Part shown: piece after piece, positions 1 to 32,000 of the stretch
Layout of the letters: each line of letters begins with the position of its first letter
How positions within the stretch are numbered: position 1 is the stretch's first letter
From: Candidatus Iainarchaeum sp.
Lineage (GTDB): Archaea > Iainarchaeota > Iainarchaeia > Iainarchaeales > JACQJH01
NCBI GenBank assembly: GCA_016205145.1
Contig: JACQJH010000002.1
Span: 605,307 to 637,306 of the forward strand
Length of the DNA: 32,000 nt
Reading direction: 5' to 3'
Position numbers and translations under genes: made by a program
The notes under the pieces: generated by a model
The model's input: only the letters and a program-made list of their open reading frames with translations
The model's database searches: none
What the model was told of the DNA's origin: nothing

Positions 1-975
1 GGAACTCTGGAAGAAGAGCTTGCGGAGCCGGCTGAGGAACTGCACGAAGCGGCTGAACCGCACGATATCAAAGGCCGCGAACTCCAAGCCAAGGTTTCGC
101 TCGGCGGAAAGCTGAAAAGTTTTTTCACGGGCACGGTGACTGTTTCGGAAAAGGAAATTTCCGGCCTGCTTGAAGATCTGGAGCTTGCACTGCTGGAAGC
201 GGATGTCGAGCCTGACACTGCGGAAAGGGTTTGCGCCGGAATAAAAAAAGAGCTGTCCGGAAAAAAAATCGACGGGAACAGGTTTGAGGAAGCGATAAAA
301 GCAGAGATAAGGAAAAGCCTGCTTGAAACCATGGCGGCGGAAAGCATCGACATTTGCGCCATGGCAAAATCAAAGGCGGAAAAGCCGTTCGTCATTCTTT
401 TTTTGGGCCCCAACGGAGCCGGGAAAACAACGACGATTGCGAAAATCGCGCACTATCTGAAAAAGCGCGGCCTGGAAAGCATTCTGGCGGCATCCGACAC
501 TTTCAGGGCCGCGTCGATAGAGCAGATCGGCGTGCACGCTGAAAGGCTTGGATTGCGCGTTGTAAAACACAATTACGGCTCCGACCCTGCGGCAGTGGCA
601 TTCGATGCAGTGCAGGCGGCTAAGGCTAAAGGCATTCCGGTTGTTCTCGTGGATTCAGCCGGAAGGCAGGAAACAAACAAGAACCTGATGAAGGAAATAG
701 AAAAAATCGTGCGCGTAGTCAAGCCGGATTTGAAGCTGTTTGTCGGCGAGGCCTTGGCAGGGCATTCGCTCATAGAGCAGGCAAGGGAGTTCGACAAAAC
801 TGTCGGGCTTGACGGTTTCGTGCTGACAAAAATCGATACTGATGCAAAGGGCGGCACCACGATTTCCCTGATTTACAATCTAAAAAAGCCGGTCGTGTTC
901 ATCGGCACGGGCCAGGGCTATGATGATATGCTAGAGTTCAGGCCGGAATTCATAGTGGACAGGGCAGTGGCATAA
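1..975 (+). CDS. ftsY: SRP receptor FtsY, 5'-partial (frame is open from base 1; the track start at 136 is an internal GTG)
   Basis: SRP-GTPase NG-domain motifs GPNGAGKTTT, DTFRAA, DSAGR and TKIDTDAKGG. The acidic E/A-rich N-terminal region continues in frame 1 to the window edge without a stop. Confidence 0.9.
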   Translation, partial: GTLEEELAEPAEELHEAAEPHDIKGRELQAKVSLGGKLKSFFTGTVTVSEKEISGLLEDLELALLEADVEPDTAERVCAGIKKELSGKKIDGNRFEEAIKAEIRKSLLETMAAESIDICAMAKSKAEKPFVILFLGPNGAGKTTTIAKIAHYLKKRGLESILAASDTFRAASIEQIGVHAERLGLRVVKHNYGSDPAAVAFDAVQAAKAKGIPVVLVDSAGRQETNKNLMKEIEKIVRVVKPDLKLFVGEALAGHSLIEQAREFDKTVGLDGFVLTKIDTDAKGGTTISLIYNLKKPVVFIGTGQGYDDMLEFRPEFIVDRAVA

Positions 976-982
976 AAAAAGG

Positions 983-1702
983 TTAATCTGATTTGAGCAA
1001 AAACCTGCTGTAAACGAATGCCGCAAGAATTGCCCCGGCAACCGGGCCGATCCAGTAAACCGCCTGGTTTTCAAGGAAGCCTGACGCCATGGCCGGGCCG
1101 AAAGCGCGCGCAGGATTCATCGCAGCACCAGTCAGGACGCCGCCTGCAAGAATGTCGAAGACAAGAACCAGGCCGATTGCCGCGCCATAAACGCCTGCCG
1201 GGGCGCGCCTGTCAACCGCAACCCCGAAAACCGTGAAGACAAGGAAAAACGTGAGGATTGCCTCAACGGCAATGCCAGCAAAAACCGAAACGCCCGAACC
1301 AAGCGCGGGCGTGCCCAGATGCAGTGAACCCGGCGCTGACGGAAAGACAATGGAAAGGAAAAAGCCCGCAAGCAAAGCGCCGCAAACCTGGGAAAAAATG
1401 TAAAACAACGCCTTTTTCGGCTTTATCTGGCGGCCGGCAAGCAGGCCAATCGTGACTGCAGGGTTTATGTGTCCGCCTGAAACATGGCCGGTCGCATAAA
1501 CCATTGCCATCAGGACAAGACCATGCGCCAACGCAATGCCGAGCAGGCCGGCCTGGCCGCCGGAAGCATTGTCTGCGAGAACGGCTCCGGCGCCTATGAA
1601 AACAAGGGCAAAAGTGCCGATTGATTCTGCCAGAAAAGCCGGAAAATCGCCCAAGCCAACCACGCCAAAAGAAACAAGAATAATATATGAAACACAATTC
1701 AT
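983..1702 (-). CDS. MIP-family channel (aquaporin/aquaglyceroporin)
   Basis: 239 aa, strongly hydrophobic, with two NPA boxes (HINPAVT and MNPARAF). ATG at 1702. Confidence 0.9.
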   Translation of the reverse strand: MNCVSYIILVSFGVVGLGDFPAFLAESIGTFALVFIGAGAVLADNASGGQAGLLGIALAHGLVLMAMVYATGHVSGGHINPAVTIGLLAGRQIKPKKALFYIFSQVCGALLAGFFLSIVFPSAPGSLHLGTPALGSGVSVFAGIAVEAILTFFLVFTVFGVAVDRRAPAGVYGAAIGLVLVFDILAGGVLTGAAMNPARAFGPAMASGFLENQAVYWIGPVAGAILAAFVYSRFLLKSD

Positions 1703-1797
1703 ATTAAAAATGTTGTTCGGGGAAGGCTTATATTGAGCGAAACCGCCAAATATCAGTTAATGCAAACTTGTGCAAAAAAATTTGGAGATGATGCAAG

Positions 1798-2406
1798 ATG
1801 GCCTTTGAATTACCGAAACTCGATTACGCGTTCGACGCGCTTGAACCGCACATCGACGCGAAAACAATGGAAATCCATTTCACGAAACACCACCAGGCAT
1901 ACGTTGACAAGCTCAACGCTGCAGTGAAGGGCACTGAATGGGAGAACAAAAAAATCGATGACATCCTCTGGAACATCAGCAAGGTGCCCGAAAGCATCAG
2001 GACGGCTGTAAGGAACCACGGCGGCGGGCACGCAAACCACTCGCTGTTCTGGAAAGTCATGGCTCCGAACGCCGGCGGAAAGCCGGGCGGAGAGCTTGCA
2101 AAGGAAATCGACAAGGCTTTCGGCTCGTTCGACAAGTTCAAGGAAACTTTTTCGAACGCCGCGGCAACAAGGTTTGGAAGCGGCTGGGCATGGCTTGTTG
2201 CAAGCAACGGAAAGCTCGAGGTTTACAGCACGGCTAACCAGGACTCGCCCTTGATGGAAGGCAGGAAGCCAGTGCTCGGCCTTGACGTGTGGGAACATAG
2301 TTATTATTTAAAGTACCAAAATAGAAGGACCGACTATATCAATGCATTCTGGAACATTGTGAACTGGAAACAAGTAAACGAGAATTATCAAAGTGCAACG
2401 CAGTAG
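1798..2406 (+). CDS. sod: Fe/Mn-type superoxide dismutase
   Basis: N-terminal [16 protein letters not shown] and FTKHHQAY, plus C-terminal [15 protein letters not shown] metal-ligand motif. GGAGATGA Shine-Dalgarno-like sequence lies 6 nt upstream of the ATG. Confidence 0.93.
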
Positions 2407-3329
2407 GTGCATTAGCACCTCTGCCGAGCCAATTTTGAACGTAGCAAATTTTTTCTGGCTTTAGCTTGCACGTGCCAATATTTTCAAAGAATGTTCGCAC
2501 GAACGATTTCTTATATATTCTAAGATGATAGATTTTTTTCCTTGGCGAGCCATCCTTGCCGACAAACGATTTTTGTATGGAATATCGTGAGATTATTTGA
2601 AGCTGTTCTTCAAGTAGCTTTCGGATAATTTCTAGAATATTGTAATTCGTGTTACACAAATCCAAACAAATTTTTGGTGTCTTCCGCGACTTCTCTTTTA
2701 TGACTTTAACGCACCCCTCAGCATCAAAAAAACCCTCAATCAATTGTAGTGCATTCAGCCTACAGTCTCCGTCACCCAACATAAGAAATAATTTGTCAAA
2801 ATCTTTACGAATTTGCTTGAACAAAAAGAAAAGTTCGACGTTTCCAACCACTACAAACCAAGTGTTATTAGATCTGTTGATATAGCCTTTGACCGGCCGG
2901 CCAATACAGGCTGAAATTTTGCCGGCGTATTTTTTTATGAAATCCTCTTCCCCTATAACGCCCACCTTATGCCCGACTTGTTTCCAAGAATAAACATATC
3001 CATCTCCGATAAGGGCACCCAATATATAAAATAATTCAGGACAGTGCTTGAGTCTTTTTTTACCAAAAGGCGACGATGTACCATGATACCAAGCATAAAG
3101 GCTTCCGACAGTTATTCCGTATCTAGTACTAATTATTGAAAATATTTCTTTTCTGGGAAGACCGCTTTCTTTTAATACCATAAATGCATTGAAGGCTTCC
3201 ACTCTTAGACCAGATTCTATTATAGTCATCTCTCTCAAAAAGAGCATATTGTTGGCTCTTTAAAAAGGAAAATCATGGTGCGTTGCCGTTGAATCAAATC
3301 TAAACCATTTTTCTTTTTTTCTTCCTGAA
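2299..3329 (-). mobile_element. Low-GC cassette carrying the LAGLIDADG gene and apparently the last ~36 codons of sod
   Basis: Hand-counted G+C is 36/60 in 2221-2280 and 37/112 in 2295-2406. The low-GC tract continues to the start of ogg at 3330. Boundaries are approximate. Confidence 0.55.
2339..3247 (-). CDS. Free-standing double-motif LAGLIDADG homing endonuclease with N-terminal HTH-like segment (start may be the internal ATG at 3229)
   Basis: Two LAGLIDADG boxes, [10 protein letters not shown] and [12 protein letters not shown], each keeping its terminal acidic residue. AT-rich codon usage is unlike the neighbours. The 3' tail overlaps the sod 3' end by 68 nt on the opposite strand. Confidence 0.85.
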
Positions 3330-3968
3330 ATGTCTTTCATGCAAGAGTTGCTTGGCCGGATCGGGCGCCTGAAAAGCGCGGATGAGAGGCGGACTATTGA
3401 ATCGAGGATGCTTGAGTTTGAGGAAACCGGAAAGCAAAACGAAAAGGTTTTTTCCGAACTCTGCTTCTGCCTGCTGACCGCAAATTTCAATGCCGAGCGC
3501 AGCATAAAAATCCAGAATGAAATTGGTGACGGCTTTTTGAAATTGCCAGCGGACGCTCTGGCCCAAAGGCTGAAGGAGCTTGGCCACAGGTTTCCGAACG
3601 CGCGCGCAAAATTCATTTTCGAGGCAAGAAAACACGCGCCGGGCCTGAAAGAAAAAATCGAGTCGTTTTCCGATGATGCCGGGGCAAGGCAGTGGCTTGC
3701 CGGGAATGTGAAGGGCCTCGGCTACAAGGAGGCGAGCCATTTCCTGCGCAACACCGGCAGGAAAAACGTCGCAATAATTGATTTTCACATTGTTGACCTG
3801 CTGGCAAGGCACGGCCTCATTGAAAAGCCGAAATCAAAGTCGATTCCTGCGAAAAAATACGTCGAAATCGAAAAGGTGCTTGAAGGCGTGTGCAAAAAAA
3901 CCGGCCTGAGCCAGGCCGAGCTTGACCTCTACTTGTGGTATCTTGAAACAGGAAAAATTTTGAAATAA
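3330..3968 (+). CDS. ogg: 8-oxoguanine DNA glycosylase/AP lyase, archaeal Ogg2-like (HhH-GPD superfamily)
   Basis: 212 aa with ELCFCLLTANF, helix-hairpin-helix GLGYKEASHFLRNTG and AIIDFHIVDLL, as in short archaeal N-glycosylase/DNA lyases. Confidence 0.8.
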   Translation: MSFMQELLGRIGRLKSADERRTIESRMLEFEETGKQNEKVFSELCFCLLTANFNAERSIKIQNEIGDGFLKLPADALAQRLKELGHRFPNARAKFIFEARKHAPGLKEKIESFSDDAGARQWLAGNVKGLGYKEASHFLRNTGRKNVAIIDFHIVDLLARHGLIEKPKSKSIPAKKYVEIEKVLEGVCKKTGLSQAELDLYLWYLETGKILK

Positions 3969-3983
3969 AAATCGCAATAGCAA

Positions 3984-4874
3984 TTACATTTCCCGCAACC
4001 TTTGGATGCGGGATTCAATAGAAGGGTGCGTTTCAAACAGGTTGTTCAATGCGCTGGCATGCTCTTTCAGCGGGTTTATGATGTAAAGGTGCTCGGTCGC
4101 CTTGTTCGCTGCCTCCAAAGGCTCCGTGTCCTTTGAGATTTTTTCAAGCGCGCTCGCCAAAGCGCCGGGGTTTTTCGTGAGCAAGGCAGAGGAAGAATCA
4201 GCAAGGTATTCCCTGTTGCGCGAGATTGCAAGCTTTATTAGCGTCGCAATCAGCGGCGAAAGGATTGCCAGGGCGATTGCGACAACCGCCAGGACCAGGC
4301 CGAAATTGCCCCTGTCCTCGCGGTGCCTGCCGAAAATGCTTATGCGCAGGAGAAAGTCCGACAGCAGGGCGGTAAGGCCGACCATGACGACAGTGTACAT
4401 CATTATGCGCGTGTCAGAGTTTTTGATGTGCGACATTTCGTGGCCGATGACGCCTTCAAGTTCCGCACGGTTGAGTTTCTGCAGCAAGCCGGCCGTGACA
4501 ACAATGGCTGCATGCTCCGGGTCCCTGCCGGTCGCAAAGGCGTTCGGCGCTGTGTCGTCGATGATGTAACATTTTATCGGCGAACTCAGGCCAATGCCGA
4601 CCGAAAGCTCTTCAACTATGTTGTAAAGCTGGGGCAGTTCCTTTTTCGTTACGGGCCTTGCCTGCGAAATGGACAGGACGAGGCTGTCGGAATAATAATA
4701 GGAAAAATATGCGGAGCCCACTGCTATGGCCAAGGCGAAGGGAATTGCAAACGCGCCCAGGCCCGTGTAGAGCGCGAAAATGTAAACCAAAAACATTACA
4801 AAGAAAATGAAGAAAAAGAACAGGAACAGGGTTTTACGCCTGTTCCCTTCAACCTGCTCGTAAACGCCCGCCAA
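3984..4874 (-). CDS. htpX: M48-family zinc metalloprotease HtpX (TTG start in track; first in-frame ATG lies inside a TM helix)
   Basis: HEMSHI zinc motif, downstream NREYLAD glutamate, and N-terminal and central TM segments. It lies 15 nt downstream of lemA on the same strand. Confidence 0.87.
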   Translation of the reverse strand: MAGVYEQVEGNRRKTLFLFFFFIFFVMFLVYIFALYTGLGAFAIPFALAIAVGSAYFSYYYSDSLVLSISQARPVTKKELPQLYNIVEELSVGIGLSSPIKCYIIDDTAPNAFATGRDPEHAAIVVTAGLLQKLNRAELEGVIGHEMSHIKNSDTRIMMYTVVMVGLTALLSDFLLRISIFGRHREDRGNFGLVLAVVAIALAILSPLIATLIKLAISRNREYLADSSSALLTKNPGALASALEKISKDTEPLEAANKATEHLYIINPLKEHASALNNLFETHPSIESRIQRLREM

Positions 4875-4889
4875 AGGAAACCACCCGGT

Positions 4890-5438
4890 TCAGAATTTGA
4901 CTTTGGGCGCTTCCCTTGCTCCTGCTTCCGCCTCGAAGAAATCCTTTTTGGCGAAACCGAACATTCCCGCTATGACATTGCTTGGAAACTGCTGGATTGC
5001 GTTGTTGTACAGCAGGACAGCGTCATTGTAGAACTGTCTCGCGTACGCGATCTTCGACTCGGTGCTTGAAAGCTCTTCCTGCAACTGCTGGAAGTTTTCG
5101 CTCGCCCTCAACTGCGGATAAGCTTCTGCGACGGCGAAAAGGCTTTTGAGCGCGCCGGTCAGCATGTTTTCCGCCTGCGCCCTGCCCGAAACACCGGTTG
5201 CGTTGGCGACCGCGGCCCTTGCCTTGGTCACTTCAGTGAAAACGTCCTTCTCGTGCTTGGCATAGCCCTTGACCGATTCGATGAGGTTCGGAATGAGGTC
5301 AAACCGCCTCTTCAACTGCACGTCAATCTGGCTCCACGCATTCTCAACGCGGTTCCTGTTGCCTATCAGGCCGTTGTAGACGAGAATCAGGCCGAGAACC
5401 AGGATGACAATTATTCCAAGAAGAATCCATTCAATCAT
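4890..5438 (-). CDS. lemA: LemA-family membrane protein
   Basis: Single N-terminal TM helix followed by [32 protein letters not shown], typical of LemA. Forms the common lemA-htpX pair. Confidence 0.85.
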
Positions 5439-5502
5439 AAAGAAAACGCACCCCCGCGGTTAGTAAATTAGCCACGATTTGTTTTAATAAATTAACCTGC
5501 TA

Positions 5503-6915
5503 TCAGTCCCTGTTCGGGTTTATGCTGCCATCAAGAATGCCTTTGAGCGTTTCCAGGTTGGGCTCGACATGCCTGCCGCGCTCTTGTACAATATATGATA
5601 TGCCATTAAGCAGGGATTGAACCGTGATTCTTCCACGGCCAAAATTCCCGGGCAGGTATTGCTGGAGAAAAGCCGCGTCCAAAGAGGTTATTCGGCCAGC
5701 CTGCCTTGCCCTGTTGACTTCGTCAAGAACCACCTGCAGCTGCGCTTTTCGCAATTGCACGCGGGCCTGCGACTGCCCTGCATCAGCATAATAATCGCGC
5801 AATTGGCGGTATTGTTCCAACTCTTCCGGCTTCCTTTGTTCAACTTCTTTCGGAACCGTTTCGTAGCGCCGGACACCCAAGTCAGCTGCAAGCTGTGCCA
5901 GGCTCATTTGCCGGGCATGCTCTAGCCAGTTGACCAATTCAACTGATGACAGGCCGTTTTCGCGGCGGACAGCATCCAAAAGAATTCCAATCGCGGCTGG
6001 TGGAATGTACCTGCGCTTTGCTGCTTCAATAATGGTAGCCTCACCAGTGACAGCCCTGTACAAATCCTTTGCCGAAGCCGTCTGAAGCTGATTGCCTATC
6101 AGGCCTTTTTCTTGTGCCAAGGCAATAGCGTTTAGGGTCGGCGGAATGCCCTCCAATGGATTGCCATCTGAATCAAATGGAATAGTTCCGCCTAAATGTC
6201 TCCTCAATGATTGCAAGGCCGCCACTTCCACTGTTTCCGTTGCAGCCGCCTTCAAGCCTTCGCGCTCTTCCGGACGCCTGTTAGAGTTTTCGGCAGCCGC
6301 GAAAAGGACATTATTCCTGAAAAAAAGCAGTGCGTCAATATATTCCCCTGCGCCCATCCTGCGGCCCATTCTGCCATTCCCCATCCGGTAGCTTTGCATT
6401 TTCAGCAGATATTCCCTGAGCCTGTCCCGGACATCCGGCTGAAGTGCTACTCCAAGTGATTTTCTGCGGGGCTTCCCGCTTGGCTTCGGACCGCGCGTTC
6501 CGGTAAGCGCGCTCAAAATGTTGCTGTAAAGCCAGTCGGATACAATGCCCAATTCGCCATGCAACTGGTATTTTGCCGGCCTTGCGGCTGCAGGCAAATT
6601 CGCAAAGTCCTTTTCGCCTGTTCCAAGCTGTTTCCATCTGGCGGCCTCTGCGGGTGTCCTAGGGGGCCTGCGTCCTGCCTCCGTCCGCTCCGCCTCCAAA
6701 GCCGCCCGCCGGGAAGCAAGGCGCAATTCAAGCTGCACGCGGTTTGGTTCAACGCGGCTGCGCAGCCCGGCTGTCCTTTGCCGGTTGGCAGATACAGTGG
6801 CATCACGGGAAACTGGTTTTGGTGCCAGAGGGCTTAAGCGGTTTCTTCTGGCATTCCTTCGCACAGCAGTACGCCTTCTGTTTGGGCCGATTGCGAAACG
6901 TCTGCGCGGGCGCAT
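5503..6915 (-). CDS. Hypothetical protein, ~470 aa, with a strongly Arg-rich N-terminus and an HTH-like segment (track start 6921 is TTG; ATG at 6915)
   Basis: Long uninterrupted ORF. N-terminus is MRPRRRFAIGPNRRRTAVRRNARRNR. MSLAQLAADLGVRRYETV resembles a helix-turn-helix. No family recognised. Confidence 0.6.
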   Translation of the reverse strand: MRPRRRFAIGPNRRRTAVRRNARRNRLSPLAPKPVSRDATVSANRQRTAGLRSRVEPNRVQLELRLASRRAALEAERTEAGRRPPRTPAEAARWKQLGTGEKDFANLPAAARPAKYQLHGELGIVSDWLYSNILSALTGTRGPKPSGKPRRKSLGVALQPDVRDRLREYLLKMQSYRMGNGRMGRRMGAGEYIDALLFFRNNVLFAAAENSNRRPEEREGLKAAATETVEVAALQSLRRHLGGTIPFDSDGNPLEGIPPTLNAIALAQEKGLIGNQLQTASAKDLYRAVTGEATIIEAAKRRYIPPAAIGILLDAVRRENGLSSVELVNWLEHARQMSLAQLAADLGVRRYETVPKEVEQRKPEELEQYRQLRDYYADAGQSQARVQLRKAQLQVVLDEVNRARQAGRITSLDAAFLQQYLPGNFGRGRITVQSLLNGISYIVQERGRHVEPNLETLKGILDGSINPNRD

Positions 6916-6974
6916 AATCAAAAACCATCAAAAGAATAGAATAAGCGCGTTAAAAGTAAATAAATCTTTGCGGG

Positions 6975-7016
6975 AAAAAACTTCGCTTTGGCCGGCCCAC
7001 CGGCGGCCGGCAAAGC
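6975..7016 (-). terminator. GC-rich hairpin plus T-run downstream of the 180-aa gene
   Basis: GCTTTGGCCGGCC...GGCCGGCAAAGC imperfect inverted repeat at 6985-7016, followed on the minus strand by TTTTTT (plus-strand A-run at 6975-6980). Confidence 0.4.
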
Positions 7017-7035
7017 CAGCCCGTTCGTTAAACAA

Positions 7036-7578
7036 CTATTTTTCCGCGGTTATCTGCCATGCTCCGCGCGGGTAGCCGAAAACCGTCGGCGTTCTGCCAT
7101 ATTCTTTCGGGTAAAGCGGCCTTGCGGTTATTTTTCCATGCCCGAATGCGCTCTGCCTCAACAGCCATTCGATGAAATCCGATTCACCCTCTCCCACCAT
7201 GAGCATGAGCTTGCCTCCGCGGCAAAGCTTTTTGTGGCAAATGTTGAAAACGCGCAAAGTGTATTCCATGTGGTCCACGACCGGCTGGCTATCCTCGCCT
7301 TCCGGCCCGTAATAGCCCAAGGCAAACTCGGAGCTTATGATTGAAGCAGCGCCATCCTTGAGCCGCTTCAGGCCGGACTCGAAATCGCCGTGAAACTGGT
7401 GCCAGTTGGGCGGGCGGTGGTCGCCGGGATTGATCAGGTCAACCCCTATGAATGTCGCATTAGGAAATCTTTCCGAGCGCTTTTTTGTTTTGTATGCGAC
7501 CGCTTCCTCGTCAAATCCCACGTTGCCGAGATGCACGACAAGCGGCCTCCGCCTTTTCGGGCGCGCGATTTCAGGCAT
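7036..7578 (-). CDS. Hypothetical protein with class I methyltransferase-like fold pattern (degenerate G-loop)
   Basis: VVHLGNVG (motif I-like), FIGVDL (acidic end of beta2) and KLCRGGKLMLMV (motif after beta4). ATTAAAAG TATA-like box lies ~27-30 nt upstream of the ATG. Confidence 0.6.
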   Translation of the reverse strand: MPEIARPKRRRPLVVHLGNVGFDEEAVAYKTKKRSERFPNATFIGVDLINPGDHRPPNWHQFHGDFESGLKRLKDGAASIISSEFALGYYGPEGEDSQPVVDHMEYTLRVFNICHKKLCRGGKLMLMVGEGESDFIEWLLRQSAFGHGKITARPLYPKEYGRTPTVFGYPRGAWQITAEK

Positions 7579-7673
7579 GCAAAATAATCGTTCTCGCGGC
7601 TTTTAATGGTTGCGATTTTTTGGCTTATTCCATTTGATTTAAAGCTTTTGCAGGGCAGATTCTTGTGATTGCG

Positions 7674-9035
7674 ATGTCTTTGGGCGAAAAGCTTGCCGGC
7701 GCAATGGAAACCCTGAGGCGCGCGGCAACATTGGACAAGGATGCCATAAAGGAGGCTGTCAAGGAGATTCAGCGCGCGCTCATTTCCTCTGACGTGGAAG
7801 TTTCGCTTGTCCTCGAACTGAGCAAAAAGATCGAGGCAGAGGCCTTCAAGGAAATGCCGGAAGGATTCAACCGCAAGGAGCATGCAATCAAGGCAACATA
7901 TGATCTGCTTGCCGAACTGCTCGGCGGGGAAGCCGCAAAAGCGCCCGAAAACCCGAAAAGGATTCTGCTCGTCGGAACCTTCGGCCATGGCAAGACGACC
8001 ACCGCAGGAAAAGTTGCAAAATGGTATGCCAAGCGCGGAAAAAGCGTTGGGTTAGTTGCCGCGGACGTTTTCAGGCCGGCCGCGGTCGAACAATTGAGGC
8101 AGGTCGCGGAAAAAGCCAAAGTCGAATTTTTCGGGATTGAAGGCGAAAAAAGCGCGCAGAAGGTGGTGGAAAAAGGGCTTGAAAAATTCCATTCAAAGGA
8201 CCTTGTCATTGTCGACAGCGCGGGCAGAAGCGCGCTGGACGAAGAGCTCGTGAAGGAAATAAAGGAAATCAGTTCGGCGCTGAAACCCGATGAAACGTGG
8301 CTTGTGCTCGGCGCGGACATCGGGCAGATCGCAAAAAAACAGGCGCAGGCGTTCCACGACGCGGTCGGAGTAAACGGCGTAATAATCACTAAAATGGATG
8401 GAAGCGCGAAAGGCGGCGGAGTTTTGGCGGCATGCCATGCCACGAAGGCAAGCGTCTACTTTATCGGCGTTGGCGAAAAGCTTGACGATTTCGAGGAATT
8501 CGACGCGCAAAGGTATTTGTCGAGGATCATGGGCTTCGGCGATTTGCAGGCACTGCTGGAAAAGGCGAAAGAGCTGGGCGAAGATGAAACGGCGTTGTCT
8601 GCAGAGGAGATGCTGGAAGGCGAATTCAATTTCAAGGTCTTCTACGAACAGCTGAAGGCGACGAAAAAACTCGGCCCGCTGTCAAAGGTTGCGGAAATGC
8701 TGGGCATGAAAATGCAGGTGCCGAAAGAACAGCTTGAAATCGGGCAGGAAAAAATGGACTCGTTCGGCATAATCATCGACAGCATGACCGAACAGGAGCG
8801 CAAAAACCCCGAACTTCTTACCAGAACGAGAATCCACAGGATTGCCGTTGGCAGCGGCAGGAAAGAAGAAGATGTCCGCGAACTGATAAAGCAGTACAGG
8901 ACCATGGAAAAAATGTTCAAAAAATTCAAGAGCATCGGCTCCGAAAAGAAACTGGAAAAAATGGCGAAATCCGGCAACTTCGGCGGAATGCTGCAGGGCT
9001 TTGCCAAAAAAAAGAAAAAGTTCAGGCTGAAATGA
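7674..9035 (+). CDS. srp54: Signal recognition particle protein SRP54 (track start 7665 is GTG; ATG at 7674)
   Basis: GTFGHGKTTT P-loop, DVFRPAA, DSAGR and TKMDGSAKGG, with a Met-rich M domain and a basic C-terminus. Confidence 0.93.
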   Translation: MSLGEKLAGAMETLRRAATLDKDAIKEAVKEIQRALISSDVEVSLVLELSKKIEAEAFKEMPEGFNRKEHAIKATYDLLAELLGGEAAKAPENPKRILLVGTFGHGKTTTAGKVAKWYAKRGKSVGLVAADVFRPAAVEQLRQVAEKAKVEFFGIEGEKSAQKVVEKGLEKFHSKDLVIVDSAGRSALDEELVKEIKEISSALKPDETWLVLGADIGQIAKKQAQAFHDAVGVNGVIITKMDGSAKGGGVLAACHATKASVYFIGVGEKLDDFEEFDAQRYLSRIMGFGDLQALLEKAKELGEDETALSAEEMLEGEFNFKVFYEQLKATKKLGPLSKVAEMLGMKMQVPKEQLEIGQEKMDSFGIIIDSMTEQERKNPELLTRTRIHRIAVGSGRKEEDVRELIKQYRTMEKMFKKFKSIGSEKKLEKMAKSGNFGGMLQGFAKKKKKFRLK

Positions 9036-9056
9036 GAACGCAACGGCGATGATTGA

Positions 9057-9869
9057 ATGGAATTCCTGCTTTTCCGCGAGGCGATTGTTTTGCTTGCCTG
9101 TGCTGTTTCGGCTTACACTGACTGGAAAGACGGCCTGATTCTGGACAAAATAACGTATCCCCTTATCGCAATCGGAATCGCCTTGAACCTACTGGAAAAA
9201 GATTTGACTGTTTTCATTCTGCCGATTGCGGTTTTTGCCATTGGTTATGCCATTTACTATGCGGGAAAAGTGGGCGGGGGGGACGTGAAACTTCTTGCCG
9301 GAATTGCAATGGTTCTGCCGTCGGTGCGGGGTGAAATCTTCGTTTTGAACGCCCTGCTCATTGCCTCGTCTTCCGCAATAGTTTTCCTTTCGGCTTACTT
9401 CGTTTCAAAGTACGCGCGAAAAGGCATTGACTGGAAGGAAAACCGCGGCGGAATAATGCGCGCCCTGCTGTTCGCTGCATTCATTGCCGCATACTTCTGG
9501 TTTTTGCTGCAGTGGAAAATCATGCCGCTGTCAGGAATAATGATTTTTGCCGTTCCCGTGGCTTTCGCGCTCGTATTCCTGGCGCTGGAACACGGCATCC
9601 GCAGAAACTTTTTTTTGCAGGAAGCCAAACTGTCAGAGCTTGAAGAGGATGAAATCGTCGCTGTGGAGTTTTTGGATTCGAAAGTGTTGGAAAAGCTTGG
9701 CCTCAAATTCAAAGGCGTGCTCGGAGAAAAGGAAATCGGAAAACTCAAGGAAATGGGCCTGAAAACAGTGCCAGTTTACAGGAAACTCCCGGCGTTCGCG
9801 CCGTTCATACTGTTGGGCGCGGTTGCCGCGATTGCCTGGCCGGGAATGGTAGCGGGACTGTTCATTTGA
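9057..9869 (+). CDS. A24-family aspartic prepilin/preflagellin-type signal peptidase
   Basis: Polytopic membrane protein with the two catalytic Asp contexts YTDWKDG and GGGDVKLL. Confidence 0.8.
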   Translation: MEFLLFREAIVLLACAVSAYTDWKDGLILDKITYPLIAIGIALNLLEKDLTVFILPIAVFAIGYAIYYAGKVGGGDVKLLAGIAMVLPSVRGEIFVLNALLIASSSAIVFLSAYFVSKYARKGIDWKENRGGIMRALLFAAFIAAYFWFLLQWKIMPLSGIMIFAVPVAFALVFLALEHGIRRNFFLQEAKLSELEEDEIVAVEFLDSKVLEKLGLKFKGVLGEKEIGKLKEMGLKTVPVYRKLPAFAPFILLGAVAAIAWPGMVAGLFI

Positions 9870-9880
9870 AAAGAGAAAAA

Positions 9881-10402
9881 TTATTCGTTTTCTATCTGCC
9901 GTATCAGGCGCCTGTGGATGGAAATCAAAAACTTTTCCATGCCGACTGTGAGGGTTCTTCCTGCCGAAAGCCTGTCCTGGATTGCCCTGAGCAGGGACGC
10001 GTCGCGCGCAGAGAGTGATGCGCCTTCCGGTCCGCCGAAAAACTGCTCCAATGTTGCAATCATCTCCCGATGCTTCCGGGTTGAAAGTTTTAGCCTGCTC
10101 TCTTTTTGCGGTTCAGGCAGAACCTCAACAAAACGCCGGCTTGCCGGAGCCCTGCGCTCCGGGCCGGAATATAAGCCTTCTCCGCGTCTGCCGGCAACAT
10201 AGATTCTTGCGTTTGCGGAATCAAACTGTGTTGCCGCAACAGCCGGCACCCCGACCGTTCTTCCGGAAGATGCCCTGCGTTCCCTGCCCGAAAACATGAT
10301 GCCGCCCGCAGAATCGGTTACTTTTATTGCCAAACCCTTTTTTGCCTGCGCGCCGGGTTTTCTGCCAGGGCTTACAGCACGCGGTCTTCTTGATTGCGGC
10401 AT
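9881..10402 (-). CDS. Hypothetical Arg-rich protein (~174 aa from ATG 10402; the track ORF extends to 10519 and would overlap ribD)
   Basis: ORF with internally repeated FSGRERRASSGR / YSGPERRAPASRR. Diverges from ribD across a 37-nt AT-rich spacer. Other frames here are also open, so coding status is uncertain. Confidence 0.45.
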   Translation of the reverse strand: MPQSRRPRAVSPGRKPGAQAKKGLAIKVTDSAGGIMFSGRERRASSGRTVGVPAVAATQFDSANARIYVAGRRGEGLYSGPERRAPASRRFVEVLPEPQKESRLKLSTRKHREMIATLEQFFGGPEGASLSARDASLLRAIQDRLSAGRTLTVGMEKFLISIHRRLIRQIENE

Positions 10403-10439
10403 GATTAAAATAAAATGAAGGTTGTTAATTAAGTTTTGT

Positions 10440-11513
10440 ATGCAAAGCAATGAAAAGTTCATGGCAATGTGCCTTGCCCTGGCGGAGAAGGGAAAGGGCT
10501 TCGTTTCCCCGAATCCCATTGTCGGATGCGTAATCGTGAAAAACGGAAAGGTTGCCGGAAAGGGCTTTCATGAAATTTTCGGCGGGGCGCACGCTGAAAC
10601 AAATGCCTTGAAACAAGCCGGAAAAAAAGCGAAGGGCTCAACGCTTTACGTGAATTTGGAACCGTGCTGCCACTGGGGCAAGACCGGGCCGTGCACAAAA
10701 GCCATAATTGCCGCCGGCGTGGAAACGGTTGTCATTGCAATGCAGGACCCGAACCCTAAAATTCGGGGCAACGGCATTGCGGAGCTTGTGGAAGCCGGTG
10801 TGAAAGTCGAGATCGGAGTGCTTGCGGAGCAGGCGGAAAAGCTGAATGAAAAATTCGTGAAATTCATGAAAACCGGAAAGCCGTTTGTCTGCCTGAAGCA
10901 GGCCCTTACGTCTGATGGAATGGTTTCGTGGGGAAACGGAAAGCGCAAAAGAATAAGTGGAAAGGAGAGCAGGGAACGGGCACTCGTCCTGAGAAACGGG
11001 TTTGACGCGATAATGGTCGGAATAAACACGGTGTTGAAGGACAATCCGAGGCTGACGCGCAGGTCGGGAAATTTTGCGGGGCAGATTTTCAGGATAGTGC
11101 TTGACGCAAGGCTCAGGATTCCCTTGAATGCAAAAGTTTTCGGCTCGGACAAAAAAGCCATAATAGTGTGCGGGCAAAAAGCGGACAGGAAAAAGGAAAG
11201 GCTGCTGCAAAAAAAATGCGTTGTCCTGCGCGTGAAAAGCGGGAACGGGTTGATCAGCCTGAAAGAGCTGTTCAGCAGGCTTGGACGGATGGGAATTTCA
11301 AGCGTCCTGGTTGAAGGCGGGCAGACACTGGCAAGCAGCATTCTTGCGGAAAACCTTGCAGACAATATTTGCTGGGTTGTCTCCAAAAAAAAAGCCGGGC
11401 CGGAAGGAAAATTTTTTGTTGACAAAAGAGTTGGCAGGCTCCGCCTGGAAAACGCGAACGTTTTCCTTCTCGGAAAGGACGCCGTGATTGAAGGCCGGCC
11501 TATTTCGGAGTGA
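10440..11513 (+). CDS. ribD: Bifunctional riboflavin biosynthesis protein RibD (pyrimidine deaminase + reductase)
   Basis: CMP/dCMP-type zinc deaminase motifs HAETNAL and LEPCCHWGKTGPC, followed by a RibD C-terminal reductase-like domain. Confidence 0.87.
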   Translation: MQSNEKFMAMCLALAEKGKGFVSPNPIVGCVIVKNGKVAGKGFHEIFGGAHAETNALKQAGKKAKGSTLYVNLEPCCHWGKTGPCTKAIIAAGVETVVIAMQDPNPKIRGNGIAELVEAGVKVEIGVLAEQAEKLNEKFVKFMKTGKPFVCLKQALTSDGMVSWGNGKRKRISGKESRERALVLRNGFDAIMVGINTVLKDNPRLTRRSGNFAGQIFRIVLDARLRIPLNAKVFGSDKKAIIVCGQKADRKKERLLQKKCVVLRVKSGNGLISLKELFSRLGRMGISSVLVEGGQTLASSILAENLADNICWVVSKKKAGPEGKFFVDKRVGRLRLENANVFLLGKDAVIEGRPISE

Positions 11514-12567
11514 ACGCGATCCCTTCAACCGAAATTTTCGCAGGACAGTCTTTTTCGCCTTCAACTGAAAATTTCACGCCAAGCATCCGCTCGGCAATCA
11601 AGATGTTTGTGAGGGTGTGGCTTGAAAGGCTTGAGCAGAAAATCTGGCTTTTACCCTTTGCGAGGGCCATGAACGGAATGAGCTGGTCGGCAAGGTGCGA
11701 ATCGACCGGTGCCTTCGGAGAAAGCTCCGCGAGAAGGCTTTCAGCCGCGCTTTTTCCCACGGAATCGGATGAATTTTTCCTGTCAGCGAGGCAGGAACAG
11801 CCGACAGCCGGAGTCGAATCAAAAAACGCAAAAATCGAGATGCCGGAACCGGTTGTTTCCCTGCTTTGCTGGTTCCACTCCACGCGCTCGTCGAAATCGA
11901 ACCAGCCGAGCTTTTCGAGCAAAACGCTTTTTGCGGACAAAAACTGCGAATTTGAAACCTCCTTGGGAAAACCCGAGGAGTGGGAAAAAAACTTTATGTA
12001 CTTCATTTCGGACGGCCCGAGGAAAACGATTTTTTTGAGCGGCCATTTGGCTTCCTTTGACGCGAACGAAATCCTGCCGTTGCCCTTCGGGTAATAGCCG
12101 CGCTGTACAAGGTTGACCTCAAAAAAAGCGTTCATCTGCCGCAATGCGGGAAAAAGCGCTTCCCTCAGGTAGTCGACGGGCGGCGAAAAGGGCACATCCG
12201 TTCCGCCCATGACGCGCAAGCCGGTTTCAGCGGCCATTGCGGCAGGCAGGATTGTGTGCAGGAGCAGGGAACAGCTGCCCGCTGTGCCGATGTTGGCTGC
12301 AAGCTTCGCCGGAACGATTTTGCCGGGAGAGAATTTCAGCGAAGTGCTGCCGATTTTTGCCCCATCAACCTTGGCGTTGCAGAGCTCTGCCAGCACCTGC
12401 ACTGATGTGAGGTGCTGCGGCATCAGGCCCGGCTTCGGCCTGTTCTTGCGGATGTTTGAAAGCTCAACCGGCTTTTGCAGCAAGGCCGACAGGCCAAGCG
12501 CCGTGCGCAGCGTCTGCCCGCCGCCTTCGCCGGCCGACGCATCAATCGCAATTGGTTCGTCTGGCAT
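11500..12567 (-). CDS. rtcA: RNA 3'-terminal phosphate cyclase
   Basis: N-terminal IDASAGEGGGQTLRTALGLSAL ... NIRKNRPKPGLMPQHLT matches the RtcA signature. Converges on ribD with a 14-nt overlap. Confidence 0.87.
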   Translation of the reverse strand: MPDEPIAIDASAGEGGGQTLRTALGLSALLQKPVELSNIRKNRPKPGLMPQHLTSVQVLAELCNAKVDGAKIGSTSLKFSPGKIVPAKLAANIGTAGSCSLLLHTILPAAMAAETGLRVMGGTDVPFSPPVDYLREALFPALRQMNAFFEVNLVQRGYYPKGNGRISFASKEAKWPLKKIVFLGPSEMKYIKFFSHSSGFPKEVSNSQFLSAKSVLLEKLGWFDFDERVEWNQQSRETTGSGISIFAFFDSTPAVGCSCLADRKNSSDSVGKSAAESLLAELSPKAPVDSHLADQLIPFMALAKGKSQIFCSSLSSHTLTNILIAERMLGVKFSVEGEKDCPAKISVEGIAFTPK

Positions 12568-12623
12568 AAACTAAGTCTTTTTGCGGAAAATAGTTTAAGA
12601 AGGTTTGCGCCGAAAAGATAGCT

Positions 12624-13529
12624 ATGAATGTTCTGGTCACCGGAAGCTCGGGCATGATCGGCAAAATGCTTTGCGCGGAACTCCGCGGAAAAGGCCACAG
12701 GGTGCGGGGCTTCTCAAGGCGCGAAGGCTGCGACATACTCAAAAAAGAGGACTGTGAAAAAGCCGTGAAAGGTGCGGACGCCGTCTACCATTGCGCCGCA
12801 ATACTCGAAGAGGATGACAGCAGACTGTTCGATGTCAATGTGAAGGGCACGGAAAACCTTTTGGAGGCAAGCGCCAAAGCCAGGATAAGGCATTTCGTTT
12901 TTTTGAGTTCGGTCGGGGTTTACGGGAACTCCGAGGAAAAGCTTGGCGAGGACAGTGCTTTTGCCCCGGCAACGCCTTACGAGAAAAGCAAGGCGGAAGC
13001 AGAAAAAACAGTGCAAACCTATCTTGAAGTTTTGCCCATAACCATTGTCAGGCCGCCGATAGTAATTGGCCCGAACAGCTATTGGCGCAGAATCATAAAG
13101 CTTATTGAAGACGGCTTTCCGATTGTCGGCGGCGGAAACAACAAATGGCAGACGATTTACGTGAAAGACCTTGTTTCATTCCTCGTCTTCATACTCGGAA
13201 AAGACGAAGTCATAGGCGAAACCTATGTTGTCGCGGGACAGGATGCGCCCACCCTTAAGGAGCTGTGCGAAATAGTGAAACGGGAGAAAAAAAGCGCAAA
13301 GAAAAACCCAAGCGTGCCGTTTGCCGTCGGAATGCTTGTCGGAACAATTTCTGACATCGCGTCAAGGATAACCGGGAAAAAATCGCTTGTGGGCAAACAC
13401 AACATCGTGCGCCTTGTAAAAAACAGGCATTACGACATTTCAAAGGCGCTCGCGTTGGGATGGAAGCCGGAGTATTCGACAGAGCAGGCACTGCATGAAA
13501 CCATTGCGTCATTCAACCAGCAGGCATAG
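12624..13529 (+). CDS. NAD-dependent epimerase/dehydratase (extended SDR)
   Basis: VTGSSGMIG Rossmann motif and YEKSK catalytic YxxxK. Confidence 0.85.
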   Translation: MNVLVTGSSGMIGKMLCAELRGKGHRVRGFSRREGCDILKKEDCEKAVKGADAVYHCAAILEEDDSRLFDVNVKGTENLLEASAKARIRHFVFLSSVGVYGNSEEKLGEDSAFAPATPYEKSKAEAEKTVQTYLEVLPITIVRPPIVIGPNSYWRRIIKLIEDGFPIVGGGNNKWQTIYVKDLVSFLVFILGKDEVIGETYVVAGQDAPTLKELCEIVKREKKSAKKNPSVPFAVGMLVGTISDIASRITGKKSLVGKHNIVRLVKNRHYDISKALALGWKPEYSTEQALHETIASFNQQA

Positions 13530-14052
13530 TGCGCCTTTTTGCGCGGGCATGCGCATCATTTGCATTTGACATTAGACTTTGAACCCTGTTTTGGCCGACC
13601 TCGAAAAGGTATGGGAGAAAAGCTTCCGGCACCGCCTTTGTGGCGTGGTCAAGGGCATAAATCACGCCTTGCTTGCTTGACGCGCCGTCAATCAATTCCA
13701 GGATTTCCGATACATGCTGCCTTGCCCTGCCAAGCTCGCCCGTCCGTTCAAGCTCGGCAGCCTCTGCCCCTGCGAATTCAAGCTCTTTGAATGCGCTTGG
13801 AAAATTCCGGTGAACGCCAAAACCCCTTGCTGACGACAAGGCGCGCCCAGCCTCCGTCTGCGAGCCGAAAATTATTCTATTATGCCAGCCCCCAAGCCCG
13901 GCACGCAAAACGCTGTCCTGCGGCCTCGCGTCAAGCTGCGCTTCAACCCAGAGAATGCCGTTCGGTTCGCGCAAAACAAGGCGCGGCGCACGCTCTTTCC
14001 GGCGCAGGAAAGGAAGACCGGCAACAAAATCACGCAACCGTTTTATTGGCAT
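13513..14052 (-). CDS. Hypothetical protein (~180 aa from ATG 14052), immediately downstream of GGGPS
   Basis: ORF on the same strand starting 16 nt after the GGGPS stop. No recognisable motif. Converges on the epimerase gene with a 17-nt overlap. Confidence 0.5.
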   Translation of the reverse strand: MPIKRLRDFVAGLPFLRRKERAPRLVLREPNGILWVEAQLDARPQDSVLRAGLGGWHNRIIFGSQTEAGRALSSARGFGVHRNFPSAFKELEFAGAEAAELERTGELGRARQHVSEILELIDGASSKQGVIYALDHATKAVPEAFLPYLFEVGQNRVQSLMSNANDAHARAKRRTMPAG

Positions 14053-14068
14053 AAAACATTCCGCGCGG

Positions 14069-14848
14069 CTATCTTTTTTCCTTTCCGGCTTTCGCAACCG
14101 CTCTTGCTATTTCGGACAAGGTTTTTTCCGCCTGGGAAACATTGCCGTTGACTTTTTCAAGAGCCGAGCCGACATGGATTATGTCGGCGCCCGCCCTGAT
14201 TGTTTCATACGCGAACTTGGGGTTGCGGACTCCGCCGGCCACAATCAGCGGAACGTCAATGGTTTTTTTCACCAAAGAAACCATTTCAGGCGGAGCCGGA
14301 GAATCAGCGCCCCCGCCGGATTCAAGGATTACCAGCCTGGAACCCATGAACTGCCCGCCCAAGGCTGTTGCGGCGGCAAGGTATGGAATGTTGCGCGGAA
14401 TTGCCTGCGCCCTGCCGACCCAGCCGACCGCTCTTCCAGGTTCGACAATGATGTAAGAAGTCGGAATGGGTTCGAGGCCGAGATTTTTAATCGGAAACGA
14501 GGAAGCGATCTGCGCGCCCGAAATGTAATACGGGTCAAGCGAATTGAGCATCGACATGAAATAAATCGCGTCAGCGTATTTTGAGACCGTCGCAATGTTG
14601 CCCGGAAAGATTATGACGGGCAGGGAACAGTTTTCCTTCAACGCAATTATGGACTTGTCCAGGAGTTCGCCTTGCGCCCCGACCGAGCCGCCCACTGCAA
14701 AAGCGTCAATTCCTGCACGCTCGGCGGCCTTCGCCACCTGCGCGGCCTGTTCAAGCGAATACTTCGGCGGGTCGAACTGAATGAAAGCCAGGCCGCCCTT
14801 TTCGCCGATAAGCCTGAGAATGTTCTGGTAAACCTTTCCATCCTTCAT
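14069..14848 (-). CDS. Geranylgeranylglyceryl phosphate synthase (PcrB/GGGPS family)
   Basis: TIM-barrel pattern with FIQFDP, AFAVGGS, VILESGGGA and LIVAGGVR phosphate-binding motifs. Confidence 0.8.
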   Translation of the reverse strand: MKDGKVYQNILRLIGEKGGLAFIQFDPPKYSLEQAAQVAKAAERAGIDAFAVGGSVGAQGELLDKSIIALKENCSLPVIIFPGNIATVSKYADAIYFMSMLNSLDPYYISGAQIASSFPIKNLGLEPIPTSYIIVEPGRAVGWVGRAQAIPRNIPYLAAATALGGQFMGSRLVILESGGGADSPAPPEMVSLVKKTIDVPLIVAGGVRNPKFAYETIRAGADIIHVGSALEKVNGNVSQAEKTLSEIARAVAKAGKEKR

Positions 14849-15084
14849 GCAATCACTGCAAGATTAAGGCAAAATCGCAAATAAAAATGTTGGCTTTGCG
14901 GGGTAGTGATAAAAAGTATAATAACCTAAAAGCATTTTCAGTCATGTGACGAAAAGGCAAATGATGGCATGCAAGCGCGATTCTTTAAAAAAAAGGTTTG
15001 TGGAATGTGTTTTCATATGCCGGCTAATTTGTTTTACGGTGGCAGAACTTGATAATATTTGAAGTCAGGCACAATCCGGACAGA

Positions 15085-15849
15085 ATGCGGACACACGAAC
15101 CGCATTTGGACATTGTCAGAAAGGCCTGGGGCGAGCCGGGCGGCGAAGCGGATATTGCGTGGCGGGGGGCGGTCAGCAAGCCTTGGTGGAAGGGTGGCGG
15201 AACAGACACTATTGAATACCAGGTTCTCAGAAACAGCCCGCAAATAGCCTCGCCGAACAAGGAACGCTTTGTGTTTGCGATTATTAGGCGCGATCAGGAC
15301 AGCAGACGGCCGATAATGGATATCGTTGCATACCCTCAAATTGAACATCTAGACACATTGGCTGAAGCATCAAGAAACAGGTGGTCACGCGGGCCGAGTG
15401 ACCTATATCCGCACGCCTTGGGGGTTGTTCGCCTTAAAGAAAGCTATATTTTTGACGAATCACTCTTTGGTGACCAAATTCCGGTAAAAGGGGGCGATAC
15501 CCGATTCAACAGGAATTCGCAATGCCTTAGCTTACAGTTGGCACAAGCAAATTATAAAACCAAAAAAAAATCCGAAAAAGGCGAAACTGGGAATTTAGAC
15601 AGGGGGCTTGGCAGGTATTACCATCATTGGCGGCTGGCCGCGGTTGAAACCGCAATCAAAATTGCTAGAGAGCAAAATAAGCCGCTTTTCATTAAAAAAT
15701 TACTTTTTAGGTCTAGTCAGGAAATAAATCCAAACGAACCAATGACGCTCAAACCGCAGCTTTATGAGGAAATCTTACAGGCAGCCACAAACGCCGGTGC
15801 AATAGTGGCTGAAAATGAAACAAGCATGATAATTTATTATTCTGAATAA
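15085..15849 (+). CDS. Hypothetical protein (~254 aa; track start 15049 is TTG, ATG at 15085)
   Basis: ORF preceded by GATAATATTT TATA-like box ~30 nt upstream of ATG 15085. No motif recognised. The 3' part from ~15430 is AT-rich. Confidence 0.55.
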   Translation: MRTHEPHLDIVRKAWGEPGGEADIAWRGAVSKPWWKGGGTDTIEYQVLRNSPQIASPNKERFVFAIIRRDQDSRRPIMDIVAYPQIEHLDTLAEASRNRWSRGPSDLYPHALGVVRLKESYIFDESLFGDQIPVKGGDTRFNRNSQCLSLQLAQANYKTKKKSEKGETGNLDRGLGRYYHHWRLAAVETAIKIAREQNKPLFIKKLLFRSSQEINPNEPMTLKPQLYEEILQAATNAGAIVAENETSMIIYYSE

Positions 15850-15858
15850 AAAAACATC

Positions 15859-16518
15859 TCAAATTTGAAGAATCTGCAGAGCAGATTCTATATTTTCCTT
15901 CTGGTTTCCTTTGAAAGGCGGTCCATGGCCCGAAAGCAGGGTTTCGAAGTCAAGCCTTGCAAGCTTTTCAAGCGAGGCAATCATTGTCTTGCGGTCCGAG
16001 CCGGGAAGGTCGACCCTTCCGGAACAGCCCTCGAACAAGGCGTCGCCGGAAAACAAAAGCTTGCGCTTTTTTTCGAAAAATGAAAGGCTGCCAAGAGCAT
16101 GGCCGGGCGTGGCAATCACTTCAAGCGAAAAACCGTTTACTTTCAGGATGTCGCCTTCGGAAAGCGTTTTTTGCACAAAAGCCTTTTCCTTCGAGCCCAC
16201 GATTTTTGCGTGCGTGAACTCGACCATGTTTTCGTTGATGATTTTTTGGCAGGGCGCGGAAGCGAAGAATCCGGCTTTCGAAAAAAGCTTGGCCGCTGAA
16301 AAATGATCGGCGTGCTCGTGCGAGAAAAAAACGCGTGAAACGCTTTCCGGCGCAACGGAGATTTCGGCGAGCGCGGAGCGGAATGCGATTATATTCTGTT
16401 CCGAACTGGTGTCGATGAGGCAGTTTTCCTTTCCCTTGAAAACGTAGGCGTTCGAGCCGAACCGCGGCGGATGGAAGGCGAAAAGGCCGTCAAGGATTTC
16501 TTCAAGCATGGCCGGCAT
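15859..16518 (-). CDS. Metallo-beta-lactamase-fold hydrolase (glyoxalase II-like); start ambiguous (ATG 16518 or 16509, TTG 16542)
   Basis: HEHADH (HxHxDH) motif with downstream TPGH and GD metal-ligand contexts. Confidence 0.85.
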   Translation of the reverse strand: MPAMLEEILDGLFAFHPPRFGSNAYVFKGKENCLIDTSSEQNIIAFRSALAEISVAPESVSRVFFSHEHADHFSAAKLFSKAGFFASAPCQKIINENMVEFTHAKIVGSKEKAFVQKTLSEGDILKVNGFSLEVIATPGHALGSLSFFEKKRKLLFSGDALFEGCSGRVDLPGSDRKTMIASLEKLARLDFETLLSGHGPPFKGNQKENIESALQILQI

Positions 16519-16568
16519 GACGGATTTGGGCGGGAAAACCAATTAATAATCTTCGCTGGAAGAATGGT

Positions 16569-17885
16569 TTGGGGTTTGGCTTGGACTTGGAGAATGCGGA
16601 GGAGATAATCGCCAAGATTGCCTCGGAGTCGGGCAGGCCGGACAGCGAAATCCGCGAACTCGTTGAAAAGAAAAAGGCGAAATTTTCGGGCCTGCTCACC
16701 GATGCCGGCGCGGCTTTCATGATTGCAAAGGAGCTTGACGTGAACATCGGCGTTGAATCAGCGCTGGCGAAAAAGAACAAGATAGCGAACCTGCGCGAGG
16801 GCATGAGCAACATCGACCTGCTTGTCAGGGTATTGCAGGTTTTTCCCCAGAAAGAGTTTGAAAAAGCCGGAAAGAAAGGAGTGCTCTGCAACCTTGTTGT
16901 CGGCGATGAAACCGGCGAAGTGCGGCTTACGCTTTGGCATGGCGACGTGAAAAAGCTTGCGGAAAAAAACGTGAAAAAAGGCGATGTCCTGCTTTTGAAG
17001 AACTGCTTTGTTTCAAGCTTCAACCAGAAAAAACAGGTGGGCTTAGGCTACGGCGGCGAATTTTTCCTTGAAAAGGACGACGGAACGCTTCCGAAAACGG
17101 AATGCAATGCGAAAAAGATTGACGAGCTGTCCGACGGCCTCAACGATGTCAGCGTTGTCGGCAGGATCGGCAGGATTTTTCCCGTGAAGGAATTTGAGCG
17201 CGAGGGGAGCACCGGAAAGGTTGCTAACTTCGAGTTCTTTGATGCTGGCGGGAAAATCCGCGCCACTGCCTGGAACGATTCTGTTTTGCAGATTGAAGGA
17301 AAGGAAGGAAAGGTCGTAAGGCTCGACGGCGCCTACACCAAAAAGGGTTTGCGCGGCGTGGAACTGCACCTCGGCTGGAGGGCAACTGTTTCGGAAGCTG
17401 ATGAAAAAGCAGCCGGAATACCTAAGGAAGCGGAAGCCGAAAGCAAAAGCAGCCGGAAAAAGCTTGCGGAAATGGCTGAGGGCGACAGGTTCGTGGAAGC
17501 CAAAGCAAAAATAGCCGAAGTTCTGGATGGAAGGCTCTTTTTCAACGCCTGCCCGAAATGCGGGGCAAAGGCAACGCTGCTGGATGAAAAATTCGTGTGC
17601 GACAAATGCGGCGAAGTCGAGCCGAAAAAAAATGCCGTGCTGAGCATAATGCTTGACGACACAAGCCGCCAGATGCCTGCAACCTTTTTCGGCGAACAGG
17701 CACTGCAATTGCTCGGCTTGGACCAGGACGATTTCGAGGCCTTGCTTGAAGCTGAAACCGTGGAACAAAACCTGAAGAATTTTTCCGAAAAGCTCGATGG
17801 AAAAGAAATCATTGTGCGCGGATACGTTCGCAAAAACAATTATTCCGGCGAAAATGAGCTTGTCGCGAAGGAAGTTCAAAAATAG
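16569..17885 (+). CDS. rpa: Replication protein A / replication factor A (multi-OB-fold ssDNA-binding protein with zinc finger); non-ATG (TTG) start likely
   Basis: Repeated OB-fold units (GEVRLTLW, GKIRATAW) and a CPKCG...CDKCG zinc ribbon. There is no in-frame ATG near the N-terminus. Confidence 0.85.
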   Translation: MGFGLDLENAEEIIAKIASESGRPDSEIRELVEKKKAKFSGLLTDAGAAFMIAKELDVNIGVESALAKKNKIANLREGMSNIDLLVRVLQVFPQKEFEKAGKKGVLCNLVVGDETGEVRLTLWHGDVKKLAEKNVKKGDVLLLKNCFVSSFNQKKQVGLGYGGEFFLEKDDGTLPKTECNAKKIDELSDGLNDVSVVGRIGRIFPVKEFEREGSTGKVANFEFFDAGGKIRATAWNDSVLQIEGKEGKVVRLDGAYTKKGLRGVELHLGWRATVSEADEKAAGIPKEAEAESKSSRKKLAEMAEGDRFVEAKAKIAEVLDGRLFFNACPKCGAKATLLDEKFVCDKCGEVEPKKNAVLSIMLDDTSRQMPATFFGEQALQLLGLDQDDFEALLEAETVEQNLKNFSEKLDGKEIIVRGYVRKNNYSGENELVAKEVQK

Positions 17886-18070
17886 CTTACTCGGCCATTG
17901 CAACAGCAATGGCATTAGTTCGTACCCGCCGGACGCGACGGCGGTCAGGGGAAACACACCCTAAAAAGCCATTTAAAAAGCAAAAATTATTGTAGTTGTC
18001 ATCGGCCCGGCCAAGAGGAAAGGCAACCAAAAGCCTGTTCCCCGCAAACCCGGAGCCAGGAGATGGGACA

Positions 18071-19030
18071 ATGGGAAAAGACAGCAAAAGCGAGATAAAA
18101 TCTATTGAGGATTTGCCCGGGGTGGGGCCGCAAAGCGCGGAAAAGCTTATTTCTGCCGGCTATGCCACGTTGGAGGGAATTGCGGTTGCATCGCCAGCCG
18201 AACTCGTGGAAGCGGCCGGCCTTGGAGAGGCGACTGCCGCAAAAGTAATCAAGGCCGCGAGGGATGCCCTTGAAATGGGCTTTGAAAGCGCGGACGTTCT
18301 CGCAGAAAAAAGAAAGCTTGTCGGAAAGCTGACAACCGGCAGCAAGGAAGTTGACAACCTGATCGGCGGGGGCATTGAAACGCAGAGCATAACCGAAGTT
18401 TACGGAAAATTCGCTTCGGGAAAAACGCAGTGGTGCTTCGAGACAGCCGTAACTTGCCAGCTGCCGAAAGACCAGGGCGGACTGGAAGGAAACTGCCTTT
18501 ACATTGACTCTGAAAATTCTTTCAGGCCTGAGCGCGTCATAAGCGTTGCGCAGAGGTTCGGCCTGGACGAAAACGAGGTGCTCAAAAACATTTTTGTTGC
18601 ACGCGCATACAATGCAGACCACCAGATGCTTTTGGCTGAAAAGGCGTCGGAAATGGTCAAGGAAAAAAACATCAGGCTTGTCATCGTCGATTCCCTGACA
18701 GCGCAGTTCAGGTCCGAATTCATCGGCAGGGGACAGCTTGCAGGCAGGCAGCAAAAGCTCAACAAGCACATGAGAACATTGCAGAAGCTGGCCGAAATGA
18801 GCAATGTCGTGGTGCTGGTGACAAACCAGGTCATGGAACGGCCGGACATTCTCTTCGGCGACCCGACAGCGCCTGTTGGCGGCAATGTTGTCGGCCATGC
18901 ATCCAAGACAAGGATTTATCTGAGGAAAAGCAAGGACGACAAGCGCGTTGCCAAACTCGTCGACTCGCCTTCGCTGCCGGACGGGGAAGCCATTTACAGG
19001 GTAACGGAAAAGGGGCTGGAGGACATTTAA
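18071..19030 (+). CDS. radA: DNA repair and recombination protein RadA (start at in-frame ATG 18071; the track ORF begins earlier at 17996)
   Basis: N-terminal HhH segment LPGVGPQSAEKLISAGY, Walker A GKFASGKTQ and Walker B RLVIVDS. About 319 aa, as typical for RadA. Confidence 0.93.
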   Translation: MGKDSKSEIKSIEDLPGVGPQSAEKLISAGYATLEGIAVASPAELVEAAGLGEATAAKVIKAARDALEMGFESADVLAEKRKLVGKLTTGSKEVDNLIGGGIETQSITEVYGKFASGKTQWCFETAVTCQLPKDQGGLEGNCLYIDSENSFRPERVISVAQRFGLDENEVLKNIFVARAYNADHQMLLAEKASEMVKEKNIRLVIVDSLTAQFRSEFIGRGQLAGRQQKLNKHMRTLQKLAEMSNVVVLVTNQVMERPDILFGDPTAPVGGNVVGHASKTRIYLRKSKDDKRVAKLVDSPSLPDGEAIYRVTEKGLEDI

Positions 19031-19087
19031 GTCCTCTCCCTGCAATCAGGGAAAAAATCTAATAACAGGTTAAACTGCAATCCTTTT

Positions 19088-19204
19088 ATGCCTGAATCCG
19101 AAGGCAGAAAACTGAAATGCATTGCCTGCGGCGAGGAAATGCTTGAAGTGCACTGCAAAAGCGTGTGCCGCAAATGCGGGGCAATGGTTGATTGCAGCGA
19201 CTGA
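19088..19204 (+). CDS. Small zinc-ribbon protein, 38 aa (below the ORF-track length cut-off)
   Basis: Translation is MPESEGRKLKCIACGEEMLEVHCKSVCRKCGAMVDCSD, with CxxC...CxxC spacing. It fills an otherwise empty intergenic space after radA. Confidence 0.45.
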   Translation: MPESEGRKLKCIACGEEMLEVHCKSVCRKCGAMVDCSD

Positions 19205-19317
19205 ATAAGCAGATGCATTAAGCGGCGGTCTTGGAACAAGTGGAAGGTATCGGAACCGAAGGTTCTGATATTGGTTGCAGCGACTGAGCTGCGGCAATTG
19301 GGGCCATGCCAAGCCGC

Positions 19318-20418
19318 CTATTTTTTGTATTTCGCACAAAGCCCTTTCCTGAAGGCGGAAAACCTGTTTTCCTTTATCGCAAGCCTCGCCTCTTTCATGA
19401 GGCGCTGCGTGAAAAACAGGTTGTGCCAGGAAAGATAGCGCTGGCCGTTTTCCTCATGCGTCCTGAACAGATGGTGCAAAAACGCGGAAGAAAAATTCCG
19501 GCAGACAAAGCAGCCGCAGGTTTCGTCCAATGGTTTTTGCAGGAAACGGTTTGTCGCAAGGTCGATGTTTTTCTTGCCTTGAAACGTAAAGACATGGCCG
19601 TGCCTTGCCATGCGCGTTGGAAAACAGCTGTCGAAAACATCCGCACCCAACGCGATTGCGTCAAGCAGGTCAGCAGGCGAGCCGAGGCCCATGACATACC
19701 TCGGCTTGTCCTCCGGAATGAACGGCATGCAATAGCCGGCAATCCTGTTCATCACGCTTTTCGGTTCGCCGATTGAAAGCCCGCCAATGGCGAGGCCATC
19801 AAAATCGAGTTCGTTGAGCGCGAGAACGCTTTTTTTGCGCAGGTCCTTGAATTTTCCGCCCTGGCAGATGCCGAACAAAAGCTGTTTTTTGTTCGAATGC
19901 TCTGCCTTGCAGCGCTTCGCCCAATCCGTTGTGCGCTGCACTGCAACCGCAACCTGCTTCTTCGACTTGTCATGGCTGGGCACGTCATCCAAGACCATTG
20001 CAACGTCGCTGCCCAAAGAGTTCTGGATTTGAATGCATTTTTCCGGTGAAAGGAATGCGTTGACGCGGTCGAAAGGATTGTGGAAGGAAACGCCTTCATC
20101 GGAAATGCCCCGGAAAAACTGCTGGCGCAGGATCTGGAAGCCGCCGGAATCCGTGAAAATGCCGCGCTTCCACCCGATAAAGGAATGCAGGCCGCCCGCA
20201 TCCGCAATCGCCTTCAGGCCCGGCCTGAGCGAAAGCAGAAAAGAGTTGGATATAATGGTTTTGGTGCCGAGCTGTTCCAACTCTTTCGTGGAAATGAATT
20301 TCACCGCGCCCTTTGTTGCGACGGGCATGAAAAGAGGCGTTTCAACTGTTCCATGGCAAAGCTTCAGCCTGCCGGCCCTGGCGGAAGTTTTCCTGTCCGA
20401 ATGCAAAAGCCTGAACAT
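19318..20418 (-). CDS. tgt: tRNA-guanine transglycosylase, catalytic domain only, bacterial/eukaryal (queuine/preQ1) sequence type
   Basis: FTDSGGFQI, LLFGICQGG, LAIGGLSIGEP, DKPRYVMGLGSP, FDSCFPTRMARHG and zinc motif CGCFVCRNFSSAFLHHL. ATG at 20418 (the track adds an upstream TTG). Confidence 0.85.
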   Translation of the reverse strand: MFRLLHSDRKTSARAGRLKLCHGTVETPLFMPVATKGAVKFISTKELEQLGTKTIISNSFLLSLRPGLKAIADAGGLHSFIGWKRGIFTDSGGFQILRQQFFRGISDEGVSFHNPFDRVNAFLSPEKCIQIQNSLGSDVAMVLDDVPSHDKSKKQVAVAVQRTTDWAKRCKAEHSNKKQLLFGICQGGKFKDLRKKSVLALNELDFDGLAIGGLSIGEPKSVMNRIAGYCMPFIPEDKPRYVMGLGSPADLLDAIALGADVFDSCFPTRMARHGHVFTFQGKKNIDLATNRFLQKPLDETCGCFVCRNFSSAFLHHLFRTHEENGQRYLSWHNLFFTQRLMKEARLAIKENRFSAFRKGLCAKYKK

Positions 20419-20456
20419 CAAAAAATTTGGCGGAAAAACGCTTAAAAACCGGAAAG

Positions 20457-20469
20457 TTATTATTAAAAG
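20457..20469 (+). promoter_or_regulatory. TATA-like box for the SRP RNA gene
   Basis: TTATTATTAAAAG is centred ~28-30 nt upstream of the predicted 5' end of the RNA at 20494. Confidence 0.5.
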
Positions 20470-20493
20470 CTTCAGCGCGCAAAAGCTTGTTTT

Positions 20494-20762
20494 GGCTAGG
20501 TTGGGGCGCTGGCGGTGCCTTGTTACCGGAAACCCGCTTTATGCCGGAACCGAAAAACGGGGGAAGGGCAGAACCGGAGAAAAAAGGCGCCTTTCAGGCG
20601 TTGACGCTCTGTCCCTGCAGGTTTTCAGCAGGAATGAAACCCGCCAGGTCCGGAAGGAAGCAACGGTGGTTTCGGCGGGGAACGCTGCAGGGGAAACGGA
20701 GAACAGCAGGGAAGGCGGAAAAACTTTTTTCCGAGGCTTTGTTCGACCCCCGCCACGCCATT
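20494..20762 (+). ncRNA. ffs: Signal recognition particle RNA (7S/SRP RNA); ends approximate
   Basis: CAGGUCCGGAAGGAAGCA at ~20654-20671 is identical to the universally conserved helix-8 SRP54-binding motif with GGAA tetraloop. The 5' segment GGCGCUGGCGG can pair with the 3' segment CCGCCACGCC. A UGUUACC Alu-domain-like loop is present, and the tract is GC-rich and structured in an otherwise non-coding gap. Confidence 0.85.
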
Positions 20763-20839
20763 TATACATAAGGAATTGGGCGAAAAATCGGAAAGAATAA
20801 ATATAACAAAAAAAAGATTAGTGTTAAGGGAAAAATTTA

Positions 20840-21220
20840 ATGTTTGAGGAAAAGATTTCCGTCAAGGACATAATTGACGAAATGAGAAGGGAGCTTCGCG
20901 CCCAACAGGAAGACGAACTGCCTGCGCCCAAAGGACCCCCTTTAAGGCTTTCGCACCCCGCGAAAAAAGCCGGGCAAAAACTGAAAACCGTGAAAATTGG
21001 CAAAAAGGCGAAAAAGCCGAGAAAGATAAAAGCCGGAAAAAGGCCTAAAACCGCGAAAAAGGCTAAGAAAAAGGCAAGCCGGCCGAAAAAACCGGCAAAA
21101 AAGAATGCCGTGAAAAAAGGCAAAAAAGCCAAGCCTAAAAAAACCAAAAAAACATCCAAAGGAAAACAAGCCAAAAAGGCAAAGGCCGGGAAAGCCGGCA
21201 AAAAAAAGGGAAAAAGATAG
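20840..21220 (+). CDS. Small protein with acidic N-terminal helix and an extreme Lys/Ala/Pro-rich tail (histone H1/HC2-like low complexity)
   Basis: 126 aa. The ~85-residue tail consists of KKAKK / PKK / AKK repeats. A TATA-like AATAAATATAA lies ~35 nt upstream. Confidence 0.6.
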   Translation: MFEEKISVKDIIDEMRRELRAQQEDELPAPKGPPLRLSHPAKKAGQKLKTVKIGKKAKKPRKIKAGKRPKTAKKAKKKASRPKKPAKKNAVKKGKKAKPKKTKKTSKGKQAKKAKAGKAGKKKGKR

Positions 21221-21260
21221 CTGTTTCCTTTCCCGCTTGCCGGCTTTTAAACGCGCAGGG

Positions 21261-22394
21261 TTATTGCTGCACGAATTTTTTTATTTCCCGCTCAACAGAA
21301 GAAAGCGCATTCCGCACGCTGGTCAGGGCGCTCCATCCCGAATCCTTTGCTATGAAAAGCTTTCCCGCCGAATTCAGCCTGACCGAAACATCGTACTTGT
21401 GCCTTGCACCGGAAGCGCTGAGTTCCTTGAAATGCACGAACAGGATGATTTCATTGTGCAGCAGCATTTCAGCCTTGTCGTAAAGCGCGTCCAGGGAACT
21501 GCTGAAGGTTGCGGCGTCAATCTCATCGAAAGCCGGGCAATCGCTGACCTGGATGTTCCTGCCGGGCCCGGATTTCAATGCATCAAATGCCTTCAGCAGG
21601 TTCGTGATGGTCACTATGCCGCGGGGCCTGCCGTCAAAAATTATGACGCTTGAAACGTTTGCCCTGGACATTTTCTGGACAATGGCCGGCAACGATTCTT
21701 CTGGCGAGGCCGTCACGATTGTTTCAGGCGAAAGCCTGCTTTTCACCAGGACGCCTGAAATGGTCTCGTTCTCCTTGAAAGCCTTCATCGAATACCCCAT
21801 ACTCGACCTTACCCCGCCCTTCTTTTTCGGCGGGTGGATCAGGAAATTCCGCATCAGGTCGGTGAAGGAAACTACTCCGACCAGCACGCCGTTCCTGTCG
21901 GCCAAGGGAATCTTGTCTATGCCCTTCTTGCGCATTGCGGAAAACGCCTGCGAAAGCGTCGAGCTGTCAGGCAGCGAAATGAAATCCTTTGTCGCAATGT
22001 CCATTGCCTTCATTGCGCGGAGCTCGCCGAAACTGTTTATGCTCCGCAAAACCGAAGAATGGGTGACAACCCCAAGCAGCTTGTTCTTGTCAAAAACCGG
22101 GAGAGTGCGCAGGCCGGTTTCAAGCATGAGCTTGGCAATCCTTTCAACCGGGTCCGCGGGTGAAAGCGCGGGCGCCTTTTCAGTGACTGAAGAATTGCTC
22201 ACCTTGGAAAAGTCCTTGGTGCCGCGGTAAAGGGAGCGCCATGAAACAATGCCCGAAAAATTTTTCCCGTCAAAAACAAGCGCGTTCTTGTTCTTTGTAG
22301 AAATGAACTGGTTCATTGTCTTTGAAACCGGGTCGGAAGCGGAAACCCTCAGAAAATCGCCGTCAACAAGATCGGCCGCAGAAACCTTCGCCAT
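21261..22394 (-). CDS. Four-CBS-domain protein fused to a C-terminal HPF/RaiA (ribosomal S30AE)-like domain
   Basis: Four CBS repeats occupy residues ~1-270. Residues 279-377 show the beta-alpha-beta-beta-beta-alpha pattern and consensus-like positions (RHK..V.V.L..G.L.A; SALTSVRNALSSVEREIKK). A GAGGTGA Shine-Dalgarno sequence lies 7 nt upstream of the ATG, and the gene starts 11 nt downstream of tpiA. Confidence 0.8.
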   Translation of the reverse strand: MAKVSAADLVDGDFLRVSASDPVSKTMNQFISTKNKNALVFDGKNFSGIVSWRSLYRGTKDFSKVSNSSVTEKAPALSPADPVERIAKLMLETGLRTLPVFDKNKLLGVVTHSSVLRSINSFGELRAMKAMDIATKDFISLPDSSTLSQAFSAMRKKGIDKIPLADRNGVLVGVVSFTDLMRNFLIHPPKKKGGVRSSMGYSMKAFKENETISGVLVKSRLSPETIVTASPEESLPAIVQKMSRANVSSVIIFDGRPRGIVTITNLLKAFDALKSGPGRNIQVSDCPAFDEIDAATFSSSLDALYDKAEMLLHNEIILFVHFKELSASGARHKYDVSVRLNSAGKLFIAKDSGWSALTSVRNALSSVEREIKKFVQQ

Positions 22395-22405
22395 AAAATC
22401 TCACC

Positions 22406-23077
22406 TCAAAAACCGCTGACAAGGTCAAGCATTGCCGCCTCGGGAGAGGAAACCTTTATCACGCCGGAAGCGACAAAAATGCCCTTTGCGCCAAGCTCCA
22501 TTGAAACCCGGACATCCTCGGCTGACTTGACTCCGGCGCCGACAAGCAATGGAATGCCGTGCTTTGAGACCGCCTCGACGCACTCCGCAATCAGGTCCGG
22601 CTTCGCAGTCGAAACCGAAACATTCCCGCCGATCAATTCAGGGGGTTCGAACGCAATCAGGTCCGGCTTCGACGCAAGCGATGCGATTGCCCCGGCCCGT
22701 TCAACGGTTTCAGCGCACGCCAAAACATTCAGGCCCGAGCCTTTGGCGATTGAAATCGATTCAGCAAGGCATGGCGCGTCGATTTTGCGCTCCGCATGGT
22801 TGAGCACGGTGCCGGATGCTCCGGCTTCCTTAACTGCTTCCGCAAGCACCTGGCCGGTATGCGCGCCCGGCCTGATTGCGTCAACGTGCTGGCAGAAAAC
22901 CGGAATCGAAACGTTCTCGGAGACAAGCCGCAGGTCGGCTGCCTGCGGCACGACGCAGACGCAGTGCTCCGATTGCAACGAAACCCGCTCGGCGGCCTTC
23001 GCCAAAGCCAGGGCATTCCTGCCGGTGGACTCGGAATAGGTTTTGAAATTCACGAAAAGGCATGGAACCCCGAGCAT
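22406..23077 (-). CDS. tpiA: Triosephosphate isomerase, short archaeal type
   Basis: 223 aa with VNFKTYSESTG, VLNHAERK and LLVGAGV motifs typical of archaeal TIM. Confidence 0.87.
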   Translation of the reverse strand: MLGVPCLFVNFKTYSESTGRNALALAKAAERVSLQSEHCVCVVPQAADLRLVSENVSIPVFCQHVDAIRPGAHTGQVLAEAVKEAGASGTVLNHAERKIDAPCLAESISIAKGSGLNVLACAETVERAGAIASLASKPDLIAFEPPELIGGNVSVSTAKPDLIAECVEAVSKHGIPLLVGAGVKSAEDVRVSMELGAKGIFVASGVIKVSSPEAAMLDLVSGF

Positions 23078-23133
23078 AAAAATAATCTGGGGCGAATCTC
23101 CTTAAAAAACGCTTGCAAAAAAAGCGAAAAAAA

Positions 23134-24111
23134 TCAGATCCATTTCTGTTTCCGGAAATACATCAGCATTGCCGCCGCAACCACTGCCATCAGGCCCAGC
23201 GCCAAGAAATAGCCGTACTGCTGCCCCCAGGCCGAATGGATTTCCGGCATGTACTTGAAGTTCATGCCGTAAATGCCGGCGATCAGTGAAAGTGGAAGGA
23301 TTATTGTCGCGATAATCGTCAGCACTTTCATTGTCTCGTTCAGCCTGTTGGAAATGGTCGAGGCGTAGCCGTCAAGTATGCCGGTCAGAATGTCCCTGTA
23401 ATTGTCCATCACGTCCGACACGCGTATGAGATGATCGTAAACGTCGCGGAAATAAATCGAGAGCTTCTGCGGAACGAATTTCTGCTCGCGCAATGCAATC
23501 GCCATCAGCACTTCCCTTTCGGGGGTGATTATTTTGCGCAAAGAAAAAATAGAGCGCTTCATTTTGAATACGGCCCTGAGGATTTCCTTTGAAGGGTTGT
23601 CGAAAACCTGGTTCTCGAGCCGGTCTATGTCGTCGCCGAAAACGTCAAAGACCGGAAAGTACGAGTCCACCAGAAGGTCCAGGACAAGGTAAAGCATGAA
23701 TGCCGGGCCGCGCGAAAAAAGCTGCGGGTTTTTTTCCATTGTCTGGATGGCCTCGCCGATTGCCGGAACGCCGTCTTCGCTTGACGTGACTAAAAAATTC
23801 TTTCCAAGGAAAAAATCGAGTTCGGATGTCGAGGCGCCGTGCTTCGAATAACTCACGGCGTATGAAACTATGAACAGGTGATCCTCGTATTCGTCGATTT
23901 TCGGACGCTGGATCGGATGCAGCGTATCCTCCACTGCAAGCGGGTGCAGCGGAAAAATTTTTGAAAGAAACGCCATGTCGTCCTTGGAAGGCTTTGAAAT
24001 GTCGACCCAGACAAAAAATCCTTTGGGCGGGTTTTTCATTATTTCCGGGAGCCTGGCTGCAGGACATTCAACCGGCTTTTTCCCGTCAAAATAAAAAACC
24101 CTGCCGATCAT
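23134..24111 (-). CDS. corA: CorA-family magnesium/cobalt transporter (ATG 24111; the track extends to TTG 24126)
   Basis: YGMNFKYMPE (GMN motif) sits between two C-terminal TM helices, preceded by a large cytoplasmic N-terminal domain. Confidence 0.87.
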   Translation of the reverse strand: MIGRVFYFDGKKPVECPAARLPEIMKNPPKGFFVWVDISKPSKDDMAFLSKIFPLHPLAVEDTLHPIQRPKIDEYEDHLFIVSYAVSYSKHGASTSELDFFLGKNFLVTSSEDGVPAIGEAIQTMEKNPQLFSRGPAFMLYLVLDLLVDSYFPVFDVFGDDIDRLENQVFDNPSKEILRAVFKMKRSIFSLRKIITPEREVLMAIALREQKFVPQKLSIYFRDVYDHLIRVSDVMDNYRDILTGILDGYASTISNRLNETMKVLTIIATIILPLSLIAGIYGMNFKYMPEIHSAWGQQYGYFLALGLMAVVAAAMLMYFRKQKWI

Positions 24112-24176
24112 CGGAGCACCGTTCAAAGTAAAAAGCGGGAAAGAAGTATTTAAGCTTTTCAGGAAACAATATTGTT

Positions 24177-26039
24177 GTGGCTCACCTTACTTTTGAATCC
24201 CTGGAAAAGGCTGTCAGCGAAACGCCCGGCATGAGGTCCGGCAGGATCAGGAAGGCGTGGGAGTTCGCGAACAGGATTCACGCAAACCAGGCCTATGCCG
24301 GCAGGGGCTTTACCCAGCACCTGCTTGAGGGCGCGGAAGAGGTTGCAAGCCTGGGCCTTGACGAGGAAACAATAATCGCGGAACTGCTGCACAACGCGAT
24401 TGATACCGGAAAGGTGCCGGCGAACGAGGTTGAAAGGCACTTCGGCGGCGAAGTGGCGAGGATTGTTTTGGAACTCACAAAAATCCGGGAGATACTGAAC
24501 AAAAACCCGAACCTCAAGCCAGGATACACAGAATCCATAATCCTTGCCTCGGCAAAGGACATCCGGACAGTCATAATCGCCATTGTGAACAGGCTCACGA
24601 CCCTGCGCTCGATAAGCCATTTTCCTGCGGAGGACGCGAAACGCATTGCCAGAACCTCGCTTTCCGTTTTCGTGCCCATAGCGCATAAGCTCGGATTGAT
24701 GGGCATAGCCGCCGAAATGCAGGACCGGAGTTTCCGGGTTCTTGAGCCGGAAAAGTTCGAGGCCGCACGCAGGGTTTCGGGCAACCGGCCGGAACTTGAA
24801 AAAAAGCTCGCCGAAGCCGAAGCCGAGGTTTCGGAAAAGCTTGCGGAACAAAAGCTTAATGCGACAATCACCGGCAGGGTGAAAACGCTTTACAGCATTT
24901 CGAAAAAGCTTGAAAGGAAAAAAGACAATGAAATGCTCGACCTGCTCGGCATCCGCATAATCTGCAATTCGCCGGAGGAGTGCTATCAGATCCTTGGCAC
25001 GGTGCACTCGCTTTACCAGTTCCATCCCGAGGAGTTTTCCGATTACATCGCGAAGCCGAAGCAGAACGGCTACCAGAGCATCCACACTTTGATAAACTGG
25101 CACGGCACCCCCCTGGAAATCCAGATCCGGGACTGGCGCATGCATTCGGAAGCCGAATCCGGGCTGTCGGCGCACTGGCATTACAAGGAATTCGAAAAGA
25201 ACAAGTACTTTGACAAGCGGCTTTCATGGGCAAAAGAGCTTGCGGAATGGGGAAAGGGCAGAGGAAAAAGCGAACTTGAAAAAATCGCCGCCCTGACAAT
25301 CGGCGGCAATGAAATCTTCGTGCTGACGCCGAAAAACGAGGCGATTGTCCTGCCGAAAGGCTCGACCCCTGTTGACTTCGCGTTCGCGGTGCACTCCGAC
25401 GTGGGATTCAACTGCCACCAGGCAAAAGTCAACGGCAAAATGGTTCCACTGGAAACCGAACTGCAGAACGGCGACCAGGTTGAAATCCTGACGACAAAAA
25501 AAAAGCAGGCGAAAAGCCTGTGGCTCGGCTTTGTGAAAAGCCTCAAGGCAATCCAGAAAATCAAGCAGGCGCTCGGCATAAGGTCCGTGGAAAAAAAGCC
25601 GGTGAAGGAGAAACGCTTTGTGGAAATCGGAAAGGACAACCGCGTCAGAATGGCGAACTGCTGCAACCCCCTGCCTGGCGACAAAATAATAGGGTACAGG
25701 ACGACAAAGCGCAAAATAGCAATCCACAAGGCCGACTGCAAAGCCCTTGGAACCCTGTCGTCGTCAAAAAAAGTCGACGTTGACTGGTCGGACAGGCTGC
25801 TCAAAAGCTACACAGCGAAAATCTTCATAACCGGCAGGGACAGGGTCGGGGTGATGCGCGACATACTCGAGGTGTTCTCGGCGAACAAGGTCAATGTCGA
25901 GGGAATTGACGGCAGGACAAGCCAGAACGGAAGCTTCGAGGCAGCGATAACCGCAAAAATCAAGAGCGCGGAAGAGGTCGAAAAGCTGCTCGGAAAAATC
26001 CGCAAAGTCGACTCCATTGCAGGCGCCGAAAGGAGATAG
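24177..26039 (+). CDS. Long RelA/SpoT homolog: degenerate HD hydrolase domain, (p)ppGpp synthetase, TGS, Cys-rich and ACT domains (GTG start 24177, alternative ATG 24231)
   Basis: Synthetase motifs GRVKTLYSISKKL, DLLGIRII, YIAKPKQNGYQSIHT, EIQIR and AHWHYKE. TGS segment is IFVLTPKNEAIVLPKGSTPVDFAFAVHSDVG, followed by CCNPLPGDKIIGY...IHKADC and a C-terminal ACT-like fold. The hydrolase HD motif reads LLHNAID. Confidence 0.88.
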   Translation: MAHLTFESLEKAVSETPGMRSGRIRKAWEFANRIHANQAYAGRGFTQHLLEGAEEVASLGLDEETIIAELLHNAIDTGKVPANEVERHFGGEVARIVLELTKIREILNKNPNLKPGYTESIILASAKDIRTVIIAIVNRLTTLRSISHFPAEDAKRIARTSLSVFVPIAHKLGLMGIAAEMQDRSFRVLEPEKFEAARRVSGNRPELEKKLAEAEAEVSEKLAEQKLNATITGRVKTLYSISKKLERKKDNEMLDLLGIRIICNSPEECYQILGTVHSLYQFHPEEFSDYIAKPKQNGYQSIHTLINWHGTPLEIQIRDWRMHSEAESGLSAHWHYKEFEKNKYFDKRLSWAKELAEWGKGRGKSELEKIAALTIGGNEIFVLTPKNEAIVLPKGSTPVDFAFAVHSDVGFNCHQAKVNGKMVPLETELQNGDQVEILTTKKKQAKSLWLGFVKSLKAIQKIKQALGIRSVEKKPVKEKRFVEIGKDNRVRMANCCNPLPGDKIIGYRTTKRKIAIHKADCKALGTLSSSKKVDVDWSDRLLKSYTAKIFITGRDRVGVMRDILEVFSANKVNVEGIDGRTSQNGSFEAAITAKIKSAEEVEKLLGKIRKVDSIAGAERR

Positions 26040-26090
26040 AACACCAAAGGAATATTAACACGAAAAGCAAAATTAGGTGGGGGGGATTGG

Positions 26091-26828
26091 TTGAACAGAG
26101 TCAAAACCGGAGTGAAAGGCCTCGATGAAATAATCGAAGGCGGTTTCCCGGAAGGAAGGACCGTGCTTGTCACTGGCGGGTGCGGAACCGGCAAGACGAT
26201 AATGGCAATGCAGTTCATTTATTCCGGCGCAAAGGAATTCAATGAAAACGGGGTTTACGTCACCCTTGACGAGCGGCCGGACCTTGTCAGGGAAGACATG
26301 CTCAAGTTCGGCTTTGACCTGAAGGCGCTGGAAAGAGACGGAAAAATCCACCTCATTGACGGCAGTGTGGCGAAAATCGGCCTGCCATCTGACGAGGAAT
26401 ATTCACTGCCGGTGACGGGGTTCGACCTGGACAAGCTGCTTCTGGAAATAATGCGGTCAATCAAAAAAAACAACGCAAAACGCATTGTCATTGATTCGAT
26501 CCCGGCGCTGGGCCTCAACTTTGAAAACGAGCAGGAAGTCCGGAAGGCAATCATAAAGCTCGGGTACATTCTGCAGCGCGCCGGCGCGACAGTCATAATA
26601 ATATCGGAAATAGAGGATGAGCAGAAGCTGAGCAAGTACGGCGTCGAGGAGTTTGTCGCGGACGGCGTGATAGTGCTGCATTACCTTGGCGTGGGAAGCC
26701 ACAGCAACCGCACGCTGCACATAAGAAAAATGCGCTCCACAAAGCACTCCGAAGAAGTGCACCCGCTCAAAATAACCGAAACGGGGATAAAAATCGGAAA
26801 AATAGGCGCCGACTACTCCAAAGTTTAA
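26091..26828 (+). CDS. KaiC-like / RadA-paralog (aRadC-type) single-domain RecA-superfamily ATPase, TTG start
   Basis: GLDEIIEGGFPEGRTVLVTGGCGTGKT (Walker A) and RIVIDSI (Walker B). A strong AGGTGGGGG Shine-Dalgarno sequence lies 8-10 nt upstream of TTG 26091. Confidence 0.8.
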   Translation: MNRVKTGVKGLDEIIEGGFPEGRTVLVTGGCGTGKTIMAMQFIYSGAKEFNENGVYVTLDERPDLVREDMLKFGFDLKALERDGKIHLIDGSVAKIGLPSDEEYSLPVTGFDLDKLLLEIMRSIKKNNAKRIVIDSIPALGLNFENEQEVRKAIIKLGYILQRAGATVIIISEIEDEQKLSKYGVEEFVADGVIVLHYLGVGSHSNRTLHIRKMRSTKHSEEVHPLKITETGIKIGKIGADYSKV

Positions 26829-26884
26829 TCAACCTGATTCAAAAAAGCCGCGCGCAAAACATTCATGGCTGTTGCCACATTTTC

Positions 26885-28507
26885 TTACAGTTCCTTAAAC
26901 CGCTTCGCGCACTTTTCCCTGCCCAGGCCGAGGACAAGCGAGCCGATTTTCGGCCCTTTTGGCCTTCCGATGAGGGCAAGGTAAGCAAACTCAAAAGCCT
27001 CTTTCGGGCTCTGGCCGCCGGACTTGGCCAAATCGAAAAAAGATTTCTGCAAATCCTCGGCGGATTTCCCTGAAACTATTTCAGACGCAAATTCCCTGAA
27101 CACGGGCAAAAGGCCTGCCGGCATTTTTTTGCGGAGCTCCGGCGCAAGCGTTTCGGCGAACGCGATTTTTTCCTCGGCAGGAACGTGCAGTTCAACCCAT
27201 CTGCGGCAATGCGCAATCCTCTCCGAAATCTGCCTCAGGCCTTCCGCGGAATTGCCCGGAACGTGCCCGAGCTCACGGAGCTTTTCAAGCACGCTTTCAT
27301 CATCCGGCAGGACCTGCACAAGATATGAGACAAGCGCGAAATCCGCGGGCAGGGGCAAAACCTTCCTGCTTTTCACGGATGAAAACAAAAAAAGCTTTTT
27401 CAGCTGGGCGCCGTCCTTTTCATCCGCGGAAACACCAGAGTAAAATGCCTCGGCCGCCCTGTCAAGCTCAAGCTCAAGGTTCGGCACGTCAAGCCAGGAA
27501 AAGCTGCGCGTCTTCTCAAGGCGCTTCAAATACAGGAACTTGAGGGTTTCAGGCCTTGCCACCTCAAGCCACTGGTGTGGAAAAACCACATTGCCGAGCG
27601 AAGCGGACATTTTCTGGCCGTCAATCAGCAAGTGCTCATAAAAGACCGGCACAGGCATGGGATAGTGCAAAACCCTTTCACAGATTTCGGCGTTCACAAA
27701 AAAAGCCGAGTTAGGCGCATTGTATTCCTTGCCCGCGCCCTCCGCCACCACATTCCAGCGTTTCCACTGCGAAGCCCACTCGCTTTTCCACGCAAGCTTG
27801 CCGTTCGCCTTGTTCAAATCCGAAACGCCCACATGGCCGCAGCCTTTCGCGGTGAACTTCTCAAACGCGTAATCCTTGCATTCGTACCTGACTTTTGTTC
27901 CTTCAACGCCAAGGACATTCGTTGTCTGCATGTTCCCGCACCTGTCGCAGATCGGCTTCCATGGAATCCAGCCGGCATCAGATTTGTTGTCCTTGAACTT
28001 GTCCACTATGCCACGCACTTCCGCTGCGTGCCCTACAAGCTCCAGGATGTGCTCGGTGAAATTGCCTTTCCTGTACTCGTCGCGCATCGAAAAGACTTCC
28101 GGCGGGAATTCCAGGAACTCCTCAAAAGTCCTGAGGAAAATTTCCTTGAAATGCCCGGCATAGCTTTCATGGCAGCCGAAAGGATCAGGCGCGTCGGAAA
28201 CGGAAAAGCCTATGAACTCCTTGAATGACTGCGGAACCCCCTCCGGAATTCCCCTCAGCGGGTCCATGTCCTCGGTGACATAGATGAATTTCGCGCGCGA
28301 TTCATGCTCCGCAAGGGCGCGGAAGGCCGCTTCGCCGCGGATGATGTCACTCAGCCTGCCGATATGCAGGACGCCCGAAAGAGAAGAGGAGCTTTTCACG
28401 CTCGGCGATTTTATTTCCGGAATTTCATCCGGCAAAAAATGGAATTTTTTCCTTTCCAAAACCTGGCGCGCAATCTTGTCGGCCCAGAACAGAGAATCCG
28501 AAGGCAT
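26885..28507 (-). CDS. lysK: Lysyl-tRNA synthetase, class I (start at ATG 28507; the track ORF extends to 28561)
   Basis: SGVLHIGR (HIGH-like) and KMSAS (KMSKS-like) class I motifs. About 540 aa. Confidence 0.9.
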   Translation of the reverse strand: MPSDSLFWADKIARQVLERKKFHFLPDEIPEIKSPSVKSSSSLSGVLHIGRLSDIIRGEAAFRALAEHESRAKFIYVTEDMDPLRGIPEGVPQSFKEFIGFSVSDAPDPFGCHESYAGHFKEIFLRTFEEFLEFPPEVFSMRDEYRKGNFTEHILELVGHAAEVRGIVDKFKDNKSDAGWIPWKPICDRCGNMQTTNVLGVEGTKVRYECKDYAFEKFTAKGCGHVGVSDLNKANGKLAWKSEWASQWKRWNVVAEGAGKEYNAPNSAFFVNAEICERVLHYPMPVPVFYEHLLIDGQKMSASLGNVVFPHQWLEVARPETLKFLYLKRLEKTRSFSWLDVPNLELELDRAAEAFYSGVSADEKDGAQLKKLFLFSSVKSRKVLPLPADFALVSYLVQVLPDDESVLEKLRELGHVPGNSAEGLRQISERIAHCRRWVELHVPAEEKIAFAETLAPELRKKMPAGLLPVFREFASEIVSGKSAEDLQKSFFDLAKSGGQSPKEAFEFAYLALIGRPKGPKIGSLVLGLGREKCAKRFKEL

Positions 28508-28646
28508 AACAACAACATTCCAGAAAAAAAATAAAAATGCGCCAGTGAAACGCAAAAACAAACATCAGATTTAAAAACAGAAGAACTCTTATAAATAACG
28601 CTGAAAAGCAATCACCAACAAAGAGGTGTAAAATAAAATGGCAGCT

Positions 28647-28725
28647 AAAAAAAAGAAAGCTAAAAAGAAGTAAATGATTGAAGAAATCATTTAGTTTTAT
28701 TTTCTATTTCTATTTTTCTTTTTTT
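28647..28725. terminator. Putative bidirectional terminator: 8-bp hairpin flanked by T-runs on both strands
   Basis: Hairpin AAATGATT-GAAGA-AATCATTT at 28672-28692. It is followed on the plus strand by a T-rich run (28693-28725) and on the minus strand by a T-rich run (plus-strand A-rich 28647-28670). Confidence 0.4.
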
Positions 28726-28952
28726 GTGCAGGCAAAATTTCTGCCAGACTTCCGCATGCGCGGCATTCCGCAACGCGCGTCGCGGCATGCGATACCGGCC
28801 AGACGGATAGAAGATTGAAGCGGCTTTTGGCTTTGCCCCGACCTACGGCGGGCTGAAGCCCGCCGGGTCGTAAAACCAAAATGCAACCGAAAATTGCGAC
28901 GGCGCCTAAATAGGACCCGGTACCTGCACGGGCACGCAACGGCCGGAAAAAG

Positions 28953-29026
28953 TGGGAAGGGCGGGAATTGAACCCGCGACACCACGGTCTTCAGCCGTGT
29001 GCTCTACCAGACTGAGCTACCTTCCC
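28953..29026 (-). tRNA. tRNA-Phe (anticodon GAA), 74 nt, CCA not encoded
   Basis: Folds by hand into a cloverleaf: acceptor GGGAAGG/CCTTCCC, D-arm GCTC/GAGC, anticodon stem CACGG/CCGTG with loop CTGAAGA, T-arm GCGGG-TTCAATT-CCCGC, discriminator A. ATATTAAG TATA-like box lies ~33 nt upstream. Confidence 0.93.
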
Positions 29027-29206
29027 TTGCAAACCAATATTCTGCGAAACCCTTAATATGAATGGTGCCCGTTGATTGCCTGCCCGTAGTCCACAATAGT
29101 GAACGCCTTTTCTGGTGCACGCGCTCGAATGCCGCGCAACCGCGCGCAGCGCTATGCGAGCAAAGCGAGCATGGTGCATCGGACCCGGCGGACGAAACCG
29201 CCGAGA

Positions 29207-29280
29207 CGAGCCCGGAGGGATTCGAACCCTCGACACGCGGCTTAAAAGGCCGCTGCTCTACCAGGCTGAGCTACGGGCCC
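29207..29280 (-). tRNA. tRNA-Lys (anticodon UUU), 74 nt, CCA not encoded
   Basis: Cloverleaf: acceptor GGGCCCG/CGGGCTC (one G-U pair), D-arm GCTC/GAGC, anticodon stem GCGGC/GCCGC with loop CTTTTAA, T-arm GAGGG-TTCGAAT-CCCTC, discriminator G. Confidence 0.93.
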
Positions 29281-29350
29281 AAAAAGGGCCAACTTGGGTA
29301 AAAACCGCAAGCAGGACTTTAACAGATTTGCCTCTGAAAAGGAATTTAAA

Positions 29351-30643
29351 TCATTTCCCCGCTGTCTGCGGGGCTATTTCCTTGAGGCCATTCATGTGGG
29401 GCTGAAGCGCTTTCGGCACCTTGAGCGTTCCATCTACTGTCTGATAATGCTCCAGAATCAGGCGCAGCATCCTTGACGTCGCAACCTCAGTATTGTTGAG
29501 CGTATGCACCAGCCCCTTGCTGTTATCCTTTTTTCTGAACCGGATGTTAAGCCTTGCCGCCTGGTATGAAGTGCAGTTCGAGCAGGACATGAGCTCGATG
29601 AACTTGTCTTCTCTCGGGGAATAGCCTTCGACATCGAATTTTTTTGCTGCGACCGTCCCGATGTCTCCGGTGCAGACGCCGACAACCCGATAGGGAATGT
29701 CAAGCTGCTGCAGCAGCCATTCCGAATTCGCAAGCAGTTGTTCGTGGAATTTGCCGGAGTCCTCGGGCCTGCAGAAAATGAACTGCTCGATTTTGCTGAA
29801 CTGGTGAACCCGGAACAATCCCCGTTCATCCAGGCCATGCTTTCCGACCTCGCGCCGGAAGCAGGCGGAAAGGCCGCAGTATTTCAATGGAAGCTCTTCT
29901 TCCTTCAGGATTTCGTCCATGTGCATTGCGGCCATCGGATGCTCGGAAGTCGCAATGAGGTAGAGGTCCTCGCCTTCAATCTTGTACATCACGTTTTCAA
30001 AGTCCGCCAGGTCGGTTACGCCTTCATACGGCCTGCGGCGCAGGAGGAAAGGCGGCTCTATGAGCATGAATCCTTTTTTCACAAGATCCTCGATTGCAAG
30101 GCGCTGCAGGGCGAGGTCCATCAAGGCAAGCTGGCCTTTGAGAATGAAGAAGCCGGTGCCGGAAATCTTTACTGCGCGTTCAAAGTCAGCGAGGCCGAGG
30201 CCTTCCGCGAATTCGCCGTGGTGCCTGAGCGGAAAAGAAGGCTTTTTTTGCACGCCGTGCTTTTTCACCACGGGGTTTTCGGATGAATCCTTTCCTGTCG
30301 GAACGGAATCGTCAAGTATGTTGGGCAGGCGCATCAGGTAATAATCGATTTTTTCGCGCAACTCCGAGAGACCCGCTTCAGATTCCTTTATTTTCTGGGG
30401 CAAGGCCTTTGCCTCGGCAAGCTTCTTTTCAATGGACTTTCCTTTGGCTTTGAGGGATTTTATTTCCTCGGTTATGCTGTTGCGCGCACTCCTCAATTCG
30501 TCGGCCGAGCCTTTCAGCGAACGCCATTCCAAGTCAAGCTTCAGCAGTTCCTCGAACCAGGCCAGTTTCTCCTTGTCATTGCGCTTTTTCATGCTGCGCC
30601 TGACGGAGTCGGGGTCGGAGCGGATGATTTCAATGTCAATCAT
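29351..30643 (-). CDS. serS: Seryl-tRNA synthetase
   Basis: N-terminal coiled-coil tRNA-binding arm (MIDIEIIRSDPDSVRRSMKKR...) and a class II core with FRRE, GLFRVHQF and TLNNTEVATSR-type motifs. Confidence 0.93.
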   Translation of the reverse strand: MIDIEIIRSDPDSVRRSMKKRNDKEKLAWFEELLKLDLEWRSLKGSADELRSARNSITEEIKSLKAKGKSIEKKLAEAKALPQKIKESEAGLSELREKIDYYLMRLPNILDDSVPTGKDSSENPVVKKHGVQKKPSFPLRHHGEFAEGLGLADFERAVKISGTGFFILKGQLALMDLALQRLAIEDLVKKGFMLIEPPFLLRRRPYEGVTDLADFENVMYKIEGEDLYLIATSEHPMAAMHMDEILKEEELPLKYCGLSACFRREVGKHGLDERGLFRVHQFSKIEQFIFCRPEDSGKFHEQLLANSEWLLQQLDIPYRVVGVCTGDIGTVAAKKFDVEGYSPREDKFIELMSCSNCTSYQAARLNIRFRKKDNSKGLVHTLNNTEVATSRMLRLILEHYQTVDGTLKVPKALQPHMNGLKEIAPQTAGK

Positions 30644-30705
30644 AACAATCTGGAAACAGACGTGTTCGAAAAAGGTTAAATAGATAATTGCCCGGAAAAA
30701 GGTTA

Positions 30706-31245
30706 ATGGAAGCAGTTGTTTTGAGATACGGGCACAGGCTATTCAGGGACCAGAGGGTTACAAGCCACTGCTGTCTTGTGGCAAGGGCGTTCGGGGCAAG
30801 CGAAATAGTTGTCGAGGGAATCCAGGACCCGGAACTGGAAAAGAATTTCTATGATGTCGCGCAAAGATGGGGCGGAACGACAAAACTGTCATTCACTAAA
30901 AGCTGGAAGAAGACCGCACAGGAATTCAGGAAAAAAGGCTTTTACATAACGCATCTGACGATGTACGGAAAGCCCGTGCAGGAAGACATCCAAAAAATCC
31001 GGGAAAAGGAAAAACATTTGGTCATAATCGGCTCGCAGAAGGTGGAACCGGCAGTGTACGAATTCGCCGACAAGAACACCGCCATAACCAGCCAGCCGCA
31101 CAGCGAGATTGCCGCACTCGCGGTTTTCCTGGACCGGCTGTTTGACGGAAAAGAGCTGGACAAAAAATTCGAGAATGCGGAAATAGAAGTCGTGCCGCAG
31201 GAAAAGGGAAAAAAAACAGTGAAAAAAGTTCAAAAACGCGTTTAG
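30706..31245 (+). CDS. trm56: SPOUT-family tRNA (cytidine56-2'-O)-methyltransferase, aTrm56-like (ATG 30706; track start 30688 is TTG)
   Basis: N-terminus VVLRYGHRLFRDQRVTSHCCLVARAFGA closely follows the archaeal Trm56 signature (LRLGHRxxRDxRxTTHxxLxARAFGA), as I recall it. Confidence 0.72.
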   Translation: MEAVVLRYGHRLFRDQRVTSHCCLVARAFGASEIVVEGIQDPELEKNFYDVAQRWGGTTKLSFTKSWKKTAQEFRKKGFYITHLTMYGKPVQEDIQKIREKEKHLVIIGSQKVEPAVYEFADKNTAITSQPHSEIAALAVFLDRLFDGKELDKKFENAEIEVVPQEKGKKTVKKVQKRV

Positions 31246-31279
31246 CTTAAAATCCTATACCTGATAAAAATAGTAAAGC

Positions 31280-31885
31280 ATGCCCGCCGAGACCATCACG
31301 CGCTTTGACCTGGCAAAAAACTTTCTGGGCACCATCGGCGGCGAACACGCCCTCAGGCTCGTGGGCGAGTGCGAAAAAACCGGAAGGCTCACGACCGACG
31401 AGGAACTGGCCAAGGCTTTGGGGTTGAAGGTAACTGAAATCAGGACGATCCTGAACCAGCTGCATTACCGCGGCATTGCGTGCTACCAAAAGACAAAAAA
31501 CCCGAAAACCGGATGGTATTCGTATACGTGGGAGATAAAATCCGAGAGAATCGCGGAGCTCCTGATCGAAAAGTACTCGGAAGAAAAAGGCCGACTGGAA
31601 AAAAAGGCGAGTCTGCAGACGAACTACGACATTTTCAAGTGCAAAAAGGAGTGTTCGGTTCTGCCGTTCGAGGTCGCCGCGGAATACCAGTTCAGGTGCC
31701 CGAACTGCAACGAACAGCTCGGGCCAACGGACGGCAGAAAAGAGCTCGAAAAGACGCAGACAGAAATACAAAACATTGAAAAGGAGATTGAACTAATAAA
31801 AAAATTCAGGCAGTTGGAGAAAAAGAAGCCGGGAAAAAGAACAAAAAACACAAAATCTTGGACACGGGCAGCCAAAGAATCCTGA
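31280..31885 (+). CDS. tfe: Transcription factor E (TFE, TFIIE-alpha homolog)
   Basis: Winged-helix N-terminal domain (LTTDEELAKALGLKVTEIRTILNQLHYRGI, WYSYTWEI) followed by a zinc ribbon (C...C...CPNC) and a basic tail. Confidence 0.8.
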   Translation: MPAETITRFDLAKNFLGTIGGEHALRLVGECEKTGRLTTDEELAKALGLKVTEIRTILNQLHYRGIACYQKTKNPKTGWYSYTWEIKSERIAELLIEKYSEEKGRLEKKASLQTNYDIFKCKKECSVLPFEVAAEYQFRCPNCNEQLGPTDGRKELEKTQTEIQNIEKEIELIKKFRQLEKKKPGKRTKNTKSWTRAAKES

Positions 31886-32000
31886 CGGGCAAAAAAACCC
31901 AAAAAACAGGAAAAAAGGCACTAAAACCAATTAAATAAAAAATACAGGAAAAATAAGTGAGTAAAATAGAAAAAAACTCTAAATAAAGCAAATTAAGAAA

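Follow-up and report, generated by a model that had tools for sequence, protein, structure and literature searches.

What does a protein that joins four CBS domains to an HPF/RaiA-like domain do in an archaeon? The question is raised by a gene in a 32,000-nucleotide stretch of DNA (the window) from a DPANN archaeon (Diapherotrites/Iainarchaeota). The open reading frame reported for it in a preliminary description is present and complete, and the sequence quoted there for residues 279–377 (nucleotides 21264–21560) reads exactly so; the features of the locus are collected in the table below. The 377-aa translation is 100% identical to NCBI entry MBI4053683.1 from a Candidatus Diapherotrites MAG, which is labeled only 'CBS domain-containing protein [Candidatus Diapherotrites archaeon]', and further relatives share 90% and 72% identity with it. 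On the strength of the identical record, these close relatives and the large family described below, we take the frame to be a real gene on sequence grounds. Two plus-strand ORFs, at 21553..22230 and 21237..21653, overlap it; the minus-strand frame is preferred because homologues exist in that frame.

When the PDB was searched with phmmer, residues 8–372 aligned with Pyrococcus abyssi HibA (9sr9_H, E 4.7e-31) and residues 6–372 with the ribosome-bound chain 9l96_a (E 2.5e-31), a 406-aa chain that may be a haloarchaeal member of the same family. Identity to HibA is only ∼20–25%. The family became visible only in an exhaustive HMMER search with the full-length protein, a word-indexed search having returned just 6 full-length relatives. 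At E ≤ 1e-30 the HMMER search yielded over 1,150 cluster representatives; of its best 150 matches, about 137 are, like the query, ∼350–430 aa long and are covered over both domains. Residue counts and length medians given below refer to a 143-member full-length alignment, and the C-terminal profile was built from 72 homologous domains.

HibA (P. abyssi PAB0961, Thermococcus TK1186; PDB 9SR9–9SRF) was reported in October 2025 (bioRxiv 10.1101/2025.10.11.676729) and then by Madru et al. (Nat Commun 2026, PMC13324472), and AHA (Haloferax volcanii HVO_2384) by Souza et al. (bioRxiv 2026, PMC12934967). HibA and AHA are one family under two names, defined in both papers by a 4xCBS plus HPF architecture for which the tail is not required, and found in ∼40–47% of archaeal genomes (PMC13324472, PMC12934967); the AHA survey counted 3,160 homologues in 17 archaeal phyla, with DPANN sequences among its seeds (PMC12934967). 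The evidence in these papers comprises cryo-EM structures and in vitro inhibition of translation, and hibA and AHA knockouts recover more slowly from stationary phase. Binding to 70S, translation inhibition and ribosome protection in stationary phase are known only for P. abyssi/T. barophilus HibA and Hfx. volcanii AHA (PMC13324472, PMC12934967). While the combination of a CBS tetrad with an HPF/RaiA-like domain in an archaeon, as first described for this locus, is supported by profiles, structural matches and full-length homology to HibA, the accompanying belief that this architecture was undescribed has to be given up, since the two papers describe exactly it; nor, given archaeal HibA and AHA, does the view of HPF domains as confined to bacteria and plastids still hold. 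Membership of the present protein in the family is established by its full-length homology, and we conclude that it is very probably an archaeal ribosome hibernation factor of the HibA/AHA family; by analogy with these homologues, it would bind ribosomes and inhibit translation, and its role is most likely that of silencing and protecting ribosomes.

Table. Features of the locus (coordinates are positions in the window).
Feature	Coordinates	Strand	Description and basis
hibA/AHA-type gene, complete	21261..22394	−	377 aa, ATG start, TAA stop; ORF list and sequence
N-terminal CBS tetrad, two Bateman modules	21585..22394	−	residues 1–270; predicted 50S-binding and adenylate-binding module
CBS3 ribose/phosphate-binding motif G-h-h-S-x-x-D	21858..21878	−	GVVSFTD, residues 173–179; predicted site
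Extended loop after CBS3	21765..21836	−	∼residues 187–210, HPPKKKGGVRSSMGYSMKAFKENE; equivalent to HibA 'PTC loop' / AHA 'loop 3'
CBS4 ribose/phosphate-binding motif G-h-h-T-x-x-N	21600..21620	−	GIVTITN, residues 259–265; predicted site
Flexible interdomain linker	21561..21584	−	residues 271–278, DALKSGPG
C-terminal HPF/RaiA-like domain	21264..21560	−	residues 279–377; predicted 30S decoding-centre plug
tpiA, upstream, co-oriented, possibly co-transcribed	22406..23077	−	PF00121 TIM, E 1.3e-32
Putative Shine-Dalgarno-like GAGGTGA	22401..22407	−	6 nt before ATG, overlaps tpiA stop codon; read from sequence
Terminator-like hairpin followed by T-run	21209..21234	−	27 nt past stop codon; consensus scan, weak evidence

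The four CBS repeats first proposed for the N-terminal part are borne out by Pfam, which finds four CBS stretches (PF00571, E 9e-37), and by an AF2 model in which the tetrad is built of four CBS units with pLDDT ∼80–90. The best Foldseek matches of the full-length model are SriA (9znf_4, E 8e-19), AMPK-gamma and the N-terminal tetrad of Dri, the same kinship that was reported for the CBS modules of AHA and HibA (PMC13324472, PMC12934967). All matches in this search are CBS tetrads and HibA is absent from them, possibly because the structure library ends on 8 April 2026. The net charge of the CBS module is +15, which places it at the 93rd percentile of the family.

Two features of the tetrad bear on function. 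The loop that follows CBS3 aligns with residues 188–208 of HibA, which insert into the peptidyl-transferase centre (PTC) of the ribosome (PMC13324472), and it lies within a segment of 48 residues between D179 and T228, compared with a family median of 38. Residues 191–204 are modelled with pLDDT < 50, so that the loop is predicted to be disordered when free. Pairwise HMMER alignment, although of low reliability in loops, matches P189, K190 (R in HibA), K192, G200 and F206 with HibA and places HibA Tyr195, which stacks on A2602, opposite V195; a tyrosine occurs here at position 201. The second feature is the pair of ribose/phosphate-binding motifs in CBS3 and CBS4, both of which are intact and agree with the family consensus: G173 is found in 141 and D179 in 106 of the 143 members, G259 in 136 and T262 in 109, and position 265 is Asp in 128 and Asn in 12. 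In HibA and AHA, the CBS3/CBS4 interface is where AMP/ATP are bound (PMC13324472, PMC12934967), and the corresponding interface would most likely bind an adenine nucleotide here as well, with AMP preferred.

A further step would be that such binding gates the protein according to energy charge, the AMP-bound form staying on the ribosome and ATP releasing it. Even for HibA this is no more than a plausible hypothesis, and we consider it possible rather than likely. The canonical motifs in both CBS3 and CBS4 are consistent with gating, as are the affinities of the HibA CBS module (Kd 12 µM for AMP versus 65 µM for ADP and 113 µM for ATP; PMC13324472) and the two AMP molecules seen in ribosome-bound AHA (PMC12934967). 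For ARC, a set of related but separate, standalone CBS tetrads, ATP binding is reported to bring about rapid mobilization of the complex off the ribosome. However, 5 mM AMP or ATP left binding and the main conformations of reconstituted P. abyssi 70S:HibA unchanged, and nucleotide was absent from native HibA–ribosome complexes (PMC13324472). The ATP/AMP-gated translational shutdown suggested in the preliminary description thus stays a proposal, as the HibA authors report that neither AMP nor ATP clearly affected binding.

The fold of the C-terminal domain could be tested only by modelling this domain separately from the full-length protein. The AF2 model of the domain alone has a pLDDT of 92 and consists of a strand (280–284), a helix (294–312), three strands (316–328, 331–342 and 345–353) and a final helix (356–376). 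Its 28 best Foldseek matches in the PDB are all of the HPF type (HPF, RaiA, pY, PSRP1, MPY and RafH; E 1.5e-06 to 1e-03, TM 0.5–0.7), which establishes the HPF fold. The profile of 72 C-terminal domains gives the same picture: in the PDB it finds P. abyssi HibA (E 1.3e-23) and 9l96_a (E 3e-12) and next ∼25 bacterial HPF/RaiA/YfiA/pY chains (E 6e-07 to 0.08), the first unrelated chain appearing at E 0.32. Searches with the single sequence are weak, and family profiles and structure prediction were therefore required. The C-terminal 109 aa score 17.8 bits (E 0.0057) and the full-length protein 13.3 bits against PF02482 (Ribosomal_S30AE), both below the gathering cut-off of 23.7; in the PDB the C-terminal domain alone finds only HibA (E 0.0024), and with NCBIfam it gives no match. 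Among the 72 homologous domains, however, 40 match PF02482 at E ≤ 0.01 (best E 3.4e-07). The assignment to S30AE is thus sub-threshold for this sequence but solid at the level of the family, and we regard the domain as a distant PF02482 homologue rather than a canonical member. Neither outcome named in the preliminary description as speaking against its reading, a C-terminal domain lacking S30AE/HPF matches or one matching another small alpha/beta fold, was observed. A match to the dimerisation domain PF16321 was not found by Pfam in the 377-aa protein. The linker between the two parts is modelled with pLDDT < 50 (residues 275–278 of the full model and residues 1–9 of the C-terminal-domain model); the two domains of HibA are mobile independently of each other, and its CBS module is seen in three positions (PMC13324472).

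Taken together with HibA and AHA, these features suggest how a single polypeptide might act on both subunits. By homology, the C-terminal domain would occupy the mRNA/tRNA channel of the 30S at the decoding centre, overlapping the positions of A-site tRNA, P-site tRNA and mRNA, while the flexibly tethered CBS tetrad would attach to the 50S, with the long CBS3 loop reaching the PTC. Such a clamp would hold 70S ribosomes in an inactive, nuclease-protected state during starvation or stress.

The likeness to HibA extends from the full-length alignment, the loop after CBS3 and the nucleotide-site motifs to several 16S-contact positions, L311, I317, H321, R339, I348, A349, K350, R361 and R369 being kept or conservatively replaced. 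In the same alignment, which in loops is unreliable, three HibA arginines that grip h44 have no counterpart (R292 aligns with T296, R299 with A303 and R362 with S365), and the tip of the beta-hairpin differs from that of HibA (F325/R326), which contacts G530/A1492 and uS12. Only 9 residues follow the conserved Glu368, compared with a family median of 19, so that the protein lacks the basic C-terminal tail, whose residues 375–387 in HibA contact h23, h24, uS7, uS11 and eS28 (PMC13324472). In addition, the C-terminal domain carries a slight net negative charge (−1, 13th percentile of the family). The CBS module far exceeds that of HibA in basicity, and the CBS3–CBS4 loop region has ∼10 extra residues. 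The sources also differ, HibA coming from a hyperthermophile and the present gene from a small-genome DPANN archaeon known from a MAG only.

The missing tail, the replaced arginines and the uneven distribution of charge might mean that the protein is a HibA paralogue that has diverged and taken on another role in this DPANN lineage; it might then bind the 50S only, through its very basic CBS module, act on host ribosomes or sequester other partners. Thermococcales HibA, for its part, was also recovered in pull-downs together with proteins of replication and recombination (PMC13324472). We consider this improbable. The HPF core fold is predicted at very high confidence, the core contacts R339, K350, R361, R369 and H321 are retained, and tails of ≤12 residues after Glu368 occur in 34 of the 143 family members, including most of the listed members of the Iainarchaeota subclade, indicating that tail length varies within the family. 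Moreover, HibA lacking its two archaeal insertions still inhibits (PMC13324472), which suggests that ribosome contacts are redundant, and an unsystematic look through the window turned up no other HibA-like or HPF-like gene.

Within the HibA family, the protein falls in a subclade in which every named member belongs to Diapherotrites/Iainarchaeota. The subclade is marked by an RNIQ...P-x-LDEID motif, a short C-terminal tail without basic extension, a CBS3–CBS4 loop region with ∼10 additional residues and a CBS module of about +15 net charge. The locus thereby documents a tail-less, basic-CBS HibA subclade in Iainarchaeota. It is conceivable, though we think it a long shot, that this subclade is a distinct variant that grips mainly the 50S/PTC and that its hibernation is wired to (p)ppGpp and not to AMP alone. 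The idea comes from the bacterial-type long Rel/SpoT (RSH) gene carried by most Diapherotrites, one of which lies 1.8 kb from the hibA-type gene in the window; RSH is known from 69% of Diapherotrites genomes (PMC8407392), and none was found within 8 kb of the gene in other Iainarchaeota. The wiring might run via expression control or ligand binding and, if true, would amount to a bacterial-style circuit of stringent response and hibernation rebuilt in an archaeon.

That the protein is instead a generic CBS regulatory protein, with a C-terminal domain only superficially HPF-like (dsRBD-like or ACT-like, for example) and unrelated to ribosomes, is very improbable: the sub-threshold PF02482 score of the single sequence, the NCBI label and a few dsRBD structures among the weaker Foldseek matches (rank 29 onward, TM 0.35–0.47) would fit such a protein, but it is effectively refuted by the family profile, which reaches HibA and the bacterial chains before other folds, by the PF02482 matches across the family, by the uniformly HPF-type best structural matches and by the alignment to ribosome-bound HibA, which runs through the C-terminal domain.

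Comparison with other hibernation factors sets the architecture in context. According to its published description, AHA shares the 4xCBS plus HPF layout, a CBS3 loop 3 in the PTC and AMP at the CBS3/CBS4 junction, but is haloarchaeal and acidic, with a terminal helix longer than that of Escherichia coli HPF. Bacterial and plastid HPF, RaiA (YfiA, pY) and PSRP1 share the fold of the C-terminal domain and, judging from the HibA and AHA structures, probably the same 30S binding site. In the present protein the domain follows a 270-aa CBS tetrad, whereas the bacterial factors either consist of a single domain (∼95–115 aa) or are long HPFs with a C-terminal dimerisation domain; they lack a CBS tetrad and touch the small subunit only. 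The CBS-tetrad hibernation factors SriA–D, ARC-P, ARC-A and Dri of Methanosarcina, Methanolobus and Thermoproteota (PMC13454478, 10.64898/2026.01.19.700304) have a homologous, ribosome-bound tetrad, several with a PTC-inserting loop, and SriA is the best structural match to the whole-protein model. They have no HPF domain, however, and are separate proteins (Sri, ARC) or a double tetrad (Dri), whereas here a single tetrad is joined to HPF. In phyletic distribution, these factors and HibA/AHA largely exclude one another. ARC and Sri were consequently rejected as members of the same family, the kinship running through the CBS tetrad only. AMPK gamma has a comparable four-CBS disk with adenylate sites (Foldseek E ∼1e-17, TM ∼0.53 on the query and 0.65 on the target) but is a eukaryotic energy sensor within a kinase heterotrimer, without a ribosome-binding domain or PTC loop.

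The HibA/AHA family extends HPF-type ribosome hibernation beyond bacteria, ties it to AMPK-gamma-like nucleotide sensing and may explain how ribosomes are preserved in slow-growing, often host-dependent archaea. Reading of the raw sequence had recovered a genuine and recently discovered module, an archaeal HPF domain with an energy-sensing CBS tetrad. The principle is that of the 2025–2026 HibA and AHA papers, and the practical value of the locus lies in annotation: the label of MBI4053683.1 can be changed to that of a HibA/AHA ribosome hibernation factor.

The gene follows tpiA after a gap of 11 nt, as noted earlier, an adjacency that is absent in the more distant relatives examined. In other Iainarchaeota, it lies 1–2 kb from a translation cluster (kae1, sua5, S27e, S24e, aIF2-gamma and S6e), and in one distant relative in yet another context. 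That the gene has a conserved functional tie to its neighbours here, tpiA, corA and the long RSH gene, was considered and rejected because other genes lie beside it in other Iainarchaeota. The consensus scan that detected the terminator-like hairpin found 14 sites, compared with 8.4 ± 3.5 expected in shuffles. The Shine-Dalgarno sequence of the preliminary description corresponds to the GAGGTGA motif, a putative element that would serve in initiation at the ATG.

The preliminary description had read the protein encoded by the hibA-type ORF as four CBS repeats followed by an HPF/RaiA-like domain at residues 279–377 (nt 21264–21560), a stretch that it quoted correctly. Pfam agrees on the four CBS stretches (E 9e-37). 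The match of residues 318–374 to PF02482 (Ribosomal_S30AE) lies below the cut-off of 23.7 bits, scoring 13.3 bits with the whole protein as query and 17.8 bits (E 0.0057) with the C-terminal 109 aa alone, and taken alone would amount to no more than a hint. The turning point was a phmmer comparison with every PDB sequence, which returned two proteins present in ribosome entries: 9l96_a, of 406 aa (E 2.5e-31 over residues 6–372), and 9sr9_H, of 392 aa (E 4.7e-31 over residues 8–372). The latter is the ribosome hibernation factor HibA of Pyrococcus abyssi. Both alignments run end to end, C-terminal domain included, and 9sr9_H was still matched by the C-terminal domain alone (E 0.0024).

The HPF assignment was examined at the level of the family. 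A profile of six sequences was run exhaustively with HMMER over 1.84 billion cluster representatives, of which 1,153 scored E ≤ 1e-30; among the best 150, about 137 have a length of 350–430 aa and cover both profile domains. Alignments were built from 143 full-length members (A2) and from 72 C-terminal domains excised from family members, with the hibA-type protein first (A3). When the A3 profile was run against the PDB, HibA (9sr9_H, 1.3e-23) and 9l96_a (3e-12) were followed by ∼25 bacterial or plastid HPF/RaiA/YfiA/pY chains (6e-07 to 0.08), and the first unrelated chain appeared at E 0.32. Scanned singly, 40 of the 72 C-terminal domains matched PF02482 (best 3.4e-07), and no other Pfam family was matched by more than one of them. 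In the full-length model (pLDDT 80.6), the C-terminal region has the same topology as in the model of that domain alone: E280–284, H294–312, E316–328, E331–342, E345–353, H356–376. The top 28 Foldseek matches in the PDB to the C-terminal-domain model are all HPF, RaiA/YfiA/pY, PSRP1, MPY or RafH (E 1.5e-06 to 1e-03, TM 0.5–0.7). Neither outcome that the preliminary description had named as refuting its reading, the lack of any significant profile or structural match or a match to another fold, was observed. We regard the original observation as confirmed, and its structural and functional interpretation as supported.

The claim that this architecture was new has been overtaken by publications of 2025–2026, which describe it. 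In P. abyssi HibA (Madru et al., PMC13324472), a CBS module (residues 1–269) is fused to an HPF/RaiA-like domain (270–392) that occupies the 30S mRNA/tRNA channel, as bacterial HPF does. On the 50S subunit, the CBS module has been seen at three sites (the PTC, uL5 and the L1 stalk), with a loop (residues 190–207) inserted into the peptidyl-transferase centre, and HibA inhibits translation in vitro. It is present in 47% of 4,026 archaeal genomes, in all major lineages. AHA of Haloferax volcanii, described independently, belongs to the same family; it carries two AMP molecules where CBS3 and CBS4 meet, its knockout has a phenotype, and a survey whose seeds included DPANN sequences found 3,160 homologues in 17 archaeal phyla (Souza et al., PMC12934967). 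SriA-D, ARC-P/A and Dri, which consist of CBS tetrads only, are related but distinct families. Chain a of PDB entries 9l96, 9l98, 9l9c and 9l9v, a 406-aa 'CBS domain-containing protein' with a two-domain layout like that of HibA, matches the hibA-type protein over its full length as well as HibA does; a literature search found no paper citing any of the four entries, and the chain may represent a third, independent structure of the family.

Both groups define HibA/AHA by a four-CBS module and an HPF domain in one chain, together with HibA/AHA homology, and the hibA-type protein was found to have all three. Its CBS3 loop is extended (about residues 187–210, with pLDDT < 50 at 191–204), and 48 residues lie between D179 and T228, where the family median is 38. 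The ribose-binding motif G-h-h-S/T-x-x-D/N is intact in CBS3 (GVVSFTD) and CBS4 (GIVTITN), the sites where HibA and AHA bind AMP/ATP, and its acidic position is Ser in CBS1 and CBS2. Structurally, the whole-protein model is nearest to SriA, AMPK-gamma and the Dri N-terminal tetrad, in line with the evolutionary picture in the HibA and AHA papers. We conclude that the hibA-type protein adds one more member, mis-annotated until now, to the known HibA/AHA family.

By analogy with HibA and AHA, the most likely mechanism is that the HPF domain would plug the small-subunit decoding centre and the tethered CBS disk would lodge in the tRNA positions of the large subunit, placing its loop in the PTC. 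The two domains together would keep the 70S ribosome inactive and shield rRNA from nucleases, with an adenylate probably bound at the CBS3/CBS4 interface. The preliminary description had also proposed ATP/AMP-gated shutdown. The HibA CBS module has a higher affinity for AMP (12 uM) than for ADP or ATP, yet saturating AMP or ATP left the binding of HibA to the ribosome unchanged; in ARC, a separate system, binding of ATP is reported to trigger rapid mobilization from the ribosome. Gating is therefore kept as a hypothesis.

The protein belongs to an Iainarchaeota subclade with modest peculiarities. Its named relatives are all Candidatus Diapherotrites, Iainarchaeum or 'ainarchaeum', the nearest have in common an RNIQ...P-x-LDEID motif where the HPF domain begins, and two of these relatives are already annotated by JGI as 'CBS domain-containing protein/ribosome-associated translation inhibitor RaiA'. 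The subclade C-terminus is short, with 9 residues past the conserved Glu368 in the hibA-type protein against a family median of 19; it therefore has no counterpart of the basic tail (residues 375–387) with which P. abyssi HibA contacts h23, h24, uS7, uS11 and eS28. HibA contacts (Supplementary Data 1) were mapped by pairwise alignment, which is uncertain in loops. Several positions contacting 16S rRNA are kept or conservatively replaced: L311, I317, H321 (Tyr317 in HibA), R339, I348, A349, K350, R361 and R369. HibA R292, R299 and R362 correspond to T296, A303 and S365, and there is a difference at the hairpin tip, which in HibA contacts G530/A1492 and uS12. The CBS module carries a net charge of +15, at the 93rd percentile of the family, and the C-terminal domain one of −1, at the 13th. 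In so divergent a family these deviations are a matter of degree; that they mark a functionally distinct, tail-less variant, possibly tied to (p)ppGpp signalling, we consider very improbable.

Features of the hibA-type locus and of related loci (window, contig JACQJH010000002.1; L001, 72% identical relative; L005–L007, other Iainarchaeota)
Feature	Locus	Position	Strand	Details
RadA, canonical	window	17996..19030	+	PF08423, E 5e-97
Lys-rich ORF	window	20840..21220	+	126 aa; convergent with hibA-type gene
hibA-type ORF	window	21261..22394	-	377 aa; ATG start, TAA stop
tpiA (triosephosphate isomerase)	window	ends 11 nt before hibA-type ATG	-	upstream, co-oriented; PF00121, E 1.3e-32
Long RSH (Rel/SpoT)	window	24177..26039	+	620 aa, full-length; HD_4, RelA_SpoT synthetase, TGS, ACT; PF04607, E 9e-37
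KaiC/RadB-like ATPase, single-domain	window	26091..26828	+	PF06745, E 3.7e-74; adjoins RSH gene
ORF at convergent position	L001	1224..1556		110 aa
Translation-related cluster	L005	9150..14405		0–2 kb from HibA-type gene
Translation-related cluster	L006	7069..13982		0–2 kb from HibA-type gene
Translation-related cluster	L007	5131..12044		0–2 kb from HibA-type gene

The spacing from tpiA is as first described; GAGGTGA lies 6 nt upstream of the hibA-type ATG, overlapping the tpiA stop codon, and there is weak evidence for a hairpin followed by a T-run just downstream of the hibA-type stop codon. We take the ORF to be a real gene, because its product is identical to MBI4053683.1 at NCBI ('MAG: CBS domain-containing protein [Candidatus Diapherotrites archaeon]', 637-kb contig) and has relatives at 90% and 72% identity.

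On one side the gene is flanked by tpiA, corA and then, 1.8 kb away, the divergent RSH gene of this DPANN archaeon (TIGR00691, 501 bits, cut-off 499.2); RelA/SpoT has been reported before in 69% of Diapherotrites, as an acquisition from bacteria (PMC8407392). On the other side lie the Lys-rich ORF, tgt and radA, and the order hibA, small convergent ORF, tgt, radA is kept in the 72% identical relative. In more distant Iainarchaeota the hibA-type gene stands beside kae1, sua5, S27e, S24e, rpo7, aIF2-gamma and S6e, and there is no RSH gene less than 8 kb away (L005–L007); one distant relative has yet another context. Since the adjacency to RSH and tpiA is not conserved among these relatives, we attach no functional meaning to it. 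The conserved L005–L007 clusters hold kae1/tsaD, sua5, S27e, S24e, spt4, rpo7, a PIN-domain protein, aIF2-gamma, S6e and aIF5B, with an amino-acid permease upstream, an arrangement unlike that of the window; this loosely fits a role in translation.

The product of the Lys-rich ORF has an acidic N-terminal region of ∼30 aa, then an extremely Lys-rich, histone H1 tail-like stretch (KKAKKPRKIKAGKRPKTAKKAKKK...), and matched nothing in Pfam or NCBIfam; it may bind nucleic acids or associate with ribosomes. RadA is encoded 2 kb from the hibA-type gene. The HibA paper mentions that, in Thermococcales, HibA and proteins of recombination and replication were pulled down together.

Follow-up and report, generated by a model that had tools for sequence, protein, structure and literature searches.

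A probable native RelA-like (p)ppGpp synthetase in the archaeal order Iainarchaeales

The 32,000-nucleotide stretch of DNA analysed here, referred to below as the window, contains a gene for a long RelA/SpoT homologue (RSH) that is probably native to its host: a vertically inherited archaeal protein and a monofunctional, RelA-like (p)ppGpp synthetase, which is not an orthologue of proteobacterial RelA. What had looked like a stray bacterial gene has to be seen in another light: a whole archaeal order keeps a sensor-type synthetase and a separate hydrolase under purifying selection, reciprocally inactivated as are RelA and SpoT. The presence of RelA/SpoT proteins in DPANN archaea is not new in itself and has already been published (PMC8407392). 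(p)ppGpp itself has so far not been demonstrated in any archaeon (PMC8646023).

Locus and domain architecture

The host genome, from the Iainarchaeota (Diapherotrites), comprises 1.25 Mb in 2 contigs and is 97.8% complete, with 0% contamination. The RSH open reading frame occupies positions 24177-26039 of the plus strand, starts with GTG and encodes 620 amino acids; profiles, alignment to PDB sequences and an AF2 model assign it to what is here called type A, class [hS] (dead hydrolase, live synthetase). It has the N-terminal order of a long RSH: an HD_4 fold, here a pseudo-hydrolase (residues 27-174, 24255-24698, plus strand, as are all the domains that follow; PF13328, 2e-28), and then the RelA_SpoT nucleotidyltransferase domain of (p)ppGpp synthetases (residues 233-338, 24873-25190; PF04607, 9e-37). 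The C-terminal region begins with a TGS domain carrying His406 (residues 380-439, 25314-25493; Pfam, 1e-20) and continues with what is left of the alpha-helical domain, two short helices and a disordered linker (residues 440-487, 25494-25637). It ends with a CCHC zinc finger, or ribosome-intersubunit (RIS) domain (residues 488-535, 25638-25781; ligands C495, C496, H517 and C521), and an ACT (RRM-like) domain that corresponds in alignment to the C-terminal end of E. coli RelA (residues 543-619, 25803-26033; Pfam ACT_4, 1.5e-14). Against the NCBIfam model TIGR00691 (spoT_relA) the protein scores 501 bits, with a cut-off of 499, and the Pfam profile RelA_AH_RIS matches partially, over profile positions 94-179 (E 0.0017; 18.9 bits against a cut-off of 23.8). 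The initial annotation had described a complete long-RSH layout and had named HD_4, RelA_SpoT, TGS and ACT as the profiles to search with. All four match within the reading frame, and by Pfam and alignment the HD, synthetase, TGS, zinc-finger and ACT parts are in place; the layout is nevertheless incomplete, the alpha-helical domain (some 95 residues) having been deleted.

In the bacterial enzymes solved on the ribosome, the alpha-helical domain lies between the TGS domain and the zinc finger. This segment, of ∼95 amino acids in bacteria, is absent from type A and from type B, the second group of proteins described below, and from the TGS motif to CCxPxPGD there are 100-108 amino acids in type A versus 196 in a bacterial reference. 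The geometry on the archaeal ribosome, without the alpha-helical domain, may differ from the bacterial one. In the alignment, His406 falls on the His of E. coli RelA's DFAYxIHS motif, and in bacterial RelA the TGS His is the sensor of the 3′ CCA end of uncharged tRNA. TGS is also the most conserved domain of type A, with 53% identity and an omega of 0.040 in the comparison with L165, an 81%-identical relative. As both His406 and the CCHC finger, the sequence prerequisites, are present, a RelA-like activation is predicted. The AF2 model (pLDDT 86, pTM 0.81, with pLDDT <50 for residues 472-487) finds its best structural matches by Foldseek in RelA (5iqr), SpoT (7qpr) and the N-terminal region of Rel (6s2u, rmsd 2.7 Å).

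The two catalytic sites

The synthetase site is intact, as had been claimed. All seven scored catalytic positions are found, in GRxK (R234, K236), DxxxxR (D255, R260) and EIQIR (E314, Q316, R318), together with the guanine-binding N297, Y299 and H303, contacts that recur in 56 of the 65 type A proteins. Where bacterial bifunctional Rel reads RFKD, the window protein reads EFSD; this RXKD motif, present in 177/180 bacteria, is replaced in type A, often by xxDD as in the EFDD of E. coli RelA. Directly after EIQIR, the window protein and a near relative carry the substitution T319D at a position occupied by T in 62/65 type A proteins. Synthetase activity could be altered by T319D and by EFSD in place of EFDD.

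To register the hydrolase residues, M. smegmatis Rel (PDB 8fr8) served as reference, followed by 8 and then 180 bacterial Rel proteins. A correct registration might have brought the missing residues back, but they are still absent. Of the positions scored for the [H] state (the Mn2+ ligands H-HD-D, the ED pair and N148), two out of seven survive, namely the metal-binding histidines H48 and H72, and the degenerate site proposed at the outset is therefore confirmed. HD has become HN, with the codons cac aac at 24390-24395 exactly as first described for the LHDxxED site, and ED has become DT. DRLHNMRT reads NRLTTLRS (D144 to N, N148 to T), and the R-K of HxxQxRKSGxPY corresponds to a gap and Y.

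Could the enzyme still be bifunctional, its HD domain hydrolysing through a non-canonical site, so that a second hydrolase is not needed? The two metal-binding histidines are still there, and in place of each metal-binding Asp stands the isosteric Asn; the HD domain is under purifying selection in the window lineage (omega 0.089 versus L165), and the genome has no other RSH hydrolase. However, the ED pair, the R-K substrate contacts and N148 are gone, and the other type A proteins show unrelated residues at the lost positions (A, E, S, T, K or gaps) with no alternative catalytic set conserved. HD is, moreover, the least conserved domain of type A, at 27% mean pairwise identity, and E. coli RelA retains a dead HD domain for structural and regulatory reasons. 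A second activity of this kind is thus very unlikely. Having lost five of its seven catalytic residues, the HD domain, which keeps its fold, can be expected to have only a structural or regulatory role. The residues agree with the original prediction of a RelA-like, synthetase-only enzyme, as they do in all 65 type A members examined.

Two complementary types in the Iainarchaeales

Residue counts over 65 type A, 24 type B and 180 bacterial Rel sequences separate two kinds of protein. Type A combines a dead hydrolase with a live synthetase and keeps the TGS His and the zinc finger, while type B, of ∼570 amino acids, has a live hydrolase and a dead synthetase and has lost both of these features. 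In type A (65/65) 6-7 of the seven synthetase residues and 0-4 of the seven hydrolase residues are present; in type B (24/24) the corresponding numbers are 1-3 and 6-7, GRxK being lost and EIQIRT mostly reading KVYI[AR]T. The TGS His occurs in 65/65 type A versus 0/24 type B proteins, and the CCHC zinc ligands in 63/65 versus 0/24. Mean domain identity in type A is 47% for the synthetase (SYN) and 48% for the zinc finger (ZFD), next to 53% for TGS and 27% for HD, and in type B it is 46% for HD and 37% for SYN. Type B has its own locus, between ArgRS and LeuRS (ArgRS->B<-LeuRS in 8/8 relatives). Taken together, the two proteins would share out the work much as RelA and SpoT do, as an archaeal analogue of that pair.

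Comparison with known enzymes brings out what is shared and what is not. E. coli RelA ([hS]; PDB 5iqr and 5kpv) resembles the window protein in its dead hydrolase and live synthetase, in the acidic motif that stands in for RXKD (EFDD versus EFSD) and in the TGS His, CCHC zinc finger and ACT domain; among PDB entries it ranks first by Foldseek and second by sequence. Yet the two are not orthologues, the NF008124 equivalog scoring 340 bits against a cut-off of 728. The window protein lies in an archaeal clade outside all sampled bacteria, so that its hydrolase was lost independently of that of E. coli RelA. It is also ∼125 residues shorter, owing to the deletion of the alpha-helical domain, and its host ribosome is archaeal. 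The bifunctional Rel proteins of Firmicutes and Actinobacteria (M. smegmatis 8fr8, B. subtilis 6yxa, T. thermophilus 6s2u, RelSeq 1vj7) have the highest sequence similarity (8fr8, 8.8e-103), the same domain order and, for 6s2u, the superposable N-terminal region given above, but they have HD, ED and DRLHNMRT intact, RXKD and a full alpha-helical domain.

Closer to type A are the compact bifunctional long RSHs of Woesearchaeota-type DPANN genomes (P0030 and P0061, ∼636 amino acids). They share the architecture with a short alpha-helical part and a zinc finger, they are the closest outgroup (support 100/99), and their context is archaeal, with RpoH and a split RpoB next door. Unlike type A, they have both sites intact (7/7 and 7/7) and RXKD kept, and their neighbours are Kae1/TsaD and PurF in place of TIM and the KaiC-like gene. 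For type B, the counterpart is Moraxellaceae SpoT ([Hs]; Acinetobacter baumannii, PDB 7qpr), likewise a long RSH with a live hydrolase and a dead synthetase; type B differs in having neither alpha-helical domain nor zinc finger. Among the structural matches to the window protein, 7qpr also ranks second, and its TM-score (0.56) is the highest of them.

Distribution and origin

Long RSHs are classically described as absent from archaea and as features of bacteria and plastids (PMC3153485), and the gene had been annotated in this spirit, as a bacterial-type gene atypical of archaea set in an archaeal backbone, possibly through a chimeric assembly. Neither suggestion holds. A homologue is present in 36/40 genomes of the same order and in 119/151 of the phylum; the order TIM-RSH-KaiC-like recurs in 18/20 relatives' loci, and the neighbourhood is shared with L165. 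The GC content, 0.52-0.53, is that of the flanks, and the dN/dS versus L165 is 0.098 overall and 0.04-0.16 in every domain. This order-wide presence, the synteny, the GC match and the purifying selection are the grounds for regarding the gene as native. One database homologue carries the title "Candidatus Iainarchaeum archaeon".

Bacterial contamination, a chimeric join or a recent bacterial transfer would fit with the classical absence just cited and with the best-scoring named non-archaeal matches, which are Firmicutes-like Rel proteins at ∼40% identity. Against these stand, besides the distribution, synteny and composition, an archaeal SRP RNA and archaeal aminoacyl-tRNA synthetase genes on the same contig, a separate clade for the bacterial sequences, and nearest homologues that all share the archaeal short alpha-helical architecture. 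The probability left to such an origin is negligible, and a chimera or contamination was rejected on synteny, distribution and composition.

The tree places 43/43 sampled bacterial enzymes, from many phyla, on one side of a branch with support 100/98. The opposite side is made up of the archaeal forms and of compact enzymes whose genomic contexts resemble those of Candidate Phyla Radiation (CPR) bacteria. Type A nests within the archaeal bifunctional enzymes of the Woesearchaeota type (100/99). The initial annotation had looked to such a phylogeny for a donor lineage, and from the tree with 43 bacterial enzymes no donor phylum can be named. In the best tree, the Woesearchaeota-type enzymes and type A make up one group, and type B branches off outside it. 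Forcing it together with the compact CPR-like bacterial enzymes, which have the same architecture, gives a constrained tree that is not rejected against the quick tree (p-AU 0.82) and is ∼5.5 log-likelihood units worse than the careful one. The tree does not establish an A/B duplication within the order. A SpoT-like gene was reportedly noted in Diapherotrites by Rinke et al. (2013). The supplements of Jimmy et al. make no mention of an archaeal long RSH.

Proposed mode of action and removal of (p)ppGpp

How might such an enzyme work? Type A would associate with the archaeal ribosome and be activated there by deacylated tRNA occupying the A site; it would then transfer pyrophosphate from ATP to GDP or GTP. 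Its usual partner in the order, type B, would be a hydrolase-only, tRNA-blind and synthetase-dead protein. Put tentatively, the Iainarchaeota might run a ribosome-coupled stringent response with a compact RelA-like sensor that needs no alpha-helical domain; lineages with type A only might remove (p)ppGpp by a novel hydrolase from outside the RSH family, or the alarmone might switch their cells into dormancy without a way back, possibly in connection with a nearby CBS-HPF hibernation factor and the KaiC-like ATPase. We offer this last scheme as a possibility that is rather doubtful as a whole. If it is true, it would give the Archaea their first working (p)ppGpp system, and the split between RelA and SpoT would have been invented a second time, independently.

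The window genome is itself of the A-only kind. RelA_SpoT and HD_4 each match it just once, and at the usual site of type B no more than 27 nt separate ArgRS from LeuRS, the two genes lying on one contig (C1, junction at ∼590.4 kb). Since each of the two main subclades of the type A tree includes type B partners, the absence is best read as a secondary loss, as in whole sister families. The A-only state extends across family f11, where 24/26 genomes have a RelA_SpoT-domain match, almost all of them a single one.

As this genome has no RSH hydrolase, removal of (p)ppGpp must rely on another route, which would be some non-RSH enzyme, dilution or tight control of synthesis. Ppx/GppA is absent from the window genome. 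It encodes two generic NUDIX proteins, an IDI-like one and a MutT/RppH-like one (the latter at C1:89837-90184), neither of which reaches any NCBIfam cut-off, and two generic HD proteins are present as well. NUDIX counts over 40 relatives show no pattern separating A-only from A+B genomes. In bacteria the rule is that a synthetase is accompanied by a recognised hydrolase (PMC3153485); the A-only synthetase breaks it, and its product or role could differ. These proteins are clonable, and with them one can ask whether a RelA-like enzyme can be activated by an archaeal ribosome, whether such an enzyme can do without the alpha-helical domain, and in what way a cell copes with a synthetase when it has no RSH hydrolase.

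Gene neighbourhood and expression

The gene had been described as flanked by archaeal TIM and LysRS genes. The flanks are indeed archaeal, but the immediate neighbours are others: a CorA Mg2+/Co2+ transporter lies divergently upstream (23134-24126, minus strand; identified by profiles) and a KaiC-like ATPase downstream, with TIM and LysRS beyond them. CorA has the same position in L165 and in 3/20 wider loci. The archaeal-type triosephosphate isomerase (TIM; 22406-23077, minus strand; NF003302, 249 bits) adjoins type A in 13/20 relatives' loci, and the class I, archaeal lysyl-tRNA synthetase (26885-28561, minus strand; TIGR00467, 247 bits) is a conserved nearby gene. The SRP RNA mentioned above (Archaea_SRP) is found at 20489-20764.

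The KaiC-like protein, a single-domain ATPase (26091-26828, plus strand; Pfam KaiC, 3.7e-74), begins with TTG 51 nt downstream of the RSH gene, and its start is preceded by a strong Shine-Dalgarno sequence, GGTGGGGGG. Such a gene, at 46-71% identity, accompanies type A, next door or close by, in 18/20 loci of relatives, and it is a probable operon partner of the RSH. A dependence of the KaiC-like neighbour on the RSH was rejected, as orthologues (61-65% identity) are kept in genomes without RSH. For a functional link between the two there is thus no more than a hint.

The same neighbour bears on a different reading, in which the synthetase fold serves something other than a ribosome-triggered (p)ppGpp alarm: (p)ppApp synthesis, tRNA pyrophosphorylation, or an enzyme controlled by the KaiC-like protein, or by metabolites acting through the ACT domain, and working without ribosome binding. 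Along with the conserved downstream gene and its own Shine-Dalgarno sequence, the missing alpha-helical domain, the A-only genomes without a hydrolase and a weak Foldseek match to the tRNA pyrophosphokinase CapRel speak for it. N297, Y299, H303 and all of the catalytic residues, however, match (p)ppGpp synthetases; it is precisely the tRNA-sensing His and the zinc finger that type A retains and type B has lost; and the KaiC-like orthologue, as noted, persists where there is no RSH. On balance another role is unlikely, and a ribosome-triggered (p)ppGpp synthetase is the reading we prefer.

Expression of this synthetase gene would also follow archaeal lines. A TATA-like box, TATTTAAG, with a purine-rich upstream stretch, is seen at 24147-24154 of the plus strand, 23-30 nt before the GTG, and may be the archaeal promoter of an RSH mRNA with little or no leader; the native archaeal expression first proposed from it is plausible. 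An AGGA between the box and the GTG is not conserved in L165. The TATA-like element and the GTG are fully conserved there, with synonymous sites near saturation, and the block AAAGAAGTATTTAAGCTTTTCAG is 100% conserved at a coding dS of ∼1.2.

Catalytic Sites and Domain Architecture

The long RelA/SpoT homologue (RSH) of the window lies on the forward strand at 24177−26039 (620 codons, GTG start). The four Pfam domains named in the initial annotation were all matched, namely HD_4 (residues 27−174), RelA_SpoT (233−338), TGS (380−439) and ACT_4 (543−619), together with a weak and partial match only to RelA_AH_RIS. Among the NCBIfam models, the protein is barely above the cut-off of the RelA/SpoT family (TIGR00691, 501 bits vs 499) and scores far under both the RelA and the SpoT equivalogs. 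Its residues were aligned one by one to M. smegmatis Rel and E. coli RelA, and also to bacterial Rel proteins. The hydrolase HD has become HN (codons cac aac, 24390−24395), ED has become DT, DRLHNMRT reads NRLTTLRS, and the substrate-loop R-K is gone. The synthetase domain has 7/7 scored residues, as well as N297/Y299/H303, which contact guanine. These alignments confirm the first motif calls, a degenerate hydrolase and an intact synthetase. The observation on the window RSH is thus confirmed, and the enzymology proposed from it, that of a RelA-like, synthetase-only enzyme, appears to be right.

Some 95 residues of the alpha-helical domain are missing from this kind of RSH (type A below), in which the TGS motif and CCxPxPGD are 100−108 aa apart, vs 196 aa in one bacterial reference. 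A confident AlphaFold2 model (49 sequences in the alignment, pLDDT 86, pTM 0.81) predicts a disordered linker, residues 472−487, at the expected site of the helical domain. Foldseek matches the model to ribosome-bound RelA, full-length SpoT and Rel catalytic fragments, 6s2u giving the best superposition (2.7 Å).

Two Reciprocal Types

Many relatives have two long RSH matches, and 27 copies of type A (window-like) and 15 of a second, type B, were cut out for comparison. In every type A copy the hydrolase site is degenerate, its catalytic positions being filled by unrelated residues, and the synthetase site is intact. Type B is the reverse: every copy keeps HxxQxRxSGxPY, LLHDVxEDT and KLADKLHNxRT, while GRxK and the Arg of GxRI are lost and KVYI[AR]T mostly replaces EIQIRT. 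A census of 283 sequences gave clean classes of 65 [hS] (type A), 24 [Hs] (type B) and 180 bacterial [HS].

The regulatory parts differ as well. Every type A sequence (65/65) but no type B sequence (0/24) has the His of the TGS motif DFAYxIHS. This residue aligns with the His by which E. coli RelA senses the uncharged CCA end. The CCHC zinc ligands occur in 63/65 A; type B has neither the zinc finger nor the alpha-helical domain. In type A another motif, most often xxDD as in E. coli RelA, stands in place of the RXKD of bifunctional Rel (177/180). The best-conserved domains are the synthetase, TGS and zinc finger in A, and the hydrolase domain in B. Functionally, the pair would be the RelA/SpoT division of labour, independently reached.

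Archaea have been listed as being without long RSHs (Atkinson et al., PMC3153485); later, RelA/SpoT was reported for 69% of Diapherotrites as well as for further DPANN phyla, and described as a bacterial acquisition (Li et al. 2021, PMC8407392). The presence of these proteins in DPANN is thus already published. Our literature search turned up no account of the two reciprocal types, of the lack of the helical domain or of genomes with type A only.

Native Status of the Gene

Is the RSH foreign to this archaeon, as initially read? The window is archaeal, with an archaeal SRP RNA (20489−20764, forward strand, Rfam RF01857, 124.5 bits), an archaeal-type TIM, a class I LysRS and a KaiC-like ATPase. 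Spurious ORFs at 20033−20800 mask the SRP RNA. The genome (1.25 Mb, 2 contigs) is 97.8% complete and has no contamination, and GC content is flat across the RSH gene. Homologues occur in 36/40 genomes of the order Iainarchaeales and in 119/151 genomes (completeness at least 80%) sampled across the phylum, the named ones belonging to 'Candidatus Diapherotrites archaeon' and 'Candidatus Iainarchaeum archaeon'. The same KaiC-like gene follows on the same strand in 18/20 relatives' loci, immediately adjacent in about half; TIM lies upstream in 13, and LysRS and SerRS are often close. The order CorA-RSH-KaiC-like-LysRS recurs in a metagenomic relative, 81% identical, against which dN/dS is 0.098 overall and 0.04−0.16 per domain, dead hydrolase domain included, with dS of ∼1.2, near saturation. 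Synteny, order-wide presence, GC and dN/dS therefore exclude contamination or recent import at the sequence level, and the foreignness reading was wrong. Against the same relative, the upstream block AAAGAAGTATTTAAGCTTTTCAG and the GTG start codon are unchanged but the AGGA between them is not, a pattern favouring a TATA-driven mRNA, leaderless or nearly so.

The KaiC-like single-domain ATPase (26091−26828, forward strand, TTG start) begins 51 nt past the RSH stop and has a strong Shine-Dalgarno sequence, GGTGGGGGG. It is mostly 58−71% identical among relatives, vs 32−41% for the RSH, and its orthologues persist in genomes without RSH.

Two reverse-strand genes also deserve mention. The tRNA-guanine transglycosylase (19318−20421) scores as a bacterial queuine-type Tgt (TIGR00430, 418 bits vs cut-off 307) and not as archaeosine ArcTGT (158 bits vs cut-off 350); three relatives have homologues of 50−54% identity close to the RSH. 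A protein with several CBS domains (21261−22394), two to three genes upstream of the RSH, adjoins TIM and RSH in 4/20 relatives' loci.

Origin of the Two Types

A careful IQ-TREE search (LG+C20 PMSF; 95 rows, 653 columns) set all 43 bacterial enzymes, whose sources include Actinobacteria, Firmicutes, Acidobacteria, Chloroflexi and Proteobacteria, apart from the rest by a branch with support of 100/98. Opposite them are type B, compact enzymes of ∼563 aa, and the bifunctional archaeal enzymes of Woesearchaeota type, within which type A is nested (100/99). Type A would thus descend from a bifunctional archaeal enzyme. The 563-aa bifunctional group adjoins bL19, sigma-70, DprA, TopA, ParB and bS6, and on the basis of these neighbours it is bacterial, its context looking CPR-like; a 636-aa bifunctional group, with RpoH and split RpoB as neighbours, is archaeal.

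Type B shares its architecture with the CPR-like enzymes, and constraining the two to group is not rejected, at a cost of only ∼5.5 log-likelihood units; B may be an old paralogue or may instead have been imported separately from CPR bacteria. With bacteria of many phyla grouped apart and this grouping not rejected, no donor phylum is nameable from the 95-row tree, and the bacterial donor initially envisaged does not emerge.

Among the CPR-like bacteria, metagenome and NCBI contigs (L128−L130) carry the compact bifunctional Rel between topA and parB; it has neither alpha-helical domain nor zinc finger, and no other bacterial group in the tree lies closer to the archaeal enzymes. In the Woesearchaeota-type loci (L133, L134), Kae1/TsaD always precedes the bifunctional RSH, and in one contig PurF, which is inhibited by (p)ppGpp in bacteria, comes after it.

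Genomes with Type A Only

The whole genome yields one RelA_SpoT and one HD_4 match, both within the RSH ORF. In 8/8 relatives (L155−L162), ArgRS and LeuRS flank type B; here these two genes (588635−590395 and 590423−593224 of contig C1 of this genome, G000) abut within a contig, with a 27-nt spacer. Each of the two main subclades in the type A tree includes B partners, so that the absence of B here is best read as secondary loss. The A-only state is not rare (∼16/40 relatives, a closed genome among them; family f11 has a single match in nearly every genome), and B without A was not found in the 40 relatives.

How might (p)ppGpp, if made, be removed in this A-only genome? Ppx/GppA was not found in this genome, and the only candidate substitute hydrolases are two generic NUDIX and two generic HD proteins. 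Among relatives, the number of NUDIX proteins shows no correspondence with the A-only state.

With B between ArgRS and LeuRS and A near LysRS and SerRS, both types lie among aminoacyl-tRNA synthetase genes. In a third form of 463−466 aa (L026 and L027, from genomes G002 and G033 of family f3), the HD is degenerate, the synthetase is intact and TGS is present, but zinc finger and ACT are lacking; its branch, within the type A clade, is very long (3.7−4.6). Besides type A, a few relatives have short stand-alone synthetase-like ORFs of 206−322 aa (G024:C4:148436−148795; G036:C11:67970−68413; G034:C87:1769−2089), which are candidate small alarmone synthetases.
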